A program made the translations under genes and the position numbers. Of a stretch of 64,000 bases of DNA, positions 1-64,000 are shown piece by piece. Under the pieces are notes generated by a model, which saw only the letters and a list, made by a program, of their open reading frames with translations, had not been told where the DNA came from and ran no database searches. This stretch comes from a virus: IMG/VR virus record IMGVR_UViG_3300035661_000011, positions 32,001 to 96,000 of that record; one strand, 5' to 3'. How positions within the stretch are numbered: position 1 is the first letter of the stretch; every line of letters starts with the position of its first letter.

Positions 1-712
1 AATCTGTGGATGTACAACTAGTAGTAAGTCAGCGTTGACATCAGTCAAAGAATTGTTTGCACACTTATTACCGGACCAATTGGTGTTTGGTACTAATAGT
101 AAACATCAGCCGTATCTAACTGCGTTATTGGAGGGCTTTTATCGTGCAGCACAGAAGTTAAATTCTATAAACAAAATCTTAGGTAAATATACTGAGGTTC
201 CACAGATTAACATAACGTGGCACGATGACATTTCCGAACTACAAACGTTGTATAAGCAGGGGTTACCGCAGTCATTAGCTGGCAATTTAGGTGATGTAAT
301 AAGTACCACTAAACCACAACCTAAGTCTGTAGAGAAGGAAGAGTATCAACTTCCGACTGCACCAGTTTTACTACAAGAAAGAGTTTCAAAAGAACCACCA
401 CCGTGGGACAGTGATAAGGAAGTTACAACTGTTATTTCGGAAGCACCTAGTTTAAACACAAGTCCATTTGGGTTAACATTCTCTAAAACAGAAACCCCAT
501 TAACTTCACGTCAACCTAACCAAAATTATCGTCAAGAAGTTCGGCATAGTGACCGCGTAGAACCTAGACGACCATTACCAAACTTTAACAACTTAAATTT
601 ATCAACCAATCAAAGTTCACGTACAACCATTCAACCTGGTTCTAACTATGGAGCACCACCGCCATTTGTGTTAGGTGGCGGAACACTTCCGTTAGGTAGA
701 CGTAGAGGGTAA
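1..712 (+). CDS. 3' part of a gene truncated by the window edge; by synteny the phiKZ gp69-like nuclear import factor (PicA/Imp1) candidate
   Basis: Frame is open from position 2 (ICGCTTSSKSALTSVK...). Long P/S/T/Q-rich C-terminal tail. Precedes the opposite-strand gp70-like gene and the nvRNAP beta gene. Identity rests on synteny only. Confidence 0.45.
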   Translation, partial: ICGCTTSSKSALTSVKELFAHLLPDQLVFGTNSKHQPYLTALLEGFYRAAQKLNSINKILGKYTEVPQINITWHDDISELQTLYKQGLPQSLAGNLGDVISTTKPQPKSVEKEEYQLPTAPVLLQERVSKEPPPWDSDKEVTTVISEAPSLNTSPFGLTFSKTETPLTSRQPNQNYRQEVRHSDRVEPRRPLPNFNNLNLSTNQSSRTTIQPGSNYGAPPPFVLGGGTLPLGRRRG

Positions 713-717
713 CACTC

Positions 718-751
718 AGTCGGGTAGGTGACAATTGTCACCTACCCGACT
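718..751. terminator. 34-bp perfect palindrome between convergent genes (putative bidirectional terminator)
   Basis: AGTCGGGTAGGTGACAA|TTGTCACCTACCCGACT. Confidence 0.75.
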
Positions 752-756
752 TACAG

Positions 757-1128
757 TTATATGGTTGTGGAGTTTAAATATCTCCGTAACAGTTGTTCAA
801 TTTCACTTCTACTAGGTAGTGTAACATAACCAAGTGTACCAGTGTAATCCAGTGGTGAATTTAAATGGTTAACACGCATAACTACCCAGAGTATATCTTG
901 AGCAATACCAAATTCGTTATATAGTAGATTGTAAAAATCACCACAGTAACTATGTTCTTTTTTTGGGTCAATTGGTAACCGTTTTGTACTAGGTAATATT
1001 CTTAAAAGATTAAGGTGGTTTTCTATTAAATTCCTAAACCCAACACTGTACATATTAGTGTCCCCAGGGTGTATTTGTAAATCGCTAACGGATAAAGTTA
1101 GTAGTTTATTTGGTACGATGATGTTCAT
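757..1128 (-). CDS. phiKZ gp70-like protein with LysM/baseplate-wedge-like motif
   Basis: DFYNLLYNEFG...LWVVMRVNHLNSPLDY...LPS pattern. Start at MNIIVP (1128) preferred over 1194. Confidence 0.6.
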   Translation of the reverse strand: MNIIVPNKLLTLSVSDLQIHPGDTNMYSVGFRNLIENHLNLLRILPSTKRLPIDPKKEHSYCGDFYNLLYNEFGIAQDILWVVMRVNHLNSPLDYTGTLGYVTLPSRSEIEQLLRRYLNSTTI

Positions 1129-1150
1129 TATTAACACTCGTTTTAAAGGT

Positions 1151-1165
1151 AAACATATATTATCT
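1151..1165 (+). promoter_or_regulatory. Phage promoter motif AAACATATATTATCT
   Basis: Exact 15-mer recurring upstream of + strand genes at 16801, 41454, 47655, 48341 and 59316. Resembles the phiKZ early TATATTAC element. Confidence 0.7.
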
Positions 1166-1212
1166 AAATGATACACACAGGTGTATCTAAACATTTTTAA
1201 CTGAGGTAGAAA

Positions 1213-3360
1213 ATGAGTAAAGTTCTTGTAGAAGAAGATGTAGAAAGCGCAGAGGTGGAAACCCTAATCCGTGAATTCTTTGAGGTTAAAAATTCATTAG
1301 TTGGATTAATCTCTTTAATTAACCCATTTGCAATATACAATAGTAGCCCACGTTTAGCTATGTTGCATAATCATATTCGACAGGCTCCACCTGTTTTAAA
1401 ACCAGACATACCATTGATATTAAATGGTAATGAAACCCAACTAGTAGCGTACGATATACGTATGCCTGAGGACGGAGTTATCGTATCGATACATAGGAAG
1501 TATCGTAAGACTTTTGATTCATCTAGTGTTAAAAACAACCCACTGATAACAGTTGTGTATCAAAACTTTCATACGAATGAATACGATTGTGTACATATAC
1601 ACGAGTTTAATACAAATCACAAAACCTATGGTGCTAGATACATACTGCAACCTATTGTCGCAACATTGCATGAGGGTATGAGTATAAAGAAAGGTACTCT
1701 CTTTGCAAGAAGTCCATCGAAGTTAGAGGGGGATATTTACTCAACTAGTGTAACGTGTAATGTATTAGCGGTTGGTAGCCCAGATACAATTGAAGATGGT
1801 TTTTGTGCATCTGATAGTTTCTGTGAGAGAGCTGGGTTGTTAGAGTTAAAATCTATTACTCGGTCGTGGGGTAAGTTTAAATATTTGTTAAATACACATT
1901 CTAAAGACCCAAAGGTATTTAAGGGGCTATTGGACATCGGTGACACAGTTGGAACAGATGGTATCCTAATGGCGTTTCGAACCAAGAACGCGTTATTTGA
2001 TGCCTTAGATGTCACGAATGAAGCGTTGATGGAAATAGATCACGACCACGACACAAAAGTGCACTGCGAACCAGGGTTTATTGTTTACGATATTACTATT
2101 GAAAGTGGTAATGGCGAAACAACAAGTAAACCAACAACACCTAAAAACATAGCCGAACAGTCTGAAAAGTACATTGGCGGCCTGAGTGCATATTACACTA
2201 GCCTATTAGAGTCCCATGATAAATTATCTAAAGACCCCCAAGGTCGTATTATCAAGAACGTAGTATTCTCCCCAAGGTTAACACAGTTATTAACTCGTGC
2301 AATTGCAGACAAACCAAACGCCCCAGCTAATAAAGTTGCCGCAGGTGGTAGAGTCCGTAGAGCTAGAAAGAAAGAAAAACTTGATGAGTATACAGTTACC
2401 ATTAAACTGTATAAACCAAAACCATTAGGCATGGGTGCAAAGTTAACAGACCTTTCAGGTGGAAAAGGTGTTATATGTAACATACGCCCCCGTAGTGAAA
2501 TGCCTAGGGATGAAGCTGGAAACATAGCTGATTTACTGTATTATTACAGAGCTGGTGTTGCTAGATTAAATAGTGGTGGTTTAGTTGAGGGTTATATAGG
2601 AGCTAGTATCCGCGATATATCTTTTGAAATAAAAGATATGTATAACGGGGTTCCAATAACAGGGGAATGGAATGGTAAACATCAGGTTGCTTGGGATAGA
2701 ATAGTTTCATTCTACGAACAATCTTCTCCAATGTCGTACGGGTGGTCACAGTCTCCAGAGTTAACAAACGTAGACCGAATGTATCACCTAAACACAATCA
2801 TCGAAACTACCGCTAGAATAATGTTTCCATTGGATAACCCTAAAAATGGAATTGGTATTATTGATGACATAGGTGGTGTAATAGAACCTACATTTGGAAC
2901 CATTTACTTTACTGATTTCTTAGGTAGAGAAGTGCCACTTAAAATGAAAGGGATGATACAAGTAAAACAGATTATAATCTTGGAGAAAACAAAGTTAGAC
3001 CCTATGGCTGTGAGTGGTGCTATACGGCAGATTCACGGTTTACCATCTGGTGCAAATAAAAACACTAGGGATTCTAGAGCATATAAAGTTCATGCACTTA
3101 GAAACCTTTCTGAAACTGAAGTCAGATTCTTAGCTGCTGTATGGGGTGGGGAGTTGGTAGCGCAATATATCGCGTTGACAAATGACCCCGAGGCACATAA
3201 GCGACTAGTTAAAGAAATATTAGAGTCGGAAAACCCTATGAAGCTAAGAGACGTTCCATCTGATATTGAAATGTCAAGGGCTGTAAAGTTAGTAAAAGAC
3301 GTTCTACTTAATTACGGAGTAGAAATTGTTTCTGGTAAATTACACAATGGAGATCGATAA
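1213..3360 (+). CDS. Non-virion RNA polymerase beta subunit, C-terminal part (phiKZ gp71-73-like), intron-free
   Basis: SSPRLAM..H..QA, TIEDGF, GAKLTDLSGGKGVI (GDK..RHG.KG equivalent), RLNSG, RNLSETE motifs of RpoB. Confidence 0.92.
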   Translation: MSKVLVEEDVESAEVETLIREFFEVKNSLVGLISLINPFAIYNSSPRLAMLHNHIRQAPPVLKPDIPLILNGNETQLVAYDIRMPEDGVIVSIHRKYRKTFDSSSVKNNPLITVVYQNFHTNEYDCVHIHEFNTNHKTYGARYILQPIVATLHEGMSIKKGTLFARSPSKLEGDIYSTSVTCNVLAVGSPDTIEDGFCASDSFCERAGLLELKSITRSWGKFKYLLNTHSKDPKVFKGLLDIGDTVGTDGILMAFRTKNALFDALDVTNEALMEIDHDHDTKVHCEPGFIVYDITIESGNGETTSKPTTPKNIAEQSEKYIGGLSAYYTSLLESHDKLSKDPQGRIIKNVVFSPRLTQLLTRAIADKPNAPANKVAAGGRVRRARKKEKLDEYTVTIKLYKPKPLGMGAKLTDLSGGKGVICNIRPRSEMPRDEAGNIADLLYYYRAGVARLNSGGLVEGYIGASIRDISFEIKDMYNGVPITGEWNGKHQVAWDRIVSFYEQSSPMSYGWSQSPELTNVDRMYHLNTIIETTARIMFPLDNPKNGIGIIDDIGGVIEPTFGTIYFTDFLGREVPLKMKGMIQVKQIIILEKTKLDPMAVSGAIRQIHGLPSGANKNTRDSRAYKVHALRNLSETEVRFLAAVWGGELVAQYIALTNDPEAHKRLVKEILESENPMKLRDVPSDIEMSRAVKLVKDVLLNYGVEIVSGKLHNGDR

Positions 3361-5387
3361 TGGAACATGAAGTGTTAGACGCTAGTACGTTAGTGTATAG
3401 GTTTTCACAAATAGACATTTGGAGTTTACCAAGTGATTGGTATAATGTCCAGTTTCAGGATAAGTTATGTTTGATGCACAAGAATCAACTAATCGGTTCA
3501 TGGTATTATTGGGAGTTGTTTAGACACTTCCCTGAAATACCAATTAAAAGTGAATCTGCTGTTACAGAGTTTTATACTGGGGGTACACATTTACGAACTC
3601 TAGGGTTTATACATTGGGATATATTCTTTACTTTATTGGAAACACACAGCGTTAGTGTTTGGGAAATCTCAGGTGTTGCCTGTGAGGTGTCAAACTCAAT
3701 ATTCAATGTGACATGCGTTGAGTTTGTCGAGTATATGCCACTTGGTTCGATTCACGATATAGTCGGTATATTAAAACACCCTCGTGTTGTGGAAGCTAAG
3801 AAGCAGTATAAGAAAGCAGCCACCGAATCAAGATACGATGAACACATTACATCTAAAGCAATGGTAGCGTTGGATAACGTATTACGTGATGTTTTATATC
3901 GTAGTCCGGAGTTGTTGCCTGATAATGCAATTAAACGGTTAGCTACATTAGGTTTATGTAATGAAAACCAACTTTTACAGTTAGTTGGTATGCGTGGGTA
4001 TGTTAAAGACGTAGACGATGGAGTATTTCCATTTCCTGTTGAGACAGCTTATGCTGAGGGGTTTCGGGACTTATATGAAATTGCTTGTGAAAGTAGAGAT
4101 GCAGCTAATGCAAAACGTATGCAAGAAGCACCTTTACAACTATCTGAGTATTTCAATAGAAAAAATCAGCTGAACGCCTGTGTGGTTACAGAAGTAACTG
4201 ATAGAGTCCAATACGCACCACTAACGGCAGGTGGATGTACTGGGTTCATAACAGTTCCAAGTTTAATAACAGAAACAGATGTATCTTCTGTTATTGGAAA
4301 ATTTCATATGGTTGACGATAAACCAGAATTACTTTGGTATGACAATGTGCAACAATATGTAGGGAAGATAGTACAGTTCCGATCTATGACTGGTTGTGGC
4401 TCAGTAAATCCACAACACGTTTGTCACATTTGTTTAGGGTGGAGTTCTTTAATCCAACCACCGGGTGTAAATGTTGGGTACAAGATTGCCTCAGAGTCTG
4501 GTAAGATTATGACTAGTCGTATTCTTGGAACTAAACACTCCACAAAGTCTTCAACTAGTACGAAGATGGTATTGGATAAAGTGTCTGATAGATGGTTACA
4601 GGTTAAACACAATGTCCCCGGTGTAATATTTATGAGACCAGAACACACCAAAACCGTTGTACAACTACGCATACCATTAAAATATGCAAAGTTACTTAAT
4701 CAAATACAACATATCAATGTGTTAGAGTTATCCCCAACTACCATTACAAAAATCCCACAAATGCAAATTGCGATAGTGGATAGTGATGGAAATGTATTGG
4801 GTAACTACGACACTTTAAAGTTACAGATTGGTGGTGTTGGTGTGTCACTTACAACTGACGTTTTACATTACATTAAAGAACATGGGTATCGCATTAATAA
4901 ATCTTTTATTGAGATAGACCTAGATAAATGGAAAATAAAAAGTCCTTTGTTTATCACTCCTAATAAGGGTAAAAATGTGATGACTTTGTTTAACGATATT
5001 AAAGCTTATTTGGAGGGTAGTAGTACGGCTAAAGATAAGGCTAGAGTTTCTAATTGTAGAACTAGAGCTGAAGCTATAAATGAATTAGTTGAGATTATGA
5101 AAGATGGTATGGGTGGTGATGGTGAATTTAATCTAGTGCACATTGAGGTGTTAATTAAAGGGCTGATGGTGATAGACAATGACAACCCTAAAGATTTTAG
5201 TATGCCAATGCCACACGATAACATACGTTTTGATAGTACACTTAATGTGATTTCAGGACGCTCACTCGGAGGTATGTTAGCTATGCAGAAGCAGTTTGAA
5301 CATATTCATAACTTACAATTCCTTAAACCTAACCAAACAATACACCATATGATGAGTCCTCTCATCGGAGGTATACGCAACCATTAA
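3360..5387 (+). CDS. Non-virion RNA polymerase beta' subunit, C-terminal part (phiKZ gp74-like)
   Basis: QLVGMRG, bridge-helix-like SEYFNRKNQL, Zn site FRSMTGC..VCHICLG, trigger-loop-like ILGTKH. Translationally coupled to the beta gene. Confidence 0.9.
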   Translation: MEHEVLDASTLVYRFSQIDIWSLPSDWYNVQFQDKLCLMHKNQLIGSWYYWELFRHFPEIPIKSESAVTEFYTGGTHLRTLGFIHWDIFFTLLETHSVSVWEISGVACEVSNSIFNVTCVEFVEYMPLGSIHDIVGILKHPRVVEAKKQYKKAATESRYDEHITSKAMVALDNVLRDVLYRSPELLPDNAIKRLATLGLCNENQLLQLVGMRGYVKDVDDGVFPFPVETAYAEGFRDLYEIACESRDAANAKRMQEAPLQLSEYFNRKNQLNACVVTEVTDRVQYAPLTAGGCTGFITVPSLITETDVSSVIGKFHMVDDKPELLWYDNVQQYVGKIVQFRSMTGCGSVNPQHVCHICLGWSSLIQPPGVNVGYKIASESGKIMTSRILGTKHSTKSSTSTKMVLDKVSDRWLQVKHNVPGVIFMRPEHTKTVVQLRIPLKYAKLLNQIQHINVLELSPTTITKIPQMQIAIVDSDGNVLGNYDTLKLQIGGVGVSLTTDVLHYIKEHGYRINKSFIEIDLDKWKIKSPLFITPNKGKNVMTLFNDIKAYLEGSSTAKDKARVSNCRTRAEAINELVEIMKDGMGGDGEFNLVHIEVLIKGLMVIDNDNPKDFSMPMPHDNIRFDSTLNVISGRSLGGMLAMQKQFEHIHNLQFLKPNQTIHHMMSPLIGGIRNH

Positions 5388-5396
5388 AAGGCGACA

Positions 5397-5428
5397 ACAG
5401 ATGACCTGTAACGTTACAGGTCATCTGT
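5397..5428. terminator. 32-bp perfect palindrome
   Basis: ACAGATGACCTGTAAC|GTTACAGGTCATCTGT. Confidence 0.65.
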
Positions 5429-5445
5429 GTTATAAGGTGAAACAC

Positions 5446-8031
5446 ATGCGTTTTAAATTAATAATGCGGAACCACGGGTTTACCGTAACGGCATTTAGTA
5501 ACATTGACATAGCGACACTAGAGGATTTTAATATGAAATACACATCAACAAAAACAGCGTACAATCCACACTCAAAACAAACGTATGTAGTCCCTGACAA
5601 ATGTTACGTCATAGAGATGTTTACACCTGGTACATTTGGGTATCATAGTAATTTATATGACCAATTGATGTCATATTTAATAAAAGGGACTGTTACTTTA
5701 GACGACTTTGAGATAGAGCAAAATGTTAGCTACATACCAGCGAAATCCAGATTGGACTTTAAAGTAGACGAGTTTCCTTTGCGTGGACAACAACCGTTAG
5801 TGGTTAATCACATATGTAGCAGTGATGGGATTCTTTTGAGGACCGCTGTAATACCGGCTCAGACAGGTATGGGCAAGTGTCAACCGTTATATAGTTTAAT
5901 AAAAACCCCCACTGGTTGGGAAATGATGGGAGATATACAAATTGGAGATAGTGTAACAGCAAAAGATGGAACTGTAACGGAAGTAACAGGTGTGTACCCA
6001 CAAGGTATAAAAGATGTTTATGAGATAACATTTGCCGATGGTAGAAGCACTAAATGTGGGGCTGAGCATTTGTGGAAAGTGTTTTATATAGACACAACAG
6101 TTGCTCGCAGATGGCAAGTCGTTAACACACTTGAAGTAATTAGGTTAATATCTATGCCTAACCCAAGGGTGTATATAGACTTAATCGATTCAGAGGATTG
6201 CGTAGATATACATTTACCTATGGAACCTTATATACTTGGGTGTTTTTTATGCGATGGACACAGTGGTAAAAACTATTCGAATATAACTACACCGGATGAG
6301 TTTATAGTTGAAGAGATATCACGACTGTTACCGCCAGAACTTAAGTTAGTTCGAGATAACCAAACTGACAGGTACCCATCATATAAGTTTAGCTCAGCTA
6401 AAGCAAACGATACCTCGAATGACTTTAATAAAGCATTAAAAACATTTGGTTTATATAGACATCTAAGTTTTATGAAGTTTATACCAAAGGTTTATTTACG
6501 TGCATCCAGAGAACAACGTTTAGCTATACTACAAGGGCTATTAGATACTGATGGAACTGTAACTTCACATGGTACTGTGTCATATAGCACAACTAGTGAA
6601 CAGTTAGCAAAAGATGTACAGTATTTAGTTAGATCCTTAGGTGGCATAGCGTCCATAAAAAGTCGTTATACAAACTACACATATTTAAACGTTATAAAAC
6701 AAGGGAGAAACAGTTACAATGTAAATATCAGACATAAAGAACAAAGTATGTTATTTAGGTTACCAAGAAAAAAAATACTAATGAATGATAATAATCAATA
6801 TGCTAAAACATTAAAGTTAAGGGTTAAGTGTGTAAAGTTTGTTGGTAGAGAAGAAACTCAGTGCATTTCAATAAGTCATCCAGACCACCTATATGTAACT
6901 GATGATTTTATAGTTACACATAACACAGCAAGTTCACTATATTCGGTGTATTTACTTAAAGTTAGAGTGTCGTTAAGTATGTCTAAGGGGTATATGCAAT
7001 CTTGGATTGATGACTTAGCTAAGTTTTTTCATAATGACACTAGTCAGTATTTAGTGGTTGATAGTGGTACTAAGTTTCGCAAAATAATTGAAGACGCAAA
7101 AAATGACAAATTACAAAATCTCAATATAATTATTTTTTCCTTAGATATTCTACGTGCCTATTTTAAAGAGTTTGAATTGACAGGTGAAAGTAGTTATGGG
7201 TGTTTACCGGAAAACCTATACCAGCTATTGGGCGTAGGTATACGAATTTCAGACGAAGCCCATGAGGATATACACTTCCAATTTAGACACGATATACACA
7301 CTCATGTAAACAAGTCTGTATATCTGTCAGCCACAATTGAATCATTAGACCCTTTTACAAACTTATTATATTCGATACTGTACCCTAAAAACTCTAGGTT
7401 ACTCGGGTTGATATGGGAAAAATACATTATCGGTGTATCGCTTGGGTATTCTTTACGTGAACCAAGAAGAGCTCAGTACACCGGAGCAAAGGGGTATTCT
7501 CACACTAGGTTTGAGAAGTGGATAATGAGTAATCGAACTGTAAGAGAAAATTATTTTAGAATGATTCTTTTCTTTATGGAAAGAGGTTTTGTTAGAAATT
7601 ATAACGTGGGCCACAAGTTGCTAGTTTATATGGCGACTATAAAAATGTGTGATAAGTTTACTGAATATGTTAGGAAGAATATTACAAATAAAACTTTGCG
7701 TATATCATCCTTTACAGGAACTGATGAAGCATTAGTTTTAACAGAAAACGATATACTGATTTCCACACCTATAAAAAGTGGTACTGGTAGAAATATATTG
7801 GGGTTGGTAGCAGTCGTATCAACCGTGGCTATTCAGTCAATACAAACCGTCACACAGATGTCTGGAAGAATTAGACAAATCGATAAGTTGTTTCCTGGTG
7901 TTGAACCAACATTTTACGATTTAGTGTGTACATCTATCCCAAAACACATGTCGTATTACCAGACAAAACAAGAACTATTTAAACGACAATTCTTACGACA
8001 GTCCACACATAACACCAATTTTGAAATATAA
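5446..8031 (+). CDS. SF2 (UvsW-like) DNA helicase, phiKZ gp75-like, containing an intein
   Basis: Walker A AQTGMGK/T, DEAH, LSAT, QMSGRIR. ATG 5446 has an AAGGTG RBS, while ATG 5401 lies in the palindrome. Confidence 0.9.
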   Translation: MRFKLIMRNHGFTVTAFSNIDIATLEDFNMKYTSTKTAYNPHSKQTYVVPDKCYVIEMFTPGTFGYHSNLYDQLMSYLIKGTVTLDDFEIEQNVSYIPAKSRLDFKVDEFPLRGQQPLVVNHICSSDGILLRTAVIPAQTGMGKCQPLYSLIKTPTGWEMMGDIQIGDSVTAKDGTVTEVTGVYPQGIKDVYEITFADGRSTKCGAEHLWKVFYIDTTVARRWQVVNTLEVIRLISMPNPRVYIDLIDSEDCVDIHLPMEPYILGCFLCDGHSGKNYSNITTPDEFIVEEISRLLPPELKLVRDNQTDRYPSYKFSSAKANDTSNDFNKALKTFGLYRHLSFMKFIPKVYLRASREQRLAILQGLLDTDGTVTSHGTVSYSTTSEQLAKDVQYLVRSLGGIASIKSRYTNYTYLNVIKQGRNSYNVNIRHKEQSMLFRLPRKKILMNDNNQYAKTLKLRVKCVKFVGREETQCISISHPDHLYVTDDFIVTHNTASSLYSVYLLKVRVSLSMSKGYMQSWIDDLAKFFHNDTSQYLVVDSGTKFRKIIEDAKNDKLQNLNIIIFSLDILRAYFKEFELTGESSYGCLPENLYQLLGVGIRISDEAHEDIHFQFRHDIHTHVNKSVYLSATIESLDPFTNLLYSILYPKNSRLLGLIWEKYIIGVSLGYSLREPRRAQYTGAKGYSHTRFEKWIMSNRTVRENYFRMILFFMERGFVRNYNVGHKLLVYMATIKMCDKFTEYVRKNITNKTLRISSFTGTDEALVLTENDILISTPIKSGTGRNILGLVAVVSTVAIQSIQTVTQMSGRIRQIDKLFPGVEPTFYDLVCTSIPKHMSYYQTKQELFKRQFLRQSTHNTNFEI
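5878..6924 (+). mobile_element. Intein (349 aa) with LAGLIDADG homing endonuclease
   Basis: Starts CQPLYSLIKTPTGW, block B KCGAEHLW, LAGLIDADG blocks YILGCFLCDG and ILQGLLDTDG, ends FIVTHN followed by Thr(+1). Confidence 0.95.
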
Positions 8032-8041
8032 CGGTATAGCA

Positions 8042-8069
8042 GAGTGCATTTCCAGTTGGAAATGCACTC
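8042..8069. terminator. 28-bp near-perfect palindrome after the helicase
   Basis: GAGTGCATTTCCA-GT-TGGAAATGCACTC. Confidence 0.65.
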
Positions 8070-8072
8070 ATG

Positions 8073-8084
8073 CATATATTATCT
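8073..8084 (+). promoter_or_regulatory. Promoter motif CATATATTATCT driving the paralog array
   Basis: Core of the recurring motif, just upstream of a GGAGG RBS and ATG 8101. Confidence 0.6.
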
Positions 8085-8100
8085 CTCTGGAGGAACTACA

Positions 8101-8499
8101 ATGAATGACGAAATACTTGAAATTATATTACCGTTCACGATTCATACGACTAACAAATATCAAACGCGTGAAGTACTAGAGGAGTTGTTTCCTGGAGTAC
8201 TAATTAAAATATACACAGGTAATGCTTCTGAAATAACAAACTGTATACTTGGTAGAACTGTGCGTGTGGTGGATAGTAAAACATTTGAAGTTGATAGCGA
8301 AATGGATTCTCAACTTACAGGAGTTGTAAATTTTCTTGAATGTGAACTGTTACCCTATGGGTTAGATCCAAATGTAAGTAAAGTTTTAGAAACATATGTA
8401 CCGTTTAGAGCAAAGTTTTTAAATAGCACAGGGGTAGCAGTAAAATGCCAGAAACGACGAGACGAAAACACAAGACTGCTACCTTTACTACTGGGGTGA
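8101..8499 (+). CDS. Hypothetical protein, paralog array member 1 (most diverged)
   Basis: GGAGG RBS, LEIILP N-terminal strand, C-terminal STGVAVKC strand. Confidence 0.7.
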   Translation: MNDEILEIILPFTIHTTNKYQTREVLEELFPGVLIKIYTGNASEITNCILGRTVRVVDSKTFEVDSEMDSQLTGVVNFLECELLPYGLDPNVSKVLETYVPFRAKFLNSTGVAVKCQKRRDENTRLLPLLLG

Positions 8500-8867
8500 A
8501 TATAGATGTGGGTAGTTTAGAGGAGGTGTCTGTTATATCCGAGTTGACAGCTGAGTGTATAGAGGGGGCGCATAGAGATTTAATATTTTCGATATTCACA
8601 TCTATAATAAACCGTTTAAAATGTAAGAAACATATGACGTTGGATGAACTTAGTTATATGGCTCAGATAGCTACATTTGATTTCGGATACGATTATGTAA
8701 TACATTTAGACGACCTAAAGACTTTTGAGTTTATAGATACACATAGTCTACTTTTATATTACACTGCGGTTGTGGTTGTAGACTGCATACATTTGGATCA
8801 GGAGTTACTCGGGTATAGGTTATTTGGGAACAACGTTGAGTTTGTTTTTGGTATTCCTCCAAAGTGA
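8445..8867 (+). CDS. Hypothetical protein, paralog array member 2
   Basis: MTLDEL motif and C-terminal GNNVEFVF. Start uncertain (GTG near 8496 possible). Confidence 0.7.
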   Translation: MPETTRRKHKTATFTTGVNIDVGSLEEVSVISELTAECIEGAHRDLIFSIFTSIINRLKCKKHMTLDELSYMAQIATFDFGYDYVIHLDDLKTFEFIDTHSLLLYYTAVVVVDCIHLDQELLGYRLFGNNVEFVFGIPPK

Positions 8868-8874
8868 GGTATTT

Positions 8875-9252
8875 GTGAATATAATAGAATCTAAGATAGT
8901 TCAACCAGAAATGTTTGAACTAGTTTTACCTATTCGTCTAAGTGATTTTTCAACCAGTCGATTAATTGTAGATATAGCTATTTTTAAAGCATTTGCAAAT
9001 AACATTACTTTAGATGAACTGTATCTGGATTTAATTTCATATAGTTTATATAAATGTAATCGGGCAGTGGACAGCGTAGAGTATACTCGTAACTGTACAC
9101 GTGCTAAGTTTCAGTATACTGTTTACAAAATGTATTTATTTGGTAGAGATGGTATAACTGACATTTGCAACAAAACACTCTGGTCTATTGATGAGTGTCC
9201 CGGTGGAATGCAATTAAATTTAATAAATGAGGTCTCTTATGGACGTAGATAA
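8875..9252 (+). CDS. Hypothetical protein, paralog array member 3
   Basis: GAGGT RBS before GTG 8875. FELVLP, NNITLDEL, GGMQLNLI. Confidence 0.72.
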   Translation: MNIIESKIVQPEMFELVLPIRLSDFSTSRLIVDIAIFKAFANNITLDELYLDLISYSLYKCNRAVDSVEYTRNCTRAKFQYTVYKMYLFGRDGITDICNKTLWSIDECPGGMQLNLINEVSYGRR

Positions 9253-9625
9253 AAACTGGACAGATGTAGATGGCATTATGGATTTCACATTACTATATCC
9301 AATTGCTATATACACCTTACCAGTAGACTACACATTGTTTACAAATAGTGAACTTACATCAACAGTTTTTATGTCAGTGTATTATAACCACACTTTAGAT
9401 ACCTTACTTGAAGAACTTAAACTAGTGTTTAACATTGATCTACATAAGTCTTCCGATAACAGGATTTACAGAAATATATGTTCGTTAGCCGAACGTTTAT
9501 TTAATGTATTCAGAACGTGTTTATGTAATGAACTCGCGTTCATGCGAGAATACGAAATGACTAAAATCGTGACATTAGAAAAATGTATGGGTGGTGTGAC
9601 AATTAGCTTTACAATAGAGTGGTAA
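9239..9625 (+). CDS. Hypothetical protein, paralog array member 4
   Basis: GAGGT RBS. VFMSVYYNHTLDTL and GGVTISFTIE. Confidence 0.75.
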   Translation: MDVDKNWTDVDGIMDFTLLYPIAIYTLPVDYTLFTNSELTSTVFMSVYYNHTLDTLLEELKLVFNIDLHKSSDNRIYRNICSLAERLFNVFRTCLCNELAFMREYEMTKIVTLEKCMGGVTISFTIEW

Positions 9626-9628
9626 CAC

Positions 9629-10138
9629 ATGGGTACAATAAAGCAACAAATCTTAAACAAAAAGGAAGAACTCGGATTATTACACGATGGGTTTTTTTAC
9701 GATGACAAATTCGACTCTAGGTCTGTAATACGTAGTGAAATGAAACGAATGAATAAAAAATTAGATACGTTATTCAACTTGTCATGTGGAGTTGTTTTAA
9801 CTGTACCAAACAACATAGGTTCGTTCATTAGAGAAGACGTTAACCAAGAAGTATTTCGTGTCTTGTTTTATAACGACGATGTGGATAGTTTAGAGGTTAT
9901 AATAAATGATAGTTACTTTGTTGGATATAGTGCAGACGATTTATTAAACTGCAATGCTGTAAATGAATTACAGACTTATGCGAGAAATATGTATAGTGCG
10001 TTGATGTTTTATCTAGACTCACATTTATCGTATTTACGTGAAAACAATTATGATACAATCGTTTACATTGGAAAAGTATACGGTGGTACAAGAATGTGGT
10101 TTACCACAATTGAAGAGTATGAGAGGTGTTGTAAATGA
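9629..10138 (+). CDS. Hypothetical protein, paralog array member 5
   Basis: VFRVLFYNDDVDSL and GGTRMWFTTIE, clearly alignable to member 4. Confidence 0.78.
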   Translation: MGTIKQQILNKKEELGLLHDGFFYDDKFDSRSVIRSEMKRMNKKLDTLFNLSCGVVLTVPNNIGSFIREDVNQEVFRVLFYNDDVDSLEVIINDSYFVGYSADDLLNCNAVNELQTYARNMYSALMFYLDSHLSYLRENNYDTIVYIGKVYGGTRMWFTTIEEYERCCK

Positions 10139-10554
10139 ATAGAGATATTGAGGTGGTTATACCATTAACGAGATATAATGAGTGTAAAGATTTAGTAGGG
10201 TTGTTAGAGTGGTTGGTGATAGAGTATATTCAGGCTGGATTACACACAACTAAATTTAACGAATTTAGCGACATGGATGTATTTCATTTCCACTTATATA
10301 CTTACGATGAGATTCACGATTTAATTATACAGTTTAGGGAGGAGGATACAGCTGATGAAGTATTAGCTGACGCCGCACAGGTGTCTGAGGCTATGGAAGT
10401 CCTTATGTTAATAGTGGGTGATTTAGATTCGTTTTTATCGACTAAGGTGGCTTCTACATTAGCAGAACGTGTACAACACGGTATGATAACACTGAGTTCT
10501 GTAAGCTCCGTTTACAATAACAGTGTAGTTCTACATTTCGAAAGTTTGGTGTAG
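10135..10554 (+). CDS. Hypothetical acidic protein, paralog array member 6
   Basis: ATGA overlap. DIEVVIPLTR..LEWLVIEYI..NNSVVLHF. Confidence 0.78.
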   Translation: MNRDIEVVIPLTRYNECKDLVGLLEWLVIEYIQAGLHTTKFNEFSDMDVFHFHLYTYDEIHDLIIQFREEDTADEVLADAAQVSEAMEVLMLIVGDLDSFLSTKVASTLAERVQHGMITLSSVSSVYNNSVVLHFESLV

Positions 10555-10558
10555 TGTT

Positions 10559-10999
10559 ATGTCTGATACCGACATTGAAGTAATAGTGGACTTACCTAGA
10601 ATACACGATTTGTTACTAGGGTCTGATACATTTGAAATGGTTTTAATTGAGTACATAAGTTCAATTCTAGTATATGGTGAGGTATTTGGGCAAGTAATTG
10701 ATGACCAAAATCAAAACGCAATACGCCTAAATAGATTTAGTGAAATAACAGAGTACCTAGTGTATAATCAGGAGTTTGAAGATACTGATTATGAGGGAAA
10801 CAGTGTGGAGATGGATTCATTAGAAACAGAGGTACATAATTGCAATGACAATTTGCTACCTGTGTCCGGCGTTATAGATGAGTTTTTTAATTCAGCACCT
10901 GGGAAAAAACTCATAGCTAATATTGAGGAAAATGATTGGATATTAGAAAACATTATACCGTACTCAGAAAACTCAGTTATGTTTATATTCGTAACATAA
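10559..10999 (+). CDS. Hypothetical acidic protein, paralog array member 7
   Basis: DIEVIVDLPR..FEMVLIEYI..ENSVMFIF, alignable to member 6. Confidence 0.78.
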   Translation: MSDTDIEVIVDLPRIHDLLLGSDTFEMVLIEYISSILVYGEVFGQVIDDQNQNAIRLNRFSEITEYLVYNQEFEDTDYEGNSVEMDSLETEVHNCNDNLLPVSGVIDEFFNSAPGKKLIANIEENDWILENIIPYSENSVMFIFVT

Positions 11000-11002
11000 T
11001 GT

Positions 11003-11036
11003 GATACCACCTACCTATTAATAGGTAGGTGGTATC
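11003..11036. terminator. 34-bp perfect palindrome between convergent genes
   Basis: GATACCACCTACCTATT|AATAGGTAGGTGGTATC. Confidence 0.78.
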
Positions 11037-11044
11037 CACTACTG

Positions 11045-11497
11045 TTAAATCCCTAATTCTTTTGTTACACCATCTAATATATTGTTTTTTGTTTTAGCTT
11101 TTTCAATTGCTACTTCTCTAGCTACATCAATTAAATTATGTAGCTCATATATAGGTAGGTTTAATAATGTCGTTATAGATTCACCTGTCATTTCAGGTAT
11201 ACCCCATTTCATCATTTTTTTTGACACTAACCGTGAAATTGTATCTTTGTAGTAGTTTGTATTTTCAGAAAATGTAACAAGTGCAAAAGGTTTACTTTCT
11301 ACAATCAACCCGAGCCTTTCACTAACCATTTCTTTTATCAGCAATTGGTTTGTAATCGAATGCACGTTGTCTATACATAAGACATCTTCAAGTAGTGTAT
11401 CACCTTGTATACGCCGTATAGACCTATCACCGCGCATATTTATTACACACTGACTACCTAGCTCTGGTATCTCCAGAACATTAGGGTAGTAAAAAAA
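11045..11497 (-). CDS. Probable -1 frameshift extension (T-like part) of the upstream gene; alternatively an independent ORF from ATG 11437
   Basis: Frame is open from the T7 run at 11497 (FFYYPNVLEIPELGSQCVINMRGD...) to the stop at 11045. No SD before ATG 11437. SITTLLNLP motif resembles chaperone T parts. Confidence 0.65.
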   Translation of the reverse strand, partial: FFYYPNVLEIPELGSQCVINMRGDRSIRRIQGDTLLEDVLCIDNVHSITNQLLIKEMVSERLGLIVESKPFALVTFSENTNYYKDTISRLVSKKMMKWGIPEMTGESITTLLNLPIYELHNLIDVAREVAIEKAKTKNNILDGVTKELGI

Positions 11498-13182
11498 CTA
11501 TTCAGATTCACCGCTATTAGCTTATTAGCATCATCCTCATTTGAAGTTTGACCATACCCGCAACAAGGACATGGGAAGTTAGGAACTCCAGCAAATGTCA
11601 TAGTGTATTTTTCTTTTAGAGTTTTAGCTAACGTAGTTAATGTTTGTAACGAATCAGGATTTGCTGAATACGCTTCATTTAACTGTGTCAGTATAGCTTG
11701 CTTACTGTTGATGATTTTACGTCCAGTGGTGGGGTTCTGAGCGTCCTTAATTTCGATATACTGAATGTAAGGCGTGTACTTACCTAACGAAATATCTGTA
11801 GCGTATTTTAACGCTCTAGCTTTACGGAAATTACTATAACTACGTTCTGGCATATTAGCCGGTCTATTTTGGTCTATTGTTATAGCGATATGTGTTTCAA
11901 TACCTGCTACCCACTTGTTTGCTTCAGTCACATACTCGGATAGATTTGGAATTTTAAACTTAACAGTGTGTGTGGTATCAACTCCATATGAAGAGTTCTT
12001 AAGGAACACCTGTTCACTATTGAACTCCACATTAAACACATCTTCACGACGTTTTTGATAAGCTTTAACTTCATCAATTGTAACCGTCTTTTTACTCCAG
12101 TGTTCAACATCTTCTGCCGTTAATAATTCCATACGTGTATGTGTAATTAAACTGAAGTCTAATAACGAATCTGGTAAATATGTTCCATCTGGTCCTTTAG
12201 CGGACACTAGGTTGTAATCACAATCAGAATTAGAACATGGATGCCACACAGGGTAACCACGTGGATAAATAGCTGCTAATAACCCAGCTTTAATCTGTAA
12301 CATATCAGTTAACAGTATCAGTTCTTTCAGTCTGTTTTTATCAAACATACGTTTGTTAATTTCATCAACATTTGTACCTGTGACTTTATCAAGAAACATT
12401 TCAATGATTGTCATATTGATAACAACATCATCACCAGTATAAGATGCACCAGCTGTAGATTTACCGATAGCGTCATCTGACATAGATAGCATAGTGCAGA
12501 ACGTACTAAGTTCAGTTGTGGTGAACGGACTAATGATAAGTCGTACTCCACTAGCGAAGCAACAAACACCTGCACCAATTGATAAACCACTAGTTTGTAA
12601 CGCGTGATTTGTAGCGGTTACACCCTCCATGTTTTCTGGAGTATTTTTAGCACTCTGTGTTAAGTAGTTTACACCTAACTGACTACCAGTGTTTGTTGTC
12701 AATCGTTGTTTAGTGTGACCGTTTTCTTTAAACCATTCGTGGTAGTTACTACCCTCAGGAAAAGAGTTTTCACTAAGTACAACGTATTCTTGCATTAGCT
12801 GTGCAATTTTCTGATACTCGATATCTTCAGCGTAACGTTTAGGGTTTAATGCTTTTATCTTATTCATGTCAGACATGAATTGTTCAAAGATGTCGTTTAT
12901 GCGATTAATGGTATCTTCATCTTTAGCTAGAACGTGAGTAGTTTCAAATAGAATTTTATCACGAACTCCGTCAGTGGTATACGGGTTGATAATTGGTTCA
13001 TATGCCATCTTTGTGATAACAGGTTCGTCAGGTTTGTCATCAACTAAACCTTCTTCCTGCTCATAGATAACTTCTTCTGTGACATTAGATGAGTATTCTT
13101 GTTCATCAAGTAAAGTCTCTTCACCTTTTATACGAATGTTTCTGCCGCCGACTTTACCAGCGTTATCATTATGATCTGTCAT
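11458..13182 (-). CDS. phiKZ gp77-like protein; putative tail/baseplate assembly chaperone with Zn-binding Cys pairs
   Basis: GGAG RBS before MTDHND (13182). HPCSNSDC and FPCPCCG, KFKIPNL. C-terminal NSFFTTL over the slippery site. Confidence 0.7.
   Translation of the reverse strand: MTDHNDNAGKVGGRNIRIKGEETLLDEQEYSSNVTEEVIYEQEEGLVDDKPDEPVITKMAYEPIINPYTTDGVRDKILFETTHVLAKDEDTINRINDIFEQFMSDMNKIKALNPKRYAEDIEYQKIAQLMQEYVVLSENSFPEGSNYHEWFKENGHTKQRLTTNTGSQLGVNYLTQSAKNTPENMEGVTATNHALQTSGLSIGAGVCCFASGVRLIISPFTTTELSTFCTMLSMSDDAIGKSTAGASYTGDDVVINMTIIEMFLDKVTGTNVDEINKRMFDKNRLKELILLTDMLQIKAGLLAAIYPRGYPVWHPCSNSDCDYNLVSAKGPDGTYLPDSLLDFSLITHTRMELLTAEDVEHWSKKTVTIDEVKAYQKRREDVFNVEFNSEQVFLKNSSYGVDTTHTVKFKIPNLSEYVTEANKWVAGIETHIAITIDQNRPANMPERSYSNFRKARALKYATDISLGKYTPYIQYIEIKDAQNPTTGRKIINSKQAILTQLNEAYSANPDSLQTLTTLAKTLKEKYTMTFAGVPNFPCPCCGYGQTSNEDDANKLIAVNLNSFFTTLMFWRYQS
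11491..11497 (-). other. Slippery heptamer T TTT TTT (putative programmed -1 ribosomal frameshift)
   Basis: Minus strand AAT AGT TTT TTT ACT. The -1 frame has TAG directly before the run and is open after it. Confidence 0.6.
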
Positions 13183-13798
13183 CTGTATTCTCCACAGGTT
13201 GGTTTTGTTTAAGTTCAAGTTCTTTATAGTGTCTTTCAATTATAGACTGAGCGATATACATCGCTGCCTGCATGGGGGCTAATATTTTCAGAGTGTCATC
13301 AGATAATGAATCGAGGTCTGACATAGCGGCGTTATAGCGTAAGAAACTTTCAGCTGTAACTCGACCATGGTCATTGATTACTTTAATGTTAACTAATTTA
13401 TTACTGAAATACTGAATGTCACTTAAGTAAGTTCTAAGTGTAGAACTAGTTATTTCGGTTAACGCTAATACATCTGGTGGTAACGATGTGAAGTAATGTG
13501 CACTTCGTAATACATCTTGTACAATTGCGTTTTGTTTAGCGTAATCTCGTTTTAGGATATCCCAGTTATCACTGGATGCAACCATTTTTTTAGCTTGCTT
13601 ATGACTAATGTCTGGTGAACTACGTTTTGTTATTTTAATAGTAGCCCTTTCTAACCGTTCTCTTTTTAACGGACTCAGGTTGTTGATAGCCATAGTTGGG
13701 TCAACTTCACCGTATTTGGGTGTTACTTTCGGTAGATTTGACTCCTTGAATAATGTGGCTACATCTTCAATTGGCACTTCAGTTGGTGGTGTGTTCAT
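13169..13798 (-). CDS. Hypothetical helical protein (gp78-like position)
   Basis: 209-aa ORF, GGAG RBS, overlaps the next gene start. Confidence 0.75.
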   Translation of the reverse strand: MNTPPTEVPIEDVATLFKESNLPKVTPKYGEVDPTMAINNLSPLKRERLERATIKITKRSSPDISHKQAKKMVASSDNWDILKRDYAKQNAIVQDVLRSAHYFTSLPPDVLALTEITSSTLRTYLSDIQYFSNKLVNIKVINDHGRVTAESFLRYNAAMSDLDSLSDDTLKILAPMQAAMYIAQSIIERHYKELELKQNQPVENTDDRS

Positions 13799-13933
13799 AT
13801 TCTATATTCTCCGTTGTGGATATTATACGTTTAGTGTTTAGTACACTGAATTTTAGTAAACCATTTTATTTTATTTATAAATACGCTTATATATACGATG
13901 TGAGTATTTCTTTTTTAACACCTGGTGGTACAG

Positions 13934-14779
13934 ATGGATAGTGGCAATGAATTAATTTTACCGCATTTTGAAGGAATGCAAACCTTTCTTTCAGAATACA
14001 TTTTACAGCTCTTATATGAGACTGAACATATATTTACCGATGTGGATTACGATGGACACATTGATGACATAACGATGCTAGATAATACATATCCGTCGGC
14101 ATCTGGGTCAGAGCGGGCAAATATGACGATTAGTATTTATCGTGACAATATAGATTTGGTGTTAGCAAAACAAGGTGTATTTTTAGCAGACCCATTTGGT
14201 GCAAAACTATCGGATATAGTGGAGTTGTTTAAAGGTTGTACACTATTAGGTACACGGCCATTAAATGAGCTATTGGCATTCACAGTGGTGGATAGCGATG
14301 TCGTTGTTGAGGAGTATTTCGCTAATATAATTTCAGAACTTACTACGTTGGAACCACATCAGGTCGTAGAGCTTGTACAAAGTGTATCAGAATCTACGAT
14401 TGAATATTTACATCAAAACATTCCACTTCCACACGTTGAAGTTCATAGTGTTAATTTACACCGAGACAGATTTCTTAAACATTTACCTGATGTCGAACAT
14501 AGCGGTATAGTGGTTGACATGATAAAGTCGATTAACAACTTTGATTATAGTCCATTTGTTTTCATTCAAGCTATACGTAACCAGCTACTTGAACTTAATA
14601 AATACGAAATGGCAGATGAAATATACCTACTTATGTTAGGTAGTCACACAGTTACACCAGAGTTGCAAAAAACAACTACATCTGTTATAGACACCTTTGT
14701 TGAATCGTTAAGTGAAAAAATGGAACTAACTACCCTAGTTATTAATAAACTTAGAACTATGGCACACGACGATGAATAA
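13934..14779 (+). CDS. Hypothetical virion-associated protein (gp79-like position)
   Basis: 281-aa acidic ORF directly upstream of and overlapping the vRNAP subunit. Confidence 0.7.
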   Translation: MDSGNELILPHFEGMQTFLSEYILQLLYETEHIFTDVDYDGHIDDITMLDNTYPSASGSERANMTISIYRDNIDLVLAKQGVFLADPFGAKLSDIVELFKGCTLLGTRPLNELLAFTVVDSDVVVEEYFANIISELTTLEPHQVVELVQSVSESTIEYLHQNIPLPHVEVHSVNLHRDRFLKHLPDVEHSGIVVDMIKSINNFDYSPFVFIQAIRNQLLELNKYEMADEIYLLMLGSHTVTPELQKTTTSVIDTFVESLSEKMELTTLVINKLRTMAHDDE

Positions 14780-16034
14780 ACTCGACTTTTTTATATATTC
14801 TATAAACACAGAACTATATCTGTATCGTGGCTGGATAGAGAGTGTATATTTCATCTTAGTTGAAAATTCACCAGCTAGCCATTTACATGACCACGGCGTA
14901 CATTTAAAAGATAAAAAAATGTATGGTTTAGTCGATGGTAAAGAAACACAGATAACCGATTTTGTATTTGGGGAACCTTTATATAAACCGACAGAACAAC
15001 TCGTTATTAAAGCGCACCAGTTTAAATGCGTTAAACATGATACTATTACCAGTTACGGCATAGCGATTATAAACGCGTTTTACATAGAGTATCCATATAG
15101 TGGAAAGTGTGAATACATTAATCCTCCGCCTGGGAAATCTATTAAACCGTCACAGTTAAACGACGTAGCGCTACATATGCTACTCACTGATAAAGCCACA
15201 GTCGCTGAACATAAAAAGTTTGAAAACGCAGTGTGTTCTACAACTCCGTTGGTGGAGTGTTGTTTAGTTCCAGCTACAGAGAAATCGTTTATTAACAATA
15301 AACAAATTGCAGTTAGACGAGATGAATTATTAAAAGAGAACGAGGGACAATTAAATGATGGAGCAGTTATAGCAAATATACAGTCTGAACTAGAGAAATT
15401 GGATACTGAATATCTAAAGGGAGATCCATCAGAATTTTACTACAGTACAAAGAAAGCTAGGGCTAGTAGAACCCGTGTACATTTAATGTTCGGTGGAGAG
15501 CAAGATTACTTTGACTCCACAAATACAAATTTAGTTTCAAACTCTTTACAGGAGGGTATGCAGTTAAAAGATATACCTATGATGGCAAACTCTATTAGAG
15601 ATGCATCACGTAGACGAGCTGTAGCCACTGCTAATGGCGGTGCTAAAGTTAAAGAAACAACACGAGTTTTAGCTAACTACACCATTCTACCAAATGACTG
15701 TAAAACTAAACGTGGCATACTCAGGGAAATGAATGCTGACAACTACACACTTTACATCGGTAGGTATTTGGTAGGAGGTAACACACCGCTGAGTGAATTA
15801 GATTTACACAAGTTAATTGGGAAAAAAATACATTTACGCTCTAATCAGTGGTGTGATTCACCAGGTAATACTGTGTGCCCTATTTGCACGGGTGATAAAA
15901 TCTATGCCACTAAACTAGGTGTGTCCGCTTTAGCTAATACACTTACCAGTACACTGATGTTAATTGATATGTCAGCTATGCATACATCTGGATTAAAAAC
16001 ATCCAAATACAATTTCACCACAAGAATAACGTAG
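14772..16034 (+). CDS. Virion RNA polymerase beta' subunit fragment (phiKZ gp80-like)
   Basis: NSLQEG, TANGGAKVKE..R, DCKT, LRS..WC..VCPICTG Zn site, MSAMH trigger-loop-like motif. Confidence 0.88.
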   Translation: MNKLDFFIYSINTELYLYRGWIESVYFILVENSPASHLHDHGVHLKDKKMYGLVDGKETQITDFVFGEPLYKPTEQLVIKAHQFKCVKHDTITSYGIAIINAFYIEYPYSGKCEYINPPPGKSIKPSQLNDVALHMLLTDKATVAEHKKFENAVCSTTPLVECCLVPATEKSFINNKQIAVRRDELLKENEGQLNDGAVIANIQSELEKLDTEYLKGDPSEFYYSTKKARASRTRVHLMFGGEQDYFDSTNTNLVSNSLQEGMQLKDIPMMANSIRDASRRRAVATANGGAKVKETTRVLANYTILPNDCKTKRGILREMNADNYTLYIGRYLVGGNTPLSELDLHKLIGKKIHLRSNQWCDSPGNTVCPICTGDKIYATKLGVSALANTLTSTLMLIDMSAMHTSGLKTSKYNFTTRIT

Positions 16035-16107
16035 GAAGAATTATGCCTTACACTGAAATACAAGAGTCGAAAATACCACCAACCTCAACCACAGCGAGAT
16101 AAATAAC

Positions 16108-16755
16108 ATGGCACAACAACCACAACCCAATAAACAACCCCCTGTCACTGATACAACTAAACCACCAGTACCGCCACTTACACCACCAGAAACTAAAGTG
16201 GTCGTCGATGAAACCGAAATCGAAGGTGTGGAAGACAAAACCACCACTGTCACTGGTGAGGAATCGATAAAAGACATGACACCAACCAAAGAACAATCTC
16301 AAGAAGAAGAACTGACTCTTTGTCCAGATACACTTATTAATAAACAGTTAGTTCGTGGGTTAGAGGGTATTCGTGAACTATTTGAATCTGGTCAAATGTC
16401 AAATGTAGGTCCATTTCATGTGGATACATACAACGCACTGTCTCGTGCACTAACCTTACTTTCCTGGGAAGATACAAAACTTACGCTGGATAACATTTTC
16501 AAATACATGGAGCGTTACAGCGAAGGACATTGTCATCAAAATATCATTTTGCAAAATGTAACATTTTGTACATTGTCAAAAAGTTCACAACTTGAGTACA
16601 CTAAGTTGATGAGTTTATTTGTATCTCTACAAAACCCAAGTAGCCGTGGCGTGACTGCTAAGCAAATTAACTGGAGCACTTTTCCAGCTGGATTTACACC
16701 GGCTCACGGTGAAGCATATACTGCGAAATTTAAACGGTATTTTAACATCGTTTAA
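16108..16755 (+). CDS. Hypothetical protein with P/T/E-rich disordered N-terminus (gp81-like position)
   Basis: 215-aa ORF following the vRNAP subunit. Confidence 0.75.
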   Translation: MAQQPQPNKQPPVTDTTKPPVPPLTPPETKVVVDETEIEGVEDKTTTVTGEESIKDMTPTKEQSQEEELTLCPDTLINKQLVRGLEGIRELFESGQMSNVGPFHVDTYNALSRALTLLSWEDTKLTLDNIFKYMERYSEGHCHQNIILQNVTFCTLSKSSQLEYTKLMSLFVSLQNPSSRGVTAKQINWSTFPAGFTPAHGEAYTAKFKRYFNIV

Positions 16756-16765
16756 ATTTTAACGT

Positions 16766-16851
16766 ACAACTTTATAGTGTGTAGAATCCGTAGGTTTATT
16801 AAACATATATTATCTTTGGGTACTACAAATCTCCACTCACTATAAAGTTGT
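16766..16851. repeat. Inverted repeat (14-bp arms) enclosing a promoter motif
   Basis: ACAACTTTATAGTG (16766-16779) / CACTATAAAGTTGT (16838-16851). Confidence 0.7.
16801..16815 (+). promoter_or_regulatory. Promoter motif AAACATATATTATCT
   Basis: Exact copy of the recurring 15-mer. Confidence 0.7.
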
Positions 16852-16940
16852 TAACTAGCGTTAAGGTTAACTGTAGATAAGTCTACATTCGCATAGTTGG
16901 TTAGTAAAATAACCATTTTTTTAATCCATATAGGTGTAAC

Positions 16941-17141
16941 ATGAAAAAATCATATTTTTACACATGGTTTATACTATTCGCATTGATTCCTACGCTACTA
17001 TGGTTAAATCCAAGTGTCGAGGATTTGGACACTAGCGTTTTGTATTTGTCACTGGTATTATTTCCGTTAGCGGTGTATAGCATTACTTCACCGTTCTTCA
17101 AGGAAGCAATTGTCAGGTTTTACAAAAGGTGCATCGTATAG
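16941..17141 (+). CDS. Small membrane protein with two predicted TM helices
   Basis: AGGTG RBS. YFYTWFILFALIPTLLWL and VLYLSLVLFPLAVYSI. Confidence 0.65.
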   Translation: MKKSYFYTWFILFALIPTLLWLNPSVEDLDTSVLYLSLVLFPLAVYSITSPFFKEAIVRFYKRCIV

Positions 17142-17275
17142 AAACAAAACATCAAAAAACACTGGTATCTATCATTAACACAACTGCAACAACTGTGATA
17201 TACTCTGTAAACGGTATGTCACATCCGCAAAAGTTAGCAGTTAGTGTATTCAACAATATTTTCGAAAGGGTTTAA
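17129..17275 (+). CDS. Small ORF below the track cutoff (48 aa), possibly the frameshifted C-terminal domain of the upstream gene
   Basis: VHRIETKHQKTLVSIINTTATTVIYSVNGMSHPQKLAVSVFNNIFERV. Stop lies 1 nt before the next ATG. Confidence 0.4.
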   Translation: MHRIETKHQKTLVSIINTTATTVIYSVNGMSHPQKLAVSVFNNIFERV

Positions 17276-17276
17276 C

Positions 17277-18020
17277 ATGAACGAGTCAATAATTAAATTA
17301 ATTAAGTACATTGCAGACACGTATGGACTCACTGTAACACAATGTGGATGGTGGGTTGTGATTATCGTAGGTGTAATATTAACGTCTTATATTTCCGCTA
17401 AAATTGTATCTAGCTATTTGTTTGCACAGCGAGAAATTCGTCGTTTAAAGATTGACCGTGAAATATCAGATAACGCCATGAAAATCGATATTCGTATATT
17501 GCAGGAAGAGTTAACTGCATCGAATAACCTCGCTGCTGCGTTGGAAAAACACGTTGAACTAATAAACCGCAACTATCAATTATCTGAATCTACATTACGT
17601 ACACTAAAGACGAAATTGGAATCTGATACACAGTACAAAAACGACGTGTATACTGCTGTCGTTAACTTTTACCAAACCATTCATAGTTTATTGTGGAGAG
17701 GTAGTTTAAGCTTTGTAATAAAGGATTTGCTGGAACATTCACACCTAGTTCAAACATCGGATAATACACAGTTGGCTGTAGACAACTTATATAAAATTAA
17801 AGAACTCGTTTCAGTGTTAGATTCTGAGTTATGTGGAATCTTAATGGGTGTTCCCGGACACTTAGATCAGTTAACAAATAGTTTAATGAAATCCGATGAA
17901 TTCGTGGAAGTTTCGGTTCTGGTTCCTACAGCTGATGTAAACAACTTACATAGGTACACATACGAGCTTCGTCAAGTGTATGAAGAAAATAAACCGTTAC
18001 CATTAACAGAGGAAGTGTAA
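17277..18020 (+). CDS. Membrane-anchored coiled-coil protein
   Basis: GWWVVIIVGVILTSYISAKIV TM segment followed by heptad-rich helix. Confidence 0.72.
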   Translation: MNESIIKLIKYIADTYGLTVTQCGWWVVIIVGVILTSYISAKIVSSYLFAQREIRRLKIDREISDNAMKIDIRILQEELTASNNLAAALEKHVELINRNYQLSESTLRTLKTKLESDTQYKNDVYTAVVNFYQTIHSLLWRGSLSFVIKDLLEHSHLVQTSDNTQLAVDNLYKIKELVSVLDSELCGILMGVPGHLDQLTNSLMKSDEFVEVSVLVPTADVNNLHRYTYELRQVYEENKPLPLTEEV

Positions 18021-18022
18021 CT

Positions 18023-18280
18023 GTGTTGCTTACGATGGTTCTAATCGGCATTCTAGCAGTTTCATCAATGGTTGTTAACGTTGTGGCACTCGAACGTTTA
18101 TACCAAGTTCGTGAACAGTTGGATAAATTACACACCATGTATAAAGATGAATACGATAGCAGATTACGTGTTATCGAAAAAGATAACCTAAGTTTAGACC
18201 TACGCACTAACAGTATTGCTATTAACGTAGAGTCTGTTATGGCAAGACTCAAGCAAATTTCTAATAGATTAAGTCGATAA
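18023..18280 (+). CDS. Small N-terminally anchored coiled-coil protein
   Basis: GAGGA RBS, hydrophobic N-terminus, then amphipathic helix. Confidence 0.65.
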   Translation: MLLTMVLIGILAVSSMVVNVVALERLYQVREQLDKLHTMYKDEYDSRLRVIEKDNLSLDLRTNSIAINVESVMARLKQISNRLSR

Positions 18281-18284
18281 TACG

Positions 18285-18318
18285 GTGACACACAGAGACA
18301 GTTGTCTCTGTGTGTCAC
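18285..18318. terminator. 34-bp near-perfect palindrome
   Basis: GTGACACACAGAGACA-GT-TGTCTCTGTGTGTCAC. Confidence 0.72.
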
Positions 18319-18348
18319 TAGTTTATCTAGTATTCATTTTTTATATAT

Positions 18349-18361
18349 TTATATATCATCT
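18349..18361 (+). promoter_or_regulatory. Promoter motif variant TTATATATCATCT
   Basis: Same variant at 24449 and 62791. Confidence 0.6.
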
Positions 18362-18435
18362 GAATGAAACACAATGTACAGTTTTATTAAAAGTCGCTAA
18401 TCCTTTCGATTAGCTAATTAACTAGGAGTAACCTA

Positions 18436-18972
18436 ATGCCAAAAACAAATGTAGTTGAGTCAAGAGTAACTGTTGATGTAAAATTTTTAATCGAGTTATT
18501 TGACCATCACCGCGTGGATTGGAAGTCGTGGACTGTTAAAACTTTAGATAATCTCGTTATGGATTTATCTAAAGGTGAAAGAACTTTGTCGTATACAAAT
18601 GGCAATATTTCATTGAATTCTAAAGTGGCATCGTGTGAAATTTATTTTGGTGGTAAACAGCTGATAGAGACACACTTGGTATCTCCCACCGGAACACTCA
18701 ATCGAAATATTCCGTGTAGTGGTAAGTTGGGTATGCACGAAAATCCAAGGTTGGGTATTATCCGTGAAATAAAAGAAGAACTAGGTTTAGACCTAGAGCC
18801 TACCTACCTAGGTGTGAGTAAGGAAGATAGACATCACTCGTACTACCCTGGACTTTATGGTGAAGTGATACATTATCGTTTTGCAACACCATTACACCCA
18901 GACCAGTATAAAGCTGAGTATAAATTAGTTGAAGGCGATACAACCTTCACATTTAACTGGGTGTGTGTGTAA
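18436..18972 (+). CDS. Nudix hydrolase
   Basis: Nudix box GKLGMHENPRLGIIREIKEELGL (GX5EX7REUXEEXGU). AGGAG RBS. Confidence 0.85.
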   Translation: MPKTNVVESRVTVDVKFLIELFDHHRVDWKSWTVKTLDNLVMDLSKGERTLSYTNGNISLNSKVASCEIYFGGKQLIETHLVSPTGTLNRNIPCSGKLGMHENPRLGIIREIKEELGLDLEPTYLGVSKEDRHHSYYPGLYGEVIHYRFATPLHPDQYKAEYKLVEGDTTFTFNWVCV

Positions 18973-18973
18973 T

Positions 18974-19195
18974 ATGAAACACCGCAAATACAGACGGTAC
19001 GGTAAGCTACACATATGTAGATGTACACGTTGGGTCTTTATGAAAGGTATTTGGTGGAACTACAGTAAACTCAAACATTTTATTATAAACACACCCACTG
19101 TTAGTTTGTGTGTAGCGACAAGGAAACTTATTGTCGCAGATTTAAAAGCTCGATGGTATTCTGATAGAAGACTAGATTTTATTTTGGACAACTGA
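18974..19195 (+). CDS. Small basic hypothetical protein
   Basis: ATG 1 nt after the Nudix stop. MKHRKYRRYG... Confidence 0.45.
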   Translation: MKHRKYRRYGKLHICRCTRWVFMKGIWWNYSKLKHFIINTPTVSLCVATRKLIVADLKARWYSDRRLDFILDN

Positions 19196-19256
19196 CCCGA
19201 AATAATTTTTAGTTCACAAATTGACAAATAATAAAAGTGGTAACTTGGGATCGTGT

Positions 19257-19294
19257 ATGTGGACGCAGAGTGAATATTCACTCTGCGTCCACAT
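19257..19294 (+). terminator. 38-bp perfect palindrome followed by a long T run
   Basis: ATGTGGACGCAGAGTGAAT|ATTCACTCTGCGTCCACAT then TGTTG and a T13 run. Confidence 0.8.
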
Positions 19295-19342
19295 TGTTGT
19301 TTTTTTTTTTTTAATTTAGTATAAATTTACCAGATTAGATTC

Positions 19343-19357
19343 AAACCTATATTATCT
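19343..19357 (+). promoter_or_regulatory. Promoter motif AAACCTATATTATCT (one mismatch)
   Basis: Upstream of the HNH pseudogene. Confidence 0.55.
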
Positions 19358-19398
19358 AATTGAAATAAACGGTTGTTATTTTACTTGGGAGAGACTTA

Positions 19399-20435
19399 AT
19401 GTATAAGCCAATATCTGGCAATGAAGAGTATAAAATAAACAAAGGTGGTGTAGTTGTAGACTGTAATAATAGAGTGTGTTTACTACCTATGTTAGAAGAT
19501 AAGGTAGGAATACACCTATATGGCGTTCTAAGGCACGTTTACTTAGATTGGCTGTCTCCGTATGCCTTTTATGAAACACGTCTACCAGAGCACCTAAAAC
19601 ATCGTATAAACGATATTTGGTTTAATGAAGAGATAGTAATAAAAGATAAGATAGTAAAAGATAGAATGTATTTTTCTCAACCATTCTATTACAACGATGA
19701 ATTTAGGATAGTTCCTAATTACACAGATTATGCAGTTTCTATAGATGGACGAGTAATTAAAGTAAGTGCAGGGGAACTGTGTAGTCAGCATACTGGAGAT
19801 AATGTATATAGACGGATAACAGTTTGGGCAAAAGATATATCTAGTGATAAAGATTTAACTGTGCATAGACTACTAGCGTTAGCGTGAGTAAAGAATAAAA
19901 ATCCTCGTAAATTTAATGTAGTAAATCATCTAGATGGAGATAAATTAAATAACTACGCTTCTAACTTAGAGTGGACTGATGCTAATGGCAATATGCTACA
20001 TGCTCGTAAAATGGGTTTGTACTCCGATAACACCCAGTGTTAAAGTTTGAGTTAAACTATATTGCACCAGTTAAGACTATACAGGTCTTTAACATAGAAA
20101 CTAAGGAGATTACTACAGCTAAATCAGTTAGAGAGTTATGTCGAGAACTACCACTTAATTTTAGTAGTGTATTAGCGGTGTTAAATAAAGGGGAACAGTA
20201 TGTGTATTCAGGGTATGCGTTTTGGTATACTATAGAAAAAGATTGGGACACTAACTCCATACTACCTAAGTCGATTGGTAAGATAATAACAGCTGTAAAT
20301 AAATTGACTAATGAAATAATGGAATTTAGTTCGGTAAATTCAGCCAGTAGGTATTTTTCCGTAGATAAGAGAAATGTATTGAATAAGTTAAAAACTGGTG
20401 CTTTAATAAATGGATGGTGGTTAGTGGAAAAGTAA
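19399..20435 (+). pseudogene. Free-standing NUMOD4/HNH/NUMOD1-type homing endonuclease, disrupted
   Basis: FRIVPNYTDYAVSIDGRV...VHRLLALA-TGA(19885-87)-VKNKNPRKFNVVNHLDGDKLNNYASNLEW. Second stop/frameshift near 20040, then NUMOD1-like repeats (EFSSVNSASRYFSV). Confidence 0.85.
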
Positions 20436-20445
20436 TAATGTAATT

Positions 20446-20478
20446 CAGACACTACTCGATTTAATCGAGTAGTGTCTG
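20446..20478. terminator. 33-bp palindrome between convergent genes
   Basis: CAGACACTACTCGATT-T-AATCGAGTAGTGTCTG. Confidence 0.75.
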
Positions 20479-20485
20479 TTACCTA

Positions 20486-20819
20486 TTAATTTACATTGCA
20501 CATTTCTTTTTCAAATTCGGCATAAAATACATCTAGTGATGGCATACCATAGCAGGACATAGCTAATGAAACAGGGTTTGCTACGACTGAGGTTAAGTTG
20601 ATACCAATTTCTCTTTGCTGATATTCTTCCAGTCCTTCAATTTTACATAAAACAAAAACATTTGTTCCTTTTGATACATTGCCAATTTCACCACCCGAAG
20701 GATATGCCCCTGTTAAATCTATGTCAGATGCAAATAACATAATGTTAGTTGCCATTTCTGGAAACTCTTTAATTACACATAGTCCAAGTCCTTCTTCTAA
20801 CTCAGCAGCTAAAGTAATG
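20486..20819 (-). CDS. Exon 2 of the split family-B DNA polymerase N-terminal subunit (phiKZ gp82-like)
   Basis: (I)ITLAAELEEGLGLCVIKEFPEMAT...SDIDLTGAYPS (PolB motif A-like). In frame with exon 1 after intron removal. Confidence 0.85.
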
Positions 20820-21561
20820 CCTTTTGTCCCATTAGCTCGTTACACTAATGCGGTGTGCTAAGACACCCGCCTACACTCTCGTGTAGGAGCAGATCATATC
20901 ACCATCCTCTGAGATTAACCCAGGTGGGATGTGTACTATTTCTTCCTCATTTTATAACTAGAGGCTCTACACCCAGTTACGGGTTGATCGTTGAACGTTC
21001 TCCATATCACATAGTGACTTAGGAGCTTCGCGGCTGATTGACTCTACCTAATCATTTTCAGACATTCATAGCCTGTTTTCACGGCTATTGTAGTTGATTA
21101 GTCTAACGAGTTATTCCAGCAATTAAGTACATTTTTCATCTACCGATTCCTCGATAGGGGGACCTAAATTATCTGTTAGATAATATTTAATAAAATGAAC
21201 ACCACTTAAACATTCCACTGGTTGACTAAACGCGTAATACACATTGTCAAATTCTACATTGTTCGGATTGCTGTCATGGTACATGGACTTTATATAAACC
21301 CATTGAGATATAGGTACCGATATGTTATATTTACACACCGCAACCAAACTACCATACTCAAACTTACCAACCTCAGGTAAATCTGCGTAACATTTACCGC
21401 CCACACTTATTACAGGTAAAGAAGCATCTTTGTAATACACTTTACCGTTAAAGAATTTTAACCCATACACATTTTCATTTTTATTAAACATAACGAACAC
21501 CATATAGTTGATAAATATACTATATCAATAAAATGTTCGTGTATAACATATATCTTATTTG
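20820..21561 (-). mobile_element. Group I self-splicing intron (742 nt)
   Basis: Minus strand P AATTGCTGGAA, Q CAATCAGCCG, R GTTCAACGATCA, S GATATGATC. P3 TGTACT/AGTACA. IGS GGTCC (21160-21164) pairs exon GGAT/C with a U.G pair. Terminal G at 20820. Splicing yields ...RWIITLAAEL. Confidence 0.9.
21123..21503 (-). pseudogene. Truncated intron-encoded HNH-family homing endonuclease remnant
   Basis: YHDSNPNNVEFDNVYYAFSQPVE resembles the N-terminal region of phiKZ-type HNH genes. No catalytic HNH domain, and the ORF runs into the ribozyme core. Confidence 0.6.
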
Positions 21562-22940
21562 ATCCAACGTTCAGTAGTTGGGATTAATGAGTCCAACTTA
21601 CTAACCATATTCTTAGCGGTACTACCGATTACTAAACCCTCTTCCATTTCCTCTATATGTAAATCCGTAGATAGTCGTCTAGGGTTACTTTTAAACTTAT
21701 CAAAACTAGATGTGTCAACTTGAGGTCTAATGGTTTCACACAAGTCTTTTGTTTTCTCATCTAGAAGCTCCATAAACACACCGTCACCGAATAAATACGC
21801 CATATACTCAGGTTTGTATTTACTCTGCATAATTTGATGCCACAGACGTCCAGTTATCTTACTAGAGATAGCTTTAAACTTCATCTTACCAATTTGTAAA
21901 AACTCATGTAAGATTGCGTCTAAACCATATCCATTTCTTTGTTGCTCCCTAGCCCGTACTGTTCTAAATGTGGACATTGCGCAAATACAGTAAAAGCTAG
22001 CTGGCGCGTAAACAGTGTGCCATCGTTGAGATGGAACAGTTGCCATTCGTTCACCATTAGACTTAACTTTAAATGGAGCTTCTTTATTCCACTTAAAGTG
22101 TTTATAGTTGTCTGGTACAGATGGGTCGCTGAATATTAATGCTGGGTCTATATCTTCTTCTTTTAGTGCAGCTAACATATGTTCAATATCACCCTCCATG
22201 TTCCAGAATGCTAAGAAGTCTGGTTGGAGTTTGTGAACAGTTTTCATTAAAGCAATAACTACTTTAGTTTGGTTAGCGTGTACTGTAATTCTAAGGTCAA
22301 TATTTCTATTCTTAAGTAGGTCTTTATGGTGATACTCACACACCTCTCTTACTTTTTTCTTTATTAAGTCCGGTGACCAATCCCACCATTTAGCACTAAT
22401 TGCAATGTGCACTACATTCTTCATACTGACTATTCCAGATATGATTGGCTCTTTAGGGTCTTCCATAGACCACTCATAATCCATTACACAGACTGTACTT
22501 TTACTAAATATCTTACCATATCTTTCAGCATAGTCTGCTTTAAGTAAATCTTCCGATGTTATATCTGAGCCGTACACATACGGACTACTATTAACATCTC
22601 TTAACTGTGGTTCGTGGTCTGGCCTAAACCCTTTTATTTTTTCAAATATACTTTTGGTTAAGTTACTTTGAGTGCTGTAAAACTTATCTAATTTATCAAT
22701 TTCTTCAAACTCACGTTTGTCTTTGTGGGTTCTGTATTGTTTCTTGGTAATCCAGTATGGACGTTTATAGTTTTCAATTGTACGAAGTCTACGTTTAGGT
22801 TCAGAACCAGGTTTGTGTATTATTTCCTTTATAATTAATGCGTCGTTATTTTTGTTATATCTATCCCTTACAAATGTAGAAAACACATACTCGCGTTTAA
22901 TATCATCTTTACTATTCGGTGTGCTCATATTCATAACCAC
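21562..22940 (-). CDS. Exon 1 of the split family-B DNA polymerase N-terminal subunit (3'-5' exonuclease domain)
   Basis: ExoI VMDYE, ExoII FWNMEGDI, ExoIII YMAYLFGD, GYGLDAIL. Spliced product 570 aa from 22940. Confidence 0.88.
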
Positions 22941-23108
22941 ATTAATGTTTTATTTTGTGAGAAGTCAAAGTCTATATTGAAAAGGTATGTTAACTATCCC
23001 CTCTCACTAGTCGCATTATAGCTATTAACGATATATTAGAAATTTAGTGACGAATGATATGTTTAAAGTTTGTTAGAAACTAAGTAAATACACCAGTGTG
23101 GAGCGGTT

Positions 23109-24392
23109 ATGAGTAAATTAAAAATAGAAGGGTATGGCATTGAGGGAATTGACCATCAGTATAATTCTGAATTGGGTGCAAGGTTAGAGGGGTGTTTTAC
23201 AGAAATTAGAAAATCTCGTAACGTTACATCAAGAGTTTTAAAAGACTCGGGTTTATCTGCAATAGTGTCTAGTTGTACAGATGGTATGAAAGTGACGTTT
23301 GATGTGGATATGGAACAAGCTGATAACCTGTATGTGTTTATGCCGGATTTAAATAGAAACCATGTGTTACATGACCAGATTAGAACTATGGTTTATGAAG
23401 AACATGACGCTAAACCATTCTTAGAAAAGAAAGGTTTTTTATCAGGTGGAGTAAACTTAAAAAATGGCACTGTATCTGGTGACTACACTAAAGTTGAAGC
23501 TAACGTGTACATTGGTATAGGTCTACTATCACAGGGGTCGTGGTGCTCAATTAAGGAGCTCGTAGCAGGAGTTTTACATGAGATAGGACACTTCTTTAGT
23601 TACCTAGAAATGTTAGGGAGATTTCTTAGAACAAATTACTTATTGGATGAGTTTGTTTCAAAGATGTTAAAAGTGGAATCAAAAGAACAACGAACTGTTT
23701 TATTATCAGAGTTAGAAGAAAACACTAAAACTAAAATTGCTAAGAAAGCAGATATTGCTACAATGGCAAGAACTGGTGAAGCGTATAGTGTTTTAGTTTT
23801 AACACAAGCTGCTAAAGCTAGTGAATATGAGTTGGGTGTAAATGTATACGATGTGCGTGCATGGGAACAGTTAGCTGACAATTATGCAGCAAGACATGGT
23901 TACGCTAAACACCTTGCTATCTTCTTAGATAAGGTGTATAGAACGTATGGAAATAGACAATATGACTCTCCAACATACAGGGTGTTTTGTGAGATAACAA
24001 AAGTGTTTTGTTGGATACTACCACTGTATGCACTTCCAACTATGGGGTTTGCATTAGGATATGGGTTACTGACTGGGTTGATTCTAGGTAACCCATGTTC
24101 AGAAGAATACGACCCTCCAGATAAACGATTTATGAAACTTAAGCAGCAGACTGTCGATGCTTTAAAAGATAAAAAACTATCTAGGTCACAAAGGGTAAAG
24201 TTTCTTGAAGACCACGAAACAATAGATAGGTTAATTAACGACCTCAATAGTAAATCTGAAACAGTGTGGTATATGTGGTACACTATGTTTCCTTGGGGTA
24301 AAAAAGATGTTAAGGATGCTAAACATTTTCAAGAAGTAGAAGGGTTACTTAACAACGATTTGTTTGCTACAGTCGCATTGATTTCAATTTGA
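23109..24392 (+). CDS. Virion head protein with HExxH zincin-like motif
   Basis: AGVLHEIGHFF, EQLADNYAARHGY, N-terminal YGIE protease-type site, hydrophobic segment near residues 300-325. Confidence 0.75.
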   Translation: MSKLKIEGYGIEGIDHQYNSELGARLEGCFTEIRKSRNVTSRVLKDSGLSAIVSSCTDGMKVTFDVDMEQADNLYVFMPDLNRNHVLHDQIRTMVYEEHDAKPFLEKKGFLSGGVNLKNGTVSGDYTKVEANVYIGIGLLSQGSWCSIKELVAGVLHEIGHFFSYLEMLGRFLRTNYLLDEFVSKMLKVESKEQRTVLLSELEENTKTKIAKKADIATMARTGEAYSVLVLTQAAKASEYELGVNVYDVRAWEQLADNYAARHGYAKHLAIFLDKVYRTYGNRQYDSPTYRVFCEITKVFCWILPLYALPTMGFALGYGLLTGLILGNPCSEEYDPPDKRFMKLKQQTVDALKDKKLSRSQRVKFLEDHETIDRLINDLNSKSETVWYMWYTMFPWGKKDVKDAKHFQEVEGLLNNDLFATVALISI

Positions 24393-24398
24393 TACACC

Positions 24399-24430
24399 TA
24401 CATATCCACGCATTAATGCGTGGATATGTA
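24399..24430. terminator. 32-bp perfect palindrome
   Basis: TACATATCCACGCATT|AATGCGTGGATATGTA. Confidence 0.72.
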
Positions 24431-24433
24431 AAT

Positions 24434-24536
24434 TCAATAAATACTTATTTATATATCATCTAGTAGAGTAAACAATAATGTTTCTCTCTTTGCTATTAAG
24501 ATTTAATAGTTAATTATAGTTAGGGTATTTACAATG
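24434..24536 (+). repeat. Promoter/leader cassette copy 1
   Basis: First 50 nt identical to 62776-62825, remainder similar. Contains TTATATATCATCT. Confidence 0.85.
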
Positions 24537-25202
24537 AAAAATAAAATCGCTTTACTGAAAACTTTAGTACAAAACAACGACGCAGATGCGTTGAATGTAT
24601 TTAACACAGCAACAGCAGAAGTGTTGTTGTCTGAAGATGAAGGCGTTCAAGTCCAGCTAATGGCTGGGTGGTGGATGAGACTTCAAAAAGAAGTCCCAGG
24701 CATGAGCTCTTCCATAGATTTGTTCCAAGTTATTAAACTCGGATACAGTTTGAAAACTAAACTGGACAAGTTGTCCAATGAACAGAAAGAGGTTATCGCG
24801 AAAGCGATAACTGAAGCACTGGAGGATGAGACATTCCGTAAGGAATCAGCAGTTGTATTCCTCGAATACATTGTTGGTCGTGTGCAGTTGAGCACACTGA
24901 TAAAATCAGCAGTGGACTCCGTACTGTTGAAGTTAGCAGATGTAGATGAACTAAAACCATTCATGGGTGACATTACCCATGTGTTAAAACTGGCATTACC
25001 GCTTTTGGTGACAGCGGTAAAATCTACAGATATGCTGCTTGGGTGGTCCGGTAGATGGGTGGATGATACAGATTACTCTGTCCAGCGGTGTATTCGAGGA
25101 ATACCGGATGTAATAGTGTCACACCCTTACGGACCAATACTTAACCCTGAGTCACCAGAGGTTAAGGCTCAAATAGAAAGATTTAAATCTATATTTGGGT
25201 AA
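24534..25202 (+). CDS. Hypothetical helical protein, stand-alone transcription unit
   Basis: 222-aa ORF between the promoter cassette and a palindrome. Confidence 0.8.
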   Translation: MKNKIALLKTLVQNNDADALNVFNTATAEVLLSEDEGVQVQLMAGWWMRLQKEVPGMSSSIDLFQVIKLGYSLKTKLDKLSNEQKEVIAKAITEALEDETFRKESAVVFLEYIVGRVQLSTLIKSAVDSVLLKLADVDELKPFMGDITHVLKLALPLLVTAVKSTDMLLGWSGRWVDDTDYSVQRCIRGIPDVIVSHPYGPILNPESPEVKAQIERFKSIFG

Positions 25203-25207
25203 ACGTA

Positions 25208-25241
25208 ACAGCCATTGCACACAGTAGTGTGCAATGGCTGT
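25208..25241 (+). terminator. Hairpin, 15-bp stem with AGTA loop, downstream T run
   Basis: ACAGCCATTGCACAC-AGTA-GTGTGCAATGGCTGT. Confidence 0.78.
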
Positions 25242-25304
25242 GCTTGTACGTTTTTTTTTTTGCATTTTATACTATGTCAATAAAATCAATGGGAGTAGAA
25301 CCAA

Positions 25305-27551
25305 ATGTATACGTTAAAATGTTTCCAAATACCAGACTCCGATGAGAACATACATCGAGTAAAAGAATACTTATCGCGGGTAAATGTAAAGTGTAGAATT
25401 GATATACTCACGTACATCGTAGGTGTTAGTATTAAACCTACCGCTGCGTTAATAGGTGCATCGTCCGAGGAAATATCAAAAGACTTCGATATAGTGCATA
25501 CACCAGAGATTACTAATCTATTCGATGACCTAACTAATTCAGGAATAATATTCCCACGCCTTGTAGTTTTAAACAATATTAAAACTATATACATTCGTAG
25601 ATTACAACTAACTCGTAACGATTTATATCGTACATTCTCAGACAATGAGGAACACTGGTTATCATTCATTCAGTTACCTAATGAAATGGACTCTGATAAA
25701 AAACAGTGTGTAATGACAACTATAGGTGGAGCTGTATTACGGATATACGATTATATCTTAGAACAAAAAGGTGAAATGTTTAAATATAAATATAACACCT
25801 TACAAGATGGAACGTTTTGTAATTTGGTGGATGAAGCAATTAATAATTTAAAATATGATATTTCTTTCGAATTATCAGTGGCAGACTGGAGACGACTTAT
25901 ACACAGTGTTAAATCGTATCTGGTTAATCTTCAGTTTGGTATAGAATCACCAAATGAAACGCAGATTACCGCCACATTTGTAGCGTATTATTTGAAAAAC
26001 GCTAATGGGGTTTGGTCAGCTGAAAGTATTAAAAATTACATTGAAGCTTCAGAAACTTTGGAATTAGTTTCTATTGTACAAGACCCTTGTGGGTCAGAGT
26101 CTATTGGCTTAGAGGGAATCGATGTAAAAGGTGCAGAAGAATTGGTTTTTTACTCCGATGGTGCTGAGGACATTATCGATAGAGAAAACCTCAAGAATTT
26201 AGCTAGAGCTGTAGTAAGCTCGTTTAAATCATACTCAGATGACCATAGGCAGATGGAGGAGATTTTTGACAATGAAAAATTCGTAGGGTATGAAAGTCTT
26301 GAAGAATACGCTGAACATTTTCAAAAGGCTATTGAGTTAATGCAAAGACACTCTGGTGTTATCTTTGGTGCAGTAATTGCTTTAGTCATAGGTGTAGTGG
26401 GGTATATGCTTAAAAAGAAATTTGATGCTAGAGGCACTAAAGCTGAAGAAACAGTAAAAGAATACAACGAGATAGTGAAAAAGATAGAGTCTTTGTCTGG
26501 CGTAAGTGTAGAAAACAACTATATAAAGTATGGTGTTGTTGAAAAAAGTAAAGATATAGCAAACGACTTTAACAAAGCGTATTCTACTACACTCCACAAT
26601 ACATTACTACATGGTAAGGATGGATACGACTTACCTGGTTTAACAGCGACGATGACTGCGCATTTAGATGCGATAAAAGAATGTAGATCAGATTTTATAG
26701 AAATGTATAGTATTCTACAGAACGCAGTGTTAGAGGTGGGTAAGCCATCGGGAGAAACGTGTGCGACAATGATATCTAACGTTCAAACAATATTCCAATC
26801 AAAAGATTTTGACAAAATACAATATTCCAGAAAACCACTATACGAGTACGTTAAAGGTAAAGGTGGACACTATCCGTGGAGTTCTCCTAGTAATCAGATG
26901 TTAGAACTCATTAACCTAGACGTAGAGCGACACACCTCATTGGATGAGTCTAAAGTCGAAAGACATGATTTCTGGTCAGCTAGATACAATGTTAAGAACG
27001 ATAAAGGTGCCGCTAGGGTCATAGATAGTCTCAAACACCCATATAGCTACGCTGGCCCTGTACAGCCAGTAAACCACGAGGGTTTAAAATTAGGATGTAG
27101 TCTACTGGCACAATTTACACCAAGTGAAATGGTAAAACTAAACACCCTAAATAGCTCTGCATTAAAACTACAAAAGCAATTCGAAAATGAACATAGTGGT
27201 AATTCCACAAAAGCAATGTTGCAACACGGTGGTGGCGACCAAGTAATAAGTTGGCCACCAGAATATGCGAAAAACAACTCGCCGTGGGATTCATTAAAAC
27301 CTAGTAACAAGCATACTTCCACTAGAAAGAATGCAAGTGAAGTTATAACTGCTGTAATTTCGGGTGGAGTTCTACGTTCTAGAATTCATGCAGCAGCACA
27401 AATAGCTAGTTCTGTAAATGACTTACATAAAGTTACAGTTGCAATAGCCGCCATGACAACAACTGCGCAAGAATATTATAACTGTAGAAAAAATGAAGCG
27501 GCTATGATATATACACGCATAAAAGAAGAAGAAGAAGCTAAAAAGAAATAA
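25305..27551 (+). CDS. Putative virion/internal head protein with one TM-like segment
   Basis: FGIES, IGLEG, ESLEE protease-type sites before SGVIFGAVIALVIGVVGYML. Confidence 0.7.
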   Translation: MYTLKCFQIPDSDENIHRVKEYLSRVNVKCRIDILTYIVGVSIKPTAALIGASSEEISKDFDIVHTPEITNLFDDLTNSGIIFPRLVVLNNIKTIYIRRLQLTRNDLYRTFSDNEEHWLSFIQLPNEMDSDKKQCVMTTIGGAVLRIYDYILEQKGEMFKYKYNTLQDGTFCNLVDEAINNLKYDISFELSVADWRRLIHSVKSYLVNLQFGIESPNETQITATFVAYYLKNANGVWSAESIKNYIEASETLELVSIVQDPCGSESIGLEGIDVKGAEELVFYSDGAEDIIDRENLKNLARAVVSSFKSYSDDHRQMEEIFDNEKFVGYESLEEYAEHFQKAIELMQRHSGVIFGAVIALVIGVVGYMLKKKFDARGTKAEETVKEYNEIVKKIESLSGVSVENNYIKYGVVEKSKDIANDFNKAYSTTLHNTLLHGKDGYDLPGLTATMTAHLDAIKECRSDFIEMYSILQNAVLEVGKPSGETCATMISNVQTIFQSKDFDKIQYSRKPLYEYVKGKGGHYPWSSPSNQMLELINLDVERHTSLDESKVERHDFWSARYNVKNDKGAARVIDSLKHPYSYAGPVQPVNHEGLKLGCSLLAQFTPSEMVKLNTLNSSALKLQKQFENEHSGNSTKAMLQHGGGDQVISWPPEYAKNNSPWDSLKPSNKHTSTRKNASEVITAVISGGVLRSRIHAAAQIASSVNDLHKVTVAIAAMTTTAQEYYNCRKNEAAMIYTRIKEEEEAKKK

Positions 27552-27569
27552 TAAACTTAGGAAATAACA

Positions 27570-27944
27570 ATGTTTACATTAAACGACGATTGGGAAATTA
27601 GAAATATGGTTGGTGAAGTCGAAGGGTTCTCATTAGAAAGTCTAACTGATGACAATGCACAGCTATTAACTATGTTAGAAACAAAGAAAGTATTTAATGA
27701 ACAATACTTCAGTGATATGAAAAAATTAATTGAAGTTAGTAAGTTAGTTGGTTTAGAGGGTATGAACATAACACTGGCTAGTTTATTAGATGAAATGATT
27801 CCTGGGTTTATAACTGACAAAATGCCTATCTCAGCATTTACCAAAGACCCAACACCAGTACAGAAACAATACACTTTCAAAATGATAACTGATTTTAGTA
27901 GACAAGCTTTGTATAACCAAAAATACAGAGTTAATTCAGCTTAA
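27570..27944 (+). CDS. Small putative head protein
   Basis: FSLES and VGLEG sites, SAFTKDPT. AGGA RBS. Confidence 0.65.
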   Translation: MFTLNDDWEIRNMVGEVEGFSLESLTDDNAQLLTMLETKKVFNEQYFSDMKKLIEVSKLVGLEGMNITLASLLDEMIPGFITDKMPISAFTKDPTPVQKQYTFKMITDFSRQALYNQKYRVNSA

Positions 27945-27951
27945 TAAATAC

Positions 27952-27989
27952 ACGCCACCATAGTGAGGTTAACCTCACTATGGTGGCGT
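27952..27989. terminator. 38-bp perfect palindrome between convergent genes
   Basis: ACGCCACCATAGTGAGGTT|AACCTCACTATGGTGGCGT. Confidence 0.78.
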
Positions 27990-27999
27990 ACTACTTTTT

Positions 28000-30903
28000 T
28001 TATTCTTCAGAATCGTAAAGTATTGAAACTGAATCAACTACATCTAACGAATTATCACTTTGCACAAGTATTTTACTACCTATCGAAAAGGTTTGTGTTT
28101 TGTCAAGTAGAGTTACCATAGTCGCCCCATTGGGTAGATATTTATCAACCGAAAACGATATAGCTTGTTTTGGTAAAATCTTTTTAATTAACTCCATTAA
28201 CTGAGAAACACTTAGGGTTGTTTTTTGTAACTCAGCACTTATTACTTGACGACATAAATTTGTTGTCTGTGATTGTAAAGATGTGTTTTCGAGACCATCT
28301 TGGTTCATATATACAGTTATCTGTACATCAAGTAAACCTATGACATTTGTTACAATCCCATTACCTAGGTTAACATTTACACTAAATGATTCTCCAGATG
28401 GTTTATACCATAGTTTAGTTTGTTCATTTAGCAATTTTGTTAGTGGTTGAATATCGTTGTCTAAATACGATAGTAGAGTGTCGGGTATGGTATCTGCATA
28501 AGATTTTGTAACGATGCTAGTCGCGTATTTGTATTTAGCATCTACCATAGTCACACCAATGCTGTATGCCACACCGTTAGTAAAGTTTGGTGTCGGTATA
28601 GTTAAACCATTTGAGAGTATGTATTCGCCAGCTTTATGGAGCAGCTTGGGATTACCTAAGTCGTCTAACACTGCGTCCCCAGATTTATGTAATATCTGTA
28701 AATTCACATTGCCACTGCTATCTATCGTAAAACTAGGGCCGTCTGGACCATTTACATACACAATTTCATCGTATACAGCGGGTACGTCTTCGATATAAGT
28801 TAAGTATTCTCCTGTGGTGAGACTTTCATACACTGGACAATATAGGTTAGGTAGATGTTTACCAAAGTAAATGTTTATAGTCTCATAGGTAGCACCAATT
28901 ACACCGGTAGATTTATTCAGTCTAGGTGTACTAAATAGATTATCAAAAGTGGTGTGTAAACTACTATTGTCACCTGGCACTAAATAAAAAACATTAAATA
29001 CAGTTGACATATCAAAGAATAATGGTTCATTCGAACCAGATGCGTTTTTAAAGTTTAAAAACTCCAATTGGTTTATTGTGTTAATATCAAAGTTTGTAAC
29101 TAGGTCAAATTCAAAAATAGCTTGACTAGAGCGCACAGTCGATGTGGAATCTAAATACACAGTGGTTCCGCTACCGACATCAAAGTATGATAACTGACAT
29201 AAGACAGACTGTAAATTAGATGGTATCGCTGCCGTCAGGGTTAGTCGATATTTGTTCCCAGATAAAGATATTACACTTTCCATTGTAGCAATGTTGTAAA
29301 CACGTTGTGTGTTTTGCAACAGTAGGTTTCTACCAATCACCTTAGGGCTATCTAAGTAATATGCTCTTCCTACAAACACGTGTTCACTATAATCTAAAAC
29401 GTATGTGAATGGGCTGTACATGTACATACCACTATTAAGTTTATCACATAATGCCGCTCCAGTTAAAGCGTTTATTTCACTAATTTCAATGGGAGTAAGT
29501 AAACTAGCGTCCCCATTGGAAATTGAAAATAATGCACCAGGTAGAATGCTAGTTCTTCCAGACGAATGTACGATAACTTCACCACTGGTGTCGTTAAGTG
29601 TGTAATCTTTAATAAAAACTTTAATCACGTTATTAGTAGCTAATGGAGATGCCGCAAACCCAGACATTGTGTTTGTAGGTAAATTCTTACTAGCTAAGTA
29701 CATCCTACTAGACACATTGTTAAGTAAAACTTCAGTTGAGTAACCTCTACTTGATAATTCTGCGGTTATATCAGTTGGTCGTATAGGTGCTTTCGTAGAG
29801 TTTATTCTGTATATAACCCTTTGATAAACTTCATCAAAGGACAGTGGGTTAACACCGCCTGTAACTGAACCAGTGCCGTTTATAACTATATCATTAATTT
29901 TGTTAAGTGCAGATACAGCACTACTACCTTGGGTGTTTAACGTATCATAGTTATCAAATGTGGCACTAAAGTTGTTATATGTGACTTGGGTTAAGTCTGT
30001 TGAAATATCACCTAGTGTAGTGTAAATATCGACACGTAGTGCTGTATCAACGGTGTTTAATGTTTGATATATATCTGGCAATGTAACTGTAAGAATACCA
30101 TCTGTGAGTGAAAGTAACATAGTGGGTTTTTCTATATCGTATACTTTATCAGAGAATGTAGTGAGTAACTCAACCCATGAACTAGTTCCGTTACTCATAA
30201 ACACTCTAGCATAACAGAAGTAGTTAACAAAACTAATGTCTTGATAAAACGATGCAGTTTGTCCTAGTGTAAATTTTTTACTAAAACTAGACACCTGTAT
30301 AGCTGGCGTTTCAAACTGTAAATACTTAGTATTACCATGATTTATAAAGTTGTAGGCTACCACATTCGCTATATATGGCACTAGTGGGTTAGCAACACTG
30401 GTGTCATAGTACACTTGAATTAACTCACCAGGTAATATATTAATTATTACAGAGTATCCAATTTGCAAAGTTATGTCATTTACATAAATCTTAGTATCTC
30501 TTGGGATAATAACGGTTTTAACTGCTGACCCCGGTACAAGCGGTATAGCGTTATTTAATAACTGATAAAACGGAATCATCCAATTTAATGTAGATTTCCC
30601 ACCAGTGCCAAAAATACCAACGTAGTCGGTATCCGACATATGGTGATATAAATCATCCATAACCTGTGCTAAGTAAGGGTATTGTTTTCTTGAAAGTGCT
30701 TCGCTTTTAGCTATAGATACCGCTGAGGCACACATAGCTGTTTCTAATAGATAAACAAATGGGTTACTTGGGTCAACGATATCGACACCCTTTAACGCTA
30801 ATGCTAACCCATTGGTAGCCACTTGCATCATACTACTAGGGTTCATATAAAACTTGTCTAAATTGGCTACCAGATATTTTGTCAGTGTGGTTTCTGTTAT
30901 CAT
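28000..30903 (-). CDS. Virion structural (baseplate wedge-like) protein, phiKZ gp87-like
   Basis: IVDPSNPFVYLLE, DLYHHMSD.DY, RVDIYTTLG, GGVNPLSFDE. Synteny. Confidence 0.78.
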   Translation of the reverse strand: MITETTLTKYLVANLDKFYMNPSSMMQVATNGLALALKGVDIVDPSNPFVYLLETAMCASAVSIAKSEALSRKQYPYLAQVMDDLYHHMSDTDYVGIFGTGGKSTLNWMIPFYQLLNNAIPLVPGSAVKTVIIPRDTKIYVNDITLQIGYSVIINILPGELIQVYYDTSVANPLVPYIANVVAYNFINHGNTKYLQFETPAIQVSSFSKKFTLGQTASFYQDISFVNYFCYARVFMSNGTSSWVELLTTFSDKVYDIEKPTMLLSLTDGILTVTLPDIYQTLNTVDTALRVDIYTTLGDISTDLTQVTYNNFSATFDNYDTLNTQGSSAVSALNKINDIVINGTGSVTGGVNPLSFDEVYQRVIYRINSTKAPIRPTDITAELSSRGYSTEVLLNNVSSRMYLASKNLPTNTMSGFAASPLATNNVIKVFIKDYTLNDTSGEVIVHSSGRTSILPGALFSISNGDASLLTPIEISEINALTGAALCDKLNSGMYMYSPFTYVLDYSEHVFVGRAYYLDSPKVIGRNLLLQNTQRVYNIATMESVISLSGNKYRLTLTAAIPSNLQSVLCQLSYFDVGSGTTVYLDSTSTVRSSQAIFEFDLVTNFDINTINQLEFLNFKNASGSNEPLFFDMSTVFNVFYLVPGDNSSLHTTFDNLFSTPRLNKSTGVIGATYETINIYFGKHLPNLYCPVYESLTTGEYLTYIEDVPAVYDEIVYVNGPDGPSFTIDSSGNVNLQILHKSGDAVLDDLGNPKLLHKAGEYILSNGLTIPTPNFTNGVAYSIGVTMVDAKYKYATSIVTKSYADTIPDTLLSYLDNDIQPLTKLLNEQTKLWYKPSGESFSVNVNLGNGIVTNVIGLLDVQITVYMNQDGLENTSLQSQTTNLCRQVISAELQKTTLSVSQLMELIKKILPKQAISFSVDKYLPNGATMVTLLDKTQTFSIGSKILVQSDNSLDVVDSVSILYDSEE

Positions 30904-30925
30904 TTTACTTACCTATAGTAGTTGG

Positions 30926-32191
30926 TTATTTTCCAGTTTTATCTGGTGGTGGCATTATATTCGGTGTTAGTATAGATGAGCCTACAGTTGACGATTGTAC
31001 CATACTGGTTAGTGCAGGTACACCTACTTTGTTTCCAGATGGTTGTGTCTTAGGTTGTGTACCGCCTGTATCCTGAGGGGATTTCTTTTTAAGTAATTCA
31101 TCAACACCAGTTAATATACGTTTAATTTCTTTTATTTTAGTATCATAAACTTGTTTTTCAACATACCACTCTAACTCATATGTTTCGATGTTAATATAAG
31201 GGTATGCTTCGTAATCAAATATCAGTTTAAGGTCATACGGTATTTCAGATTTACTTTGGTTTAGCTTAACCATATTGGATTTACTGTCTTTCATGTCAAC
31301 ATTAAATGCTTCCACAGTCTCGTTGAATTCATACAACAGAATGTTCCTGTTTTTTTCTGCACCAACACAATGTAGATTTATCTGCACTTTATTGTTTTCA
31401 CTAGTGTATACATCTGACCGGTTATATCCAAACTTAGCACCGTCTGGATTAGTAGTTGGTATAAAGTATCCTGGTGCAGCAATGTTTTGCACAAATGTCC
31501 TTGTCTTATCCATAATTAGTCTGTAGTAACGTGAAGTATAATCCATTTCATTACACATTAGAAATATAGGGAACGGACACACTGTGCCTTCAACCACTCT
31601 ATTGCCCCATTCTATCCATGCACCAAACATAGCACATATAAAATCTCCATCCATGTTATCAAACGTGGCAGTTATATCAAATACACCATTAAACTCTGAG
31701 TACCCATCGTAAAACGTAACTTGTTCACCACGTTTACCCTCAGGGCTATTATAAGTGTCCATCTGTGTATCTGGCATAGCACTTAACGATTCTAAAAAGT
31801 TACTAATCGGTAAGAATGCTTGTTTATCGTTTATAAGGTTTGACCTCTGAAGAATCTTTGAGTCTTTTAAAGAAGAAGCTTTTAATGCATTAATGTCCGG
31901 CTCACCAAATAAATTAGGTGACAACATACAACGTATAGCGTTTGACATAGAGTTCTCTTTATCGTCCGCTAAGAAGTTTAATTCGCTTATAGCCTTAACA
32001 TTATTGTATGTTAGGTTACACGCGGGTTTTGTAAAGAATACATATCCTTGGTGGTCAGTGTTATGTGGAATTGGAAGTAGACCTTTGTTAATGCTCAAAC
32101 CATATAACATGGTCATTGCAGAACTCCCTGTTGGACCGAGTCCGTGTTCTAAATTACTTAGATTTAAAAAATCATCAATACTTAACGTCAT
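30926..32191 (-). CDS. Virion structural (tube-like/baseplate) protein, phiKZ gp88-like
   Basis: GYVFFTKP.CNL, DYTSRYYRLIMD, LYEFNETV. Synteny. Confidence 0.75.
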   Translation of the reverse strand: MTLSIDDFLNLSNLEHGLGPTGSSAMTMLYGLSINKGLLPIPHNTDHQGYVFFTKPACNLTYNNVKAISELNFLADDKENSMSNAIRCMLSPNLFGEPDINALKASSLKDSKILQRSNLINDKQAFLPISNFLESLSAMPDTQMDTYNSPEGKRGEQVTFYDGYSEFNGVFDITATFDNMDGDFICAMFGAWIEWGNRVVEGTVCPFPIFLMCNEMDYTSRYYRLIMDKTRTFVQNIAAPGYFIPTTNPDGAKFGYNRSDVYTSENNKVQINLHCVGAEKNRNILLYEFNETVEAFNVDMKDSKSNMVKLNQSKSEIPYDLKLIFDYEAYPYINIETYELEWYVEKQVYDTKIKEIKRILTGVDELLKKKSPQDTGGTQPKTQPSGNKVGVPALTSMVQSSTVGSSILTPNIMPPPDKTGK

Positions 32192-32222
32192 AGTTTACAC
32201 CATTATCTGATAGGACACTTAT

Positions 32223-33425
32223 ATGAGTACGAGAAATGATTTGACCCATACGCCACTAGAAATAGCAGCGTCGGTAGCCCACGCTGCTCACAGTATCACG
32301 AGTAATACACTTGCTGAGTATACACGACCAGCAAGATTAGAACCAATTGCATTAATTGACAAAAGCCTAATGAACAGTTTGAGTGTGGAGCAAATTGTAG
32401 CTTTAGAACAGACTATGGTGTCTGTGTTTAGCGGTATGTATTTAATGGCAATTGGCATGACAATGAAAGTCGGGGATATTGTCCCTATGACTATATTAAG
32501 TCAGTTTTCAACAAACCGAAGTTTAACATTAGCAGCAGGTAACTCAGTTTACTGGGCTTTTGAAGGACTGTTGGATAAAGCAGTTAGTGACTTTACACAT
32601 ATGCCAACAACAGAAGAACTTAGTCTAGCGTTGGATGCTAATATGAATAGCGCGTCCTATGGATTAGAAGCTTGGGGAGATGTCTCAAACGCATACGGGG
32701 TCGCTGAAGATACAGACCCTAAGGCCACAAACGTTAAGGAGAGTGTTGACATTGACAAAACTATCCACAACATCATGGACGAATCAAACTTAGTTGTAGG
32801 TAAAATATTAAACGTACCAATTAGTTACGGTGACCACACTACAACCATTCAAACAACCGTTACTCTACGTCCCAAATCTATCGCTAGTAGCGATTTAGTT
32901 ACAATCTGTAGACATAACTCCAGAGACTTATCTTGGGCTGCTAGATGGCACGCTATGCGTTCTGGTGAAATTGAGTTTGTTAAAGATTGGTTACTGAACC
33001 AAGATGTAATTGAAGAATATCGTAAAGGTCTTCATGCAGATAAAACTGGTTTATTAATGAACCTTAAGTCTAGCCGTACTAAAAATATCTGGGCTGCAAT
33101 CATCAGTGGTAGAGCCTCACCAAATGCAATCTCAGCAATGATGTTTATGTCTAAAGAAACAGCTATGGATATACAACACGCGACTGGTCATAAGTTACAG
33201 AACTTCCACGATAGAGAAAAAATCTTTGAAGGAACTTCTTCCGCTTGGATGATAGTGGTTGATTCTATTCGTGAAACATTTACTATTTATACACGTGGGA
33301 TTGAAGATACGGTTGACAGTAGTTTTGTGCACATTAAGGGTAATGCAAAGAACCCTAAAGGCGTTGACATTAATCAAGTTATGGAAATGTTCAAACTTGG
33401 TAAAGTCAGCAATATGTTAAACTAA
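32223..33425 (+). CDS. Head/inner-body protein, phiKZ gp89-like
   Basis: LAEYTRPARLEPIALID, NLVVGKILNV, SGEIEFVKDW, YTRGI. WAFE/YGLE sites. Confidence 0.78.
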   Translation: MSTRNDLTHTPLEIAASVAHAAHSITSNTLAEYTRPARLEPIALIDKSLMNSLSVEQIVALEQTMVSVFSGMYLMAIGMTMKVGDIVPMTILSQFSTNRSLTLAAGNSVYWAFEGLLDKAVSDFTHMPTTEELSLALDANMNSASYGLEAWGDVSNAYGVAEDTDPKATNVKESVDIDKTIHNIMDESNLVVGKILNVPISYGDHTTTIQTTVTLRPKSIASSDLVTICRHNSRDLSWAARWHAMRSGEIEFVKDWLLNQDVIEEYRKGLHADKTGLLMNLKSSRTKNIWAAIISGRASPNAISAMMFMSKETAMDIQHATGHKLQNFHDREKIFEGTSSAWMIVVDSIRETFTIYTRGIEDTVDSSFVHIKGNAKNPKGVDINQVMEMFKLGKVSNMLN

Positions 33426-33443
33426 CTTAATGTTGAGACGATT

Positions 33444-34334
33444 ATGAATTATAGTTTCGAAGCGTTCTTCCACTCTTTAACTCCAAATATTTTACGTAGT
33501 GAGTTAGAGCGTAATGTAGATATGGATATAGGGGAGTTAGAAAACAGAACACTACCTATGTTTGAGCGTGCCCAGGGTGTTAATTTAACGAGTGTCGTTG
33601 AACAACGCATCCACAGTGCAATAATGGGTAGATCCAGTAAAAAAACAGTTTACGATTTGTTATTTGACACTATTCAAAACGTGGTTGATAACAGAGCATT
33701 AATCTTAAAGATGGTATCCACTGAATTTAATAAAGAAAATCCAAAAGAAGTCAGTGACTATTACAAGTTAAACATACTCAAGTATTTAGAGGCGTTTCGC
33801 TTCTTATCTAAATACGCAATTGAATACATCGGTGTGATTGTAATTGAAGCTATGTCTGACAAAGAGTATTTAAGTTTACCAGATATTAAAATGTCAGCTA
33901 AATTTATTACCGATAATGACAACATGGCTCAAATTGCACAGGTGTGTAATCAGTTAAATCGTCCGTTACACGAGTTTCTTAATGAAATAAAATCGTTAAA
34001 GGGACATCAGTTCGTTGAGTACGATTGGAAAGCTAACGCTGAGGCAACAGCAAAGCGTGTAGACGCATTTAAGTCTGGGTTAATACCAGTTAGATGGAAT
34101 CCGTTATATCACGCTCAGTTAATGTTCTCCACTTGGGCTTCAGAGAATGATACAAAAACACAACACGAGTATGAACGTTTACAGTATCTTTTGTTACAAC
34201 TGAAAGACCAACAAGAAAACACCACTGATAAAGTTGTAGCAGAACGACTAAAAAAACAAATCTTATATCGAAGCGATCAAATTAATAAGTTGCAAGTTTC
34301 GATGGAAAAGATTGAGGAACGGTATGCGGTATGA
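33444..34334 (+). CDS. Head/inner-body protein, phiKZ gp90-like
   Basis: GLIPVRWNPLYH followed by a coiled-coil C-terminus. Synteny. Confidence 0.75.
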   Translation: MNYSFEAFFHSLTPNILRSELERNVDMDIGELENRTLPMFERAQGVNLTSVVEQRIHSAIMGRSSKKTVYDLLFDTIQNVVDNRALILKMVSTEFNKENPKEVSDYYKLNILKYLEAFRFLSKYAIEYIGVIVIEAMSDKEYLSLPDIKMSAKFITDNDNMAQIAQVCNQLNRPLHEFLNEIKSLKGHQFVEYDWKANAEATAKRVDAFKSGLIPVRWNPLYHAQLMFSTWASENDTKTQHEYERLQYLLLQLKDQQENTTDKVVAERLKKQILYRSDQINKLQVSMEKIEERYAV

Positions 34335-35026
34335 TAACTGTAACTGAACCCTCATGTAAGCGTATCCACGATATATACACCGCATCATTAAAAATGCGGA
34401 ATAGTGATGGTAATACTTCAAATCCAGATTTTATTGACATATTGGATTTAAACAAAATGGTCTCTACCTATAACGTACTGATTCCTACGTTAGAGGATAA
34501 TGTTTTTTACTGGAAGTTTTTAAACAACTGGTTAGATTACATGGAAACCGGATTTTGGACTATGTTACCGCGTATGTGGTATGAAACATTATGTGATTCA
34601 AAGAACACTCCTCGTTTAGAAAAACATAGGGTGAATGAAGAATATGGATCATACCTCCTTAAACGTAAACGTATATGTGAGCGTTTAAAGCTAGACCCAT
34701 CACCAGGTAACGATAACTTAGTTAAACTACACTGGGTGATGCGTAAAGATGGCGAGGATAGCTTTATATCAATGGCTCACACGTTAATGCGTGTGTTTTT
34801 ATATGTAAACTGTTTAACCCTAAATGGGTTACGCACTAATGCTAGTACACCAACCGATGATGTTGTGAAAAACCTAGATCGTAGTTTTAACTCAGCTGAC
34901 CAAAACGCTTGGCCGGTTGGAGGAAATAACAGTTTGGAACGTATGAAAGGTTTAGATCAAAGAGCGAATGATACCAACGAAAACATTGGTACTATACGTA
35001 CGGTTGGTGAATGGATGGAATCGTAG
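34331..35026 (+). CDS. Hypothetical virion-associated protein
   Basis: ATGA overlap, 231 aa within the head gene block. Confidence 0.7.
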   Translation: MITVTEPSCKRIHDIYTASLKMRNSDGNTSNPDFIDILDLNKMVSTYNVLIPTLEDNVFYWKFLNNWLDYMETGFWTMLPRMWYETLCDSKNTPRLEKHRVNEEYGSYLLKRKRICERLKLDPSPGNDNLVKLHWVMRKDGEDSFISMAHTLMRVFLYVNCLTLNGLRTNASTPTDDVVKNLDRSFNSADQNAWPVGGNNSLERMKGLDQRANDTNENIGTIRTVGEWMES

Positions 35027-35129
35027 TCAATAAACTAATAAAGTGGTTTACTGATTTTGTAATTATATGTACTTAAAGTGCAAATTAATATTAATTTTTA
35101 TTTAAACAATTGTTAAAAGGTAAAATATC

Positions 35130-36479
35130 ATGGCCGGATTTAGTTTGTTAGATGATGAAGAATTGAACGTAGATATTTCTAATGGCGATATTCTGGAAAT
35201 TATTCCAGAAGAAGAACTGGATGCACATGCTCCAGATGAAGCGTTAGAAACTGATGTTGAAGACATTGGTGAAATTGCTGAAGGTCTTGAAGCGTGTCAC
35301 GATATGTTGGCAATGGCTGCGGCTGCAAATGCGATGAATCCACAAGCTGCACAGTTTGCAGGCTTAGCTATTCAATTAGCTGAACGTAACATTCGCGGTA
35401 ACTTTAGCGAAGGTTTGGATAAAGCGTTAGACGGTAAGGGTAAATATGGACTAGAGGCATTTGAAGACAAAGCTTCTGGTACAGCGTATGCCTCATACGC
35501 TATGTTGGGCATTATGGATACCCTGGAACGTATCTGGACTCGCATCGTTGAATTCTTAACCAAATGGTTCGACAAAGTTGCCACTTGGTTTAATAAGTAT
35601 TTGTCTGGTGCAGCTTTTGCAAAACGTAAAGCTGATGCGATTAAGAAAAAAGCAGACAAAGAACTAGGTTCAGTAAAGAAAGAACAAATTGAAATGAACC
35701 AAACTGAATCGTTGAATTTATCACTCGATGGTAAATTTGAACCAGCCCCCGCTATTAAAGCAACTATGGATGCTTTAAAAGGCATTGATTGCGAAAAAAT
35801 CGTTGATGCCTCTAAGGACAATTTGATATTGCTAAGAACACATTTGGAAGCCGCAAAGAAAGGCACTCTGAAAGATGGCGTATCCGGTAAAAGTGTAATG
35901 TCAATGCATCAACAAGCTGCAAAAGTTGCTTCAAGTATGGGTCCCAACTTTGTGGTTTTCAACGATACGCGTTTTAAAGAATCTAGTACACAAATGCACG
36001 TACGTGGAAAAAATATTTCTGGCGGCCAAATGGTTGTCATTACTATTAACGGTAAAGAAGTTGATGGAGCCTCAATCTTCAAAAGTATGTCTACATCTGT
36101 CGTTAAGATTGACGTTAAAGCTAAAGGTGATAGGAAAGTGGATGCGTTATCAACCGGCGCCATTAGTAGCTTGGCTGATTTATGCTCAGAGTCGTGTTCC
36201 GAACTTATTAAGTTTAAAGACCAATATCGTGACGGTAAACGTGATTTAGCTTCATTTAAGAAACATGTCGATGAGATTATTAAAGACGTTAGTGATATCT
36301 CAACCGATAAAGCGACATCTGAAATCAAAAGCATTACCTCAGCTTACATTGGTGGTATGGCTAGCACTGTCTCTTCACCATACAGTGTAGCAAAAGCTTA
36401 CCAGTCTCAAGCATTAACATCTATTAATGCAGCGTTGAACTACTGTTTGAAATCGTTAAGTAACCACAAAAAAGACTAA
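35130..36479 (+). CDS. Internal head (inner-body/ejection) protein, phiKZ gp93/95/97 family-like
   Basis: Acidic propeptide with ALE/GLE sites, amphipathic LERIWTRIVEFLTKWFDKV helix, AAGG RBS. Confidence 0.78.
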   Translation: MAGFSLLDDEELNVDISNGDILEIIPEEELDAHAPDEALETDVEDIGEIAEGLEACHDMLAMAAAANAMNPQAAQFAGLAIQLAERNIRGNFSEGLDKALDGKGKYGLEAFEDKASGTAYASYAMLGIMDTLERIWTRIVEFLTKWFDKVATWFNKYLSGAAFAKRKADAIKKKADKELGSVKKEQIEMNQTESLNLSLDGKFEPAPAIKATMDALKGIDCEKIVDASKDNLILLRTHLEAAKKGTLKDGVSGKSVMSMHQQAAKVASSMGPNFVVFNDTRFKESSTQMHVRGKNISGGQMVVITINGKEVDGASIFKSMSTSVVKIDVKAKGDRKVDALSTGAISSLADLCSESCSELIKFKDQYRDGKRDLASFKKHVDEIIKDVSDISTDKATSEIKSITSAYIGGMASTVSSPYSVAKAYQSQALTSINAALNYCLKSLSNHKKD

Positions 36480-36496
36480 TACCGATTAGTGTAACT

Positions 36497-36532
36497 AGGT
36501 AGGACCTACGGGAATTCCCGTAGGTCCTACCT
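36497..36532 (+). terminator. 36-bp perfect palindrome
   Basis: AGGTAGGACCTACGGGAA|TTCCCGTAGGTCCTACCT. Confidence 0.78.
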
Positions 36533-36595
36533 TTATTACGTCATTTATTATTTTTATTAAAAATCATATAGACTCAAACCCAACAGGCGTATATA

Positions 36596-38113
36596 ATGAC
36601 AAATGTAACAATTCCATTACGAGAAAGTAGTAGTTCAATAACACTACCTATAGTTAAAGCTGTAGTAGAACAATTTCTGTTTCTTTCTGAAGCTGAACAT
36701 ATCAGAAATATCATTTACACACAGAGAACTAACAAAAATACACAGAAGCAAACCAATGAAATACAAGAACCTTTACGTTTAGAAACTAACGAATTAATAA
36801 AGGTCGAATATAGTGTAAAACCAGATACAACAATTGCAGATAACGATAAGTATCTACGAGACTACTTACCTATTTTTAATAACAAAAAACTAGGTGTAGT
36901 TTTAACACCTATGCATGCACATATGGTGTTAGAGATGAATGTTACATATAGGTCACAAAGCTATGACGATTTACTCATATGGCTGACTAACCATGTTAGA
37001 AACACAATGCGATTATCTGCTAGCTCACACCATAACATTTTGTATAACATAACCATACCAGATGAAGTCTACGATTACTTATATGATGTATGGGGTTTAA
37101 CTGAAACGGTTGCGCCGTATGGTAATACGTTTCGTGAGTTTTTAATCGATGGGTTTGTTACTGGTTTATCATTAAGAAAAAATAAAAGTGAAACTGCTGA
37201 AAAACTAATAGTGGCAATTAAAAACACAGCGTGTTTAGGGATGTATACTACATTACCACCCGAAGTGCCAACTACCCAAGGTGAACCACCATTCTCAGAG
37301 ATTACGTTTACATACACGCTTAATTTTGAACAACCTACTGCACTTATACTACGGTTCCAGAAAATCGTCCATAATCGACTTGTAGACATTCGGAGACTAT
37401 ATAAGTTTGCAGATAGAAACTTACACGATGACCCAATGCGAGGAACACACAGTTTAGCTGGAGTGGTGTATGACCAAACAAAAAATCAACAAAATGTAGT
37501 AACGTATCCAGCAAGGTATGTTAATGAATCCGATGGGTGGGTACCAGAGGTTGTACAACCAGGACACAAAATTTACACACTGACTCCTATTCGATTAGAC
37601 TTAGATGATTTACACAGCGTAATAACCTTTTCAGATTTAATTGAATTAGGGTTTCCTGACTGGATGTTAAATGTAGTTATGACGGATATAGTGGCTCCAG
37701 TAACTCCATCTAAGTGGTTTTATCTATTTGTTTTATATGAGGTTAATGAAACAGAAAACATAGTTCCAATTTACATTGATGTTGAATCTGGTGAAATTAA
37801 ATCTATGATTTCATTAGACCCCAGAAGTAGACATTACTTATGTGTTTATAAAAACTTTAAATTGGGTACTGTGGATTTATCAGTGTTACGCAAAGACCCT
37901 GTGTTACTCACTCAAATATTTAATAACTACATACCAAATACACAACTGATTACTATCGGAAATGGTAGTTATGTAGTTACAGATAGTTTACTTACACAAA
38001 TGAACAATGTGTTAGCATTACTGCAACAGCCGTGGGATAATCCAAACTATGTACCGTATAAAGTATTACGTGACGGTACATTCACTTCCACTGTTGTTAG
38101 AAACCAACATTAA
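36596..38113 (+). CDS. Virion structural protein (gp98-like position)
   Basis: PIFNNKKLGV.LTP, FEQP...IVHN. Synteny. Confidence 0.7.
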   Translation: MTNVTIPLRESSSSITLPIVKAVVEQFLFLSEAEHIRNIIYTQRTNKNTQKQTNEIQEPLRLETNELIKVEYSVKPDTTIADNDKYLRDYLPIFNNKKLGVVLTPMHAHMVLEMNVTYRSQSYDDLLIWLTNHVRNTMRLSASSHHNILYNITIPDEVYDYLYDVWGLTETVAPYGNTFREFLIDGFVTGLSLRKNKSETAEKLIVAIKNTACLGMYTTLPPEVPTTQGEPPFSEITFTYTLNFEQPTALILRFQKIVHNRLVDIRRLYKFADRNLHDDPMRGTHSLAGVVYDQTKNQQNVVTYPARYVNESDGWVPEVVQPGHKIYTLTPIRLDLDDLHSVITFSDLIELGFPDWMLNVVMTDIVAPVTPSKWFYLFVLYEVNETENIVPIYIDVESGEIKSMISLDPRSRHYLCVYKNFKLGTVDLSVLRKDPVLLTQIFNNYIPNTQLITIGNGSYVVTDSLLTQMNNVLALLQQPWDNPNYVPYKVLRDGTFTSTVVRNQH

Positions 38114-38125
38114 AGGAACCTGAGC

Positions 38126-39424
38126 ATGCCTACATTCAACGAAAACGATAACTACTATACGGAAGTACCACTAAAGGTAGAATCTATCCCACCGACTGAA
38201 TTTAATGAAATAATAGATTTGGATATTGATACCGCCAGCGTGTTTAGAGATATACAGTACGATGGTTCGGTACTACTGAGTTTAAATGGTAGCCCTAACA
38301 ACGTAACGTATTACTCAAAGCTACTCCAGTCAGATGACTTAGTGGTTAATGCAGATGATATTTCCGATAGGACAATAAAACAGTATAGAAGGATTAACCA
38401 TCTTGAAATAAGGGTCACACAAGCTGATAGCATGACACTTGATGATTCAAGTAATACATCTGCTGTAACTGGTACAGCAAACTTCTACCCTGTGCTCACT
38501 CCACACATAGGGGATGTATTTGTAAAAGACATAGATTCCACAGAAGGGACATATGGTGTTTTTCAAGTAACCAATGTAGAAAGAAAATCTCCATATCACA
38601 TGAGCTCTTGGGGGATATCATATTCTCAAATCAGATACTCTAAGTCATTTAAAGATGAAGAGTCTGAACCATTTGTATTTGATGAAATTGATTTTGAGAT
38701 TAGTAATTTGGAGTTAGGTAGAAACCCCTTAGTTCCAGTGGTCACTAACTTAAAGTTACAAACTAAACAACAGATACGAGCTGAGTTAATACCCCTATAT
38801 TACCGAACGTTTTATAACAAACCGATTGGTACATTCATAGTTCCAATTAGTGGTGGCGGAACTGTATACGACCCATATCTTGTAAACTTTTGGAATTCTA
38901 CTATAAGTGTAAATGAATACTCTCCTTATGCAGCACCAATTGAATACCAGACTAACAACGCGTTTCATGAAAAAGAATACTCCACTGTGTTTGATGTGTA
39001 CATGAAGCAACAAATCGGATTACTACAAAATGTAGTAAAATGTATGGATAAAATATCAACATTGTTTTTTTCTGCACAGTTATTAAAAATAACAGCTTTT
39101 GCAACTGGGTTAGATTATATACTACATCCGCCGATGAACATAGATTGGGACGACGCACCTATGTTTAAACCAGAGGTAATAGTTCCAGTTATACCACCAA
39201 CTGATCCAATCGTGTTACCGACACCATACATCTTTAGTAACAACTTTTATGATAGTGGAGTACCGGATACATTGTTGGAAAAGTTAATATTAAGCGTGAT
39301 TTCACGTAAGACTATATCTACAAAAGACGTTAACCAAGCTTTAGAAATTGTTAAAACTGGAACTAAACTAGAACAGTTCTATCACATACCTTTTATTTTA
39401 TCATTGTTACAGGTGTCGAGATGA
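38126..39424 (+). CDS. Virion structural (neck/head-completion-like) protein (gp99-like position)
   Basis: GSPNNVTYY, G.ANFYP.LTPHIGDVF, YDPYLVNF, EQFYHIP. Confidence 0.72.
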   Translation: MPTFNENDNYYTEVPLKVESIPPTEFNEIIDLDIDTASVFRDIQYDGSVLLSLNGSPNNVTYYSKLLQSDDLVVNADDISDRTIKQYRRINHLEIRVTQADSMTLDDSSNTSAVTGTANFYPVLTPHIGDVFVKDIDSTEGTYGVFQVTNVERKSPYHMSSWGISYSQIRYSKSFKDEESEPFVFDEIDFEISNLELGRNPLVPVVTNLKLQTKQQIRAELIPLYYRTFYNKPIGTFIVPISGGGTVYDPYLVNFWNSTISVNEYSPYAAPIEYQTNNAFHEKEYSTVFDVYMKQQIGLLQNVVKCMDKISTLFFSAQLLKITAFATGLDYILHPPMNIDWDDAPMFKPEVIVPVIPPTDPIVLPTPYIFSNNFYDSGVPDTLLEKLILSVISRKTISTKDVNQALEIVKTGTKLEQFYHIPFILSLLQVSR

Positions 39425-40089
39425 GTGGAGATATTCCGACGTATGAATCTTTACAAAAATACACACAGCTTTTATTTGACCGCACGTACAGATGTATGTG
39501 TGATTTAGTGAGCTTATCGGTTATACAAAAGTTACCTGAGTTAGATATACCTGATACGCCGTTTATTGAGTCGATTGGTATGCATGGTTTTAATTTAGGT
39601 GTGGTAAGAAGTGAAACTAATAACACTTACGATTTGTTAGAAACAGCGTATGGGTGGTCACGTGACTTAGGTGGATATGAGTTTTCACAACACAAAGGTG
39701 AGGGCAGTGTAGAATCTCACAACTTCACGATAGTGCAGATTGCTGAGATTGTGGCTGGGTATGGTAGAGTTGACTTAACATCGGTTAATGACGGAAGAGA
39801 AATTGCTTTTAATATAAGTAAATTTTTAGAAGTAGAAGAAAAATACGCAAGAGTAGATTTACATTATGAACGTCCACCTAAAGAAGATTTACAGGGGCTA
39901 AGAAACTTGTTAGCGTTAGTTGATGGGTTCTTAGAAAAAGCACCAGTTAGAAGTCACAGTAACCGCAAACCTTTACGTTTCGGAACTACTTCTGCAAGTA
40001 CGATAAACAACACTATTACATTACGTAGACAGCAAGAATACCGTGATGACCCAAGAACTCATATTAACCCACATAACTTTTCAAGATGA
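39421..40089 (+). CDS. Hypothetical protein (gp100-like position)
   Basis: ATGA overlap. TIVQIAE and PPKEDLQGL motifs. Confidence 0.7.
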   Translation: MSGDIPTYESLQKYTQLLFDRTYRCMCDLVSLSVIQKLPELDIPDTPFIESIGMHGFNLGVVRSETNNTYDLLETAYGWSRDLGGYEFSQHKGEGSVESHNFTIVQIAEIVAGYGRVDLTSVNDGREIAFNISKFLEVEEKYARVDLHYERPPKEDLQGLRNLLALVDGFLEKAPVRSHSNRKPLRFGTTSASTINNTITLRRQQEYRDDPRTHINPHNFSR

Positions 40090-41435
40090 TTATAGACGAT
40101 AAGGTATTTCAGCAGCAGTTCCTTAAAGTGGGAACTTCTAAACAGAAACCAGTAAACTTTACATATAAAGCGGAGTTTGTAGATGAGAACAATAGTGTAA
40201 TTCCTGTACACAATGTTTTACGATTGCAAGTGGCTGCAAATTACATTGAGCATTTTAGTGATGTAATTTTCTACACTATGGATATGTTTAAAAGTAACTA
40301 TTTTAAACTACTGAAAACCAATCGTAAAAGCTTAATGTTACGAGTTACTAAAACTGAATGTTCTTATACTGGTATTATAAATCAAAATGCTACATCGTCT
40401 AGTAGATTATACGATGTAGCATTAACTAATACTACTTCGGAGGCAGTAGAAACTAGACCAGGTAAGTTAACTGGAACTGAGTGGGATGACTTAGGTGGAT
40501 TTCATGAACTTACAGTCCAATTAATAGAGAGAGGATTAAATGAATTTAGAAACTGGGATGTTCCAGCTAGAGTGTATAAAAACTGTAATCTGACTACATT
40601 GTTACAGGGGTTTATGTCAACCCCACTTAAGTCATTAGACCCAAACATGAAAGTTGGATACGGGTGTACTATACACCCACCAGATAACGATGTTAAGTTC
40701 TTTCAGCGTAAAATTCCAGCTGGGATTAGAATTTATAAGTTTCCTAGACATATGCAGAATACGGTGGGTGTATATGGAAACGGATTAGCGTCGTATTTAT
40801 CAAACTCTATGTGGCATGTGTTCCCAACACACAACGTAGATAGATACACTAATGGTTCTAAAAAGATGACTATTATAAACGTTCCAAGAAATGAGATGAT
40901 GGGAAATAACAATAGTTATTTTTTGGACGCTAATGACGATGAGTTATATGTATACGCTACAGGTGACACATCACACGTTGATAACTCTGATAGAGCAATG
41001 AATAAAGTTGGTACTGGGTTTACCACTGTAAATCCAAATAACCTACTGGACGGATTTGTTAAGAACGATAAAGGTACATTAGTTATTCCTAAAGGACAAA
41101 ACTTAATGAGTGTCAACTTTGATTCTCGTTCTAGTGATATTAACAATGTAAAAACTAGTAAGCCTATATCTGGTAATCGTTTTAATGAAGCATCAAAAAT
41201 AACTAAGTCTATGGTTAATACAATTGTGGTAACGTGGGAGTATTCTAATACAGATTTATTGTACCCAGGTATGCCAGTTAAATTCATCTATAAGAATGGA
41301 GAGACTGCACATATGTTACATGGTGTTTTAGCAGGACATCACACCGAGGCAATAACACCCATGCAGTCTGTAACAGATCACAGGTACAAGTCCACAACTC
41401 AGTTAATACTAACTGTGGAACGAGCTAGTAATTAG
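40086..41435 (+). CDS. Virion structural (baseplate hub/tail tip-like) protein, gp101-like
   Basis: GVYGNGLASY, INVPRN, WEYSNTDLLYPGMPVKF. Synteny. Confidence 0.75.
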   Translation: MIIDDKVFQQQFLKVGTSKQKPVNFTYKAEFVDENNSVIPVHNVLRLQVAANYIEHFSDVIFYTMDMFKSNYFKLLKTNRKSLMLRVTKTECSYTGIINQNATSSSRLYDVALTNTTSEAVETRPGKLTGTEWDDLGGFHELTVQLIERGLNEFRNWDVPARVYKNCNLTTLLQGFMSTPLKSLDPNMKVGYGCTIHPPDNDVKFFQRKIPAGIRIYKFPRHMQNTVGVYGNGLASYLSNSMWHVFPTHNVDRYTNGSKKMTIINVPRNEMMGNNNSYFLDANDDELYVYATGDTSHVDNSDRAMNKVGTGFTTVNPNNLLDGFVKNDKGTLVIPKGQNLMSVNFDSRSSDINNVKTSKPISGNRFNEASKITKSMVNTIVVTWEYSNTDLLYPGMPVKFIYKNGETAHMLHGVLAGHHTEAITPMQSVTDHRYKSTTQLILTVERASN

Positions 41436-41453
41436 AAAGTTCAATTTATATAA

Positions 41454-41468
41454 AAACATATATTATCT
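41454..41468 (+). promoter_or_regulatory. Promoter motif AAACATATATTATCT
   Basis: Exact copy. Confidence 0.7.
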
Positions 41469-41469
41469 T

Positions 41470-41645
41470 GGTGATATAGTTACTTTATCGCTTACACTAA
41501 AATGTGCGTCTGGAGGTTTAATTAACAACGGTGCATTACGAACCATTGATAAGTTAGGCGTTATTTCCATAGTTAACAATAAAAACTTATCACCTGCATA
41601 AACCTTATATGGTGGATCCCTGACAGAAATGTCAGGAGTCCACCA
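41470..41645 (+). ncRNA. Candidate structured leader or small RNA
   Basis: Nested pairings AGGTTTA/TAAACCT, TGCA/TGCA, TGATAAGTT/AACTTATCA and a GAAA-capped hairpin at 41610-41645. No family recognised. Confidence 0.35.
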
Positions 41646-41684
41646 CTAGTTTAAAACATTTAACTTTATTCGGAGATTTACAGT

Positions 41685-42632
41685 ATGTCATCAACTACCA
41701 ATATTACTAAAGAACAAGAAGCTTACATTATCACACTTATTGAAAATGGCGGGTTCTTAAAAGAAGAAGATTTACAGTACAGGGATGTGTTTCGTGCTGT
41801 TGGATTTGTAGTGACTCATGATAACGGGGAGTTCTATTTAACCGGTATGACGCATATACAGAGTGGTATTTTAACAAAATACCGCATTTCAGCACTACAC
41901 AAGAAGATGTTAATGAAAGGACATGACGTTCCACTGGATGTGGTCGCAGCACTTGTGAAACAATCACATACCAAAGTGCACCCAGTGTTATTTCAGTTAG
42001 GTGTAATTTTTACAAACGACACCTTACTAAAACACTTTCTAAGAAACCCACTGTTTTTACACGGTAGTGTTTCAGAAAGTTCAACGTGTGACTATGAAGA
42101 TTGGTTACAACGAACTATGTCTGTGGCTACAATCTACCAGTTTCAAACGATATTAAAGGCACATGATTTAAAGTTGATAGAAACTGCTATTGACAAAGTG
42201 CACACTCAGCTGAAAGGAGTTATCGATTTTGTAAAGTATGAAAAACCAAAAGATTACATTAGATACAATCAACCAAAATTAAGGTTGGGGAATCTTTGTA
42301 TTAAAGAAATTCTCGATTACGGTAAGGATTTTACTGAAGAAGCAGAGTGGGTACTTAAACAGCATTTAAAGTTGGAAGATTGTAAGTTCCCATATTTGCT
42401 GTGTAGTAAGAAGAAACGCGAAATAAATGAGCCAGACGAAGTCGTAGTGCTTCAAAAGTATACAACCGCTGGTGAAGCATTGAGTGAATGTAAAAAGCAC
42501 TCTGGGCGACTTATTGTGATGATTAATTTTAAACGTAACAAGTTGGGATGGTTTGAGTTACATGAACGTATAACGAGCGGAAAATATGTTTACATTGGTT
42601 CCGAAGATCGTCTAACTACACACAAGGGGTAA
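41685..42632 (+). CDS. Hypothetical protein
   Basis: 315-aa ORF, GGAG RBS. Confidence 0.8.
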   Translation: MSSTTNITKEQEAYIITLIENGGFLKEEDLQYRDVFRAVGFVVTHDNGEFYLTGMTHIQSGILTKYRISALHKKMLMKGHDVPLDVVAALVKQSHTKVHPVLFQLGVIFTNDTLLKHFLRNPLFLHGSVSESSTCDYEDWLQRTMSVATIYQFQTILKAHDLKLIETAIDKVHTQLKGVIDFVKYEKPKDYIRYNQPKLRLGNLCIKEILDYGKDFTEEAEWVLKQHLKLEDCKFPYLLCSKKKREINEPDEVVVLQKYTTAGEALSECKKHSGRLIVMINFKRNKLGWFELHERITSGKYVYIGSEDRLTTHKG

Positions 42633-42635
42633 CTT

Positions 42636-43097
42636 ATGCTAACTACAGAAGAAAAAGCAAATTTGTTAGAAACGTTAGCTTGGGTAGTTGACAATGTTAG
42701 ACGTGTTAACCTTATACGGATAGATCTGGAGACTGGAAAAATCCAACTACACACTGAACAGATTTCTGGAATTTCCGGATTATGTACACTGTATGAACAG
42801 GGGTGGAGTTACACAAGTCTAAGTAAAAACACGTTTGAATTAACGCCCCCGGTTACCGACGATGTACACACTGGGTTATCCGTGTATGAACTAGATATAC
42901 CGATGGTAACTAAACGTGCATTGGTAACTACATTTGGAACAGTGTATCGTGGCAAACGTAGAACCGATATGTCCTTAGGAGATTTAGTTAAACTAACGCC
43001 ATTACAACTGTGTTCAGCATACAACGTGGGAAAAGTTAGTGTCTACAAAATAATCAGAGCGTTATCTGAACACAACCTTACTCTGGCCGATAAGTAA
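42636..43097 (+). CDS. Protein with C-terminal RNA polymerase alpha-CTD-like domain
   Basis: SVYELDIPMVTKRAL...LGDLVKLTPLQLCSAYNVGKVSVYKIIRALSEHNLTL aligns by eye to RpoA PVDDLELTVRSANCL...[37 protein letters not shown]. Confidence 0.75.
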   Translation: MLTTEEKANLLETLAWVVDNVRRVNLIRIDLETGKIQLHTEQISGISGLCTLYEQGWSYTSLSKNTFELTPPVTDDVHTGLSVYELDIPMVTKRALVTTFGTVYRGKRRTDMSLGDLVKLTPLQLCSAYNVGKVSVYKIIRALSEHNLTLADK

Positions 43098-43105
43098 AAG
43101 TGGTA

Positions 43106-43141
43106 AATACACCACGTGTCTATATAGACACGTGGTGTATT
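43106..43141. terminator. 36-bp perfect palindrome between convergent genes
   Basis: AATACACCACGTGTCTAT|ATAGACACGTGGTGTATT. Confidence 0.78.
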
Positions 43142-43206
43142 ATACTAATGGCTTATTTTTTAACTAATCAAACTATTTTTTTTTTTAAGTTTACAACCCA
43201 CACAGT

Positions 43207-44724
43207 TTAATCATCAAAGAAACTAGAAGATGACATAGAGTTGGAATTTGGTAACCTAAATAAAGCTGTGGACTCCATACCTACGTCTGGTTTAATACCA
43301 CCTAACTCAAACTTATAATAAAAGTCTCTACGGTTCATAGGGATAAAGTCACCCTCTCTTCGTTTTCCCCTCGAAACACACCAGTATGAACTACCATCAA
43401 TATGCTTACACACATTTGATAAAATTTCCATATCGAGTTCACTATATATACTCTTAGAGTTTTCATACCAGCTACCCTCAGCAAACAGTTTTGTACATCC
43501 GCCAGGGTTTTCTTTTGCTATGGCTCTAGCTTGTGAATCTAATTGTGCACCAGTAGCTAAAGCTATACCTTTGGGGTAGCAGTAACTTCTCATTATGTCA
43601 TAGGTTAATGCTAACTTTATATCATCCCTAGGAGCAGGTGTGTGCTTTGCTATTTTTGTAGCATAGTCAAAGTTACACATATGTATTTCATACCCATCAG
43701 AAATAATTTTATCCAATAGACTAATGAGGTTAAATACACTAAACACATTAGGGTTACATTTGATGAGAAAGACTTTATATCCAGTTTCATCAAAATACTC
43801 CCGTATGTATTCGCCAGCAGCTTCTTTTACAATTTTACCTAAAGGTGTATATACCCCTGTTTCTCTCCAGTGAGCACGCTGATACAAAACAGGTACATCT
43901 TGTTCAGTTGTAGTCTCAACACTAACTCTAACAATTGCTGGTATTTTAGTTGGATCAAATAACCAAGGTTTAGTAAACTTTGGTACATTTAATGTTAAGT
44001 CTAATAAATGTCCAGTCTTATATCCGAATGAAACCGCCCCGATGTTATAAGTCCAACCTCGTATTAACCCACCACCTATAGCATCGTTTAAACCTTGATA
44101 TCCAGTGTTTAACATTCCCTTCTCATCGTTCATGGTTATACCACGGTCTAACGCCTTAGTGATATCTGCAATGTTACCAAAATCAACAATGGTTTCTACA
44201 CCCGGAATCTCTTCCTGACTCATACCTGTGTTAATATCTGACAACTCGGCAATTACTTCTGATAAGAAAGGCTGCATTTCTAAAAACTCACCACTAAAAC
44301 TAATTTTAGCATTTGCTTTCTGTAACGCTTTTCTTGCATTGTCTTTTTTAGTAATGAATCGTAACTCGTTAATAATAGAAGCAATACGACCATCTAACAT
44401 ATCTGGGTTAATCTCAACACGTAATACTTTTTCGACTACAGCCATGTATTCTGGGTTATCTCTACAGTTAATGCGCATTCGTCCAATTACATCTTCTGCG
44501 TGGTGTTTGGTGTCAATAGTGTAGAGCATCCATTCAGCTGAATCCCTAAGGTTTTCTACGATATTTTCATCACTACCAACACCCATTGTAAATTTAGGGT
44601 CAATTTTAATCTTATCTAATATTCGTTTTACTTCATCTTTAATGTGATGTGAACATCCTTCTTTATGACCACACAGGTATAAAAGAGTAATTATTTTAAT
44701 CAACTTTAAAACTTCGTTATCCAT
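43207..44724 (-). CDS. dnaB: DnaB-like replicative helicase (phiKZ gp118-like)
   Basis: LNTGYQGLNDAIGGGLIRG, variant Walker A GAVSFGYKT, VSVE, FDY, GAQL, RGKRR. Divergent from the capsid operon. Confidence 0.88.
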   Translation of the reverse strand: MDNEVLKLIKIITLLYLCGHKEGCSHHIKDEVKRILDKIKIDPKFTMGVGSDENIVENLRDSAEWMLYTIDTKHHAEDVIGRMRINCRDNPEYMAVVEKVLRVEINPDMLDGRIASIINELRFITKKDNARKALQKANAKISFSGEFLEMQPFLSEVIAELSDINTGMSQEEIPGVETIVDFGNIADITKALDRGITMNDEKGMLNTGYQGLNDAIGGGLIRGWTYNIGAVSFGYKTGHLLDLTLNVPKFTKPWLFDPTKIPAIVRVSVETTTEQDVPVLYQRAHWRETGVYTPLGKIVKEAAGEYIREYFDETGYKVFLIKCNPNVFSVFNLISLLDKIISDGYEIHMCNFDYATKIAKHTPAPRDDIKLALTYDIMRSYCYPKGIALATGAQLDSQARAIAKENPGGCTKLFAEGSWYENSKSIYSELDMEILSNVCKHIDGSSYWCVSRGKRREGDFIPMNRRDFYYKFELGGIKPDVGMESTALFRLPNSNSMSSSSFFDD

Positions 44725-44808
44725 AATACCGAACTACCTCTATTTTTTTGTTTGTTATATTTATGTAACAACTGTTAACCATTAACTCGACACTAGGAGC
44801 TATAGGAT

Positions 44809-45282
44809 GTGAAGAAACTATTATATTTAAACGGCGTACAACTCGCATTACTATCACAGCAGGGCGTTAACCTTAATACTCTAACGATTGATAAATTAAA
44901 AGACTCACTTATAGGTTCTGACTTTATAAATATTTGTGAGACAACTGCTACTATGTGTTCAAAGTTTAGTTTTATTAATCGGCTTGGTTTAGAACTAGAC
45001 ACAGATTGGTTACCCACCATCTGTCATAGCTTTTATCAAGGAACTACACAACCAGACATACATGGTTTAACCACACCGCCCTTAGGAACTATCTTTGGTG
45101 CCATTTGTACAACAGATAAAATTCTACTGTTATACCCTATGGAATCCGAGTATATTAATGAGTATGATATGTGCAAGCATTCGCGATTAAACATCTTGTC
45201 TGCTTTAACGAAAATCATGATTTTTAAAGAACTTAAACAGTTAAACGTATTCAAGTCTGCATTTATCGCAGAAGGAAAATAA
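44809..45282 (+). CDS. Hypothetical protein upstream of MCP (gp119-like position)
   Basis: AGGAG RBS, GTG start, ends 2 nt before MCP. Confidence 0.7.
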   Translation: MKKLLYLNGVQLALLSQQGVNLNTLTIDKLKDSLIGSDFINICETTATMCSKFSFINRLGLELDTDWLPTICHSFYQGTTQPDIHGLTTPPLGTIFGAICTTDKILLLYPMESEYINEYDMCKHSRLNILSALTKIMIFKELKQLNVFKSAFIAEGK

Positions 45283-45284
45283 CA

Positions 45285-47579
45285 ATGGCATACTTCGGAT
45301 TAAAAACACTAGATAGCGCATCTGTATCAGCAAGAGCTGCTATCAAAAACATCGTACTAAGTAACGGTAGCTTACTTGGGAAAGACGACCTCTATGGATT
45401 TTGTGGTTTGGAAGCACTTAGCGATAGACGCAAAATGCCAGAGTTCCTTGACAAAGTTGGTGTAGTGGTTGATGTTTTAAAACGCGATCCAGCAATCACA
45501 ACTTGGGTAACTGGCTTAGCTACACCAGATAGAAACGCCGTATACTTTGGTACTAATGCTGCACAGTCTGTAGCTGGTATGGAGTCTATTAGAGACAGCT
45601 GGGTAGACGACGCATTCCAAACATTAGCAGTTTCATTAATGTCACAAATGTCACCACACGAAACCGTAAAACAGTATAATAACATCTGTCCTCAAGCTGG
45701 CAGTGAACGTATCGCACATTCTTTTCAAGGTGCTCCATCTTTAGCTGGTTTAGATAACCCTACTTGGGGTGAGAAATGGGGATTGGAGTCATTTGATCCA
45801 ATCCAACATTTGGATTTCATTGCCGCTTCTGCAATGATTAATGCACAAACTTCTATCCCTGGTGGGTTTGAAGACACGTGGTTTCCTGCTATCTCTTTAC
45901 CACCTGGTCAGGCTGGTTACGATGTACAGATTCAAGTACCAAAGATTTTAATTACACGTTATCGTAATACTTCATCTGGCGCACCTATGCTTCTGCAAAA
46001 AGTGAACTTAGTTGAAGCTGCATACAACCCATCGATTATGGCGTCTAACGGAATTGATATTATTCCAATCGCTATCTCTGCTACAGAACCTGCTCAGTTA
46101 GTTGTTGAAGCTTTAGTTCCTGCTTGGGAAAAAGAAATCCTAGGCGAGAAAATGAAGACTCGACCAATCATCTTTGGTGAAGAAGTTGGTTTAATCGAAC
46201 TTGCTACCTTTAAAGGTATCGAGAACGGTGGTACAATGGACACCACAGATGCCTTATATACTAACATCGGTATTAAAGACATTTACTTTAAAGTAACTGT
46301 AACTACAGGCAAGAATACTGCTACACCAGTTGTTAAATCTGCGGTAATTAAAAACGATGTTACTAACGTAGTCGGTACACTGTTGCAACAAAAGACATTA
46401 GGTCGTCCACAAGGCTTACAAACCACAACCGAAGCACCATTGTATTTAAGTAGCGATTTTACTCCTGTTTCTGGCGACACAAATGCTGACGTTATTGGTG
46501 CCATTCGCAATATCATGGGTCTAGCTGCATCAGCTAAATTTACACTGCAAGGTGTAGTTCGTTTATCTGCTACAGCTGATACTGAAATCGGCAGTATGGT
46601 AGTTGACCAAGCACAACCAAAAGTGGTTTCCGCATTTGGTCCAGTTAAATCTGGTCAGTTACCAATCACGTATGATATCTCAACATTGGACAGCGCAGCT
46701 ACCAGTGTAACTATCACTATGGTTGGGTGGTATCCATCTGCTAAACGTACTAACTCAAACTTACGTACCAATGGAACAATCATTGATGCAAGCAACGTTG
46801 TAAACTACCGTTTGCCTATCAACGTATTTCCTCCATTTACTGCACGTACTGCATTAAACACAACTGACCAAATTACATTTGAAACTTTGGCTAACGTTAC
46901 ACAGTTGTGGGTGTCTGGACAATGTGTTGAAAAGTTATTACAAATGGAAGATTGGTTAACTGAAGTTTCTGGCACTCCAATGGGTGTCGGTGTAATGACT
47001 AACCAGTGTCCAATCATGGGTGGCGAATTTGTTATTCCAACACTTCGTAAAGACTTTGTTGATTTGCAATCATTATGCAAAAACTGGCAGTCTAAAGACA
47101 CATTGGCTAACATTCGCGCCACTATCCAAACAAGTATTATGTACAACTCTTTAGCGTTGTATATGGAGTCTGGTTATTCTTCAGCGATGCAAATGCTGTT
47201 GTCTGATTTGGATGCATATGAAACAATCATTGTTACTGATCCATTGATTGCGCAATACTTTATGGAACCTGGTGATATAAGAACCTTTGGTGATAATCGT
47301 AAATATATCATCACCAAATCTAACAACAAAGACATTCGTGGTAAAGTGTATTACTCGTTCCGTTTAGTAGGTTCAGGTGATTTGGTACACCCTATGTCAT
47401 TCGGTTGCAGATTACAATCACCAAACATCACATATGAAGTTGTACCTATGGCTCGTAGTGGTGCGACATACCGCGAAATTCAATCTATGCCACGTGTAGT
47501 ACCCTATGCTAATTTACCAGTGTTAGGCGTGCTTCTTATTCGTGGGTTGGATACATTCGCTAGCTCACCTGCACAATAG
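45285..47579 (+). CDS. Major capsid protein precursor (phiKZ gp120-like)
   Basis: 764 aa. Propeptide ending WGLE|SFD (E168), RTNSNLRTNG, IIVTDPLIAQYF, LPVLGVLLIRGL. Synteny with dnaB and gp123. Confidence 0.92.
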   Translation: MAYFGLKTLDSASVSARAAIKNIVLSNGSLLGKDDLYGFCGLEALSDRRKMPEFLDKVGVVVDVLKRDPAITTWVTGLATPDRNAVYFGTNAAQSVAGMESIRDSWVDDAFQTLAVSLMSQMSPHETVKQYNNICPQAGSERIAHSFQGAPSLAGLDNPTWGEKWGLESFDPIQHLDFIAASAMINAQTSIPGGFEDTWFPAISLPPGQAGYDVQIQVPKILITRYRNTSSGAPMLLQKVNLVEAAYNPSIMASNGIDIIPIAISATEPAQLVVEALVPAWEKEILGEKMKTRPIIFGEEVGLIELATFKGIENGGTMDTTDALYTNIGIKDIYFKVTVTTGKNTATPVVKSAVIKNDVTNVVGTLLQQKTLGRPQGLQTTTEAPLYLSSDFTPVSGDTNADVIGAIRNIMGLAASAKFTLQGVVRLSATADTEIGSMVVDQAQPKVVSAFGPVKSGQLPITYDISTLDSAATSVTITMVGWYPSAKRTNSNLRTNGTIIDASNVVNYRLPINVFPPFTARTALNTTDQITFETLANVTQLWVSGQCVEKLLQMEDWLTEVSGTPMGVGVMTNQCPIMGGEFVIPTLRKDFVDLQSLCKNWQSKDTLANIRATIQTSIMYNSLALYMESGYSSAMQMLLSDLDAYETIIVTDPLIAQYFMEPGDIRTFGDNRKYIITKSNNKDIRGKVYYSFRLVGSGDLVHPMSFGCRLQSPNITYEVVPMARSGATYREIQSMPRVVPYANLPVLGVLLIRGLDTFASSPAQ

Positions 47580-47604
47580 TTTTAACCGTTAAGTAAGTAG
47601 ATAT

Positions 47605-47638
47605 GTGCACACACAGCTTATATAAGCTGTGTGTGCAC
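47605..47638 (+). terminator. 34-bp perfect palindrome after MCP
   Basis: GTGCACACACAGCTTAT|ATAAGCTGTGTGTGCAC. Confidence 0.8.
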
Positions 47639-47654
47639 TATTCGTTTTTAATTT

Positions 47655-47669
47655 AAACATATATTATCT
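47655..47669 (+). promoter_or_regulatory. Promoter motif AAACATATATTATCT
   Basis: Exact copy. Confidence 0.7.
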
Positions 47670-47716
47670 ATTTGAGCTAACTATTAGTTTATCATTTAAA
47701 CAAACTGGAGAAACCT

Positions 47717-48283
47717 ATGCGATACATAATTCAAAAAGTTACAATGGCGATTATATTTCAATTAGCTATAATAAGGTTTTATATAGCGTATAGTAGAAAT
47801 GGTAATATGTCAGCACTGTGTTTATATTACGCGTTTGTATCAACGATATATACGCGAGAATTGGATAAAATAAAACCAAGTAACAGTGTGCACGAAATAC
47901 ATATTTTAAAAAGTGTGATGCGTGATGTTAACTCACACGATGCTAAGTTAGCTACATTGGGGGACGAACAGATTTTAGTGTTGTGTAAAATACTTAAGTA
48001 TGAAATGGTACCGTTGATAAAATCATATATACGTGGAAAAATAAATATTCTACGTTTATATAACACGTTTGGGTATTATCTATTAGATGACGAAAGTCCA
48101 TATAAAGAACAATTATTAAAACTCGGTGTTAATAAGGAAACACTTGAAAGTATAAATGGGTATTTGTATTCTACAATTCGACACATCAGGTACACTGCCT
48201 CAGTCCAAAGGTTTCAACAGGTGACCGCTGTATTTTCACAAAACGTATTAAAGTTTTCTAAACCGTTTAACCTCATGGCGTAG
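47717..48283 (+). CDS. Hypothetical protein, stand-alone unit
   Basis: GGAG RBS, flanked by promoter and palindrome. Confidence 0.7.
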   Translation: MRYIIQKVTMAIIFQLAIIRFYIAYSRNGNMSALCLYYAFVSTIYTRELDKIKPSNSVHEIHILKSVMRDVNSHDAKLATLGDEQILVLCKILKYEMVPLIKSYIRGKINILRLYNTFGYYLLDDESPYKEQLLKLGVNKETLESINGYLYSTIRHIRYTASVQRFQQVTAVFSQNVLKFSKPFNLMA

Positions 48284-48284
48284 T

Positions 48285-48318
48285 CGTACTCCAGGCAGAA
48301 TATTCTGCCTGGAGTACG
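48285..48318 (+). terminator. 34-bp perfect palindrome
   Basis: CGTACTCCAGGCAGAAT|ATTCTGCCTGGAGTACG. Confidence 0.75.
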
Positions 48319-48340
48319 TATTATTTTTCGACAATGACAC

Positions 48341-48355
48341 AAACATATATTATCT
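48341..48355 (+). promoter_or_regulatory. Promoter motif AAACATATATTATCT
   Basis: Exact copy, heads the operon with the nvRNAP subunit. Confidence 0.7.
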
Positions 48356-48374
48356 AGATGACACTAGTTAGCTT

Positions 48375-49457
48375 ATGGGTATTAAAATGGATGTATTAAA
48401 AAGTGTTTTATCAGAAAAGAAACTAATAACAAATAACAATAGGGGATGTTCAGTAAGTTCTACATATGTTAATTTTTCAAAACATTACTTAGCAGTCTGT
48501 TTCAGAGATGGGTGTTATACTATTTTGTCACCGAATGCAAACAGTGTCAGTGCCGACCTCTTGGTAATTGAACATAACAAAACAAATTTCACAGATGGTA
48601 TTTTAACTGTAGATGGGGATGAGGACCCAATTTTAAATCACATAAAAGAAAATTTAACTAAATCAAACGGGAAGCATGTTACATGGGAAGAAAGAGTCGA
48701 TATTACAGATATCGTTAAAGCAAGGGGTGGTGTTTACATTTCAAATTTAGACGTCTATGTTGGGATAGCTACCCAAATGGAGAGTATACATTTTCACCCA
48801 TACAGTTACCAACATACACTTAATTCCATGTTAAATCATGGAGAGGATTTCGATACCGCATCACAAATTAGCATTCGATTGCAAATAATCGACAACCAAA
48901 AACCTGGTGTAGATTATTACACCGTTCTAAATAATAACATCGTACATTTAAAAAGCGAAAGGAGTATGATAAAGGGTAACGGTTTCTATATAAGTGGTAT
49001 GCCTGAAATTCAATCGGCACATGCAAACAAACTACGTTGTGTTCAAATAGTTAGTTTGGAAAAAGCTTTTTCTAAAGAAGCATCGTTTACACTGTTTACT
49101 ACATTGGCGGAGGCTACAGTAGCTGTAAATGAAAACATAGTACACTCATCGCAGAATAAGTTAGATACTGCGCAACACGAAAAGACTATACTTGAGATAA
49201 AACGAGAGGTAGAATTATTGCAACAAGAGAATCAGTTATTAAACACTAAACGAGTTCAGAAAGAAACTGAACTTAAAGAGTATAAAGTTGAACAGGAGAA
49301 AGTACAACAGGATATAAAATTTAACTATGACTTACGGTTACAACAACTTAAGGAGGAAGCTACAATTAAGAGTGGTGAAGCGAAAAGTACGATGGAGTAT
49401 TATAAATTAGCAGGAGCTGCATTGGGGTTCGGGTTATTAGTTGCAAAACTTATATAA
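48375..49457 (+). CDS. phiKZ gp122-like protein with C-terminal coiled coil and hydrophobic tail
   Basis: HFHPYS, IIDN, long K/E/Q helix, terminal LAGAALGFGLLVAKLI. Confidence 0.72.
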   Translation: MGIKMDVLKSVLSEKKLITNNNRGCSVSSTYVNFSKHYLAVCFRDGCYTILSPNANSVSADLLVIEHNKTNFTDGILTVDGDEDPILNHIKENLTKSNGKHVTWEERVDITDIVKARGGVYISNLDVYVGIATQMESIHFHPYSYQHTLNSMLNHGEDFDTASQISIRLQIIDNQKPGVDYYTVLNNNIVHLKSERSMIKGNGFYISGMPEIQSAHANKLRCVQIVSLEKAFSKEASFTLFTTLAEATVAVNENIVHSSQNKLDTAQHEKTILEIKREVELLQQENQLLNTKRVQKETELKEYKVEQEKVQQDIKFNYDLRLQQLKEEATIKSGEAKSTMEYYKLAGAALGFGLLVAKLI

Positions 49458-49515
49458 ATTTTAAAGGACGTTAACCATGATGTGTTTGTCTAAATTACAT
49501 TTATAGAGGGGTTGT

Positions 49516-51114
49516 ATGGATTCGAAAATGCTAGATTACTGTAACGAACGAGTTGCAAAGCTGAATACAGATATTATCACCAGTGTTGCCACTACTCAAT
49601 TAAACAAAGTGGAGATGTATATAGATTGGGTATGGAAATGTGCATCTAAAGGCTTTCCTGAGGGATTAAAGTATAAGGGTGGTAGACGGTGCACACCAAG
49701 AGAAACGTTTACTGAGCTAACTAAAACAGGCTCCCCTAACCGTATCTATGACATGGCTAGGTCTGATGTATATCTAATGCGATACGATTTCGAATACAAA
49801 GGTGTAAAACTAAAACCTAAACATATCTTTTTACCGTTTATAAACGATGGTGGACTTATGTTTATTCGTGACACGCAATATAGCGTGACACCAGTTATCA
49901 GTGGGAGGGTTTTTAATATAGAACAAAATAACATTTACTTGCCTTCCACACGACTACGTATGGGGTTTTGGCAAATCAACATTTCCTGTTTGGTAAACGA
50001 CATGGAAATTAACCCGTATGCAGTAGGTAGTTATCTGTTTTCAATTTACCCAGAAACAGATAGATCGCCGTTAAAACCATTACTCATACATTACCTTTTA
50101 GCAAAATATGGCTTGGCTAAAACGTTAAAGTTTTATAAACTAACTGCAAAAGTTGGTGGTAAAGAATTAGATGAACTAGACAAATCAAAATGGTTTGTCT
50201 TTAAAAGTAAACTGATACACACTGCTGCTTTCTATGAGGGTTTAGCACCAGAGATAAGAATAGCTGTATCATGCGAAACATATTACACATTAGCCAGCAA
50301 TATCATAGCTAGTATCTTTTATATATTCGATAATGCGGCTGAGGCAACAGCGGAGTTGGATGAATTAAATAATCCAAATCTATGGTTACGGTTATTAGAC
50401 TTTTTTATATATAAGGAACGTTGTGGAGAAACCAAATTAAAAGAGCGAATGACAAAACATTTAGAGTCGATGGAATCTACCATTGACTCTATTACAATTG
50501 ATACGTTTAGACGAGCAGGAGTGGACTCTAGTACGATTTTTGAATTGTTCCGTCACCTTACCCTTAACTTTCAGGATATGTGCGTACATTACGATTATGG
50601 GACGATGTACGATTTACAATTGTGTACAGTTGAACCATTAACGTTTGGTGTTAGAAAGGATATATTTAACACTATGTATATTTTGCAGAAAACTCCAGAT
50701 ATCTATTTGGAGGAAGCTAAGATAAATAGCATAATCTCTAAAAATATAAAGAGAGATAGAATTTTAGATTGGAAAGGACATGGTGAGTTAGAACCTGTAA
50801 GCGTGGCATCGTCTTGTATGGTATTTGGCCCATCTGCTGATTTAATTACACATCGTAAAGCAACAGGGGTCTCTGGTGACGGAATGGTAGACTTAAACGA
50901 TAGAGGTCTACTGATGCATCAGAGTTTATTAGAAATTGCATCTATACACGCATGTACAGGCAAAGATTTTACGGGGAGATCTATAGCCAACCCGTATCAG
51001 GAGTTTTCAAACGGCTATGTTACATCACAGGCATCAGATACTAAGAGTCAGTTAGATAGACTTGGTGCTCAATTAAAACGAGGAAAACATTTAAATGAGG
51101 TTAATTTATGCTAG
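49516..51114 (+). CDS. Non-virion RNA polymerase beta subunit, N-terminal part (phiKZ gp123-like)
   Basis: FPEGLKY.G.RRCTP.E, ARSDVYLM, IFLPF...GG...PVI, HYLLAKYG, GRSIANPY. Confidence 0.85.
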   Translation: MDSKMLDYCNERVAKLNTDIITSVATTQLNKVEMYIDWVWKCASKGFPEGLKYKGGRRCTPRETFTELTKTGSPNRIYDMARSDVYLMRYDFEYKGVKLKPKHIFLPFINDGGLMFIRDTQYSVTPVISGRVFNIEQNNIYLPSTRLRMGFWQINISCLVNDMEINPYAVGSYLFSIYPETDRSPLKPLLIHYLLAKYGLAKTLKFYKLTAKVGGKELDELDKSKWFVFKSKLIHTAAFYEGLAPEIRIAVSCETYYTLASNIIASIFYIFDNAAEATAELDELNNPNLWLRLLDFFIYKERCGETKLKERMTKHLESMESTIDSITIDTFRRAGVDSSTIFELFRHLTLNFQDMCVHYDYGTMYDLQLCTVEPLTFGVRKDIFNTMYILQKTPDIYLEEAKINSIISKNIKRDRILDWKGHGELEPVSVASSCMVFGPSADLITHRKATGVSGDGMVDLNDRGLLMHQSLLEIASIHACTGKDFTGRSIANPYQEFSNGYVTSQASDTKSQLDRLGAQLKRGKHLNEVNLC

Positions 51115-52640
51115 AAAGAATGGTGGGTGGTAATACTAGTAGAATGAATAATACTGGTAGTCAGGACACTTTAAAAAACCGATTATCAAATATGGTTTTA
51201 AATATCGTTACTTATTTTAAGTTAAATGCTGATGAGTGCGAATTGTATTATACGGGTATTGACCGTTACTTTGATGCGTATTGGCGTGATTTATCACCAC
51301 TGGTTGGATCTGATATTGATAACTTTATGCAACAGTTATGTCTGAGTATATTGGGTACTACAATACCAGCATTTCTTACCAATGGTCCAGATTTTGACGA
51401 TGGTATTTATAAAGCAGACCTAATGATTAATGCACTGGATGCTAGTCATAATCAAAGGTCTAATGGGCATTCTGGTGGACGTAACTCGTCCAATGTAGGT
51501 ATTGCACGCAATGTGCAGCAGCACCATAATCGTGGTGGCAGTGCGTATTCGACAAGTTCAGGTCGTCGAATGGAAAGTAAAAAACCAAGTTTGGTACAAA
51601 GAGATGAGGCAGAGATGTACGATAAACAACATTATACTAGTGGAAGGACTACATTACCGCACACTTCTGCACCATTAAAAACCGCAGTTGGTGGAACCAA
51701 ACCAGTAGCTGGTGCTACACGCATATTAATTTTACCACCAGTAGTAGATCGATTAATGGAATTCGAAAAAGATGACCATTCAAATATAGATCAGTTATCA
51801 CATGAGCCAAGTGTAGTTAGCTATCAGTTGGGAACAATTAGCGAGTTAGTTAATGGTGATAAACCATCACTTTATAAATGGTGGGTTGAGGAGCATATGG
51901 TATATGGTACTAGTGTATCCCACCCAGAAGCAGATGAACGTGTCACATTTATATTTAATTCATTCTCCACAGTGAATGACTACGATACACTAATCGACCT
52001 TATACGGGAATTGGGAAACCTTAGTAAAAATGAAATAGTGATGTGGTTATCTAATCGCATAACCGATGAAATTCTAAGTTTTATTCAACGAAACTATGAC
52101 TGCGCAGACCAACTAATGTGTACGTCATATCTTCGAAAGCCAGTTGAGTCATTAGAAGAGTTAGCCGTATTCGGTATTAAAGAACAAGTGGTACATCAGA
52201 TTCTAGCCACTTTCCGTAAACTGTTTAAGGATTGGGCATTTTTAGTTTTACATCAGGTAGACCCCGTAATAGCTGGTATAGCCGAACTAAATGCTGAAGG
52301 TGGAGTTGGGAAAGGTGGTGACGGTGATGTAATGCTAACCACAGTTGTATTGCGATATGCAAAGAATATATTAACGCTACCTATCATGGCGTTATATTAC
52401 AAATATGGAAATGAAGAACTTGAAATTAATAACAAATCGTTATATGTTCTTTCAGCTAAACCTTGTGTAAAAACCGATGCTATAGATGCATTGATTCAAA
52501 ATGTATTTGGTCGATTTACAGATCCTGATGACCACGAGTTATTAATTGTGGATAAAACCTTAACTCTGTACAGAACATTCAAGTTACGTGATGAACCCCC
52601 GACGGAAGTGTTCTATGAAATCGAAAAGCTAACCCTTTAA
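51108..52640 (+). CDS. Hypothetical protein (gp124-like position)
   Basis: 510 aa, GAGG RBS, central G/S/N-rich linker. Confidence 0.75.
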   Translation: MLERMVGGNTSRMNNTGSQDTLKNRLSNMVLNIVTYFKLNADECELYYTGIDRYFDAYWRDLSPLVGSDIDNFMQQLCLSILGTTIPAFLTNGPDFDDGIYKADLMINALDASHNQRSNGHSGGRNSSNVGIARNVQQHHNRGGSAYSTSSGRRMESKKPSLVQRDEAEMYDKQHYTSGRTTLPHTSAPLKTAVGGTKPVAGATRILILPPVVDRLMEFEKDDHSNIDQLSHEPSVVSYQLGTISELVNGDKPSLYKWWVEEHMVYGTSVSHPEADERVTFIFNSFSTVNDYDTLIDLIRELGNLSKNEIVMWLSNRITDEILSFIQRNYDCADQLMCTSYLRKPVESLEELAVFGIKEQVVHQILATFRKLFKDWAFLVLHQVDPVIAGIAELNAEGGVGKGGDGDVMLTTVVLRYAKNILTLPIMALYYKYGNEELEINNKSLYVLSAKPCVKTDAIDALIQNVFGRFTDPDDHELLIVDKTLTLYRTFKLRDEPPTEVFYEIEKLTL

Positions 52641-52644
52641 AAGT

Positions 52645-52680
52645 ACGATACATACACTCAGTGATGAGTGTATGTATCGT
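52645..52680. terminator. Hairpin, 16-bp stem with GTGA loop, between convergent genes
   Basis: ACGATACATACACTCA-GTGA-TGAGTGTATGTATCGT. Confidence 0.78.
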
Positions 52681-52688
52681 CTAGTTTG

Positions 52689-52964
52689 TTACTTATTTTT
52701 TTTGTTACTACCAGATAACTTTTGTATCATCTGGTTAATCTTTCTTTCGTCCTTACGTTTACTCCACCATGCTGTAAACCGCTTATACCCGCTGTACAAT
52801 TGAGCAACACCTAAAACCATACCTACCACATACTTAAGTACATCTGATGCTTCACCAAACTGGTAATTGTCCGTTATTGTTTCATGTACTACATGTACAT
52901 AATCTAAACTGGATTTCACATGATCTAAACTATCTGGCGGTAATGATAACTTATCGATATCCAT
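52689..52964 (-). CDS. Small protein with one hydrophobic helix
   Basis: GGAG RBS, VVGMVLGVAQLY followed by a basic tail. Confidence 0.65.
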   Translation of the reverse strand: MDIDKLSLPPDSLDHVKSSLDYVHVVHETITDNYQFGEASDVLKYVVGMVLGVAQLYSGYKRFTAWWSKRKDERKINQMIQKLSGSNKKNK

Positions 52965-52975
52965 ACAACACTCCG

Positions 52976-53515
52976 TTATGAAATGCTATTAAGCACCCCG
53001 CATATATATAACCCCACAGCAACTGCGTCTATGCTATCGGGGTCTAATAAGTGTGTATTCCCGATAACGTTTTTTATGTTTCTTTCTAAAATCGCTGCTC
53101 TTACCAAAGACTTATCTCCAGACCCACCACTCACAGCTAAGTTCTTTTTAACTAATGCCGCAGGGACACGCTCGAACAACATCGCTTCATCATACTGAAA
53201 CACAGTATTCTCTATCATTGTTAAAACTGCCACTAAAACTTCAAATGCCGCAGGGCGTTTAGGGTTCCAAAATGGTATTTCAGATCCAACCAATGTGGGA
53301 TTAAAAGTCTGTAGTAGCTCAGTAAACTTTATAGCTAAAGCGTGTAACCTAGCATATCTCTCACCGTGTGTATCGACTATATATCCGGACTCCTTTATTA
53401 GTTCATCAGTGAATATAGTTTCAGCGTGTATTATGGTTGGTTCACCAAGTTCGTCGAGTTCTAATATAGCAACCCCACATTTATGTAGTCCTGGATCTAT
53501 AGATAAGATTATCAT
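52976..53515 (-). CDS. ruvC: Holliday junction resolvase RuvC-like
   Basis: ILSIDPG...CGVAIL, SE.PF, VKK..A..G.GDK, DSIDAVAVG acidic tetrad. Confidence 0.9.
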   Translation of the reverse strand: MIILSIDPGLHKCGVAILELDELGEPTIIHAETIFTDELIKESGYIVDTHGERYARLHALAIKFTELLQTFNPTLVGSEIPFWNPKRPAAFEVLVAVLTMIENTVFQYDEAMLFERVPAALVKKNLAVSGGSGDKSLVRAAILERNIKNVIGNTHLLDPDSIDAVAVGLYICGVLNSIS

Positions 53516-53519
53516 TGAA

Positions 53520-54359
53520 TTAAATTGAAACCAATAGAGGTTGAGCAATACCGATGTTAATACCTTCGGTTAAGCTTGGGTTAGGGTTAGAGTTAGCTGG
53601 ATAGACAATTGATATAAAGTTAGCCACCTGTGCACATTGTACTTCGGTGTGTGTGGCCTGTACACCGTTTACTAATAGTGGAGCTTCTACATCAAACCCA
53701 TGAACTAATGCCATTTCTGATATAGTGGCTGCGTTTGCAGTACCGTACAGTAGTATGCATGCGTCAATAATTCCGTTTAAATCAGCTTCAGATAACTGAA
53801 TACTGGTATCTATGGTTGTAGCAATGTGATTACCTGAAACAAGGTTTAAAGATATGTTTGAGGAATCAATCATATTTGGGTTCTGTGTAGCCAACGTTGG
53901 GACATATGTGTTTTGGTTAACCACCACACCACCTTCTAGTTTAAACGTGGTATAACCTATTTGCATAGGTGGAAAATCCAACACTTTTAAGTAGTAAGCG
54001 ATGTACTGGTTGCTGCGTATAGTCAAAGGTACACGTATTCTATACTTTGACATTTCAACTAAAGTCAGATCGTTATTAGCTGGAACAATCAACCACGGTA
54101 ACTGATTCTTTAATGCAGAGTCGGTGCAACTATGCATTAAACCATAAACAAAGTTATCGCCAGTTACCACAGCGTGACCACCATTTCCTACAGCGAGGTA
54201 TTTTATTTCAGGATATCCTTCGGTTGGTGGTGTGGCATAATTGATACCAAATTTATCGTTTAAAGTAGTTCCCGCAGCAGGTGTAAATGGTAATTTGTAT
54301 TTACTTGCTAATGTAGCAAATTGGTCATAAATTGTTGTAACAGCGTTTGCCTTAGACAT
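53520..54359 (-). CDS. Virion structural protein (gp127-like)
   Basis: TTLNDKF, YLAVGNGGH, YIAYYLK, ISEMALVHG.D. Confidence 0.75.
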   Translation of the reverse strand: MSKANAVTTIYDQFATLASKYKLPFTPAAGTTLNDKFGINYATPPTEGYPEIKYLAVGNGGHAVVTGDNFVYGLMHSCTDSALKNQLPWLIVPANNDLTLVEMSKYRIRVPLTIRSNQYIAYYLKVLDFPPMQIGYTTFKLEGGVVVNQNTYVPTLATQNPNMIDSSNISLNLVSGNHIATTIDTSIQLSEADLNGIIDACILLYGTANAATISEMALVHGFDVEAPLLVNGVQATHTEVQCAQVANFISIVYPANSNPNPSLTEGINIGIAQPLLVSI

Positions 54360-54370
54360 ATCTGAGTTTC

Positions 54371-56503
54371 CTATTCGGTGAGTGTTGTAATTTGTGGACC
54401 GTTACCTACAATGTAAGATTTGTGGTGCCCATTAAATTTAGAATTTAAAGAAATAAAACTTTCTACAGATGTGTTGTATTGTGCACCTGTGGATTTTATC
54501 GTATAGATAATTCCACTATCTAATAAGTTAGATGTGCCTTCAACGTGTGTGTTTTTTGGCATCACATCTATTGAATCGTCTATGGTCGTAGTGTTCCGTA
54601 TATCAACATACGATACCCGACAGTCGGGTAAGTTAGCAGGTAAAGGTGTGTTATAATTAGTTGCTTCACCAGCTACAAACGTTACAGTGTAACTGCATAT
54701 CTGACTTAGAATATCTAACATATTTGAGTACGGAGATTGTAATGTGGCAGTCTCTATTTCAATTGCCATAAACTTATTTGAAATCTGCACAATTAATTCT
54801 CTATATGTAAAGTCCGTCCACTTACTAGAGTTCAACCTAATGCGATTTAAAAAATCACTATACTTGGTCTCTGCACAAAATGTACATTTCACATCATTAT
54901 AAAACGACCATATTAAAGACAATGCTTCAGACCTAGCTATGTAATCTGATTCTTGTGAAACAACTATTAAATGTAAAAACTTATTGGAAATTACCCCATC
55001 CATATAGTTTGAAAACTCAGATAGCGAATACGCTTTCTTTGCCACAGTCTGGAACTTGTTTATAGTTGAGTAAACATCAAAGTTATCCCCATATTGAAAT
55101 TTAGCTTCCAGTAAACCACGTATTGTGGATTCTGGATAGTTGGGTTTAACCATTATGTCTTTTACCCAAAACTCTGGAATGTTAACTGTATCACTTAGTG
55201 ATAGCTGAGCATTGGCGTATAGATACAATACAGCAGCGTCTTTCGCTGTTAGTAATAAATTGGTTATACCAACGTCAACCAAGTCGATAGATATTTTAAA
55301 CTTAATATAATCGATGCTAGTTAAATAAAACCAATTGTTAACATGTTCCAGTGTCTTGTTAACTAAATCTAACGCAACATTATTTGCAACATTCCCTTCA
55401 ATTACACCAGTTAGTATATCGTTCGATACAGAGCTGTTAGAGTCATTTATTAAGGCTAAGGTATCCAACTCTATTACTTTCTTATTATCGACGCCTGTAG
55501 AGGCTAATAGGTTGACAAAATCACCAGGTGTTAACTGAGTCACTCGTCCAGATTCTAAAACGTTTTCACCGTATGGAAATTTATAAACTCCAACATCACC
55601 AACTAAATCTGTCAGTTTACCAGACTTTAAATGTTTATGTGCAGTAATAAAGTTTTTTCTTACTGTAAACGCAGATAAGTCTAAGTTAAACGGTTTAGCA
55701 AATCCATCATTTAAAAAGTCTAAAATTTTAGTAGTTCCAGAATTAGCAATAATGTATTCAATATTTCTATAAAGGAATAACGCTTGTCCGTAAGGTATTA
55801 CACCTTTGTGTTTAGATAAATCAAAATATCCACTTAGATAGTTCCACACGTGCCATTCGTTAACATACGGTGTTTTACAATTCTCCAATCTAATGTTAAC
55901 AATCTCCATCGGTAATGTAACAAATAGAATCCCAATTATTGCAGCTGGGTACAGGTGGTCTGTTAAACCGTAGTTAACGTTATCAAACCTATATATAAAA
56001 CGATCAATGTAACCTTGTACTTTCGGTATAACATTTGTTTCATTATAGTTTAATAGTAAACGGTTATAATGTAGGATTTGATAGTCAGCAGCTTCAATAG
56101 ACACATCCAATGGAATGGGGTCAATTATACCGCGTATTAAAATGTCATCGTTTGGGTATTTCAGTAATATGTTTTTGTATGTGTCACCTAGTGTACGTAA
56201 TTCTGATAACGTTTCTGGATTGTTAACTAACGATTGTGTATTAAACGGTATCATTTCATCTAAGTCCAATGAATACACAACCATATCAGTTGGGTCACTA
56301 TTATAATTATTTTGACCAACGTAAGCTATACCAGCTAGATTTAAGTAATATTTCCAGCTAGTGCGTTCCACCGGAATAACTTCGTTATTTAATTGTAAAA
56401 CCGTATTAATTGCCTTAGCGGTGTAATTAGATTTTACAATAAAACTATCCACTAACCGGATAGTGTTTGACACATAGTTAAAGTATTCAGTTGATACTAA
56501 CAT
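54371..56503 (-). CDS. Virion structural (baseplate) protein (gp128-like)
   Basis: SWKYYLNLAG, LIRGII.P, IRLENCKT, ALFLYRNIEYI, SYTV. Start MLVSTEY (56503). Confidence 0.78.
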   Translation of the reverse strand: MLVSTEYFNYVSNTIRLVDSFIVKSNYTAKAINTVLQLNNEVIPVERTSWKYYLNLAGIAYVGQNNYNSDPTDMVVYSLDLDEMIPFNTQSLVNNPETLSELRTLGDTYKNILLKYPNDDILIRGIIDPIPLDVSIEAADYQILHYNRLLLNYNETNVIPKVQGYIDRFIYRFDNVNYGLTDHLYPAAIIGILFVTLPMEIVNIRLENCKTPYVNEWHVWNYLSGYFDLSKHKGVIPYGQALFLYRNIEYIIANSGTTKILDFLNDGFAKPFNLDLSAFTVRKNFITAHKHLKSGKLTDLVGDVGVYKFPYGENVLESGRVTQLTPGDFVNLLASTGVDNKKVIELDTLALINDSNSSVSNDILTGVIEGNVANNVALDLVNKTLEHVNNWFYLTSIDYIKFKISIDLVDVGITNLLLTAKDAAVLYLYANAQLSLSDTVNIPEFWVKDIMVKPNYPESTIRGLLEAKFQYGDNFDVYSTINKFQTVAKKAYSLSEFSNYMDGVISNKFLHLIVVSQESDYIARSEALSLIWSFYNDVKCTFCAETKYSDFLNRIRLNSSKWTDFTYRELIVQISNKFMAIEIETATLQSPYSNMLDILSQICSYTVTFVAGEATNYNTPLPANLPDCRVSYVDIRNTTTIDDSIDVMPKNTHVEGTSNLLDSGIIYTIKSTGAQYNTSVESFISLNSKFNGHHKSYIVGNGPQITTLTE

Positions 56504-56541
56504 GGCTAACTCTTTTTTTATTTTAAGTAAAGGAAAAACGT

Positions 56542-59301
56542 ATGAAAAAAACAAACATACACCCGGACAATACAGCGTCCACAAAAGATTCTTTAAATCG
56601 ATTAAGTCGCGTTGCTAAACTTCCAATTACAGACATGGTAACGCCCACACTACGGCAACAAAGTAGTAACGTGAACATGGCACTCCCACACTTGCGAAGT
56701 ATGGTAGAACAGCACTCTGAACAGAATGCAGATTCAGAAAATATATTTCACCTACTACCTGATTTAGAAATAGCTAAACAAACTTTAGTAGATAATATTC
56801 TTTCTCCAACTGATTTACAGGAGGGTAACCTTAGTATAGGGTTACACAAAGAAGCACCTGCTGAAATGAACGAAATGATTCGAGTACATTTTAGTTCAGA
56901 TAACGGCTACAATTACAATAAGAAACAACCTTTATTTATTGAACAAGCTTTAGTGACAATTGGAAGTGTGGCACTATTACCAGTTCCACCAAGTGCTATA
57001 CGTAAAATCATTCATGACAACACATATGGTTTAGAAAATATAGGTGGAACTTATAGATTTAACAAAGGGGTTTACAACTGTATCCCCCTTGGTACATTAG
57101 CTAATATAAGACCAAACCAAACTGTAACCCAAACCTTATATTCTCAAACAGCAGAAAAGATTAAATCGTATTCCTTAGAAAGTGCATTAGACGATACTGT
57201 AGCCGCAATTACTAAAGGTGTAGGTGCCGATAATTTAGCTAATAATAACACAGCGACTGAGCTAGTTAACACCTATAATGAACTTAAAAGTGAAATGTCT
57301 AAGTTTAATGAAACCCAAACACTTGTGGAACTTACAGACAATCCAGCGTATATTTTTCACGGTATGATTTCTAAGTCGATTAAAGACTATAACATTAAAA
57401 CAAAGTTAGCTTTAGGTTGGGGATTAGAGTCTGCTGAAGATAAAAAAAGTCCATTAGCAGAATACCGTGATAGAAGTGTCAAAATGTTACCGTATATGGA
57501 ACTGCTATTCAATAAGGATAAAGTTGATACATTAAATCCAATTGTAATTCATTGGCCATCTGAGTCAGTGATACCGATTTTAAATCCCACTACAAGAGAG
57601 CACATTGCATACTACCTAGTTGCAGATTTAGATGGTCAACCGTTACGTTGCTGTAATTATCAGAACCGATATAGACAATTAAGTGACAAATTGGATAAAA
57701 CTGTTCACGATCAAGCTATGACCGTCAACTACACATTCGGCGTATCGTATCCGGGTTCTAACACAGTAGCTATGAACGAGAGAAGTAATTCTGCTGTTCT
57801 TTTATCCGCATACCAAGAAAGATTTGAAAGAGAATTAAAAGAAGTAATTAGTAATGGTGATTTAGGTGCAGAGGTAGATATAGCTAAAGTGCCAGATATT
57901 TATAGAATGATGTTTACTCGCCAGTTAGAGAAACAGGCCACTCGAGTAATTTATGTACCGGTTGACAGATTGTCATATATGGCGTATAACTATTCACCAG
58001 AGGGAGTTGGTATATCGTTAATAGAAAAGACTAAACTATATTCTTCATTTAGAGCAGTTTTAATATTTGCTCAGTTAATGGCAGCAGTTAAATCTTCAAT
58101 TAACCGTAGTCACTTAACTATTACTTTGGATGATAAAGAGATAGACCCACGTGGTACGGTCGAGATGGTTAGAAACGAAATGGCTAATCTACAAGCTGAT
58201 GGGTTTCCTGTTTATAAATTTCAATCACAGGACATCATTGACAGTATCCTTAAAGCTGGTATGCAAACCACAGTCAATGGTGCGCAGTATCCAAACACTA
58301 GTGTGGAGTTAGTAGAAAGTAAACGAGATGTATCTGCGCCAGCTACAGACCTCCAGGATATGCTTAAAGAGATGCAATATCAAGGTTGGGGATTATCATT
58401 GGACTTATTAGAAAAAGCTAATCAGATTGATTTCATGGGACAGATTGATAATATTAATTTATTACAATCAAAACGTATGTTAGGTAAGCAAGCCGTAACG
58501 TGTGAACGTGGTGCTAATTTTATTAAAACGTATTTAAGATGTGGTGGTAAATTCTATAATGAGTTGAAAGCGGTACGTGATAGTGCTAAATGTCAACTTA
58601 CTATGGAAGAAATAATTGAAAGTGTTACACTGATTCTTCCTAAAGCAGATTATGCTCAACATAAAGCACAAGCCACAGCGTTTACCGATTACACTACATT
58701 CATAACCGATGTGATGGATTCGGTGGTTAGTGATTCTGAATTAGGTAGTTTGTTAAAAGGTGAAAATGTATCTTCTGATATAGCTGGAGTTAAAACCATT
58801 CTAATTAATGAGTTGAGACGTAGATATTTAAAATCACGAAACATATTACCAGAGTTGTTTGAATTGGTGAGTGACCCAGAGAAAACGTTAAAGGGTATTC
58901 TTGAAGAACACGTTAAAACTAATGTCTCTATAGTTGGAGATTTAGCAAACATGGTAGCAAAAGAAGAGAAGAAAGTAGATGATAAAATTCAAGAGGCGGC
59001 AGATAAACTAAACCCACCAGCACCAGAAGATGATGCTGGAACCGATGGTGCTATAGATGGTGATGCTGGTGACGAGGGTGGTTCTGATGATGGTGATGTT
59101 AATGACATGGCAACAGATGATGCAGATTTAGATGTAGATGGCGGAGATGACGATACATCATTGGATGACACTGCTGTGGATGACGGTACTAGTGCTGACG
59201 ATACTTCTGATGATACAGAAGATGATTCGGATACCGAAGATGACGATACTGCTAGTAGTGACGATGATACAACTGAAGATAAGGATACAAAAGACAAGTA
59301 A
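56542..59301 (+). CDS. Portal protein (phiKZ gp129-like)
   Basis: IFHLLPDLEIA...ILSP.D, PSESVIP, G.SLIE. YGLE/YSLE/WGLE sites. Asp-rich tail. Divergent from gp128-like. Confidence 0.85.
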   Translation: MKKTNIHPDNTASTKDSLNRLSRVAKLPITDMVTPTLRQQSSNVNMALPHLRSMVEQHSEQNADSENIFHLLPDLEIAKQTLVDNILSPTDLQEGNLSIGLHKEAPAEMNEMIRVHFSSDNGYNYNKKQPLFIEQALVTIGSVALLPVPPSAIRKIIHDNTYGLENIGGTYRFNKGVYNCIPLGTLANIRPNQTVTQTLYSQTAEKIKSYSLESALDDTVAAITKGVGADNLANNNTATELVNTYNELKSEMSKFNETQTLVELTDNPAYIFHGMISKSIKDYNIKTKLALGWGLESAEDKKSPLAEYRDRSVKMLPYMELLFNKDKVDTLNPIVIHWPSESVIPILNPTTREHIAYYLVADLDGQPLRCCNYQNRYRQLSDKLDKTVHDQAMTVNYTFGVSYPGSNTVAMNERSNSAVLLSAYQERFERELKEVISNGDLGAEVDIAKVPDIYRMMFTRQLEKQATRVIYVPVDRLSYMAYNYSPEGVGISLIEKTKLYSSFRAVLIFAQLMAAVKSSINRSHLTITLDDKEIDPRGTVEMVRNEMANLQADGFPVYKFQSQDIIDSILKAGMQTTVNGAQYPNTSVELVESKRDVSAPATDLQDMLKEMQYQGWGLSLDLLEKANQIDFMGQIDNINLLQSKRMLGKQAVTCERGANFIKTYLRCGGKFYNELKAVRDSAKCQLTMEEIIESVTLILPKADYAQHKAQATAFTDYTTFITDVMDSVVSDSELGSLLKGENVSSDIAGVKTILINELRRRYLKSRNILPELFELVSDPEKTLKGILEEHVKTNVSIVGDLANMVAKEEKKVDDKIQEAADKLNPPAPEDDAGTDGAIDGDAGDEGGSDDGDVNDMATDDADLDVDGGDDDTSLDDTAVDDGTSADDTSDDTEDDSDTEDDDTASSDDDTTEDKDTKDK

Positions 59302-59315
59302 CCGAATACAAACTT

Positions 59316-59330
59316 AAACATATATTATCT
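59316..59330 (+). promoter_or_regulatory. Promoter motif AAACATATATTATCT
   Basis: Exact copy, abutting a hairpin. Confidence 0.7.
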
Positions 59331-59365
59331 GATAGAGTCATGTAAGAAATTACATGACTCTATCA
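59330..59365 (+). terminator. Hairpin, 16-bp stem with GAAA loop, after the portal gene
   Basis: TGATAGAGTCATGTAA-GAAA-TTACATGACTCTATCA. Confidence 0.7.
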
Positions 59366-59389
59366 TTTAAAATTACAATGGAGACACAC

Positions 59390-59818
59390 GTGGCAGAAAA
59401 CGAATTCAAATTTAAAAAGCTAGTAGTTGGCTCAGATATAACACGACAGTTAAACTTAAAAACAAATCCTACAAATGGACACAGTCTACCAATTGTTATA
59501 AACCAGTTGTCAATGTATCATAAAGACGTGGCGTATCCAACTCGTATGTTTGCATCAGAGGAAGACGTATGTGGGTTAGTATCTGGGGACATTGGTAACT
59601 ACATAGTCATTTGGTCAACTGGCACTGTGAAGTGTGTAGCGCAGCGCAAACACATTTCTAGTGCACACGGCACGTATCGATACGTTCGGACTAGTCAGTT
59701 AGATAAAGAAAGCGTTATAAGACTTAATAACTATCTACAACAAGTCGAAATAATTATGACCGAACGTTTACAAGAATTAACTTCAACTGACACAATAGTT
59801 TACACCAACGAATTATAA
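59390..59818 (+). CDS. Hypothetical protein
   Basis: GGAG RBS before GTG 59390. The longer start lies within the hairpin. Confidence 0.68.
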   Translation: MAENEFKFKKLVVGSDITRQLNLKTNPTNGHSLPIVINQLSMYHKDVAYPTRMFASEEDVCGLVSGDIGNYIVIWSTGTVKCVAQRKHISSAHGTYRYVRTSQLDKESVIRLNNYLQQVEIIMTERLQELTSTDTIVYTNEL

Positions 59819-59838
59819 ACTTTTAAAAGGATATTTTC

Positions 59839-60438
59839 ATGAAAACTACTTTATTAATTATATTTACTATTTTGATTAATTGTGAGTGCCACATCGGTTA
59901 TAGCAAATCTATTAAACCGCCTTTAACTGAAACTTACAAAGCTGTTATTACAAACACGCAATATGATATTGATTTTAAGAAACATGGAAACAATAAACAT
60001 TATGCGGATGCAAAGTTGTTAAAGTCGGTATGTGGAGTGGAATCAAAATTTGATGTAAAAGCAAAATCTAAGAAGGGAGCCAGTGGTATCTGTCAGATTA
60101 TGCCCAAGACATGGAAATACATAGCGAGTAAAAATAAAACTTTACCAGCACATGACACAAAAGTTCCGAGTCAATCTATTGAAGTGGCATCGTTAGTAAT
60201 TGATGATGCAGCAAATACTTGGAAAAAATTACCAAAGGGAAGAAATAAAACCGCTGTAGTTTTAGCATCCTATAACGCAGGGCCAACTAATATCAAGAAA
60301 GCATCTAAGCGATGTAATAGTACCAACTTTGCAGTGTTACAAAAGTGTTTACCTAAGATAACTTCTAAGTCACACGCAAAAGAAACAATTAACTATGTAG
60401 CTTCTGTACAAGAGCTATATAAAAAACTACCTTTATAA
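59839..60438 (+). CDS. Lytic transglycosylase (SLT domain) with N-terminal signal/anchor
   Basis: VES catalytic Glu, GASGICQIMPKTW, LASYNAGP, ETINYV. Hydrophobic N-terminus. Confidence 0.9.
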   Translation: MKTTLLIIFTILINCECHIGYSKSIKPPLTETYKAVITNTQYDIDFKKHGNNKHYADAKLLKSVCGVESKFDVKAKSKKGASGICQIMPKTWKYIASKNKTLPAHDTKVPSQSIEVASLVIDDAANTWKKLPKGRNKTAVVLASYNAGPTNIKKASKRCNSTNFAVLQKCLPKITSKSHAKETINYVASVQELYKKLPL

Positions 60439-60451
60439 TTAGGAGAACGAC

Positions 60452-60877
60452 ATGGAAAAGATAAATGGTGGTGGGCTGGATAATTTAATCGGTAGATTAG
60501 TGCGGTATAAAGATGCAGCCAATTACTGGAAATTAACCGAACCGATGTGGGTGTTAGGCTGGTACATCGACAAATGTGTAACGTTGGTGTTAGTTGATGT
60601 GGATAACAAAACACATGAACAAGACCTATCGGTGTGTATATTCGAAGCACCACTTGTGACCGATAAACCTAGTAATAACATTGTGCACCACGCTGGGTTA
60701 AATTCGTTAATAGGTAAACGAGTTTCACACACTAGCCCAGCAGGCCCAACCGTTATTTCAGTTGTGTTTGACTGGTATAGGGATAGCAATGGTGAAGTTA
60801 GATTAATACTCACGGATGAGCACGGGTTTTTAAAATATAATATTTGTGTTGAAAACAGTAAAGTGTTAGACGAATAG
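60452..60877 (+). CDS. Hypothetical protein with an internal tandem duplication
   Basis: GLDNLIGRLV..VLGWYID..VTLVLVD versus GLNSLIGKRV..VFDWYRD..VRLILTD. AGGAG RBS. Confidence 0.75.
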   Translation: MEKINGGGLDNLIGRLVRYKDAANYWKLTEPMWVLGWYIDKCVTLVLVDVDNKTHEQDLSVCIFEAPLVTDKPSNNIVHHAGLNSLIGKRVSHTSPAGPTVISVVFDWYRDSNGEVRLILTDEHGFLKYNICVENSKVLDE

Positions 60878-60883
60878 AACCTA

Positions 60884-60913
60884 GTAATAGGGAGCATTAA
60901 TGCTCCCTATTAC
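60884..60913. terminator. 30-bp perfect palindrome between convergent genes
   Basis: GTAATAGGGAGCATT|AATGCTCCCTATTAC. Confidence 0.78.
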
Positions 60914-60935
60914 ATAAGTCTTTTTTTTTTACATT

Positions 60936-61409
60936 TTAAATTATTGGAATTGGTAAGTCAGCTAACGCAGTGATAATATCTGGATATGACAACTCTTTCT
61001 CTTTAATTTTATAAGCGCGTATTTGACAATCAATTACCCACTTGTTTAATATAACCGCTTCATCCTGATACTCATTACTAAACAGTGCAAGTTTACTAAC
61101 CTCGTCTACATCTTTAAACTTGAATGTATCATTCGTGACAGTCTTTACAATGAACGTTTCTATTTCCATAGCCAACTTTAAATGACTACGATCGTTTTCA
61201 TTTGTTATAGGTTTACCGTCAGCAGAAACCCCAAGTGTTCTCCCAGCTATCAACCCGTTTCGCACAGTTAGATACTCGACTAATGTAACAGGTACTACGT
61301 CATCTGGATAAGACTTATGTATCTTTGAACTATAAAATCCAAATGTAGACTTAGAGAAGAATAACTCCTCTCCAATTTCTTTAACTAATTTAGTGTTTTC
61401 ATCAGTCAT
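60936..61409 (-). CDS. Tail fibre assembly chaperone (Tfa-like)
   Basis: FFSKSTFGFY...YPDDVVPVT..EY......G.....ADGKP N-terminal pattern. Overlaps the fibre stop. AGGGAGG RBS. Confidence 0.75.
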   Translation of the reverse strand: MTDENTKLVKEIGEELFFSKSTFGFYSSKIHKSYPDDVVPVTLVEYLTVRNGLIAGRTLGVSADGKPITNENDRSHLKLAMEIETFIVKTVTNDTFKFKDVDEVSKLALFSNEYQDEAVILNKWVIDCQIRAYKIKEKELSYPDIITALADLPIPII

Positions 61410-62725
61410 GACACCCTCCCTAATAAGAATACCCACCCTTCAAGGCTATGGTTACCAGTAGTGGCTATATATATACCGGAGTTTGGATATGGAAAGTATT
61501 CTTGATCCAACCCAAGACTAGCATCTACATTGCTAATGACACCACCAGTGCACCACGCTAATGGCGGCGATATAAATGCTAAATTAAACCATATGGTCAC
61601 CTGTCCATCAAGGTACGTTATGTACGGGGTTTGAATCCACTGTAAACACCATCCACCGTATAAATACTTTATTCCTCCAGCAGGGTAACCTACAGCTGCA
61701 AACGAGTTATATATCTCAGTTCTAATAGCGTTATCACGAGAAACCAAATCGTTATACAGTGTAGCGTCTCTATCAAATAACGTTTGATACAAACTGGTAG
61801 CTCTATCGTACGTCGTATTGTAGTTATTCGTTATAGTGGTGTTTAATGTAGCTACAGCGTTATCTATTTTAGAGTTTAATGTAGCTACAGCTGTATTGAT
61901 TTTAGCATCTAATACAGCTCGATTAGTTTCTATAAGTGCATTAACTGCGACTATAAGTTTGTTAAATACAGCGGTCGCATTTTGTGCTACACCTAACGAT
62001 GACCAAGCCCTAGGCGTTGTGTCAGTACCAGCTTCTGCTACAGCTTGTGTAGGGATACTAGATTTTAACACATATCCGCTGAGGTCAGGTGGAACATAAC
62101 TAGCATTTAAAGAATCGACTTTACTTTGAACAAACCCTAAATCGTTAGCTACAGAATCCACTCTATCCATTAAATCATTAAATATCACTGCTGGAGAAAG
62201 TGTAGTTCGTGATATACTTCCAAGTAATCTACTCAGTAGAAATATAGTTCTTCCGTTATTAAATATATCTGGACGAACAGTATCTGCACTTACGACATAA
62301 TCCCCTTCAAGCGATTTCCACGAATTAAGATCTAGTCTATCAAAACTTCCTAAGTCAACAATTTGTTGCAATAGAATAGCGTCATTTTCGCACCCTACGG
62401 CTTGATAATTAATTGTAGCACTAGACCATAGGCTAACGTCTTTTAAAAGGATGTAGCTATATACAATCGCTCCAATGACATCAATTTGTTTACTGTAAGG
62501 TGGTGACCATTCGAAATCTACATTTGGAACCAATGGAACAGTTACATTGTCTGATAAACGTATGGCGGTTACAGTGAATCCATTTTGATAAAATGCACCT
62601 TGTTTTGGAAAGATAGCACATTGGGTGATTGGAAACACTACTTCATTTTTTATGTTGTTACCCACTAATGTACCACTAGGGTCATAGACCACAGTAATCG
62701 CATTGGGTGTTGGTGGTGTAGGCAT
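61406..62725 (-). CDS. Tail fibre/tail tip protein
   Basis: N-terminal YDPSG...NIKNE..IFP..GAFY (phiKZ gp130/131-family-like), 11-residue-periodic helical stalk, C-terminal GGWCLQW...IWFNLAF fibre-tip-like domain. Confidence 0.78.
   Translation of the reverse strand: MPTPPTPNAITVVYDPSGTLVGNNIKNEVVFPITQCAIFPKQGAFYQNGFTVTAIRLSDNVTVPLVPNVDFEWSPPYSKQIDVIGAIVYSYILLKDVSLWSSATINYQAVGCENDAILLQQIVDLGSFDRLDLNSWKSLEGDYVVSADTVRPDIFNNGRTIFLLSRLLGSISRTTLSPAVIFNDLMDRVDSVANDLGFVQSKVDSLNASYVPPDLSGYVLKSSIPTQAVAEAGTDTTPRAWSSLGVAQNATAVFNKLIVAVNALIETNRAVLDAKINTAVATLNSKIDNAVATLNTTITNNYNTTYDRATSLYQTLFDRDATLYNDLVSRDNAIRTEIYNSFAAVGYPAGGIKYLYGGWCLQWIQTPYITYLDGQVTIWFNLAFISPPLAWCTGGVISNVDASLGLDQEYFPYPNSGIYIATTGNHSLEGWVFLLGRVS
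61841..61891. repeat. 18-bp direct repeat, 33-nt spacing, within the fibre stalk
   Basis: GTTTAATGTAGCTACAGC at 61841 and 61874 (AVATLN twice). Confidence 0.8.
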
Positions 62726-62775
62726 CTAAGACTCCTAAGGTTAAGTTATGCAACACATGATAACCTTGTGATAAC

Positions 62776-62879
62776 TCAATAAATACTTATTTATATATCA
62801 TCTAGTAGAGTAAACAATAATGTTTTCTTTTGTTGCTATTACAATTTAATAGTTAATTATATTTTGGAGATTTACCGTG
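62776..62879 (+). repeat. Promoter/leader cassette copy 2
   Basis: 50 nt identical to 24434-24483, followed by a similar hairpin-TAATTA-RBS segment. Confidence 0.85.
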
Positions 62880-63131
62880 AAACACTTATTTACATTAAAA
62901 GATATGCCAACAACACCTTTAAACGATTTATACATTAAATCGTTTAAAGGGTATATTGAAATGATAAATAGCTTTCTTACATTGTATAAAGATGTTGGGT
63001 TTATTGCAACCCCAGAATACATCTCTATCGATGAGACGTTGTTGTCAAACCCCAATTATGCGCAGGTGGTTGCCGCTATGGCGTTAATGCCATATTCGTT
63101 AGTAGTTGACCACACTTTAGTTGGAGAATGA
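62877..63131 (+). CDS. Hypothetical protein
   Basis: GGAG RBS, GTG start. Confidence 0.65.
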   Translation: MKHLFTLKDMPTTPLNDLYIKSFKGYIEMINSFLTLYKDVGFIATPEYISIDETLLSNPNYAQVVAAMALMPYSLVVDHTLVGE

Positions 63132-63132
63132 A

Positions 63133-63369
63133 ATGAACAAAGATCAACTGATGTTAGGCGCGTTAGAAATTGCCACTCGTGTTGACGGGTGGAACAATGA
63201 AGTGTACTGTGCAATAAAATCAGTACAGCCAAAAACCCACACCATAGTGGTAGCTGGTGATAGTAATTTTGGATGGGACAGTAAATGGTCCGAGATTCTA
63301 AAACTCGGGTTCACGTGTTCAAGAAGCTATCCAAACCTTTATACCTTTGTTTTGGAGGAAAAGAAATGA
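63133..63369 (+). CDS. Hypothetical protein
   Basis: GGAG RBS, ATG 63133. Confidence 0.65.
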   Translation: MNKDQLMLGALEIATRVDGWNNEVYCAIKSVQPKTHTIVVAGDSNFGWDSKWSEILKLGFTCSRSYPNLYTFVLEEKK

Positions 63370-63899
63370 ACTACTTTAAGTTATTAAAAGAGTCGTTTGT
63401 TGTAGGTTTAAACACCTACCGTTGGATGGTGGATATTCAAGTGAATAGATTTATGACTTTTAAATCATTCACTGACTGGAATGGAATTCCAGTAATTAAA
63501 AGTACACACCTGATGCGATTACGATTAGGTGATTACCACTCGCCTATGAACAACGCCTGTGCATCAGCAGGTGAAAATATCATAATTATCCCAGACCACT
63601 GGGATGAATTACCAGAAGGGTTTAAACTCTTCATGTTATATCATGAGGAAGGACATATTCGAGGTAAACATTTCTTGACTACACCAACTGAAAACGCTGG
63701 TAAGGCGCGTTCAAAGTTTATTAAATGTGGGTTAGTTATGCCAGAGGAATTAGAAGCTGACAAATTCGCTTTTGATAACTTAGGTTTAGACATTAGTGTA
63801 TCAGCATTACAAGTTTGTAAAACTCTAGTAGCAAATGATGCACGTGGTAGAACCCATAGTGAAATTGATATGCGTATTGAAAAACTACGCAGCTACTAA
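63366..63899 (+). CDS. HExxH metallopeptidase-like protein (M48-like)
   Basis: FMLYHEEGH...ELEADKFA...RIEKL. GGAGG RBS, ATGA-type overlap. Confidence 0.78.
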   Translation: MNYFKLLKESFVVGLNTYRWMVDIQVNRFMTFKSFTDWNGIPVIKSTHLMRLRLGDYHSPMNNACASAGENIIIIPDHWDELPEGFKLFMLYHEEGHIRGKHFLTTPTENAGKARSKFIKCGLVMPEELEADKFAFDNLGLDISVSALQVCKTLVANDARGRTHSEIDMRIEKLRSY

Positions 63900-63910
63900 A
63901 ACGTTAAGTT

Positions 63911-63942
63911 ATCTAATTCCCCCGAATTCGGGGGAATTAGAT
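63911..63942 (+). terminator. 32-bp perfect palindrome with downstream T run
   Basis: ATCTAATTCCCCCGAA|TTCGGGGGAATTAGAT. Confidence 0.78.
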
Positions 63943-64000
63943 TTCTCTTCCAATCGTTTTTTTTTTATTCAATTACCAGTTTACCATTTGGACATTCGAC

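Follow-up and report, generated by a model that had tools for sequence, protein, structure and literature searches.

A probable programmed -1 frameshift joins the gp77-family core gene of phiKZ-like jumbo phages to its downstream reading frame and may yield two forms of a gp26/gp51-type chaperone

Two adjacent open reading frames on the minus strand of a viral sequence are proposed to be a single gene that is translated, by way of a programmed -1 frameshift, into two products with a chaperone function of the T4 gp26/gp51 type; the probability of this statement as a whole is put at roughly 0.8. The sequence analysed, referred to here as the window, was a 64,000 nt stretch of IMG/VR record IMGVR_UViG_3300035661_000011 (positions 32,001 to 96,000 of that record). 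A genuine frameshift with two products is very probable on the comparative evidence, and the gp26/gp51-type chaperone function of the gp77 family is probable to a clearly lesser degree. The frameshift architecture and its conservation were read directly from the sequences; that ribosomes actually slip, and in what proportion the two products are made, we infer.

The upstream, 0-frame gene (13182-11458, minus strand) encodes a protein of 574 aa. Its 3' end reads AAT AGT TTT TTT ACT ACC CTA ATG TTC TGG AGA TAC CAG AGC TAG, which translates as NSFFTTLMFWRYQS and terminates at the stop codon at 11460-11458. A run of seven T (11497-11491, minus strand), 12 codons ahead of this stop, forms the heptamer T TTT TTT on the codons of Phe563 and Phe564, at which tandem -1 slippage is proposed to take place. 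The -1 frame is shut by a TAG directly before the run (11500-11498); after the run it reads FFYYPNVLEIPELGSQCVINM... and remains open until a TAA at 11047-11045, an extension of 150 codons plus stop (11045-11497, minus strand) that contains the 130-aa downstream ORF (ATG at 11437-11435). The trans-frame junction in the window phage is ...AVNLNSFF-YYPNVLEIPELGSQ..., and the predicted products are a short form of 574 aa and a long form of 562+150 = 712 aa. The heptamer, the preceding -1 TAG, the open -1 frame and the sizes of both products were all as described in the first-pass annotation, whose wording that the gene "ends NSFFT" was loose, as NSFFT is present but 10 further codons follow the second Phe. 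The segment between the run and the 0-frame stop (11458-11490, minus strand) is dual-coding, with TTLMFWRYQS and stop in the 0 frame and YYPNVLEIPEL in the -1 frame, and both reading frames are conserved across homologous loci. Around the site only 3 of ~95 nt differ between the window and an 81%-identical relative (locus L014), and the flanks are far less identical. No promoter-like or terminator-like site was found between the two ORFs. A perfect palindrome of 34 nt (11003-11036, minus strand), a terminator-like hairpin located 8 nt past the stop of the extension, closes the transcription unit.

A related-locus search with the single protein gave one locus, and no near-identical DNA was found in the phage collection. 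The comparison was made over 22 homologous loci from jumbo phages of Vibrio, Xanthomonas, Salmonella, Serratia, Pseudomonas, Erwinia and Bacillus and from metagenomes, with protein identities of 15-25%. Every one of the 22 carried N TTT TTN on the same Phe-Phe codons, followed by a downstream ORF in the -1 frame that is open from the run. The first base of the heptamer was T in 20/22 loci (T TTT TTY/A) and G in the other 2 (G TTT TTT), and the run comprised 6, 7 or 8 T. The codon before the run ends in T whatever its amino acid, and TTT is kept at the slip site even in genomes of 57-63% GC that favour TTC. From the codon usage of each gene, the chance of finding T followed by TTT at the site is ~1e-17 over 20 loci, a figure that overstates the significance because the loci were treated as independent; on these sequences the combination of heptamer and open -1 frame is far beyond chance. 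Comparative evidence thus lends strong support to a hidden -1 frameshift between the two ORFs, as first proposed from the window by itself; the homolog alignment that had been suggested as a check returned the conserved heptamer and the open -1 frame into the next gene throughout. An in-frame fusion of body and extension was absent from the best 150 family representatives, which fits selection for two products; a search of longer proteins with an extension profile also found none, although this is weak evidence.

The extension measured 148-178 aa in 21 complete loci (in the remaining one it is cut at 132 by the contig end), and the 21 extensions align end to end, including stretches annotated as intergenic. 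The homologous extension covers 131 nt of "intergenic" sequence in sm033 and 218 nt in the phiKZ-like OMKO1, with no start codon available in either. A tblastn search with the 130-aa ORF alone gave no match because the extension is too divergent; homology was recovered through synteny and trans-frame reading. The extension matched phrog_12109 at E 0.0024. Its structural model had a pLDDT of 69.8 and resembled MerR-like and ParB-like helices at Z≤5, which is not significant, and a BFVD fold search with it returned jumbo-phage orthologs only. A gp25-like identity of the extension, suggested by the T4 gene order 26-25, was dropped on these fold results.

A candidate stem-loop lies directly 3' of the heptamer (11453-11490, minus strand), in which ACUACC...GGUAGU encloses UUCUGG-AGAUA-CCAGAG; its role as a stimulator is uncertain. 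Folding z-scores in the window were -1.7 for 98 nt and -3.35 for 70 nt. The outer stem is broken in the 81%-identical relative, the mean folding z over the 22 loci was -0.6, and neither a common downstream RNA structure nor an upstream SD-like element was conserved across them. The efficiency of the shift may therefore be low, or the stimulator unrecognised.

The upstream protein matched phrog_4585 (E 3.8e-35) and had 558 homologs at E≤1e-3; the record of PhiPA3 gp074 is annotated "similar to gp077 phiKZ". Homology and conserved synteny identify the upstream gene as cg18 (phiKZ gp77), a Chimalliviridae core gene that is listed with function unknown/hypothetical (Prichard 2023 Table S3, PMC10299810). 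Of the two core genes originally claimed, the upstream one is thus borne out as cg18, and the downstream ORF is absent from the published core list. The proteins called "gp77" in the Goslar structure, PCH45 Tn-seq and PhiPA3 ChmC papers are other proteins. Besides Met1, the only residues invariant in 144 homologs are those of CxxxxC (C316 and C321; 12220-12237, minus strand) and CPxC (C538 and C541; 11560-11571, minus strand), the two Cys motifs to which attention had been drawn at the outset; the second pair sits 22 residues ahead of the slip site, and the four Cys form a putative Zn site. Synteny with homologs of gp78, gp79 and the virion RNA polymerase (vRNAP) subunit gp80 is constant across loci; next to the gp77-like gene of the window lie genes resembling gp78, gp79 and gp80 (vRNAP), together with an array of paralogous small ORFs. 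No sheath or tube genes were found in the 154-kb record and no tail genes nearby, in agreement with the earlier remark that no tape-measure or tube gene was recognised beside the pair. In the literature on frameshifts in phiKZ, jumbo phages, SPN3US, Chimalliviridae and gp26/gp51, no report of the gp77 site was found.

T4 gp26 and gp51 are hub assembly chaperones, and gp51 is not present in the virion (Leiman et al. 2010, PMC3004832). The confident model of the 574-aa protein had no match in a Foldseek search of the PDB and only a helical hairpin (Z≤6.3) in a wide VIA search of the same database; no solved structure of the gp26/gp51 family turned up. In BFVD, Foldseek matched at least 10 entries whose annotation is that of a T4-type hub assembly protein or hub subunit (E 9e-4 to 6e-2; TM on the target 0.3-0.54, predicted against predicted models), and a look-alike cluster in the ESM Atlas with a score of 0.90 carried PF12322 (T4_baseplate). 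PF12322 did not match the window protein at E≤0.1 or a six-frame translation of its own genome, and it matched 1 of 77 homologs at E 0.0087. Comparison by hhalign of the gp77 profile with gp26, gp51 and an 8-sequence gp26/51 profile gave probabilities of 22-28% over the CPxC only, which is not significant. In T4 gp26 a CxC (82/84) precedes a CPEC (187-190), after which come FFELL and the stop, so that the order of Cys pair, CPxC and C-terminal FF is common to it and the gp77 family; in both the gp77 family and gp26/gp51, short and long forms diverge at FF. The suggestion of a tail or baseplate chaperone like gp26/gp51 gained genuine though indirect support from predicted fold, the PF12322 look-alike, motif order and slip site, and none of significance from sequence profiles.

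A slip site was present in the gp26 genes of seven T4-like phages, cyanophages and rhizobiophages among them (S-PM2, MED4-213, YB07, RL2RES, CC2, LG08 and LPCS28), with T TTT TTC/G on the C-terminal FF codons and a -1 extension of 58-64 aa; as a rule these genes have no more than 6 T in the run. An HMM built from their extensions matched T4 gp51 at residues 200-245 (26 bits, E 3e-10). The jumbo and T4-like extensions aligned in a consistent register by hmmsearch and hhalign, at E about 0.009, which is not significant. The T4-like gp26 records that were read have no frameshift annotated. In T4 itself, a frameshift from gene 26 into gene 25 was ruled out by TTC TTT at the site and TGA in the -1 frame.

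Four other explanations of the locus were weighed. Homopolymers are error-prone in some sequencing chemistries, and a single 712-aa ORF might have been split by such an error; the same split in 22 independent genomes or metagenomes with runs of 6, 7 or 8 T, the recovery of identical gene calls of 574 aa and 130 aa from 5 and 6 contigs, the conserved 0-frame tail (modelled by AF2 in the short form as a packed helix at 560-573, pLDDT about 90) and the lack of a fusion among the best 150 representatives make this extremely improbable. Two ordinary adjacent genes, the downstream one starting at ATG 11437 and the T-run reflecting only the need for Phe-Phe, would match GenBank and the gene callers, which annotate two genes at the locus everywhere; the ATG is present in the window, and the protein keeps its FF even in T4 gp26, where there is no shift. 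The ATG, however, lacks an SD, as had been noted (no GGAG-like motif 5-12 nt 5' of it), and is GTT in the 81%-identical relative. Conserved extension sequence lies 5' of any start codon in many loci, the -1 frame is invariably used and opens right at the run, synonymous sites are under pressure for T before TTT, and the gene that does not shift, that of T4, is the one with TTC TTT and a -1 TGA. This reading is very improbable. More weight, though still little, attaches to transcriptional slippage, in which RNA polymerase would add one U on the T-run and give the same two isoforms. The site is a run of 6-8 T on which a single inserted U yields exactly the -1 reading, the search for a conserved ribosomal stimulator was negative, and these phages use unusual multisubunit RNA polymerases of their own, one of them encoded next door. 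Against it, the T4-like genes and several jumbo loci have only 6 T, a shorter run than bacterial polymerases usually need for efficient stuttering; in every case the T-run spans both codons in X XXY YYZ phase; and P2 E/E+E' reportedly uses T TTT TTG ribosomally (Christie et al. 2002). Slippage by the polymerase is considered distinctly unlikely, and ribosomal frameshifting is preferred.

The fourth explanation accepts the frameshift and places the role of the protein elsewhere, for example in vRNAP packaging or assembly or in head completion, the resemblance to gp26 being that of a shared small Zn-containing scaffold and nothing further. It draws on the constant synteny with gp78, gp79 and gp80, on the lack of tail genes nearby or anywhere detected in the 154-kb record, on the non-significant gp26/gp51 profile comparisons and on the weak MerR-type helical DNA-binding likeness of the extension (Z about 5, not significant). 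Fold and language-model leads nevertheless both point to PF12322 proteins, and a -1 slip at the C-terminal FF after CPxC is shared with true gp26 genes, a coincidence hard to ascribe to convergence. A role outside hub or tail assembly is judged unlikely, though the least improbable of the four.

Under the preferred reading of a frameshifted gp26/gp51-type chaperone, most ribosomes would read T TTT TTT in frame and reach the stop 12 codons on, producing the 574-aa short form, whose last 14 residues would be a helix. A minority would slip by -1 with a tRNA-Phe at both the P site and the A site and read 148 more codons, producing the 712-aa long form, in which the C-terminal helix would be swapped for a helical domain of 150 aa. 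The body common to both would be a Cys4, probably Zn-binding, protein, a distant and enlarged relative of the T4 hub chaperones; gp26 would then be the counterpart of the short form and gp51 that of the long form. On the lambda G/GT model, the shared body might hold one assembly substrate (the hub or the tape-measure protein), and the extension, made in small amounts, might tether this substrate to a second partner. Such a G/GT-like two-isoform chaperone is plausible because of the fold likeness, the slip sites in gp26 genes and the existence of gp51 as an in-frame long form.

If this is correct, every genome record of the gp77 family misannotates the locus, as two genes or as a gene and an "intergenic gap", and an extra protein of about 650-800 aa is predicted that proteomics and Tn-seq could seek. 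A testable assembly-chaperone function would be available for the unannotated Chimalliviridae core gene cg18/gp77, T4's two paralogous hub chaperones would have a simple evolutionary account, and the rule that long-tailed phages encode a chaperone pair by a -1 shift would reach lineages thought to lack one.

T4 gp26 (208 aa) ends just after FF, as the jumbo short form does, and T4 gp51 (249 aa), an in-frame long form, carries a helical extension after the FF equivalent, as the jumbo long form would; in T4, however, the two forms come from two paralogous genes and gene 26 cannot shift. The jumbo protein is 2.5-3x larger than gp26/gp51; a 215-residue insert separates its Cys pairs, and its extension is 150 aa as against about 50 aa in gp51. 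The T4-like gp26 genes followed by a small ORF annotated "gp51" have the same slip codons and a -1 frame open from the run, although their slip lies 1-2 codons ahead of the stop rather than 12, and they stand in the tail/baseplate module adjoining tube-initiator genes, whereas the jumbo gene stands beside vRNAP genes. By a narrow balance we favour the broader idea that an ancient -1 frameshift at a C-terminal Phe-Phe defines a superfamily of hub/tail chaperones that takes in every nucleus-forming jumbo phage (gp77/cg18) as well as T4-like phages (gp26 with a "gp51" ORF devoid of its own start), with the arrangement of T4 itself derived by gene duplication. Were this so, an equivalent of the lambda G/GT frameshift, long missing from these two large myovirus lineages, would have been located.

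The lambda tail assembly chaperone genes reportedly express gpG and gpGT through a conserved -1 frameshift (Levin et al. 1993; Xu, Hendrix and Duda 2004), and P2 E/E+E' is said to shift ribosomally at T TTT TTG. Membership of the lambda G/GT family, to whose arrangement the first-pass annotation had likened the pair, was not borne out: the jumbo pair is not placed between a tube gene and a tape-measure gene, its body of 562 aa compares with about 90-140 aa in lambda-type chaperones and is thus some 4x larger, and no Pfam match to a TAC family was found, nor any TAC chain among the PDB fold matches listed. Relative to E. coli dnaX tau/gamma, where the shift truncates the protein, the shift at the jumbo locus extends it, and the strong upstream SD-like element and downstream stem-loop of dnaX have no conserved counterparts; the two share a homopolymeric X XXX XXZ heptamer, bacterial translation and two isoforms. 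With lambda G/GT the jumbo locus has in common a -1 slip late in the first gene, towards its 3' end, and two proteins with a common N-terminal body, with lambda G/GT and P2 a long form that is probably the minor product, and the P2 heptamer T TTT TTG is the same as that in RL2RES gp26.

The gp77-like gene was read from the sequence as a minus-strand ORF of 574 aa, from ATG 13182 to TAG 11460-11458. Twelve codons ahead of its stop, the codons AGT TTT TTT ACT hold a slippery T TTT TTT heptamer (11497-11491, minus strand), directly preceded in the -1 frame by a TAG (11500-11498). From the T-run on, 150 codons of the -1 frame (FFYYPNVLEIPELGSQCVINMRGD...) are free of stops, up to TAA 11047-11045 on the same strand, and they contain the downstream 130-aa minus-strand ORF (ATG 11437 to the same TAA). 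Inspection of the upstream sequence found no Shine-Dalgarno-like motif ahead of ATG 11437, and no promoter-like or terminator-like site lies between the two ORFs. The first-pass annotation had proposed that a -1 frameshift at this heptamer joins them, and re-reading of the sequence returned the same coordinates and product sizes (574 aa for the short form; 562 + 150 = 712 aa for the long form). Eight nucleotides past the stop of the extension is a perfect, terminator-like palindrome of 34 nt (11036-11003), probably a bidirectional terminator; it separates the minus-strand unit from an array of small paralogous ORFs that converges on it from the plus strand.

The window protein matched phrog_4585 (annotated function unknown) and no Pfam family. 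Homologs named in GenBank notes are PhiPA3 gp074, phiKZ gp077, 201phi2-1 gp136 and EL gp47. Core gene cg18, comprising phiKZ gp077, Goslar gp081 and RAY gp267, is listed as "hypothetical protein" and without the mark for genes unique to chimallin-encoding phages (Prichard et al. 2023, Table S3, PMC10299810). Gene order was constant in all jumbo phages compared: a gp80-like virion RNA polymerase subunit and a gp79-like gene, divergent and upstream, then a small gp78-like gene, gp77 and the extension ORF. In the window these neighbors are the gp78-like gene (13169-13798, minus strand, no family match), the gp79-like gene (13925-14779, plus strand, phrog_5038) and the gp80-like beta-type subunit (14772-16034, plus strand, phrog_2962), a context of transcription and replication, not tail. 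The window's own record is an IMG/VR fragment of 154,505 bases, estimated to be 54% complete; neither sheath (PF17482) nor T4 gp19-type tube (PF06841) gave a match in it, and the assembly therefore probably lacks the tail module. Among 144 homologs only M1 and four cysteines (C316, C321, C538 and C541) were invariant, and the latter suggest a putative Zn site.

No close DNA relative of the gene was found in the phage collection. Homologs of ~20-25% identity were located by tblastn in jumbo phages of Vibrio, Xanthomonas, Salmonella, Serratia, Klebsiella, Erwinia and Pectobacterium and in Halocynthia phage JM-2012; a second tblastn query returned 182 records, including phiKZ-like, PhiPA3, RAY, Ralstonia and Bacillus phages, and an exhaustive profile-free search gave 558 family representatives at E≤1e-3. 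Twenty-two loci were compared: the window, 13 from annotated phages and 8 from metagenomes or IMG/VR. The first-pass annotation had proposed looking among homologs for a conserved slippery heptamer with an open -1 frame into the next gene, and this was found throughout: N TTT TTN lies on the homologous Phe-Phe codons at 22/22 loci (T TTT TTT at 15, T TTT TTC at 4, T TTT TTA at 1 and G TTT TTT at 2), and the downstream ORF is in the -1 frame relative to the gp77-like gene at all 22. The -1 frame is open for 148-178 codons from the T-run in the 21 complete loci (L018 ends at a contig edge), and the 0-frame continues past the slip site for only 12-39 codons. The amino acid specified just ahead of the run varies (S, Y, I, A, L, G, T or V), yet the third base of its codon is T at 20 of the 22 loci, and the slip site keeps TTT even where GC content is 57-63% and TTC is the dominant Phe codon. 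When the probability of T|TTT at this position is calculated from the codon usage of each individual gene, the product over 20 loci is ~1e-17, a significance overstated by treating the loci as independent, although loci this divergent should have reached saturation at synonymous sites.

The extensions of the 21 loci align end to end, through stretches left "intergenic" in GenBank (131 nt in Vibrio phage sm033, 77 nt in pir03, 218 nt in phiKZ-like OMKO1), some of the aligned stretches containing no start codon, which indicates that coding in the downstream frame begins at the slip site and not at the annotated starts. The OMKO1 gap (L010) is coding in the -1 frame. At five loci annotators and gene callers have placed the start of the extension ORF arbitrarily within the gp77-like gene, so that the two overlap by 18-136 nt (L011:3916-4464, which is Erwinia phage RAY gp266; L015; L017; L019; L020). 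In L014 (IMG/VR UViG 3300037010_000424; protein 81% identical) the ATG of the window ORF is replaced by GTT (L014:4240-4250), for which reason the gene caller gave only a 94-aa remnant further downstream. Window and L014 differ at 3 positions in ~95 nt around the slip site, with flanks far more divergent, the pattern expected for dual coding. The 0-frame tail is also conserved among loci (FF[TI][TIL]L...) and forms a C-terminal helix, residues 560-573, in a confident AlphaFold model (pLDDT 87.6, pTM 0.86). In the Moabitevirus clade (Serratia phages Totoro, L006:3643-3763, and 2050HW, L007:3560-3680) this tail is 39 aa versus 12-22 aa elsewhere, so that the dual-coding overlap reaches ~115 nt.

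These data are most simply read as tandem -1 slippage of tRNA-Phe on U UUU UUY. Transcriptional slippage on the T-run would yield the same long form and is less likely, as the run is often only six T. A homopolymer sequencing error is excluded by the persistence of the split between the two frames across wide divergence, and this lasting split argues for selection for making both products. No in-frame fusion occurs among the best 150 of the 558 representatives; a search of longer proteins with the extension profile likewise found none, which is weak evidence. A stimulatory element shared across the whole family was not found (mean folding z of -0.6 for the region 3' of the heptamer over 22 loci), and frameshift efficiency may therefore be low, as it is for lambda GT. 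The window itself has a stem-loop directly 3' of the heptamer (z -3.35 for 70 nt), the outer stem of which is disrupted in L014; the window's clade retains a small UGG-N5-CCA hairpin.

A comparable arrangement was found in T4-like gp26 genes. In seven gp26 homologs from outside the T-even group, the C-terminal FF codons are T TTT TTC/G after an S or D codon, 1-2 codons before the stop, and each has a -1 frame that stays open from the heptamer on, into an extension of 58-64 aa: Rhizobium phages LG08 (L028:966-1157) and RL2RES (L033:1125-1310), Cronobacter LPCS28 (L029:966-1142), S-PM2 (L030:1098-1283), MED4-213 (L031:1131-1322), Stenotrophomonas YB07 (L032:1143-1316) and Aeromonas CC2 (L034:1164-1337). 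These extensions include a small ORF annotated as "gp51", "hub assembly catalyst" or hypothetical. An HMM of the seven matched T4 gp51 residues 200-245, the C-terminal 46, directly after "VF" (26 bits, E 3e-10) and did not match T4 gp26; T4 gp26 is therefore the counterpart of the short form, and gp51 looks like an in-frame long form. T4 gene 26 is itself unable to shift, because its FF codons are TTC TTT and a TGA stands in the -1 frame.

The predicted model of the 574-aa gp77-like protein matched no solved structure; in BFVD, after the jumbo-phage orthologs, at least 10 matches were annotated as T4-like baseplate hub assembly protein, chaperone or subunit (E 9e-4 to 6e-2), and a look-alike cluster in the ESM Atlas (score 0.90) carried PF12322 in 24% of its members. 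Sequence profiles did not bear out the link: PF12322 matched 1 of 77 gp77 homologs (E 0.0087), and hhalign probabilities for the gp77 profile were 22-28% with gp26, gp51 or a profile of 8 members, only the CPxC motif being aligned. On the strength of a weak gp26 match, the name "putative baseplate hub assembly protein" had already been given to homologs in two GenBank records. The landmarks of T4 gp26, CxC (82, 84), CPEC (187-190), then FFELL and the stop, follow the same order as in gp77. The C-terminal subdomain of the jumbo-phage extension (...ESITTLLNLPIYELHNLIDVAREVAIEKAK) aligns in consistent register with the T4-like extensions (...YSLAEIENMMPWERAVYVSLL...), although not significantly (E about 0.009). 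Mostly because the slip site is shared and very idiosyncratic, we consider it probable (roughly 0.7-0.85) that gp77 is homologous to gp26/gp51.

Production of two chaperone isoforms by -1 frameshifting is a known mechanism. Its occurrence in a core gene of nucleus-forming phages that has no annotated function, and the connection with the two hub chaperones of T4, are new: no joined CDS is annotated in any GenBank record examined, and full-text searches found no description of the frameshift in jumbo or T4-like lineages, many subscription papers being outside their scope and an earlier mention possible. As gp26 and gp51 are listed as hub assembly chaperones, gp51 being described as essential, of unknown function and not in the particle (Leiman et al. 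2010, PMC3004832), a G/GT-like division of labor is a reasonable model by analogy for the jumbo-phage pair, in which the common body would hold one substrate and the rare extension recruit a second. Structure comparison of the extension model, including BFVD, found no recognizable fold. The first-pass annotation had likened the pair to lambda G/GT, but membership of that family is not borne out by the position, size or fold of the locus. The jumbo-phage locus does follow the gp26/gp51 scheme, its body being larger and its extension longer.
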